DNA of 27,444 nucleotides from positions 1-27,444 of the forward strand of contig JAIRLH010000096.1 in NCBI GenBank assembly GCA_031259485.1, written 5' to 3'. The notes beneath the pieces were generated by a model. The model saw nothing but the letters and a program-made list of their open reading frames with translations. It was not told the origin of the DNA and searched no databases. Source of the DNA: Elusimicrobiota bacterium (GTDB lineage Bacteria > Elusimicrobiota > Elusimicrobia > Elusimicrobiales > Elusimicrobiaceae). Of the stretch, positions 1 to 27,444 are shown piece by piece (the first letter of the stretch is position 1; every line of letters begins with the position of its first letter). Both the position numbers and the translations under genes were made by a program.

Positions 1-110
1 ATTGCGATGCCGGATTACACTTGTCCGGCCGAAGTAATCCAGAATAAAACAAATGCTTTAAGATTTACGGCCTTGGATTGACGCCGACAAAAGCAGTCGG
101 CCCGCAATGA
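1..110. repeat. GTCAT-type REP-like doublet (BIME-like), left end truncated by the window edge
   Basis: Left unit ATTGCGA-GCCGGA/TCCGGC hairpin-GTAATCCAG (1-42). Right unit GGATTG-GCCGAC/GTCGGC hairpin-CGCAATGA (75-110). ATTGCG (1-6) and CGCAAT (103-108) are inverted termini. Confidence 0.55.
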
Positions 111-120
111 AAACATCATT

Positions 121-150
121 TCTCTCGCTCCTTGTGGGAGAGGGCGAGGG
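121..150. repeat. Degenerate CCCTCTCCC/GGGAGAGGG-type REP-like palindrome
   Basis: TCTCTCGCTCCTTGTGGGAGAGGGCGAGGG resembles the widespread CCCTCTCCC-N-GGGAGAGGG-N-GAGGG intergenic repeat (pattern recognition only). Confidence 0.4.
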
Positions 151-177
151 ATATAATCGGCTTAAAAAAATTTGATA

Positions 178-379
178 CTGTTTTTGGAAATCCGAAAGGA
201 TACGGTTTTGCGAAAGCAAAACAATAGTCAAACCAAAAACAGCTCGTTATTAGGCGTAAAGTATTGGGCATAATTACCCCGATACTTTACGCCGAGCGTT
301 TGCCGCCGAAAGGCGGCAAACCACGGCTGTTTGTTTTATGCGTTTGACTATTCATAAAACATATCAGCCGTTTTTGTTT
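178..379 (+). ncRNA. Candidate structured RNA / cis-regulatory leader of unknown family (copy A, complete)
   Basis: P1 178-187/233-242 (10 bp). P2 190-201, P3 205-222 and P5 298-321 have GAAA loops. P4 253-268/278-293. P6 323-340/353-371, whose loop 342-352 is complementary to 223-233. A U-tract follows at 371-379. A homologous diverged copy lies at 13584-13735. Confidence 0.55.
323..379 (+). terminator. Intrinsic-terminator-like hairpin (P6 of the structured element) 30 nt upstream of the pilin start
   Basis: ACGGCTG..GTTTTATG / CATAAAAC..CAGCCGT followed by TTTTGTTT. Confidence 0.45.
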
Positions 380-409
380 ATAAAAATTAAAAATAACGAG
401 GTATAATGT

Positions 410-892
410 ATGAAAAGTAAAAAAGGCTTCACGCTGGTTGAATTGCTTGTTGTTGTATTAATTATTGGTATTCTTGCGGCCATTGCTTTGCCGCAATATC
501 AAAAAGCCGTCGCAAGGACGCGCATGGCAGAATTATTCGCCTTTGTTAATATTTTTCGCAATGCGCAGGAAGAATATTATCTTATTAATGGAACTTATAC
601 GGCTGATTTTAACAAACTATATATTGACGGCTGGGAAATTGAAAACGGGATGTACAAGTTAGGTAAAAAATGGGCGGGTATGGTTGTTACAGAAAACGGG
701 GATCATTACTACGCGCAAGTCGGCATTTTAGGAAACCCTGTTCCTTATCTGGAATTTAGGCCAAGGGTAGGATATGTAGAATGTTTAATTGGAGGCGATA
801 TATCATCTCAAGACCGCCACCGTAAAATTTGTCAAATGTACACTTCAAAAACCAGGCCGGACAATGATAGATATTATATCATAGACTTCTAA
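410..892 (+). CDS. Type IV pilin-like protein (PilE-like, N-methylphenylalanine prepilin)
   Basis: Class III signal MKSKKG|FTLVELLVVVLIIGILAAIALPQY with E5, a C-terminal Cys pair, and RBS GAGG upstream. Confidence 0.92.
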   Translation: MKSKKGFTLVELLVVVLIIGILAAIALPQYQKAVARTRMAELFAFVNIFRNAQEEYYLINGTYTADFNKLYIDGWEIENGMYKLGKKWAGMVVTENGDHYYAQVGILGNPVPYLEFRPRVGYVECLIGGDISSQDRHRKICQMYTSKTRPDNDRYYIIDF

Positions 893-966
893 AATTTAAT
901 AGTTAAATAAGATTTTAAAAATAAGTTTGCAATCTTTAGGCCTAAAATATTCTTCTTTATCCGTTA

Positions 967-1075
967 AAGCTTTACAAGTTTGTCGTTCTAAACCTAAAAA
1001 CTTGAGGTCAGCCTCAACAAAGCCTGAGTCTTGATTATAGCGGGCAAAGTTCTTATCAATGGCCAAGCTGAAAAA
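967..1075 (+). pseudogene. Decayed S4 RNA-binding domain fragment, TlyA/FtsJ-methyltransferase N-terminus-like
   Basis: Reads KLYKFVVLNLK / LEVSLNKA*VLIIAGKVLINGQAEK across one frameshift (~1000) and a TGA at 1025-1027. This resembles the S4 pattern LDKxLV..SRxKAxxLIxAGxVxVNG. Confidence 0.45.
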
Positions 1076-1124
1076 ACAACCCTGTTCCTAAGCGTAGCGT
1101 CGTGGCTTTGTGCTGTCGCTGGCA

Positions 1125-1153
1125 GCCTTTAACTATTATTTAAAGGCATTTTT
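1125..1153 (+). terminator. Weak terminator-like hairpin
   Basis: GCCTTTAA (1125-1132) / TTAAAGGC (1140-1147) followed by ATTTTT. Confidence 0.3.
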
Positions 1154-1163
1154 CCTAAATTTA

Positions 1164-1192
1164 TTGTAGAATACATTATATAGTGGTATATT
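1164..1192 (+). promoter_or_regulatory. Sigma70-type promoter for the MntP-like gene
   Basis: TTGTAG, 17-nt spacer, TATATT with an extended -10 TG; RBS GAGGG at 1202-1206 and ATG at 1216. Confidence 0.55.
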
Positions 1193-1215
1193 ATTCAATG
1201 CGAGGGATACAAAGC

Positions 1216-1791
1216 ATGTCCATAATATGGCTGATTATAATTTTATTGTGTATTTCGGTCGGGTGTTTTGCAATAGGCGCCGTCTCCGGCAGCAAACTGG
1301 GCAGCGCTTACGGCAATAATGTCACTTTAAAAACTTCTTTTGTTTTCGTAGTGGCAAACCTCATCTCCCTTTCGCTTAGCTTTATCGTGGGCAAACTGCT
1401 TTATAACTGGTACGGCGGCCTGACGCAGTGGCTGGCTTTTATAATGTTGTTTATCATAGGCATAAGGTTGCTTTTGGAATCTATTGAGCGCTCTCCCAGC
1501 CTTAATTATACGGATATAGTACAGAGCAATTATCTCGTGCGCGTGGCGGTACAGGCCAGCGTGGATTCTTTTATGTTCGGCTTCACTCTGGCCTTATTCT
1601 TCGGGGACAGGATAGAAATTTTCCTGCTCGCTCTTTTGCTTTCCGCGGTGTTTAATTTCTTTATGACGATTTTCGGCCTTTCGCACGGGCACGCTTTCCC
1701 CAAAACGCTGCTTGGCAAAAGGCTTGAGCGCGCGGCCGGAGCCATTGCCGTCATCGCCGCCGTAAACATGCTTTTTAAGATTAATGGGTAA
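1216..1791 (+). CDS. mntP: Manganese efflux pump MntP (YebN/DUF204) family membrane protein, divergent
   Basis: About six hydrophobic segments, two repeats (SVGCFAIG and ASVDSFMFG), C-terminal LGKRLERAAGAI. Start moved from 1183 to the ATG at 1216 because of the RBS and promoter. Confidence 0.7.
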   Translation: MSIIWLIIILLCISVGCFAIGAVSGSKLGSAYGNNVTLKTSFVFVVANLISLSLSFIVGKLLYNWYGGLTQWLAFIMLFIIGIRLLLESIERSPSLNYTDIVQSNYLVRVAVQASVDSFMFGFTLALFFGDRIEIFLLALLLSAVFNFFMTIFGLSHGHAFPKTLLGKRLERAAGAIAVIAAVNMLFKING

Positions 1792-1810
1792 AAAGTCTCC
1801 GTACAAAACA

Positions 1811-1843
1811 ATAAAAAACGCTGCGGTTTGCAGCGTTTTTTAT
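1811..1843. terminator. Bidirectional intrinsic terminator
   Basis: ATAAAAAACGCTGC-GGTTT-GCAGCGTTTTTTAT, a 14-bp perfect stem with A and T tracts. Confidence 0.75.
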
Positions 1844-1859
1844 CAGAGGCGATAATATT

Positions 1860-2405
1860 ATGCAAACAGTATCCGCAAACCTGCCGCTCAAAAAAATTCT
1901 CATCAGCGAAGAGCAGATAATCCGCAGGGTCAAAGAGCTCGGCGCGCAGATTTCAAAAGATTACGAGGGCAAAACGCCGCTGTTTGTCTGTGTTTTGCGC
2001 GGTTCGGCCATATTTTACGCCGAGCTTGTCAAAAATATAAACACGGACTGTCATCTTGATTTTATGTGCCTGTGCTCTTACAGCGGCACGTGCTCCAGCG
2101 GCAAAGTGCGCTTTATGCTTGATTTGCGCGAGGACATAAAAAACCGCCATGTAATCATAGTGGAAGATATTATAGACACCGGCACAACGGCTAAATATAT
2201 CACGGACTTGCTGAGCACGCGCGGCCCGGCCTCGGTTGAGCTTTGTACGCTTTTGGACAAGCCTTCAAACCGCGAAGCCGCTGTGAAGCCCAGATATTGC
2301 GGATTCACGATAGAAAATGAGTTTGTCGTAGGCTACGGTCTTGATTATAATGAGCTTTACCGTAATTTACCTTTTATAGGAGTTTTTGATGAAAGTAAAC
2401 AATAA
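1860..2405 (+). CDS. hpt: Hypoxanthine phosphoribosyltransferase
   Basis: PRPP-binding VIIVEDIIDTGTT, LLDKP, FVVGYGLDYNELYRNLP. Confidence 0.96.
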   Translation: MQTVSANLPLKKILISEEQIIRRVKELGAQISKDYEGKTPLFVCVLRGSAIFYAELVKNINTDCHLDFMCLCSYSGTCSSGKVRFMLDLREDIKNRHVIIVEDIIDTGTTAKYITDLLSTRGPASVELCTLLDKPSNREAAVKPRYCGFTIENEFVVGYGLDYNELYRNLPFIGVFDESKQ

Positions 2406-4317
2406 AAAACCGATACCCCAAATCCCGTGGCGGCAGGTGCTGCTGTGGGTGATAATTTTTATAATGATGGTCTCGCTGTATTCAAAGATGGGCCAGTCCC
2501 AGGCGGCGAAGGATATGGATTATTCCGAATTCCGCGCCAAAATCGCCTCCGGCGATATTTTAAAAGTTTCCGTCGGGCAGGACAGCATTGCCGGCACGTT
2601 TAAGGACGACGGCAAAGAAAGCAAATTCAAAACGCCAAGGATACCGGACGATAACGACCTCGTGAGGGATTTGGTGTCCGCCAAAATCCCCTTTAAGGGC
2701 GAGACGGATAAAAGCTGGATTTACAGCCTTCTCATGAACGTAGGCTGGATAGCCCTGTTTTTTGCGGCGTGGTATTTTTTATTTATCCGCCCGCAGAAGA
2801 GCGACGGCAAAAGCGCGCTTAACTTCGCCAAAAGCAAAGCCAAACTTCAGGACCCGCAGGAGCAAAACATCACTTTTAAAGACGTCGCCGGCGTGGAGGA
2901 AGCTAAAGAAGAAGTGCAGGATATAATAAAATTCCTGCGCAATCCCAAGCATTTCCAGAAACTCGGCGCAAAACTGCCCAAAGGCGTGCTGCTTTACGGC
3001 GCGCCGGGCACGGGCAAAACATTGCTTGCAAAGGCCGTTGCCGGAGAGGCGAAGGTGGCGTTTTTCTCCGCCTCGGCTTCGGAATTCGTGGAGATGTTTG
3101 TAGGCGTCGGCGCGGCTCGCGTCAGGGATTTGTTCAATAACGCCAAAAAGAACGCGCCCGCGATTATTTTTGTAGACGAGCTTGACGCCGTCGGCCGCCG
3201 CCGTTTCGCCGGCATAGGCGGCGGGCACGACGAAAGGGAGCAGACTCTTAACCAACTGCTTATAGAGCTTGACGGCTTTGAATCAAAACAGGGCATACTT
3301 CTTATGGCGTCCACCAACCGGCCCGACGTGCTTGACCCGGCGCTCACTCGCCCCGGGCGTTTTGACCGGCATATCAATATCCCCGCGCCCGACATGAAGG
3401 GCCGCAAAGAAATACTTGAAGTACACGCCAAAAAAGTAAAAATGGCGCAGGACGTTGACCTTGAAACCATAGCCAAAGGCACGCCGGGTTTTGTCGGCGC
3501 GGATTTGGCCAATGTTATAAACGAGGCCGCCATACTCGCCGCGCGCCACGATAAAGAAGCCGTCGGCACGCCGGACATAGAAGAAGCCGTTGAACGCGTG
3601 ATGGCCGGCCCGCAACGCAAGAGCCGCATAATATCGGATAAGGAAAAGCGCGTAATCGCCGCGCATGAAGCCGGACACACCATAATAGCCAAAAAATCAC
3701 AACACAGCGACCCTGTGCACAAAGTTTCCATAATCCCGCGCGGGCCGGCTTTGGGCTATACGCTGCAGCTGCCTCTGGAAGATAAATATCTGGTCAGCAA
3801 AAGCGAAATTCTGGACAGGCTCACAGTCCTGCTCGGCGGCCGAGCGGCCGAGGATATTTTATTCGGGGAGATTACCACAGGCGCGCATGACGACCTTTCG
3901 CGCACCACCGCTTACGCGCGCAAAATGGTGGCCGAGCTCGGCATGAGCGACAAGCTGGGACCTATCTCGGTGCAGACTGACCAGAATGAAGTTTTCCTGG
4001 GTATGGAAATGGGCCGCCACAAAAATTATTCGGAAGATTTAGCCAAGGAAATTGATAATGAAGTGAGCCTGCTTGTAAAAGAATCCTATAACAAAGCCAA
4101 AGAAATCCTGCGCGCCAACAAAACCGCGCTGGAGACGCTTATTGCCCGCCTTATAGAAAAAGAAGTGGTTGAAGCCGCAGAAATTGACGAAATTTTGGGC
4201 ATAAAAAAAGAAGACAAAAAAACCGACAGCGCGGATATAAAGCTGGAGCAGTCTCCCGTCTGCGGCCCTGCGGGCGTGCAAAGGCTTGATAAGGAGCAGG
4301 GAGAAGCCAATGACTAA
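2389..4317 (+). CDS. ftsH: ATP-dependent zinc metalloprotease FtsH
   Basis: Two N-terminal TM segments, Walker A GAPGTGKT, Walker [36 protein letters not shown] zinc motif; AGGAG RBS before the ATG at 2389. Confidence 0.98.
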
Positions 4318-5662
4318 ATACTTCGGCACTGACGGAATACGCGCCAAAGTCGGGGACTTTCCGCTTACCGAAGATTTTGTGATAAAGCTGGGCTACTGCG
4401 CTTTGCTTGAACTCCAAAAACACGGCGACGCGCAAGACCGCGCCAGAACCGTAATTATAGCCGAGGACTCCCGCCAAAGCGGCCCGCGGTTGGCGCAGTA
4501 TCTGTCGCGCGGCATAACGGCGGCGGGTTTTGATGTGTTGCACGTCGGTATAGCGCCCACGCCGGCGGTTGCCTTTCTCACTCATAAAAAAAACGCGGTG
4601 TGCGGAATTGTGATTTCAGCCAGCCACAATCCGGCCGAGTTTAACGGTATAAAATTCTTCTCCCACACGGGCAAAAAACTTATCGAGGATATTAAAAGCC
4701 TGAGAGACACCGCAGTGGAAAATACGTCGCAAATCCCGGCGCCTGCGCCGCACGCGAAGGTAGTAAAAGACGCCGCGCTATTGTCTGAATATACTGATTT
4801 CTTAAAATCAACAGTCCCCGCCGGCATAAGTTTTAAAGGCATTAAAGCCGTGCTTGACTGCGCCAACGGCGCAAGCTATAAAACCGCGCCGCAGATTTTC
4901 AGGGAGCTGGGGGTAGAAACCATCGTGATAAACGATAAGCCCGACGGAGTCAATATCAACGATAACGCCGGCGCGCTGCACACGGAAGGAATGCAAAAAG
5001 CGGTTGCGGAAAACAAGGCTTTTATAGGCTTCTCCTTTGACGGCGACGCGGACAGGCTTATAGCCGCCGATGAAGAAGGCGGACAGCTTGACGGCGACGA
5101 TATTATGGCCGCCGCGGCGCTGCATCTCAAAAAACAAGGCAGACTGAGAGGCGGCAAAATCGCTCTGACTGTTATGACCAATCTGGGCCTTATAAACTAT
5201 CTCAAACAAAACGGCGTGGAGCCGGTGCTTACCGCGGTGGGCGATAAATATGTTTTTGAAGCGCTGGAAAAAGAAGATTTGTCGCTTGGCGGGGAGACTT
5301 CGGGCCACATCATATTCAGAGACATTCTTGGCACGGGCGACGGTACTTTGTGCGCTTTGCAGCTTTTGGCGATAGTTATTGCATCTGGCCATAAGCCCAG
5401 CTGGTTAAAAAAGCAGTGGAGCAAATATCCCTTAAAACTGATACCCGTAAAAGTATCGCGGAAGCCGCCGCTTGAAAGCGTGCCAGGGTTTGTTGGCTAC
5501 ATCGGGCAGCTTGAAGATCAAATGGGTACGCGCGGCCGTATTTTTGCGCGTTACAGCGGTACGGAGCCGCTACTGCGCATACTTGTAGAAGGCGAGGATA
5601 AAACCCAGGTGGAAGATTTTGCGCAGAAAGTTGCGGATTTTTACATACAAAAAACAAAATAA
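4310..5662 (+). CDS. glmM: Phosphoglucosamine mutase
   Basis: [16 protein letters not shown] phosphoserine motif, DGDADR metal loop, GGETSGH, RYSGTEPLLR; the ATG at 4310 overlaps the ftsH end. Confidence 0.96.
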   Translation: MTKYFGTDGIRAKVGDFPLTEDFVIKLGYCALLELQKHGDAQDRARTVIIAEDSRQSGPRLAQYLSRGITAAGFDVLHVGIAPTPAVAFLTHKKNAVCGIVISASHNPAEFNGIKFFSHTGKKLIEDIKSLRDTAVENTSQIPAPAPHAKVVKDAALLSEYTDFLKSTVPAGISFKGIKAVLDCANGASYKTAPQIFRELGVETIVINDKPDGVNINDNAGALHTEGMQKAVAENKAFIGFSFDGDADRLIAADEEGGQLDGDDIMAAAALHLKKQGRLRGGKIALTVMTNLGLINYLKQNGVEPVLTAVGDKYVFEALEKEDLSLGGETSGHIIFRDILGTGDGTLCALQLLAIVIASGHKPSWLKKQWSKYPLKLIPVKVSRKPPLESVPGFVGYIGQLEDQMGTRGRIFARYSGTEPLLRILVEGEDKTQVEDFAQKVADFYIQKTK

Positions 5663-5682
5663 AATTGCGGAGATGAAAATTT

Positions 5683-6408
5683 ATGACGGTAAAATTAGGC
5701 GTTAACATAGATCATATTGCGACTTTAAGGCAGGCGCGCGGCGGCAATGCGCCCGACCCTTTCGCAGCGGCTGAAGCCTGCCTCGCGCTGGGCGCGCGGT
5801 ACATTGTGCTCCATATACGCCGCGACAGACGCCACGTACAGGAAAGCGATTTAGAAAGGCTTACAAAAAAATACCGTCCTCATATACATCTTGAAATGGC
5901 CAATACAAAAGAAATGGTGGATATGGCGCTCAAATACAAACCCGGCTCCGTCTGCTTCGTGCCGGAATATCCTAACGAGCTTACCACCTCCGGCGGCTTA
6001 AAACTGGACGATAAAAATATCGCCCTGCTGCGCTCGGCCGCGGCAAGGCTTAAAAAATCGGACATAGAAGTAAGTCTCTTCATAAATCCAACCGCGAATG
6101 ATGTCCGCAGAGCCAAAAAGGCCGGTGCGGCTATAGTTGAACTTTGCACCAAAGATTACAGCGAAGCTAAGACTGAGCGCCAAAGGCTTAAGCTGCTGGA
6201 AGATATTTCAATGTCCTCAATTCTCGCTAAAGAAATAGGCCTGAGCGTGCACAGCGGGCACGGACTTACTACGGATAATGTCGGCGCCGTTGCCGCCGTC
6301 AACGGCATGGAATGCCTTAATATCGGCTTTTCAATAATAGCGCGGGCGGTAATTTCCGGCCTGCCGCAGGCCGTGCTTGAAATGAAGCAGGCAATAAACG
6401 CGCGCTGA
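5683..6408 (+). CDS. pdxJ: Pyridoxine 5'-phosphate synthase
   Basis: LGVNIDHIATLRQAR, H-x-R-x-DRRH, LEMA, VPE..TTSGGL, GHGL, LNIG. Confidence 0.95.
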   Translation: MTVKLGVNIDHIATLRQARGGNAPDPFAAAEACLALGARYIVLHIRRDRRHVQESDLERLTKKYRPHIHLEMANTKEMVDMALKYKPGSVCFVPEYPNELTTSGGLKLDDKNIALLRSAAARLKKSDIEVSLFINPTANDVRRAKKAGAAIVELCTKDYSEAKTERQRLKLLEDISMSSILAKEIGLSVHSGHGLTTDNVGAVAAVNGMECLNIGFSIIARAVISGLPQAVLEMKQAINAR

Positions 6409-6441
6409 CTGCGGGCGGGATTAGGAGCGTAATACAACCCT

Positions 6442-8241
6442 ATGTGCGGCATAATAGCCTACAGCGGCGGCAGAAACGGCGCCGCTCTCATAATAGATGG
6501 GCTTAAAAAACTTGAATACCGCGGATATGATTCCGCCGGTTTGGCTTACGGCGCGTACGGTAAAATAAATATTTTGAAAGCCGTGGGTAAAGTCAATAAT
6601 CTTGAAGAGTTGGTTTTAAAAAACAAAGTAAATTCCGCCTGCCTCATAGGACACACGCGCTGGGCCACGCACGGCAAACCCTCTAAGGAAAATTCGCACC
6701 CGCACACGGGCCAGCCGGGCGCCGTTGCGCTTGTGCATAACGGCATAATAGAAAATTATCTTGAGCTTAAACAGAAGTTAACCGCCAAAGGACACAAATT
6801 CAAATCGCAAACGGACAGCGAAGTCGCGGCCCATCTGATAGAAGAGAATCTTAAAAGAACTCTTTCCTTTCCCGCCGCTTTTGAAGCCGCTGTAAAGCAG
6901 CTTAAAGGCGCGTACGCTCTGGTTGCCATGTATAATAGAGAGCCGGGCGTTCTTATGGCCGCCAAAAAACAAAGTCCGCTTGTGCTTGGCATAGGCAAAG
7001 GCGAATACTTTTTGGCTTCCGACGTGCCGGCCTTTTTACAGCATACTAAGAGGGCCGTTTTTCTGGAGGACGGGGATATCGCCTGCATAATCCCGCGCGG
7101 CTATAAAATAACCGCCGCGGACGGCGGGCCCGCAAAGCGCAAAATCCATACTATCGCTTGGGATAATACAAGCGCGCAAAAATGCGGCTATAAACACTTC
7201 ATGCTCAAGGAAATTTTTGACCAGCCGCAGGCCGTTGAAGATACCTTGAGAACATTGCCTAATGACATCAAAAAATCTTTCGGTATATCGGCGCGGCGCG
7301 CAAAAGAAATAAAGGGGATTTATCTTGTCGCATGCGGCACGGCTTACCATGCGGCGCTGGCAGCAAAATATTTTTTGGAGCATTTTGCCAAACTGCCCGT
7401 GGAAGCCGACACGGCTTCGGAATTTAAATACCGCGACGTAAATTTCCAGAAAGACTGGCTTTTCTGCGCGGTATCGCAATCGGGCGAGACGGCGGATACT
7501 CTTGCCGCGCTGCTCAATGCTAAAAAGGCGGGGCTGCGCACGCTGGGAGTGTGCAATGTGCTGGGCTCGGCCATTACGCGGGCGAGCGATTTCACTGTTT
7601 ACACGCGCTGCGGGCCGGAAATCAGCGTGGCTTCCACCAAGGCTTTTACCTCTCAACTCACGGTGCTTTACGCGCTGTCGCTGCAGCTTGGTTTTGCCCG
7701 TGGCGCGCTGTCCAAGCCGCAGTTTAACGAGCTTTATAAAGAACTGTTGCGCCTGCCCGCGCTGCTTGCCGCCGCACTCAAGAAGCAGGAACAGGTCAAG
7801 AAAACCGCGCGCGGTATTTTCAGGAAAAAATCTTTTATTTTCCTCGGCCGCAATGCGTGCTTTCCGCTCGCGCTGGAAGGCGCGCTGAAACTCAAGGAAG
7901 TTTCTTATTTACATGCGGAGGGTTTTCCGGCGGGCGAAATTAAACACGGCCCCATAGCAGTGATAGAACGCGGCACGCCTGTATTCGCGCTTGCGCCCAA
8001 AGGATTTCTGGAGGGGAAAATACTTTCTTCCTGTCAGGAAGTCTCCGCGCGCGGCGCAATGCTTATACTGCTCACAAACGACGCGGCGCAAAACGGTCTT
8101 TTGCTGCCGCGCGTAAGCGAATATCTTTTCCCCGTCATAGCGGCCGTGCCGCTGCAACTATTTGCCTACTATATAGCGGCTTTCAACGGGTGCGATATTG
8201 ACCGCCCCCGCAACCTTGCCAAGAGCGTCACGGTGGAATGA
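6442..8241 (+). CDS. glmS: Glutamine-fructose-6-phosphate aminotransferase
   Basis: N-terminal MCGI (catalytic Cys), LEYRGYDSAG, GHTRWATHG, SQSGETADT, EGALKLKE, PRNLAKSVTVE. Confidence 0.98.
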   Translation: MCGIIAYSGGRNGAALIIDGLKKLEYRGYDSAGLAYGAYGKINILKAVGKVNNLEELVLKNKVNSACLIGHTRWATHGKPSKENSHPHTGQPGAVALVHNGIIENYLELKQKLTAKGHKFKSQTDSEVAAHLIEENLKRTLSFPAAFEAAVKQLKGAYALVAMYNREPGVLMAAKKQSPLVLGIGKGEYFLASDVPAFLQHTKRAVFLEDGDIACIIPRGYKITAADGGPAKRKIHTIAWDNTSAQKCGYKHFMLKEIFDQPQAVEDTLRTLPNDIKKSFGISARRAKEIKGIYLVACGTAYHAALAAKYFLEHFAKLPVEADTASEFKYRDVNFQKDWLFCAVSQSGETADTLAALLNAKKAGLRTLGVCNVLGSAITRASDFTVYTRCGPEISVASTKAFTSQLTVLYALSLQLGFARGALSKPQFNELYKELLRLPALLAAALKKQEQVKKTARGIFRKKSFIFLGRNACFPLALEGALKLKEVSYLHAEGFPAGEIKHGPIAVIERGTPVFALAPKGFLEGKILSSCQEVSARGAMLILLTNDAAQNGLLLPRVSEYLFPVIAAVPLQLFAYYIAAFNGCDIDRPRNLAKSVTVE

Positions 8242-8609
8242 TGCAAATCATAAACATAGGCATTGATATAGAGGAAGTGGCCCGAATAGCGCGCCTCAAG
8301 AAAGCCGCGCTTGCCCGCGTGTTTACAGAGACCGAACTTGCCTACAGCCTGCCCAAAAAAAACGCCGCTCAGCACTTGGCGGCGCGCTTTGCGGCAAAGG
8401 AAGCAATTTTTAAAGCATTGCCTTTTGACGGCGTCGCTCTCAAAAAAATAGAGATTGTAAAGGATAAAACCGGCAAACCGCTGGCCATACTGCACGATGC
8501 GCGGGCAAAGGACATAGGGCTCAAAATATCGCTTTCCCATACACGGAAATACGCTGCGGCTTTTGCGGTTTCGTACAGAATTTGCCGTTTAAAAAAATGC
8601 AAAAAATAA
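8238..8609 (+). CDS. acpS: Holo-ACP synthase (4'-phosphopantetheinyl transferase)
   Basis: GIDIEEV, LAARFAAKEAIFKAL, GKP, ISLSHT; start at 8238 or 8241. Confidence 0.94.
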   Translation: MMQIINIGIDIEEVARIARLKKAALARVFTETELAYSLPKKNAAQHLAARFAAKEAIFKALPFDGVALKKIEIVKDKTGKPLAILHDARAKDIGLKISLSHTRKYAAAFAVSYRICRLKKCKK

Positions 8610-9463
8610 ATAAGGCTTTCGTCAAAAAACATTTCCCCGCGCGGCCGGCGGATTCCTATAAAAATCTCAACGGGCGCGTGCTTATTGTGGCCGGCTCGGC
8701 CGATATGCCGGGCGCGGCCGTGTTATGCGCGCGCGCGTGCTTTGCGGCGGGCGCTGGGCTCGTTACGCTTGCCGCGCCGCACGCCGTATATAATGCGGCG
8801 GTTAATGCCGTTCCTCAGGCAATTATTTTGAAAATGCCGCAAAGTGCGCGCGCAGCTATGGCAAAAATAATTGCCCGCAATAAAAGTGTTCCGCATGATT
8901 TGATGCTTATAGGCCCGGGTTTGGATGAGAGCTGGGCAGTCATGACTTCGTACCTGCTTGACAAAACCAAATTGCCGGCGGTCATAGATGCCTCTTCTTT
9001 AAACGCGCTTGCCGCGGCCGGCGCTGATAAGCTGGCAAAAGATATTCCTCATATTCTAACGCCGCATAAGGGTGAAATGCGTCGTTTGCTTGGCGGGCCC
9101 GCAAATGCGGCAAGCGCAGCCGAACTGGCCCAAACAACCGGCGCGGTTTGCCTGCTCAAAGGCCCGGGCACTATAGTCAGCGGCGCAGGCATAACTATGC
9201 GGAATACTACGGGCAACAGCGGGCTTGCCAAAGCCGGCAGCGGTGATATTTTGTCCGGCATTATCGCCGGAGTTTGGGGTCAGCTTATTCATGTTGAAGA
9301 CAGCCGCCGGTTGCAGCAAAAAGCCTTTGACGCCGCCGCCGCCGGCGTCTGGTTGCACGGCGTTGCGGCGGACGCGGCAGTCAAAAAAATAAGCAAAAAT
9401 TCGCTTGCGGCGGAAGATATTCTGGCCGCCCTGCCTTCGGCAATGAGGCAAATAACCGGATAA
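8597..9463 (+). CDS. nnrD: ADP-dependent NAD(P)H-hydrate dehydratase (stand-alone YjeF C-terminal domain)
   Basis: GRVLIVAGS..MPGAA, IGPGL, ILTPHKGE, LKG, AGSGDILSG, LHG; no epimerase domain; ATG at 8597 preferred over the ORF-track start at 8582. Confidence 0.9.
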   Translation: MQKINKAFVKKHFPARPADSYKNLNGRVLIVAGSADMPGAAVLCARACFAAGAGLVTLAAPHAVYNAAVNAVPQAIILKMPQSARAAMAKIIARNKSVPHDLMLIGPGLDESWAVMTSYLLDKTKLPAVIDASSLNALAAAGADKLAKDIPHILTPHKGEMRRLLGGPANAASAAELAQTTGAVCLLKGPGTIVSGAGITMRNTTGNSGLAKAGSGDILSGIIAGVWGQLIHVEDSRRLQQKAFDAAAAGVWLHGVAADAAVKKISKNSLAAEDILAALPSAMRQITG

Positions 9464-9474
9464 AATTATAAAAT

Positions 9475-10365
9475 ATGACTATGCTAATATTCCTCGTATT
9501 TTTAATCGTGCTTTTGGGTGCTCTGGTTTTAGTTTATATCGCCTATAAAGAAAGCGGGCGCATAATAAACCGCTGCGGCGGGCGCAAGCCGCTTGCCGCG
9601 TACCCAGACCAGTTTAAAGTCCCTTTTGAAAACGTGATTTTTAAAAATTCCGACGCAATAACGCTGAAAGGCTGGTTCATACCCGCGCCGGAGGAAAGCA
9701 AAAAAACCATAATCCTTATGCACGGGTGGAATATGAACAAAGGCAGCATAATGCCGGCCACGTTATTTCTGCGCGAGAGCGGCTACAATTTATTTTATTT
9801 TGACTTCCGCTCCTGCGGAGAAAGCGGTGACGGCAAAACCTCAGTCGGGTATCTTGAAACGCGGGACGCAGAAGCCGCGGTTGAAACTCTGCTCAAAACG
9901 CGGCCCGAGCGATCGCATGAAATCGGCCTTTACGGTATTTCTATGGGCGCGGCGGTCGCGGTTTACACGGCGGCGCATACTCCGCAGGTGCGCGCCGTAG
10001 TGGCCGAGGCCTGTTATTATTCTTACGAAAAGGTCGTCGCAAGATGGGCGAAAGAACATAAATCCGCGCCGTACTTCCCGCTTGTGGCTTTAACTTTGTT
10101 CTTCGTGCGAAAACGTTTGGGCATGGATCCGGAGACTTTCAGCCCGCGCCATAATATTAAAAAACTGTGCGGTAAAGCTGTGTTTTTAATCAACGGGGCG
10201 GATGATGCCTTAGCGCCGCGCCACGACGCGCGCAAACTCTTCGCCGCCGCCGCCGAACCTAAGCAATTATGGATTGTGGCCAATGCCGCGCACACGGAAG
10301 CGGCCGAAGTCGCCGGCCGCCAGTACGAAAACAAAATCGGGCAGTTTTATACGAAATACGTATAA
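9475..10365 (+). CDS. Membrane-anchored alpha/beta hydrolase (serine aminopeptidase S33-like)
   Basis: N-terminal TM anchor, LMHGW, FDFRSCGESG, nucleophile elbow GISMG, acid NGADD, His in AAHT. Confidence 0.88.
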   Translation: MTMLIFLVFLIVLLGALVLVYIAYKESGRIINRCGGRKPLAAYPDQFKVPFENVIFKNSDAITLKGWFIPAPEESKKTIILMHGWNMNKGSIMPATLFLRESGYNLFYFDFRSCGESGDGKTSVGYLETRDAEAAVETLLKTRPERSHEIGLYGISMGAAVAVYTAAHTPQVRAVVAEACYYSYEKVVARWAKEHKSAPYFPLVALTLFFVRKRLGMDPETFSPRHNIKKLCGKAVFLINGADDALAPRHDARKLFAAAAEPKQLWIVANAAHTEAAEVAGRQYENKIGQFYTKYV

Positions 10366-10425
10366 TTTTATACCGACGGTCCCGATGCCGACGTATTATA
10401 TTAATAAAACAAAAAAGGAGTTATT

Positions 10426-11097
10426 ATGAGGCAAAGCAAACACATTTTCCCTTTAGCAGTATTGGCGCTGGCGTTGCTGGCGGGATGCGCTACCCCCTCA
10501 ACACCTGATGCCAAAACGCTGGGAGTAACTTCCGCGCATTATAATAAAGATTTTGCCAAAACAACGCGCGGGCTTGTAATATTCGGAGCGACGAATGAAA
10601 TTAATGAACTCGGCAATATGTGGTTTAACGCGGAACTGTATGACAGCAATAAAAAACGTTATTGCGTAGCGAGTATTCCTAACCCGCATACGCCGGCAGC
10701 CCTAATGCTGCCGGAAGGCGAATATTATTTTGACGACATGAAAATTTCAAGCGGTAATTCATATATGAACTTCGGCAAACGCTTTCGTGTCGCTTTTAAA
10801 GTTAATAAAGGCGAAGCCGTTTATATAGGGCATTTTTATTTGACGGGGGAAAGAAACAAAAAAACAGGTAAAACAAAAATTGCGCGTTTTTTAGAAGCAA
10901 CCCCGAACGTCTTCCAAATCAACGGGAAAGTTATAGACGACTCGCAGATTATACGGAAAACGCTTGAAAAAATCGGCCAAGAAACAGGCAGCCATATAAC
11001 GACTAGATTAGCGACTCTGGTGGACACAAAACCCTACATAATGCCCAAAAGCATTGAAGAAGCCGCCGCGCAGGCAAAAGAACGGGAGGAGAAATAA
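10426..11097 (+). CDS. Hypothetical lipoprotein
   Basis: Lipobox LAG|C (Cys21), AAGGAG RBS, beta-rich body. Confidence 0.75.
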   Translation: MRQSKHIFPLAVLALALLAGCATPSTPDAKTLGVTSAHYNKDFAKTTRGLVIFGATNEINELGNMWFNAELYDSNKKRYCVASIPNPHTPAALMLPEGEYYFDDMKISSGNSYMNFGKRFRVAFKVNKGEAVYIGHFYLTGERNKKTGKTKIARFLEATPNVFQINGKVIDDSQIIRKTLEKIGQETGSHITTRLATLVDTKPYIMPKSIEEAAAQAKEREEK

Positions 11098-11490
11098 ATG
11101 AAAAATATTAAATATGTTTTCACTTTGCTGATTTGTCTGTCGTTTACAGCCTGTGCCGCATCAAGAGGCAGCAGTTATCTTTCAAGCGCGGCAAAAGCGC
11201 AGAAACAAATAGCCGCGCGTAATTTGGGCCGGCAAGCTACCAAAGACGCGGTTGAAAGTTATTGGGGCGCGCCCGCATTTGCGTCCCAAACCCCGCAGGG
11301 TACCCGCGCAGAATACGAATATGTTAAGGTGTCGGAAAGCCCGCTGAAAGTAATCCCCATATTGGGTTTTGCTTTTAGCGACAACTACAGCTATAAACGC
11401 AACTTATTAGTATATGACTATGATACAAGCGATAATGTTATAGACTACGCCATAATAAGCGATGGTGGCGCTTATCCTCCTAAAATATAA
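11098..11490 (+). CDS. Small lipoprotein, SmpA/BamE/OsmE-like fold suspected
   Basis: Lipobox FTA|C (Cys19), TKDAVESYWGAP..EYEY resembling the TKxxVxxxLGxP motif; TAA-ATG coupling to the upstream gene. Confidence 0.65.
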   Translation: MKNIKYVFTLLICLSFTACAASRGSSYLSSAAKAQKQIAARNLGRQATKDAVESYWGAPAFASQTPQGTRAEYEYVKVSESPLKVIPILGFAFSDNYSYKRNLLVYDYDTSDNVIDYAIISDGGAYPPKI

Positions 11491-11547
11491 TCAAGTTCGG
11501 AATTTTAGCAAAATCCTTTTATTAAAGGTTTTTAAAGCGTATATCTG

Positions 11548-11784
11548 TTATAACCGCCTCTCCAAGCTGTTAATGTCGCTTGCAGCGGCGACATATATGC
11601 CGGTGCGCAGATAAAACAAATTATCGGCGTTTTCCAAACTCTTAGTCATAATAATCGTGTTTGCAACTCTGCTTCTTAGAACCGCTTTTTTATGCTGCGC
11701 TATTGCGACGGCGGCCAATATTCCAATGATGAGAACCGCTGCCAGGACTTCAATTAAAGTAAAGGCCTTTTTATTGGGGGACAT
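11548..11784 (-). pseudogene. Truncated type IV pilin-like ORF (78 aa, N-terminal helix only)
   Basis: KKA|FTLIEVLAAVLIIGILAAVAIAQHKKAV aligns with the N-terminus of the 410-892 pilin but stops before the globular domain; GAGG RBS present. Confidence 0.65.
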
Positions 11785-11801
11785 TTGTTTAACCTCGCAA
11801 G

Positions 11802-11834
11802 CTTTAGTATAAACCGCTATTTTTTATACTAAAG
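11802..11834. promoter_or_regulatory. 12-9-12 inverted repeat in the divergent pilin/gcvT intergenic region
   Basis: CTTTAGTATAAA-CCGCTATTT-TTTATACTAAAG; function inferred, not shown. Confidence 0.3.
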
Positions 11835-11902
11835 TATTAGCATTTTTGCAATGACGATAATAGCCGCAAAAATAAAATGCTTTCTAATTGCGGCAAAGAC
11901 AG

Positions 11903-11931
11903 GTGCAATGGTAGAAAAAATACTATATAAT
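11903..11931 (+). promoter_or_regulatory. Possible sigma70 promoter for gcvT-gcvH
   Basis: Perfect TATAAT (11926-11931) with a weak -35 GTGCAA 17 nt upstream. Confidence 0.3.
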
Positions 11932-11966
11932 CTAAATATATATTGTTTAAGGAGTTTCCCAACCCT

Positions 11967-13046
11967 ATGGAACACACAATAAGAAAGACCGCGCTTTACG
12001 ACGCCTGCGTAAAATCTGGCGGCAAGATGGTTGATTTCCACGGCTGGCTGCTGCCCATGCAGTTTGAAGGCATCATAGCCGAGCATAAAGCCGTAAGGGA
12101 AAACGCCGGCATGTTTGACGTCTCCCACATGGGCCAGATTTTTTTTGAAGGCGCAGACGCTCATAAACTGCTTCAGACCGTAGCCACCAATAATTTCAAA
12201 AACACGACCGGCGCGGGCGCGTATTCGCACGCGCTTAACGAAAGGGGCGGCGTGGTGGACGATATTATCGCCTTCTGTATGACGCCGCAGAAGTTTTTGG
12301 TCGTAGTAAATTCGGCCGCGAAAGATAAGGATTACGCGTGGTTTGCAAAAATCGCCGAAGAGGGCAAATTTAACGCGAAGGTAGTTGACGCTTCCGATAA
12401 TTACGCTATGCTTGCGTTGCAGGGCCCCAAAGCGCTGGATATCCTGACAAAACTTGACGCGGATATAAAAAATCTGCCGCGCTTTAACATAAAAGAAGCC
12501 AAAATATTAGGCGGCGACGTGATAATCACCCGCACCGGCTACACCGGCGAGGACGGCTGCGAAATCATGGGCCCCGCCGACGTGATGAATAAACTTTTTG
12601 ACTGGGCCCTGCAAAACGGCTTTAAACCCTGCGGACTGGGCTCGCGCGATATTTTGCGTTTTGAAGCCGGCTATCTTTTGAGCGGCAGCGATATGGACGA
12701 AACCAGAACGCCTTACGAGGCTTCCTTCGGCTGGGTCGTAAAAATGAACAAAGACGTTGATTTTATCGGCAAACCCGCGCTGATCAAACAAAAAGAAGAA
12801 GGCATAAAAGAAAAATGGCAGGGCTTTAAGCTGGACGGCGGCATTGCGCGCGAGGGAGCTTTGATTTACAAAGACGCAAAGCAAATCGGCAAACTGACCA
12901 GCGGCGTGTTTTCGCCTTTGTTTAAGGCTATTTGCGCGGGCTACGCTCCGGCTGACTTGCCCGAAGGCTCCGAAGTTGAAATTGAAATACGCGGCAAAAT
13001 GGTTCCGGCAAAATCGGTCAAAATGCCGTTTTACAAAATCTTATAA
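11967..13046 (+). CDS. gcvT: Glycine cleavage system aminomethyltransferase T
   Basis: GGKMVDFHGWLLPMQF, GMFDVSHMG, LALQGP, TRTGYTGEDG, GLGSRDILRFEAG; AGGAG RBS before the ATG at 11967. Confidence 0.97.
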   Translation: MEHTIRKTALYDACVKSGGKMVDFHGWLLPMQFEGIIAEHKAVRENAGMFDVSHMGQIFFEGADAHKLLQTVATNNFKNTTGAGAYSHALNERGGVVDDIIAFCMTPQKFLVVVNSAAKDKDYAWFAKIAEEGKFNAKVVDASDNYAMLALQGPKALDILTKLDADIKNLPRFNIKEAKILGGDVIITRTGYTGEDGCEIMGPADVMNKLFDWALQNGFKPCGLGSRDILRFEAGYLLSGSDMDETRTPYEASFGWVVKMNKDVDFIGKPALIKQKEEGIKEKWQGFKLDGGIAREGALIYKDAKQIGKLTSGVFSPLFKAICAGYAPADLPEGSEVEIEIRGKMVPAKSVKMPFYKIL

Positions 13047-13072
13047 ATCTAAAAAAGAAGCGAGGTATCAAA

Positions 13073-13447
13073 ATGTACAATCAGGAAAACTGTAAGTTTG
13101 CAAAAACCCACGAATGGGCCTTTATTGAGGGGGACACTGCCGTCGTGGGCATAAGCGACCACGCCCAGCACGAAATAAGCGATATCGTTTTTGTTGAACT
13201 GCCCAAAGTTGGCGCGAAGGTTGAAGCCGGCAAAAGGGCCGCGGTGATAGAATCAGTAAAATCCGCGTCGGATATTTACGCCCCCGTATCGGGCGAGGTT
13301 ATTGCCGTCAATGACGCTCTTACCGGCGACCCTGCCCTCGTCAACAAAGCTCCGCACGGCGAAGGCTGGATATTTAAAGTCAAAATGTCCAATCCCGCGG
13401 AAGCAAATTCGCTGGCGTCTTTTGCGGATTATAAGGCAAGTTTATAA
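13073..13447 (+). CDS. gcvH: Glycine cleavage system H protein
   Basis: KTHEW, VGISDHAQ, lipoyl-Lys motif ESVKSASDIYAPVSGEV, GWIFK. Confidence 0.97.
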   Translation: MYNQENCKFAKTHEWAFIEGDTAVVGISDHAQHEISDIVFVELPKVGAKVEAGKRAAVIESVKSASDIYAPVSGEVIAVNDALTGDPALVNKAPHGEGWIFKVKMSNPAEANSLASFADYKASL

Positions 13448-13495
13448 ATAATTTTGGTAAAATAAATTTAGTAGTAAAAAATGGTCGTTAATGTT

Positions 13496-13566
13496 GTAAT
13501 ACCCGCGAGAGGGTATCTAGGCTGGAGATGTAAACGGATTCCCGATTAAGACTTTTGGGAATGACA
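13496..13566. repeat. dRS3-like (GTCATTCCC...GGGAATCC) REP doublet
   Basis: Degenerate left unit GTAATACCC-GCGAGA-GGGTATCTAG (13496-13520) and inverted right unit GGATTCCC-N13-GGGAATGACA (13536-13566). Neisseria dRS3 is ATTCCC-N8-GGGAAT. Confidence 0.6.
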
Positions 13567-13583
13567 AAAATTGTTTAAGCAAC

Positions 13584-13735
13584 GTTTTTGGGTGTTCCGC
13601 GCAAGCGGAACCCGCTTTTGAGAAATCAAAAGCTCGAGTTAGACCTAAAAACAGTCCGTTATTAAGCACAAGACGCGGAGGGTAGCTCCCCGAGTGTCTT
13701 GTGCTGAATGTTTGCCGTCCGTACGGACGGCAAAC
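13584..13735 (+). ncRNA. Candidate structured RNA, copy B (3' part lost at the fold)
   Basis: P1 13584-13592/13644-13652, P2 13594-13611 (GCAA loop), P3 13614-13633 (GAAA loop), P4 13665-13674/13696-13705, P5 13710-13735. Shares AAAAACAG, CGTTATTA, CCCCGA and GTTTGCCG with copy A. Confidence 0.5.
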
Positions 13736-13861
13736 ATTCAGCACAAGACACTCGGGGAGCTACCCTCCGCGTCTTGTGCTTAATAACGGACTGTTTTTAG
13801 GTCTAACTCGAGCTTTTGATTTCTCAAAAGCGGGTTCCGCTTGCGCGGAACACCCAAAAAC
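13710..13861 (-). ncRNA. Mirror of structured element copy B
   Basis: Reverse complement of 13584-13735. Confidence 0.45.
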
Positions 13862-13878
13862 GTTGCTTAAACAATTTT

Positions 13879-13949
13879 TGTCATTCCCAAAAGTCTTAAT
13901 CGGGAATCCGTTTACATCTCCAGCCTAGATACCCTCTCGCGGGTATTAC
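13879..13949. repeat. Mirror of the dRS3-like REP doublet
   Basis: Reverse complement of 13496-13566. Confidence 0.55.
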
Positions 13950-13997
13950 AACATTAACGACCATTTTTTACTACTAAATTTATTTTACCAAAATTAT

Positions 13998-14372
13998 TTA
14001 TAAACTTGCCTTATAATCCGCAAAAGACGCCAGCGAATTTGCTTCCGCGGGATTGGACATTTTGACTTTAAATATCCAGCCTTCGCCGTGCGGAGCTTTG
14101 TTGACGAGGGCAGGGTCGCCGGTAAGAGCGTCATTGACGGCAATAACCTCGCCCGATACGGGGGCGTAAATATCCGACGCGGATTTTACTGATTCTATCA
14201 CCGCGGCCCTTTTGCCGGCTTCAACCTTCGCGCCAACTTTGGGCAGTTCAACAAAAACGATATCGCTTATTTCGTGCTGGGCGTGGTCGCTTATGCCCAC
14301 GACGGCAGTGTCCCCCTCAATAAAGGCCCATTCGTGGGTTTTTGCAAACTTACAGTTTTCCTGATTGTACAT
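13998..14372 (-). CDS. gcvH: Glycine cleavage H protein (mirror copy)
   Basis: Identical translation to 13073-13447. Confidence 0.95.
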   Translation of the reverse strand: MYNQENCKFAKTHEWAFIEGDTAVVGISDHAQHEISDIVFVELPKVGAKVEAGKRAAVIESVKSASDIYAPVSGEVIAVNDALTGDPALVNKAPHGEGWIFKVKMSNPAEANSLASFADYKASL

Positions 14373-14398
14373 TTTGATACCTCGCTTCTTTTTTAGAT

Positions 14399-15478
14399 TT
14401 ATAAGATTTTGTAAAACGGCATTTTGACCGATTTTGCCGGAACCATTTTGCCGCGTATTTCAATTTCAACTTCGGAGCCTTCGGGCAAGTCAGCCGGAGC
14501 GTAGCCCGCGCAAATAGCCTTAAACAAAGGCGAAAACACGCCGCTGGTCAGTTTGCCGATTTGCTTTGCGTCTTTGTAAATCAAAGCTCCCTCGCGCGCA
14601 ATGCCGCCGTCCAGCTTAAAGCCCTGCCATTTTTCTTTTATGCCTTCTTCTTTTTGTTTGATCAGCGCGGGTTTGCCGATAAAATCAACGTCTTTGTTCA
14701 TTTTTACGACCCAGCCGAAGGAAGCCTCGTAAGGCGTTCTGGTTTCGTCCATATCGCTGCCGCTCAAAAGATAGCCGGCTTCAAAACGCAAAATATCGCG
14801 CGAGCCCAGTCCGCAGGGTTTAAAGCCGTTTTGCAGGGCCCAGTCAAAAAGTTTATTCATCACGTCGGCGGGGCCCATGATTTCGCAGCCGTCCTCGCCG
14901 GTGTAGCCGGTGCGGGTGATTATCACGTCGCCGCCTAATATTTTGGCTTCTTTTATGTTAAAGCGCGGCAGATTTTTTATATCCGCGTCAAGTTTTGTCA
15001 GGATATCCAGCGCTTTGGGGCCCTGCAACGCAAGCATAGCGTAATTATCGGAAGCGTCAACTACCTTCGCGTTAAATTTGCCCTCTTCGGCGATTTTTGC
15101 AAACCACGCGTAATCCTTATCTTTCGCGGCCGAATTTACTACGACCAAAAACTTCTGCGGCGTCATACAGAAGGCGATAATATCGTCCACCACGCCGCCC
15201 CTTTCGTTAAGCGCGTGCGAATACGCGCCCGCGCCGGTCGTGTTTTTGAAATTATTGGTGGCTACGGTCTGAAGCAGTTTATGAGCGTCTGCGCCTTCAA
15301 AAAAAATCTGGCCCATGTGGGAGACGTCAAACATGCCGGCGTTTTCCCTTACGGCTTTATGCTCGGCTATGATGCCTTCAAACTGCATGGGCAGCAGCCA
15401 GCCGTGGAAATCAACCATCTTGCCGCCAGATTTTACGCAGGCGTCGTAAAGCGCGGTCTTTCTTATTGTGTGTTCCAT
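14399..15478 (-). CDS. gcvT: Glycine cleavage T protein (mirror copy)
   Basis: Identical translation to 11967-13046. Confidence 0.95.
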   Translation of the reverse strand: MEHTIRKTALYDACVKSGGKMVDFHGWLLPMQFEGIIAEHKAVRENAGMFDVSHMGQIFFEGADAHKLLQTVATNNFKNTTGAGAYSHALNERGGVVDDIIAFCMTPQKFLVVVNSAAKDKDYAWFAKIAEEGKFNAKVVDASDNYAMLALQGPKALDILTKLDADIKNLPRFNIKEAKILGGDVIITRTGYTGEDGCEIMGPADVMNKLFDWALQNGFKPCGLGSRDILRFEAGYLLSGSDMDETRTPYEASFGWVVKMNKDVDFIGKPALIKQKEEGIKEKWQGFKLDGGIAREGALIYKDAKQIGKLTSGVFSPLFKAICAGYAPADLPEGSEVEIEIRGKMVPAKSVKMPFYKIL

Positions 15479-15660
15479 AGGGTTGGGAAACTCCTTAAAC
15501 AATATATATTTAGATTATATAGTATTTTTTCTACCATTGCACCTGTCTTTGCCGCAATTAGAAAGCATTTTATTTTTGCGGCTATTATCGTCATTGCAAA
15601 AATGCTAATACTTTAGTATAAAAAATAGCGGTTTATACTAAAGCTTGCGAGGTTAAACAA

Positions 15661-15897
15661 ATGTCCCCCAATAAAAAGGCCTTTACTTTAATTGAAGTCC
15701 TGGCAGCGGTTCTCATCATTGGAATATTGGCCGCCGTCGCAATAGCGCAGCATAAAAAAGCGGTTCTAAGAAGCAGAGTTGCAAACACGATTATTATGAC
15801 TAAGAGTTTGGAAAACGCCGATAATTTGTTTTATCTGCGCACCGGCATATATGTCGCCGCTGCAAGCGACATTAACAGCTTGGAGAGGCGGTTATAA
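15661..15897 (+). pseudogene. Truncated pilin-like ORF (mirror copy)
   Basis: Identical to 11548-11784. Confidence 0.6.
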
Positions 15898-15954
15898 CAG
15901 ATATACGCTTTAAAAACCTTTAATAAAAGGATTTTGCTAAAATTCCGAACTTGA

Positions 15955-16347
15955 TTATATTTTAGGAGGATAAGCGCCACCATCGCTTATTATGGCGTAG
16001 TCTATAACATTATCGCTTGTATCATAGTCATATACTAATAAGTTGCGTTTATAGCTGTAGTTGTCGCTAAAAGCAAAACCCAATATGGGGATTACTTTCA
16101 GCGGGCTTTCCGACACCTTAACATATTCGTATTCTGCGCGGGTACCCTGCGGGGTTTGGGACGCAAATGCGGGCGCGCCCCAATAACTTTCAACCGCGTC
16201 TTTGGTAGCTTGCCGGCCCAAATTACGCGCGGCTATTTGTTTCTGCGCTTTTGCCGCGCTTGAAAGATAACTGCTGCCTCTTGATGCGGCACAGGCTGTA
16301 AACGACAGACAAATCAGCAAAGTGAAAACATATTTAATATTTTTCAT
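15955..16347 (-). CDS. Small lipoprotein (mirror copy)
   Basis: Identical to 11098-11490. Confidence 0.65.
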   Translation of the reverse strand: MKNIKYVFTLLICLSFTACAASRGSSYLSSAAKAQKQIAARNLGRQATKDAVESYWGAPAFASQTPQGTRAEYEYVKVSESPLKVIPILGFAFSDNYSYKRNLLVYDYDTSDNVIDYAIISDGGAYPPKI

Positions 16348-17019
16348 TTATTTCTCCTCCCGTTCTTTTGCCTGCGCGGCGGCTTCTTCAATGCTTTTGG
16401 GCATTATGTAGGGTTTTGTGTCCACCAGAGTCGCTAATCTAGTCGTTATATGGCTGCCTGTTTCTTGGCCGATTTTTTCAAGCGTTTTCCGTATAATCTG
16501 CGAGTCGTCTATAACTTTCCCGTTGATTTGGAAGACGTTCGGGGTTGCTTCTAAAAAACGCGCAATTTTTGTTTTACCTGTTTTTTTGTTTCTTTCCCCC
16601 GTCAAATAAAAATGCCCTATATAAACGGCTTCGCCTTTATTAACTTTAAAAGCGACACGAAAGCGTTTGCCGAAGTTCATATATGAATTACCGCTTGAAA
16701 TTTTCATGTCGTCAAAATAATATTCGCCTTCCGGCAGCATTAGGGCTGCCGGCGTATGCGGGTTAGGAATACTCGCTACGCAATAACGTTTTTTATTGCT
16801 GTCATACAGTTCCGCGTTAAACCACATATTGCCGAGTTCATTAATTTCATTCGTCGCTCCGAATATTACAAGCCCGCGCGTTGTTTTGGCAAAATCTTTA
16901 TTATAATGCGCGGAAGTTACTCCCAGCGTTTTGGCATCAGGTGTTGAGGGGGTAGCGCATCCCGCCAGCAACGCCAGCGCCAATACTGCTAAAGGGAAAA
17001 TGTGTTTGCTTTGCCTCAT
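16348..17019 (-). CDS. Hypothetical lipoprotein (mirror copy)
   Basis: Identical to 10426-11097. Confidence 0.72.
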   Translation of the reverse strand: MRQSKHIFPLAVLALALLAGCATPSTPDAKTLGVTSAHYNKDFAKTTRGLVIFGATNEINELGNMWFNAELYDSNKKRYCVASIPNPHTPAALMLPEGEYYFDDMKISSGNSYMNFGKRFRVAFKVNKGEAVYIGHFYLTGERNKKTGKTKIARFLEATPNVFQINGKVIDDSQIIRKTLEKIGQETGSHITTRLATLVDTKPYIMPKSIEEAAAQAKEREEK

Positions 17020-17079
17020 AATAACTCCTTTTTTGTTTTATTAATATAATACGTCGGCATCGGGACCGTCGGTATAAAA

Positions 17080-17970
17080 TTATACGTATTTCGTATAAAA
17101 CTGCCCGATTTTGTTTTCGTACTGGCGGCCGGCGACTTCGGCCGCTTCCGTGTGCGCGGCATTGGCCACAATCCATAATTGCTTAGGTTCGGCGGCGGCG
17201 GCGAAGAGTTTGCGCGCGTCGTGGCGCGGCGCTAAGGCATCATCCGCCCCGTTGATTAAAAACACAGCTTTACCGCACAGTTTTTTAATATTATGGCGCG
17301 GGCTGAAAGTCTCCGGATCCATGCCCAAACGTTTTCGCACGAAGAACAAAGTTAAAGCCACAAGCGGGAAGTACGGCGCGGATTTATGTTCTTTCGCCCA
17401 TCTTGCGACGACCTTTTCGTAAGAATAATAACAGGCCTCGGCCACTACGGCGCGCACCTGCGGAGTATGCGCCGCCGTGTAAACCGCGACCGCCGCGCCC
17501 ATAGAAATACCGTAAAGGCCGATTTCATGCGATCGCTCGGGCCGCGTTTTGAGCAGAGTTTCAACCGCGGCTTCTGCGTCCCGCGTTTCAAGATACCCGA
17601 CTGAGGTTTTGCCGTCACCGCTTTCTCCGCAGGAGCGGAAGTCAAAATAAAATAAATTGTAGCCGCTCTCGCGCAGAAATAACGTGGCCGGCATTATGCT
17701 GCCTTTGTTCATATTCCACCCGTGCATAAGGATTATGGTTTTTTTGCTTTCCTCCGGCGCGGGTATGAACCAGCCTTTCAGCGTTATTGCGTCGGAATTT
17801 TTAAAAATCACGTTTTCAAAAGGGACTTTAAACTGGTCTGGGTACGCGGCAAGCGGCTTGCGCCCGCCGCAGCGGTTTATTATGCGCCCGCTTTCTTTAT
17901 AGGCGATATAAACTAAAACCAGAGCACCCAAAAGCACGATTAAAAATACGAGGAATATTAGCATAGTCAT
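17080..17970 (-). CDS. Alpha/beta hydrolase (mirror copy)
   Basis: Identical to 9475-10365. Confidence 0.86.
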   Translation of the reverse strand: MTMLIFLVFLIVLLGALVLVYIAYKESGRIINRCGGRKPLAAYPDQFKVPFENVIFKNSDAITLKGWFIPAPEESKKTIILMHGWNMNKGSIMPATLFLRESGYNLFYFDFRSCGESGDGKTSVGYLETRDAEAAVETLLKTRPERSHEIGLYGISMGAAVAVYTAAHTPQVRAVVAEACYYSYEKVVARWAKEHKSAPYFPLVALTLFFVRKRLGMDPETFSPRHNIKKLCGKAVFLINGADDALAPRHDARKLFAAAAEPKQLWIVANAAHTEAAEVAGRQYENKIGQFYTKYV

Positions 17971-17981
17971 ATTTTATAATT

Positions 17982-18848
17982 TTATCCGGTTATTTGCCTC
18001 ATTGCCGAAGGCAGGGCGGCCAGAATATCTTCCGCCGCAAGCGAATTTTTGCTTATTTTTTTGACTGCCGCGTCCGCCGCAACGCCGTGCAACCAGACGC
18101 CGGCGGCGGCGGCGTCAAAGGCTTTTTGCTGCAACCGGCGGCTGTCTTCAACATGAATAAGCTGACCCCAAACTCCGGCGATAATGCCGGACAAAATATC
18201 ACCGCTGCCGGCTTTGGCAAGCCCGCTGTTGCCCGTAGTATTCCGCATAGTTATGCCTGCGCCGCTGACTATAGTGCCCGGGCCTTTGAGCAGGCAAACC
18301 GCGCCGGTTGTTTGGGCCAGTTCGGCTGCGCTTGCCGCATTTGCGGGCCCGCCAAGCAAACGACGCATTTCACCCTTATGCGGCGTTAGAATATGAGGAA
18401 TATCTTTTGCCAGCTTATCAGCGCCGGCCGCGGCAAGCGCGTTTAAAGAAGAGGCATCTATGACCGCCGGCAATTTGGTTTTGTCAAGCAGGTACGAAGT
18501 CATGACTGCCCAGCTCTCATCCAAACCCGGGCCTATAAGCATCAAATCATGCGGAACACTTTTATTGCGGGCAATTATTTTTGCCATAGCTGCGCGCGCA
18601 CTTTGCGGCATTTTCAAAATAATTGCCTGAGGAACGGCATTAACCGCCGCATTATATACGGCGTGCGGCGCGGCAAGCGTAACGAGCCCAGCGCCCGCCG
18701 CAAAGCACGCGCGCGCGCATAACACGGCCGCGCCCGGCATATCGGCCGAGCCGGCCACAATAAGCACGCGCCCGTTGAGATTTTTATAGGAATCCGCCGG
18801 CCGCGCGGGGAAATGTTTTTTGACGAAAGCCTTATTTATTTTTTGCAT
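17982..18848 (-). CDS. nnrD: NAD(P)H-hydrate dehydratase (mirror copy)
   Basis: Identical to 8597-9463. Confidence 0.88.
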   Translation of the reverse strand: MQKINKAFVKKHFPARPADSYKNLNGRVLIVAGSADMPGAAVLCARACFAAGAGLVTLAAPHAVYNAAVNAVPQAIILKMPQSARAAMAKIIARNKSVPHDLMLIGPGLDESWAVMTSYLLDKTKLPAVIDASSLNALAAAGADKLAKDIPHILTPHKGEMRRLLGGPANAASAAELAQTTGAVCLLKGPGTIVSGAGITMRNTTGNSGLAKAGSGDILSGIIAGVWGQLIHVEDSRRLQQKAFDAAAAGVWLHGVAADAAVKKISKNSLAAEDILAALPSAMRQITG

Positions 18849-19207
18849 TTTTTTAAACGGCAAATTCTGTACGAAACCGCAAAAGCCGCAGCGTATTTCC
18901 GTGTATGGGAAAGCGATATTTTGAGCCCTATGTCCTTTGCCCGCGCATCGTGCAGTATGGCCAGCGGTTTGCCGGTTTTATCCTTTACAATCTCTATTTT
19001 TTTGAGAGCGACGCCGTCAAAAGGCAATGCTTTAAAAATTGCTTCCTTTGCCGCAAAGCGCGCCGCCAAGTGCTGAGCGGCGTTTTTTTTGGGCAGGCTG
19101 TAGGCAAGTTCGGTCTCTGTAAACACGCGGGCAAGCGCGGCTTTCTTGAGGCGCGCTATTCGGGCCACTTCCTCTATATCAATGCCTATGTTTATGATTT
19201 GCATCAT
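18836..19207 (-). CDS. acpS: Holo-ACP synthase (mirror copy)
   Basis: Identical to 8238-8609. Confidence 0.92.
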   Translation of the reverse strand: MMQIINIGIDIEEVARIARLKKAALARVFTETELAYSLPKKNAAQHLAARFAAKEAIFKALPFDGVALKKIEIVKDKTGKPLAILHDARAKDIGLKISLSHTRKYAAAFAVSYRICRLKKCKK

Positions 19208-21003
19208 TCCACCGTGACGCTCTTGGCAAGGTTGCGGGGGCGGTCAATATCGCACCCGTTGAAAGCCGCTATATAGTAGGCAAATAGTTGCAGCGGCACG
19301 GCCGCTATGACGGGGAAAAGATATTCGCTTACGCGCGGCAGCAAAAGACCGTTTTGCGCCGCGTCGTTTGTGAGCAGTATAAGCATTGCGCCGCGCGCGG
19401 AGACTTCCTGACAGGAAGAAAGTATTTTCCCCTCCAGAAATCCTTTGGGCGCAAGCGCGAATACAGGCGTGCCGCGTTCTATCACTGCTATGGGGCCGTG
19501 TTTAATTTCGCCCGCCGGAAAACCCTCCGCATGTAAATAAGAAACTTCCTTGAGTTTCAGCGCGCCTTCCAGCGCGAGCGGAAAGCACGCATTGCGGCCG
19601 AGGAAAATAAAAGATTTTTTCCTGAAAATACCGCGCGCGGTTTTCTTGACCTGTTCCTGCTTCTTGAGTGCGGCGGCAAGCAGCGCGGGCAGGCGCAACA
19701 GTTCTTTATAAAGCTCGTTAAACTGCGGCTTGGACAGCGCGCCACGGGCAAAACCAAGCTGCAGCGACAGCGCGTAAAGCACCGTGAGTTGAGAGGTAAA
19801 AGCCTTGGTGGAAGCCACGCTGATTTCCGGCCCGCAGCGCGTGTAAACAGTGAAATCGCTCGCCCGCGTAATGGCCGAGCCCAGCACATTGCACACTCCC
19901 AGCGTGCGCAGCCCCGCCTTTTTAGCATTGAGCAGCGCGGCAAGAGTATCCGCCGTCTCGCCCGATTGCGATACCGCGCAGAAAAGCCAGTCTTTCTGGA
20001 AATTTACGTCGCGGTATTTAAATTCCGAAGCCGTGTCGGCTTCCACGGGCAGTTTGGCAAAATGCTCCAAAAAATATTTTGCTGCCAGCGCCGCATGGTA
20101 AGCCGTGCCGCATGCGACAAGATAAATCCCCTTTATTTCTTTTGCGCGCCGCGCCGATATACCGAAAGATTTTTTGATGTCATTAGGCAATGTTCTCAAG
20201 GTATCTTCAACGGCCTGCGGCTGGTCAAAAATTTCCTTGAGCATGAAGTGTTTATAGCCGCATTTTTGCGCGCTTGTATTATCCCAAGCGATAGTATGGA
20301 TTTTGCGCTTTGCGGGCCCGCCGTCCGCGGCGGTTATTTTATAGCCGCGCGGGATTATGCAGGCGATATCCCCGTCCTCCAGAAAAACGGCCCTCTTAGT
20401 ATGCTGTAAAAAGGCCGGCACGTCGGAAGCCAAAAAGTATTCGCCTTTGCCTATGCCAAGCACAAGCGGACTTTGTTTTTTGGCGGCCATAAGAACGCCC
20501 GGCTCTCTATTATACATGGCAACCAGAGCGTACGCGCCTTTAAGCTGCTTTACAGCGGCTTCAAAAGCGGCGGGAAAGGAAAGAGTTCTTTTAAGATTCT
20601 CTTCTATCAGATGGGCCGCGACTTCGCTGTCCGTTTGCGATTTGAATTTGTGTCCTTTGGCGGTTAACTTCTGTTTAAGCTCAAGATAATTTTCTATTAT
20701 GCCGTTATGCACAAGCGCAACGGCGCCCGGCTGGCCCGTGTGCGGGTGCGAATTTTCCTTAGAGGGTTTGCCGTGCGTGGCCCAGCGCGTGTGTCCTATG
20801 AGGCAGGCGGAATTTACTTTGTTTTTTAAAACCAACTCTTCAAGATTATTGACTTTACCCACGGCTTTCAAAATATTTATTTTACCGTACGCGCCGTAAG
20901 CCAAACCGGCGGAATCATATCCGCGGTATTCAAGTTTTTTAAGCCCATCTATTATGAGAGCGGCGCCGTTTCTGCCGCCGCTGTAGGCTATTATGCCGCA
21001 CAT
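19204..21003 (-). CDS. glmS: Glutamine-fructose-6-phosphate aminotransferase (mirror copy)
   Basis: Identical to 6442-8241. Confidence 0.96.
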   Translation of the reverse strand: MCGIIAYSGGRNGAALIIDGLKKLEYRGYDSAGLAYGAYGKINILKAVGKVNNLEELVLKNKVNSACLIGHTRWATHGKPSKENSHPHTGQPGAVALVHNGIIENYLELKQKLTAKGHKFKSQTDSEVAAHLIEENLKRTLSFPAAFEAAVKQLKGAYALVAMYNREPGVLMAAKKQSPLVLGIGKGEYFLASDVPAFLQHTKRAVFLEDGDIACIIPRGYKITAADGGPAKRKIHTIAWDNTSAQKCGYKHFMLKEIFDQPQAVEDTLRTLPNDIKKSFGISARRAKEIKGIYLVACGTAYHAALAAKYFLEHFAKLPVEADTASEFKYRDVNFQKDWLFCAVSQSGETADTLAALLNAKKAGLRTLGVCNVLGSAITRASDFTVYTRCGPEISVASTKAFTSQLTVLYALSLQLGFARGALSKPQFNELYKELLRLPALLAAALKKQEQVKKTARGIFRKKSFIFLGRNACFPLALEGALKLKEVSYLHAEGFPAGEIKHGPIAVIERGTPVFALAPKGFLEGKILSSCQEVSARGAMLILLTNDAAQNGLLLPRVSEYLFPVIAAVPLQLFAYYIAAFNGCDIDRPRNLAKSVTVE

Positions 21004-21036
21004 AGGGTTGTATTACGCTCCTAATCCCGCCCGCAG

Positions 21037-21762
21037 TCAGCGCGCGTTTATTGCCTGCTTCATTTCAAGCACGGCCTGCGGCAGGCCGGAAATTACCGCC
21101 CGCGCTATTATTGAAAAGCCGATATTAAGGCATTCCATGCCGTTGACGGCGGCAACGGCGCCGACATTATCCGTAGTAAGTCCGTGCCCGCTGTGCACGC
21201 TCAGGCCTATTTCTTTAGCGAGAATTGAGGACATTGAAATATCTTCCAGCAGCTTAAGCCTTTGGCGCTCAGTCTTAGCTTCGCTGTAATCTTTGGTGCA
21301 AAGTTCAACTATAGCCGCACCGGCCTTTTTGGCTCTGCGGACATCATTCGCGGTTGGATTTATGAAGAGACTTACTTCTATGTCCGATTTTTTAAGCCTT
21401 GCCGCGGCCGAGCGCAGCAGGGCGATATTTTTATCGTCCAGTTTTAAGCCGCCGGAGGTGGTAAGCTCGTTAGGATATTCCGGCACGAAGCAGACGGAGC
21501 CGGGTTTGTATTTGAGCGCCATATCCACCATTTCTTTTGTATTGGCCATTTCAAGATGTATATGAGGACGGTATTTTTTTGTAAGCCTTTCTAAATCGCT
21601 TTCCTGTACGTGGCGTCTGTCGCGGCGTATATGGAGCACAATGTACCGCGCGCCCAGCGCGAGGCAGGCTTCAGCCGCTGCGAAAGGGTCGGGCGCATTG
21701 CCGCCGCGCGCCTGCCTTAAAGTCGCAATATGATCTATGTTAACGCCTAATTTTACCGTCAT
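21037..21762 (-). CDS. pdxJ: Pyridoxine 5'-phosphate synthase (mirror copy)
   Basis: Identical to 5683-6408. Confidence 0.93.
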   Translation of the reverse strand: MTVKLGVNIDHIATLRQARGGNAPDPFAAAEACLALGARYIVLHIRRDRRHVQESDLERLTKKYRPHIHLEMANTKEMVDMALKYKPGSVCFVPEYPNELTTSGGLKLDDKNIALLRSAAARLKKSDIEVSLFINPTANDVRRAKKAGAAIVELCTKDYSEAKTERQRLKLLEDISMSSILAKEIGLSVHSGHGLTTDNVGAVAAVNGMECLNIGFSIIARAVISGLPQAVLEMKQAINAR

Positions 21763-21782
21763 AAATTTTCATCTCCGCAATT

Positions 21783-23135
21783 TTATTTTGTTTTTTGTAT
21801 GTAAAAATCCGCAACTTTCTGCGCAAAATCTTCCACCTGGGTTTTATCCTCGCCTTCTACAAGTATGCGCAGTAGCGGCTCCGTACCGCTGTAACGCGCA
21901 AAAATACGGCCGCGCGTACCCATTTGATCTTCAAGCTGCCCGATGTAGCCAACAAACCCTGGCACGCTTTCAAGCGGCGGCTTCCGCGATACTTTTACGG
22001 GTATCAGTTTTAAGGGATATTTGCTCCACTGCTTTTTTAACCAGCTGGGCTTATGGCCAGATGCAATAACTATCGCCAAAAGCTGCAAAGCGCACAAAGT
22101 ACCGTCGCCCGTGCCAAGAATGTCTCTGAATATGATGTGGCCCGAAGTCTCCCCGCCAAGCGACAAATCTTCTTTTTCCAGCGCTTCAAAAACATATTTA
22201 TCGCCCACCGCGGTAAGCACCGGCTCCACGCCGTTTTGTTTGAGATAGTTTATAAGGCCCAGATTGGTCATAACAGTCAGAGCGATTTTGCCGCCTCTCA
22301 GTCTGCCTTGTTTTTTGAGATGCAGCGCCGCGGCGGCCATAATATCGTCGCCGTCAAGCTGTCCGCCTTCTTCATCGGCGGCTATAAGCCTGTCCGCGTC
22401 GCCGTCAAAGGAGAAGCCTATAAAAGCCTTGTTTTCCGCAACCGCTTTTTGCATTCCTTCCGTGTGCAGCGCGCCGGCGTTATCGTTGATATTGACTCCG
22501 TCGGGCTTATCGTTTATCACGATGGTTTCTACCCCCAGCTCCCTGAAAATCTGCGGCGCGGTTTTATAGCTTGCGCCGTTGGCGCAGTCAAGCACGGCTT
22601 TAATGCCTTTAAAACTTATGCCGGCGGGGACTGTTGATTTTAAGAAATCAGTATATTCAGACAATAGCGCGGCGTCTTTTACTACCTTCGCGTGCGGCGC
22701 AGGCGCCGGGATTTGCGACGTATTTTCCACTGCGGTGTCTCTCAGGCTTTTAATATCCTCGATAAGTTTTTTGCCCGTGTGGGAGAAGAATTTTATACCG
22801 TTAAACTCGGCCGGATTGTGGCTGGCTGAAATCACAATTCCGCACACCGCGTTTTTTTTATGAGTGAGAAAGGCAACCGCCGGCGTGGGCGCTATACCGA
22901 CGTGCAACACATCAAAACCCGCCGCCGTTATGCCGCGCGACAGATACTGCGCCAACCGCGGGCCGCTTTGGCGGGAGTCCTCGGCTATAATTACGGTTCT
23001 GGCGCGGTCTTGCGCGTCGCCGTGTTTTTGGAGTTCAAGCAAAGCGCAGTAGCCCAGCTTTATCACAAAATCTTCGGTAAGCGGAAAGTCCCCGACTTTG
23101 GCGCGTATTCCGTCAGTGCCGAAGTATTTAGTCAT
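21783..23135 (-). CDS. glmM: Phosphoglucosamine mutase (mirror copy)
   Basis: Identical to 4310-5662. Confidence 0.94.
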   Translation of the reverse strand: MTKYFGTDGIRAKVGDFPLTEDFVIKLGYCALLELQKHGDAQDRARTVIIAEDSRQSGPRLAQYLSRGITAAGFDVLHVGIAPTPAVAFLTHKKNAVCGIVISASHNPAEFNGIKFFSHTGKKLIEDIKSLRDTAVENTSQIPAPAPHAKVVKDAALLSEYTDFLKSTVPAGISFKGIKAVLDCANGASYKTAPQIFRELGVETIVINDKPDGVNINDNAGALHTEGMQKAVAENKAFIGFSFDGDADRLIAADEEGGQLDGDDIMAAAALHLKKQGRLRGGKIALTVMTNLGLINYLKQNGVEPVLTAVGDKYVFEALEKEDLSLGGETSGHIIFRDILGTGDGTLCALQLLAIVIASGHKPSWLKKQWSKYPLKLIPVKVSRKPPLESVPGFVGYIGQLEDQMGTRGRIFARYSGTEPLLRILVEGEDKTQVEDFAQKVADFYIQKTK

Positions 23136-25056
23136 TGGCTTCTCCCTGCTCCTTATCAAGCCTTTGCACGCCCGCAGGGCCGCAGACGGGAGACTGCTCC
23201 AGCTTTATATCCGCGCTGTCGGTTTTTTTGTCTTCTTTTTTTATGCCCAAAATTTCGTCAATTTCTGCGGCTTCAACCACTTCTTTTTCTATAAGGCGGG
23301 CAATAAGCGTCTCCAGCGCGGTTTTGTTGGCGCGCAGGATTTCTTTGGCTTTGTTATAGGATTCTTTTACAAGCAGGCTCACTTCATTATCAATTTCCTT
23401 GGCTAAATCTTCCGAATAATTTTTGTGGCGGCCCATTTCCATACCCAGGAAAACTTCATTCTGGTCAGTCTGCACCGAGATAGGTCCCAGCTTGTCGCTC
23501 ATGCCGAGCTCGGCCACCATTTTGCGCGCGTAAGCGGTGGTGCGCGAAAGGTCGTCATGCGCGCCTGTGGTAATCTCCCCGAATAAAATATCCTCGGCCG
23601 CTCGGCCGCCGAGCAGGACTGTGAGCCTGTCCAGAATTTCGCTTTTGCTGACCAGATATTTATCTTCCAGAGGCAGCTGCAGCGTATAGCCCAAAGCCGG
23701 CCCGCGCGGGATTATGGAAACTTTGTGCACAGGGTCGCTGTGTTGTGATTTTTTGGCTATTATGGTGTGTCCGGCTTCATGCGCGGCGATTACGCGCTTT
23801 TCCTTATCCGATATTATGCGGCTCTTGCGTTGCGGGCCGGCCATCACGCGTTCAACGGCTTCTTCTATGTCCGGCGTGCCGACGGCTTCTTTATCGTGGC
23901 GCGCGGCGAGTATGGCGGCCTCGTTTATAACATTGGCCAAATCCGCGCCGACAAAACCCGGCGTGCCTTTGGCTATGGTTTCAAGGTCAACGTCCTGCGC
24001 CATTTTTACTTTTTTGGCGTGTACTTCAAGTATTTCTTTGCGGCCCTTCATGTCGGGCGCGGGGATATTGATATGCCGGTCAAAACGCCCGGGGCGAGTG
24101 AGCGCCGGGTCAAGCACGTCGGGCCGGTTGGTGGACGCCATAAGAAGTATGCCCTGTTTTGATTCAAAGCCGTCAAGCTCTATAAGCAGTTGGTTAAGAG
24201 TCTGCTCCCTTTCGTCGTGCCCGCCGCCTATGCCGGCGAAACGGCGGCGGCCGACGGCGTCAAGCTCGTCTACAAAAATAATCGCGGGCGCGTTCTTTTT
24301 GGCGTTATTGAACAAATCCCTGACGCGAGCCGCGCCGACGCCTACAAACATCTCCACGAATTCCGAAGCCGAGGCGGAGAAAAACGCCACCTTCGCCTCT
24401 CCGGCAACGGCCTTTGCAAGCAATGTTTTGCCCGTGCCCGGCGCGCCGTAAAGCAGCACGCCTTTGGGCAGTTTTGCGCCGAGTTTCTGGAAATGCTTGG
24501 GATTGCGCAGGAATTTTATTATATCCTGCACTTCTTCTTTAGCTTCCTCCACGCCGGCGACGTCTTTAAAAGTGATGTTTTGCTCCTGCGGGTCCTGAAG
24601 TTTGGCTTTGCTTTTGGCGAAGTTAAGCGCGCTTTTGCCGTCGCTCTTCTGCGGGCGGATAAATAAAAAATACCACGCCGCAAAAAACAGGGCTATCCAG
24701 CCTACGTTCATGAGAAGGCTGTAAATCCAGCTTTTATCCGTCTCGCCCTTAAAGGGGATTTTGGCGGACACCAAATCCCTCACGAGGTCGTTATCGTCCG
24801 GTATCCTTGGCGTTTTGAATTTGCTTTCTTTGCCGTCGTCCTTAAACGTGCCGGCAATGCTGTCCTGCCCGACGGAAACTTTTAAAATATCGCCGGAGGC
24901 GATTTTGGCGCGGAATTCGGAATAATCCATATCCTTCGCCGCCTGGGACTGGCCCATCTTTGAATACAGCGAGACCATCATTATAAAAATTATCACCCAC
25001 AGCAGCACCTGCCGCCACGGGATTTGGGGTATCGGTTTTTTATTGTTTACTTTCAT
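23128..25056 (-). CDS. ftsH: FtsH protease (mirror copy)
   Basis: Identical to 2389-4317. Confidence 0.96.
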
Positions 25057-25585
25057 CAAAAACTCCTATAAAAGGTAAATTACGGTAAAGCTCATTATAA
25101 TCAAGACCGTAGCCTACGACAAACTCATTTTCTATCGTGAATCCGCAATATCTGGGCTTCACAGCGGCTTCGCGGTTTGAAGGCTTGTCCAAAAGCGTAC
25201 AAAGCTCAACCGAGGCCGGGCCGCGCGTGCTCAGCAAGTCCGTGATATATTTAGCCGTTGTGCCGGTGTCTATAATATCTTCCACTATGATTACATGGCG
25301 GTTTTTTATGTCCTCGCGCAAATCAAGCATAAAGCGCACTTTGCCGCTGGAGCACGTGCCGCTGTAAGAGCACAGGCACATAAAATCAAGATGACAGTCC
25401 GTGTTTATATTTTTGACAAGCTCGGCGTAAAATATGGCCGAACCGCGCAAAACACAGACAAACAGCGGCGTTTTGCCCTCGTAATCTTTTGAAATCTGCG
25501 CGCCGAGCTCTTTGACCCTGCGGATTATCTGCTCTTCGCTGATGAGAATTTTTTTGAGCGGCAGGTTTGCGGATACTGTTTGCAT
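25040..25585 (-). CDS. hpt: Hypoxanthine phosphoribosyltransferase (mirror copy)
   Basis: Identical to 1860-2405. Confidence 0.94.
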   Translation of the reverse strand: MQTVSANLPLKKILISEEQIIRRVKELGAQISKDYEGKTPLFVCVLRGSAIFYAELVKNINTDCHLDFMCLCSYSGTCSSGKVRFMLDLREDIKNRHVIIVEDIIDTGTTAKYITDLLSTRGPASVELCTLLDKPSNREAAVKPRYCGFTIENEFVVGYGLDYNELYRNLPFIGVFDESKQ

Positions 25586-25601
25586 AATATTATCGCCTCT
25601 G

Positions 25602-25634
25602 ATAAAAAACGCTGCAAACCGCAGCGTTTTTTAT
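25602..25634. terminator. Bidirectional terminator (mirror copy)
   Basis: Reverse complement of 1811-1843. Confidence 0.7.
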
Positions 25635-25653
25635 TGTTTTGTACGGAGACTTT

Positions 25654-26229
25654 TTACCCATTAATCTTAAAAAGCATGTTTACGGCGGCGATGACGGCAA
25701 TGGCTCCGGCCGCGCGCTCAAGCCTTTTGCCAAGCAGCGTTTTGGGGAAAGCGTGCCCGTGCGAAAGGCCGAAAATCGTCATAAAGAAATTAAACACCGC
25801 GGAAAGCAAAAGAGCGAGCAGGAAAATTTCTATCCTGTCCCCGAAGAATAAGGCCAGAGTGAAGCCGAACATAAAAGAATCCACGCTGGCCTGTACCGCC
25901 ACGCGCACGAGATAATTGCTCTGTACTATATCCGTATAATTAAGGCTGGGAGAGCGCTCAATAGATTCCAAAAGCAACCTTATGCCTATGATAAACAACA
26001 TTATAAAAGCCAGCCACTGCGTCAGGCCGCCGTACCAGTTATAAAGCAGTTTGCCCACGATAAAGCTAAGCGAAAGGGAGATGAGGTTTGCCACTACGAA
26101 AACAAAAGAAGTTTTTAAAGTGACATTATTGCCGTAAGCGCTGCCCAGTTTGCTGCCGGAGACGGCGCCTATTGCAAAACACCCGACCGAAATACACAAT
26201 AAAATTATAATCAGCCATATTATGGACAT
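25654..26229 (-). CDS. mntP: MntP-family membrane protein (mirror copy)
   Basis: Identical to 1216-1791. Confidence 0.68.
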   Translation of the reverse strand: MSIIWLIIILLCISVGCFAIGAVSGSKLGSAYGNNVTLKTSFVFVVANLISLSLSFIVGKLLYNWYGGLTQWLAFIMLFIIGIRLLLESIERSPSLNYTDIVQSNYLVRVAVQASVDSFMFGFTLALFFGDRIEIFLLALLLSAVFNFFMTIFGLSHGHAFPKTLLGKRLERAAGAIAVIAAVNMLFKING

Positions 26230-26369
26230 GCTTTGTATCCCTCGCATTGAATAATATACCACTATATAATGTATTCTACAATAAATTTAGGAAAAATGCC
26301 TTTAAATAATAGTTAAAGGCTGCCAGCGACAGCACAAAGCCACGACGCTACGCTTAGGAACAGGGTTGT

Positions 26370-26478
26370 TTTTTCAGCTTGGCCATTGATAAGAACTTTG
26401 CCCGCTATAATCAAGACTCAGGCTTTGTTGAGGCTGACCTCAAGTTTTTAGGTTTAGAACGACAAACTTGTAAAGCTT
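26370..26478 (-). pseudogene. S4/TlyA-like fragment (mirror copy)
   Basis: Reverse complement of 967-1075. Confidence 0.4.
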
Positions 26479-26552
26479 TAACGGATAAAGAAGAATATTT
26501 TAGGCCTAAAGATTGCAAACTTATTTTTAAAATCTTATTTAACTATTAAATT

Positions 26553-27035
26553 TTAGAAGTCTATGATATAATATCTATCATTGTCCGGCCTGGTTTTTGA
26601 AGTGTACATTTGACAAATTTTACGGTGGCGGTCTTGAGATGATATATCGCCTCCAATTAAACATTCTACATATCCTACCCTTGGCCTAAATTCCAGATAA
26701 GGAACAGGGTTTCCTAAAATGCCGACTTGCGCGTAGTAATGATCCCCGTTTTCTGTAACAACCATACCCGCCCATTTTTTACCTAACTTGTACATCCCGT
26801 TTTCAATTTCCCAGCCGTCAATATATAGTTTGTTAAAATCAGCCGTATAAGTTCCATTAATAAGATAATATTCTTCCTGCGCATTGCGAAAAATATTAAC
26901 AAAGGCGAATAATTCTGCCATGCGCGTCCTTGCGACGGCTTTTTGATATTGCGGCAAAGCAATGGCCGCAAGAATACCAATAATTAATACAACAACAAGC
27001 AATTCAACCAGCGTGAAGCCTTTTTTACTTTTCAT
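26553..27035 (-). CDS. Type IV pilin-like protein (mirror copy)
   Basis: Identical to 410-892. Confidence 0.9.
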   Translation of the reverse strand: MKSKKGFTLVELLVVVLIIGILAAIALPQYQKAVARTRMAELFAFVNIFRNAQEEYYLINGTYTADFNKLYIDGWEIENGMYKLGKKWAGMVVTENGDHYYAQVGILGNPVPYLEFRPRVGYVECLIGGDISSQDRHRKICQMYTSKTRPDNDRYYIIDF

Positions 27036-27065
27036 ACATTATACCTCGTTATTTTTAATTTTTAT

Positions 27066-27267
27066 AAACAAAAACGGCTGATATGTTTTATGAATAGTCA
27101 AACGCATAAAACAAACAGCCGTGGTTTGCCGCCTTTCGGCGGCAAACGCTCGGCGTAAAGTATCGGGGTAATTATGCCCAATACTTTACGCCTAATAACG
27201 AGCTGTTTTTGGTTTGACTATTGTTTTGCTTTCGCAAAACCGTATCCTTTCGGATTTCCAAAAACAG
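27066..27267 (-). ncRNA. Mirror of structured element copy A
   Basis: Reverse complement of 178-379. Confidence 0.5.
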
Positions 27268-27334
27268 TATCAAATTTTTTTAAGCCGATTATATCCCTCG
27301 CCCTCTCCCACAAGGAGCGAGAGAAATGATGTTT

Positions 27335-27444
27335 TCATTGCGGGCCGACTGCTTTTGTCGGCGTCAATCCAAGGCCGTAAATCTTAAAGCATTTGTTTTA
27401 TTCTGGATTACTTCGGCCGGACAAGTGTAATCCGGCATCGCAAT
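27335..27444. repeat. Mirror of the GTCAT-type REP doublet
   Basis: Reverse complement of 1-110. Confidence 0.5.

Follow-up and report, generated by a model that had tools for sequence, protein, structure and literature searches.

A paralogous family of leader RNAs with two conserved alternative folds, probably transcription attenuators, upstream of pilin-like and other genes in the Elusimicrobiaceae

The DNA analysed here, referred to as the window, is the whole 27,444 nt of contig JAIRLH010000096.1 (assembly GCA_031259485.1) from an Elusimicrobiota bacterium of the family Elusimicrobiaceae. Near its left end, an RNA element (copy 1) lies upstream of an ORF encoding a pilin-like protein. It belongs to a family of leader RNAs about 205 nt in length and is itself located at 178–379 on the + strand. 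An earlier note on this DNA, made by inspection alone, had described six stems, GAAA loops, and an exact 11-nt complement between 223–233 and 342–352; all of these are in the sequence as it placed them. The features are listed below, with pair counts made on A2, an alignment of 91 distinct copies to the covariance model R1, itself built from the 18 full copies found in the same genome (alignment A1).

152–157, + strand: candidate -10 box TATAAT, about 20 nt before P1, with a putative transcription start predicted from it
178–187, + strand: P1 5' strand, CTGTTTTTGG, paired in 96.8% of cells and conserved in sequence, its changes mostly U-A to U-G
190–201, + strand: P2 hairpin with a GAAA loop, varying in length and sequence among copies, 3 of 3 modelled pairs with compensatory changes
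205–222, + strand: P3 hairpin with a GAAA loop, conserved in sequence throughout the family, loop GAAA or GAUA in 74 of 91 copies
223–233, + strand: linker J3/1, AATAGTCAAAC, variable, exact 11-nt complement of 342–352, 10 of 10 pairs with compensatory changes
233–242, + strand: P1 3' strand, partner of 178–187
233–247, + strand: P1 3' strand plus CTCGT, with 178–187 (P1) or 323–340 (inner antiterminator helix) as partner
243–252, + strand: conserved J1/4 segment, CTCGTTATTA, of which 243–251 is complementary to 392–400
253–293, + strand: P4 hairpin of 16 bp, 16 of 16 pairs with compensatory changes
296–322, + strand: P5 hairpin (298–321, with a GAAA loop) and an extra pair, 10 of 10 pairs with compensatory changes
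324–379, + strand: P6, an intrinsic terminator, with 5' arm 324–340, loop 341–352, 3' arm 353–370, and U-tract from 371
223–233 with 342–352, 234–235 with 339–340, 237–243 with 326–332, and 245–247 with 323–325, + strand: antiterminator pairs of copy 1
392–412, + strand: ribosome-binding region, AATAACGAGG, with GAGG at 398–401 and ATG at 410–412
410–892, + strand: downstream gene for a 160-aa pilin-like protein with an N-terminal methylation motif (PF07963 at 36.8 bits, cut-off 21.2)
13581–13722, + strand: copy 2, truncated, with P1, P2, P3, linker, P4, and the P5 5' arm, ending at the mirror point
27066–27268, - strand: mirror image of copy 1 in the other palindromic half, no independent copy

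The entire window is its own reverse complement, with 0 mismatches, and is the sole palindromic contig among the 200 of this genome. The unique DNA is 1–13722, and the centre of symmetry (13722/13723) falls in the P5 apical loop of copy 2. A second copy had been claimed at 13584–13735. It is genuine over 13581–13722, and its P4 does have compensated changes at 6 of 10 pairs, as described, but the second half of its P5 (13723–13735) is mirror sequence, and P6, with the loop partner of the linker, is missing. A P6 loop complementary to the copy 2 linker was sought in the genome assembly, and none is assembled there. Logan contigs from the likely source run, a termite-gut metagenome, give a depth of 7–8 to about 13550 when placed on positions 1–14500; among the Logan contigs listed none bridges the mirror point, and the palindrome is neither confirmed nor refuted by them. 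On the simplest reading, it is likely a fold-back artefact at a natural hairpin.

Several details of copy 1 recur across the family. P5 has an extra closing pair, G296-C322, which spans a bulged C297 and was missed by RNAalifold; among the 91 copies it is A-U in 46, G-C in 42, and G-U in two. The P5 loops are of the GNRA or UNCG type in 52 copies of 91. In copy 1, TTTTT (371–375) follows directly after P6, and a run of at least four T residues is found after P6 in 87 of the 91. A simple terminator scan passes over this hairpin, whose loop is longer than 8 nt. The folding energy of copy 1 is -90 kcal/mol (RNAfold; z = -9.2 relative to shuffled sequences), and its minus strand folds comparably (z = -9.7). 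Because both strands have z near -9, the choice of strand is impossible by energy alone.

The sequenced genome (1.17 Mb, 70% complete) has 18 full and about seven partial copies by BLAST, nhmmer, and R1, so that the multi-copy family proposed in the earlier note is real but is not limited to the two copies seen there. Identity to copy 1 ranges over 69–82%, and many of the copies are at the ends of contigs. In the covariance-model search of the Elusimicrobiota that had also been proposed, R1 matches were found in all 24 other species of the genus that were searched first, with from 1 to at least 58 copies each, and in 130 of 145 Elusimicrobiaceae genomes, representing six of ten genera. Most genomes of the two large genera have the element, whereas one complete genome of 1.6 Mb in the genus Elusimicrobium has none. 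The highest density is at least 58 copies in a 1.5-Mb genome. Carriers, named by an exact 19-mer scan followed by R1, include termite-gut Elusimicrobiota MAGs, Elusimicrobiaceae from sheep, goat, reindeer, and human gut, Avelusimicrobium, and Elusimicrobium posterum Dip510. R1 matches also occur in nine of 44 genomes of one further family in the same phylum, outside the order (E 1e-17 to 1e-31); R1 gave none in 27 other families.

As had been supposed, the element corresponds to no family in Rfam 15 or in the literature searched. None of the 4227 Rfam 15 models reaches its gathering threshold anywhere in the window, and with the cut-off relaxed to E = 10 there is still no hit overlapping 178–379; the only strong sub-threshold matches are to microRNA hairpin models, at the artificial palindrome centre (13668–13777). 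No description of the leader family was found in the literature searched, supplements included.

Truncated copies are also found inside contigs. One at C141:4260–4371 consists of the 5' half, from P1 to the P4 5' arm, and another at C145:6883–7016 of the 3' half, with P5 and a P6 whose stem is degraded. Some copies are decaying.

The structure with P1 through P6 all formed, here called the stop fold, is well supported by covariation. In A2, which was fitted to a model of this same fold from the own-genome copies and whose members are paralogues of shared ancestry, standard pairs occupy 96.5% of cells, compared with 40–50% when the partners are slid, and 47 of the 62 pairs show compensatory changes. 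No shuffle attains any of the pairing or covariation measures. Every pair of P2, P3, P4, and P5 covaries. Among the helices, near-absence of covariation is limited to P1 and the base of P6, as would be expected of strands that must serve two partners. The strand is also clear at this level: R1 scores 186 bits on the + strand and 26 on the - strand, and changes from U-A to U-G are frequent in the + strand reading. Since the G-U pairs, the GNRA and UUCG loops, and the U-tract are all strand-specific, the RNA is read from the + strand, in line with the selection at the RNA level to which the earlier note had pointed. These elements form a genuine family of structured RNAs, covarying and strand-specific.

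The linker and its partner in the P6 loop are hypervariable, and they vary together. Of 65 parsed copies, 61 have a perfect Watson-Crick run of 7–13 bp, most commonly 8 or 10 bp, between their own linker and P6 loop; the complement is absent in the other four. Linkers compared with the loops of different copies give a mean run of 3.9, so that the agreement within copies greatly exceeds chance, and there are 64 different linker sequences among the 65 copies. This complementarity does not end at the loop but runs on, from the linker into the P1 3' strand and CUCGU on one side and into the P6 5' arm on the other. The result is a second, read-through fold, in which 223–247 pairs with 323–352 as a single helix of about 23 bp around P4 and P5, the P6 5' arm and loop doubling as the 3' strand of an antiterminator. 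This helix is incompatible with both P1 and the terminator. Counted on A2, although that alignment was fitted to the stop fold instead, the antiterminator helices are paired in 89.5% (outer) and 90.1% and 99.2% (inner) of cells. All 10 outer pairs show compensatory changes, and at each of the seven central outer positions (A2 columns 89–95) all four Watson-Crick pair types occur. The family has two conserved alternative structures.

Folding predictions agree with this and separate the two states by length of transcript. When RNAs are cut just before the P6 3' arm, RNAfold predicts the antiterminator for 52 of 54 copies, with a mean advantage of 8.0 kcal/mol over the P1 state; at full length, P1 and the terminator form in 53 of 54, and the stop fold is favoured by 6.5 ± 2.6 kcal/mol. 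The copy of the cultured Elusimicrobium posterum (L061:2661–2869, minus strand) behaves in the same two-fold way. So does a shorter variant of 168 nt (C199:1275–1442, minus strand), whose four strands all differ in sequence and in which one hairpin takes the place of P4 and P5; it also has a pilin-like gene downstream.

The pairing of linker and loop had been read in the earlier note as a long-range loop pseudoknot. The pairing itself stands, but it appears better placed as the outer helix of the antiterminator, where it excludes P1 and P6 rather than coexisting with them. Its covariation taken alone fits a tertiary pseudoknot and a nested helix equally well. In copy 1, however, a true pseudoknot would engage 11 of the 12 P6 loop nucleotides with the hairpin closed, and in the 10-bp class just 2 + 1 loop nucleotides would be left over. 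In H-type pseudoknot geometry, so few loop nucleotides would be too short to span a helix of 8–11 bp beside a closed hairpin. As modelled, it is more economical to take the linker-loop pairing as the outer part of a nested antiterminator helix, exclusive with P1 and P6.

The outer helix also has very few G-U pairs, 18 of 743 paired cells (2.4%) as against 150 of 834 (18%) in distal P4. This hypervariable, low-G-U helix occupies A2 columns 87–97 and 234–244 (223–233 and 342–352 in the window), and every one of its columns shows compensatory change. Strong selection on a short toehold could account for this, as could template switching in which one arm serves to correct the other.

In most copies a co-oriented gene start lies 30–90 nt past the terminator, consistent with the cis-regulatory role that had been suggested, and these genes are mainly pilin-like. 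Within the own genome, 12 pilin-like gene starts, counted by a GFTLIE-type N-terminal motif and including mirror duplicates of contig C38, are at most 250 nt downstream of an element; of the 62 such motifs in the genome, no others have a leader at this distance. Other downstream genes there encode a lipoprotein, a 601-aa secreted protein, and membrane proteins, and four copies are followed by REP-like repeats. In relatives, a zinc-ribbon/TM2-like membrane protein and a glycosyltransferase-like gene are also found downstream.

The zinc-ribbon protein recurs in genomes with few leaders. In those with just one to four copies (L041, L042, L050, and L061, including E. posterum), one leader precedes a conserved protein beginning MALIKCKECGK, which has a zinc ribbon at its N terminus together with a TM2-like membrane domain. 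Within the leader family, such a locus may be old and stable. The protein was considered as a possible regulator and dropped, given its TM2-like membrane domain and the lack of a counterpart adjoining elements in the own genome.

The J1/4 segment provides a possible connection to translation in some copies. In copy 1 it includes CUCGUUAU, the complement of AUAACGAG, which overlaps the Shine-Dalgarno (SD) site, and in the minimum-energy fold of 176–440 positions 243–251 are paired with 392–400. A complement of at least 8 nt that could mask the SD site is present in only 17 of the 91 copies, including that of E. posterum. The genome has 18 ATAACGAGG sites, of which seven follow an element and 11 do not adjoin one. 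From these predicted pairings, J1/4 may mask the SD site in copy 1 and in some other copies. Pairing of the linker or loop with flanking sequence (the ribosome-binding site or the 5' leader) was also considered and rejected, as the flanks of a copy score the same as those of other copies.

Upstream, an alignment of 73 copies shows a TA(T/C/A)AAT-like box 6–9 nt before P1 in most of them; a -35 element was sought upstream of the copies, and none was convincing. Many copies also have a small hairpin 30–60 nt before P1, after an SD-like AAGGAG and a mini-ORF of 3–5 codons, such as TTG TTA ATG TAA, or ATG CAG GGT TAA in E. posterum. This arrangement was seen in contigs C7, C98, C105, C157, C59, C20, and C57 and in L061 (E. 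posterum), and copy 1 is without it. The hairpin and mini-ORF may specify a leader peptide or belong to the promoter region.

Taken together, copy 1 is probably an attenuator of transcription that acts in cis from the 5' leader of the pilin-like gene, and a member of a large paralogous Elusimicrobiaceae family that would work in the same way; this reading draws on the computed alternative folds, their covariation, the terminator, the gene context, and the distribution. As in attenuators generally, a terminator stands before a co-oriented gene, and a conserved pairing ties up its 5' arm. In the stop fold, P1 would close the P1-P2-P3 junction, its 5' strand (178–187) serving as an anti-antiterminator, and P6 with its U-tract would terminate transcription a little short of the ribosome-binding site. 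In the read-through fold, with 223–247 paired to 323–352, neither P1 nor the terminator could form. The linker would act as a toehold: the P6 loop, as it emerges, would pair with the linker and displace the P1 5' strand. If the linker does act in this way, read-through would therefore be the probable default. Termination would then need a factor, most likely a protein or an RNA, that makes the conserved P1-P2-P3 domain more stable or blocks access to the toehold. The nucleotides of the P1-P2-P3 junction are not conserved, so this domain has no obvious ligand pocket. In copy 1 and some others, the stop fold would also free CUCGUUAU for masking of the SD site, as an added translational layer; in the read-through fold, CUCGU would be engaged in the antiterminator and the ribosome-binding site left free.

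Other roles for the same structures were weighed against attenuation by a protein or RNA factor. One is a metabolite or ion riboswitch, with its ligand pocket not in the upstream domain but in the three-way junction of the read-through fold (antiterminator, P4, and P5), where binding would lock read-through and switch the gene on. Conservation there extends to the junction nucleotides (UAUYA and GA), the base of each of the P4 and P5 stems, and the extra covarying pair, and the layout fits a transcriptional expression platform. Even so, a riboswitch seems unlikely, considering that the downstream genes (pilin-like, lipoprotein, membrane, and glycosyltransferase) share an envelope or surface theme only and no metabolic one, that 1 to at least 58 copies per genome would be unusual, and that no Rfam aptamer matches even at E up to 10. 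A stable, independently transcribed small RNA, compacted by a tertiary pseudoknot and acting in trans or as a protein scaffold, its position next to genes being incidental, is no more probable than the riboswitch. The possible -10-like box of its own, the strong terminator, and the diversity of downstream genes would suit such an RNA, and the linker-loop pairs would support a pseudoknot equally well. Apart from the tight loop geometry described above, it leaves unexplained both the further 12–14 conserved pairs that join the P1 3' strand to the P6 5' arm and the missing covariation in P1 and the P6 base, and it does not lead one to expect that most copies would be co-oriented with a gene starting 30–90 nt away.

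The possibility that the element acts as DNA, as a MITE, a REP-like repeat, or an invertible segment whose hairpins and 8–11 bp inverted repeats function at that level, with the RNA structure merely following from them, is more remote than either of these. It would find some support in the range of copy numbers among species of one genus (1 to at least 58), in the frequent position of copies at contig ends and beside REP-like GTCATTCCC repeats, and in the low G-U content of the outer helix relative to P4. But at 69–82% identity to copy 1 every helix has been kept through compensatory changes, and the G-U pairs, GNRA and UUCG loops, and U-tract all point to one strand. No terminal inverted repeats or target duplications were seen at the ends of the conserved block, and recombinase sites would be expected to be conserved, not different in each copy.

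The closest published system to this probable attenuator is cATTpLS20, a zipper-type transcriptional attenuator of the Bacillus subtilis plasmid pLS20, which the element resembles in the way it works without being a member (Gonzalez-Alvarez et al., Nucleic Acids Res 2026, PMC13401043). That system has been tested experimentally: the antiterminator forms by default, encloses a central structure, and excludes both outer hairpins, the energies of the folds being similar; the upstream stem is the part most conserved in sequence, and the suspected trigger is a protein or an antisense RNA (PMC13401043). Its antiterminator extends one long, imperfect central stem (ext-SL-3), and it lies before conAn1 of conjugation operons on Gram-positive plasmids (PMC13401043). 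The strand logic is the same in the Elusimicrobiaceae element, where a zipper pairing is found in copy 1 (223–247 with 323–352) and family-wide, but there is no relation in sequence and the phylum is different. The genes concerned also differ, chromosomal pilin-like and surface genes here in contrast to conjugation operons. In the main family the antiterminator closes a three-way junction with P4 and P5 rather than extending one stem, and a single central hairpin is found only in the short C199 variant. Unlike cATTpLS20, the element has an upstream three-way junction and an outer helix that changes from copy to copy, and its copies number in the dozens per genome.

Two other kinds of leader share parts of this design. 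The pyr attenuators of Bacillus subtilis, with PyrR, are leaders with a protein-bound anti-antiterminator, an antiterminator, and a terminator. There, as proposed here, a stabilized 5' structure blocks the antiterminator and leads to the terminator, and the 5' domain is conserved in sequence, as expected for a protein site; the element, however, has no match to the Rfam PyrR binding-site model, and the genes controlled are unrelated. In Clostridioides difficile, a c-di-GMP-II riboswitch precedes pilA1, a type IV pilin gene. Both are structured leaders before a pilin gene in which a terminator competes with an antiterminator, but the element differs from known riboswitch classes in matching no Rfam aptamer, in giving no indication of a ligand, and in its copy number and the diversity of its genes.

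No description of how pilin-like genes are regulated in gut Elusimicrobia was found in the literature searched. These bacteria have very many such genes, and the leader family would be a main layer of control for their cell-surface proteins. It would extend zipper-type attenuation from Gram-positive plasmids to the chromosomal genes of a distant phylum, and the proposed toehold helix that is different in every copy would be a feature added to those in the cATTpLS20 report. The family also offers a natural system well suited to tests of co-transcriptional strand displacement, with copies in a cultured strain, Elusimicrobium posterum Dip510.

It is conceivable, if quite doubtful, that the linker and loop of each copy also form an address. 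A terminated leader in the stop fold would expose both the linker and the loop segments and could pair only with nascent RNA from its own locus, blocking the toehold and forcing further termination. If so, each of the dozens of pilin-like genes would be under feedback from its own leader RNA alone, without cross-talk among paralogues, and the scarcity of G-U pairs and the 64 different sequences in 65 copies would reflect selection against cross-reacting leaders.

A few further observations concern the surroundings of the leaders. REP-like inverted doublets, GTCATTCCC / GGGAATGAC, often flank them, on the upstream side as well as in the stretch from the terminator to the next gene; examples are at 13496–13566 in the window and downstream of elements in contigs C59, C160, C27, and C145. 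Two pilin-like genes behind leaders have early stop codons. In contig C7 (about 314–340), TAA takes the place of the Leu codon of GFTLIE in a gene directly behind a leader, and at L056 (contig C190 of the related genome G013) TAA is the second codon. These may be pseudogenes or switched-off variants. Also in G013, about nine copies are followed, just past the terminator, by a second conserved module of two hairpins starting ATTGGACAAAAAGCAGTTATTTTCTCTC (L062, L087, L095, L103, L106, L110, L123, and L133).
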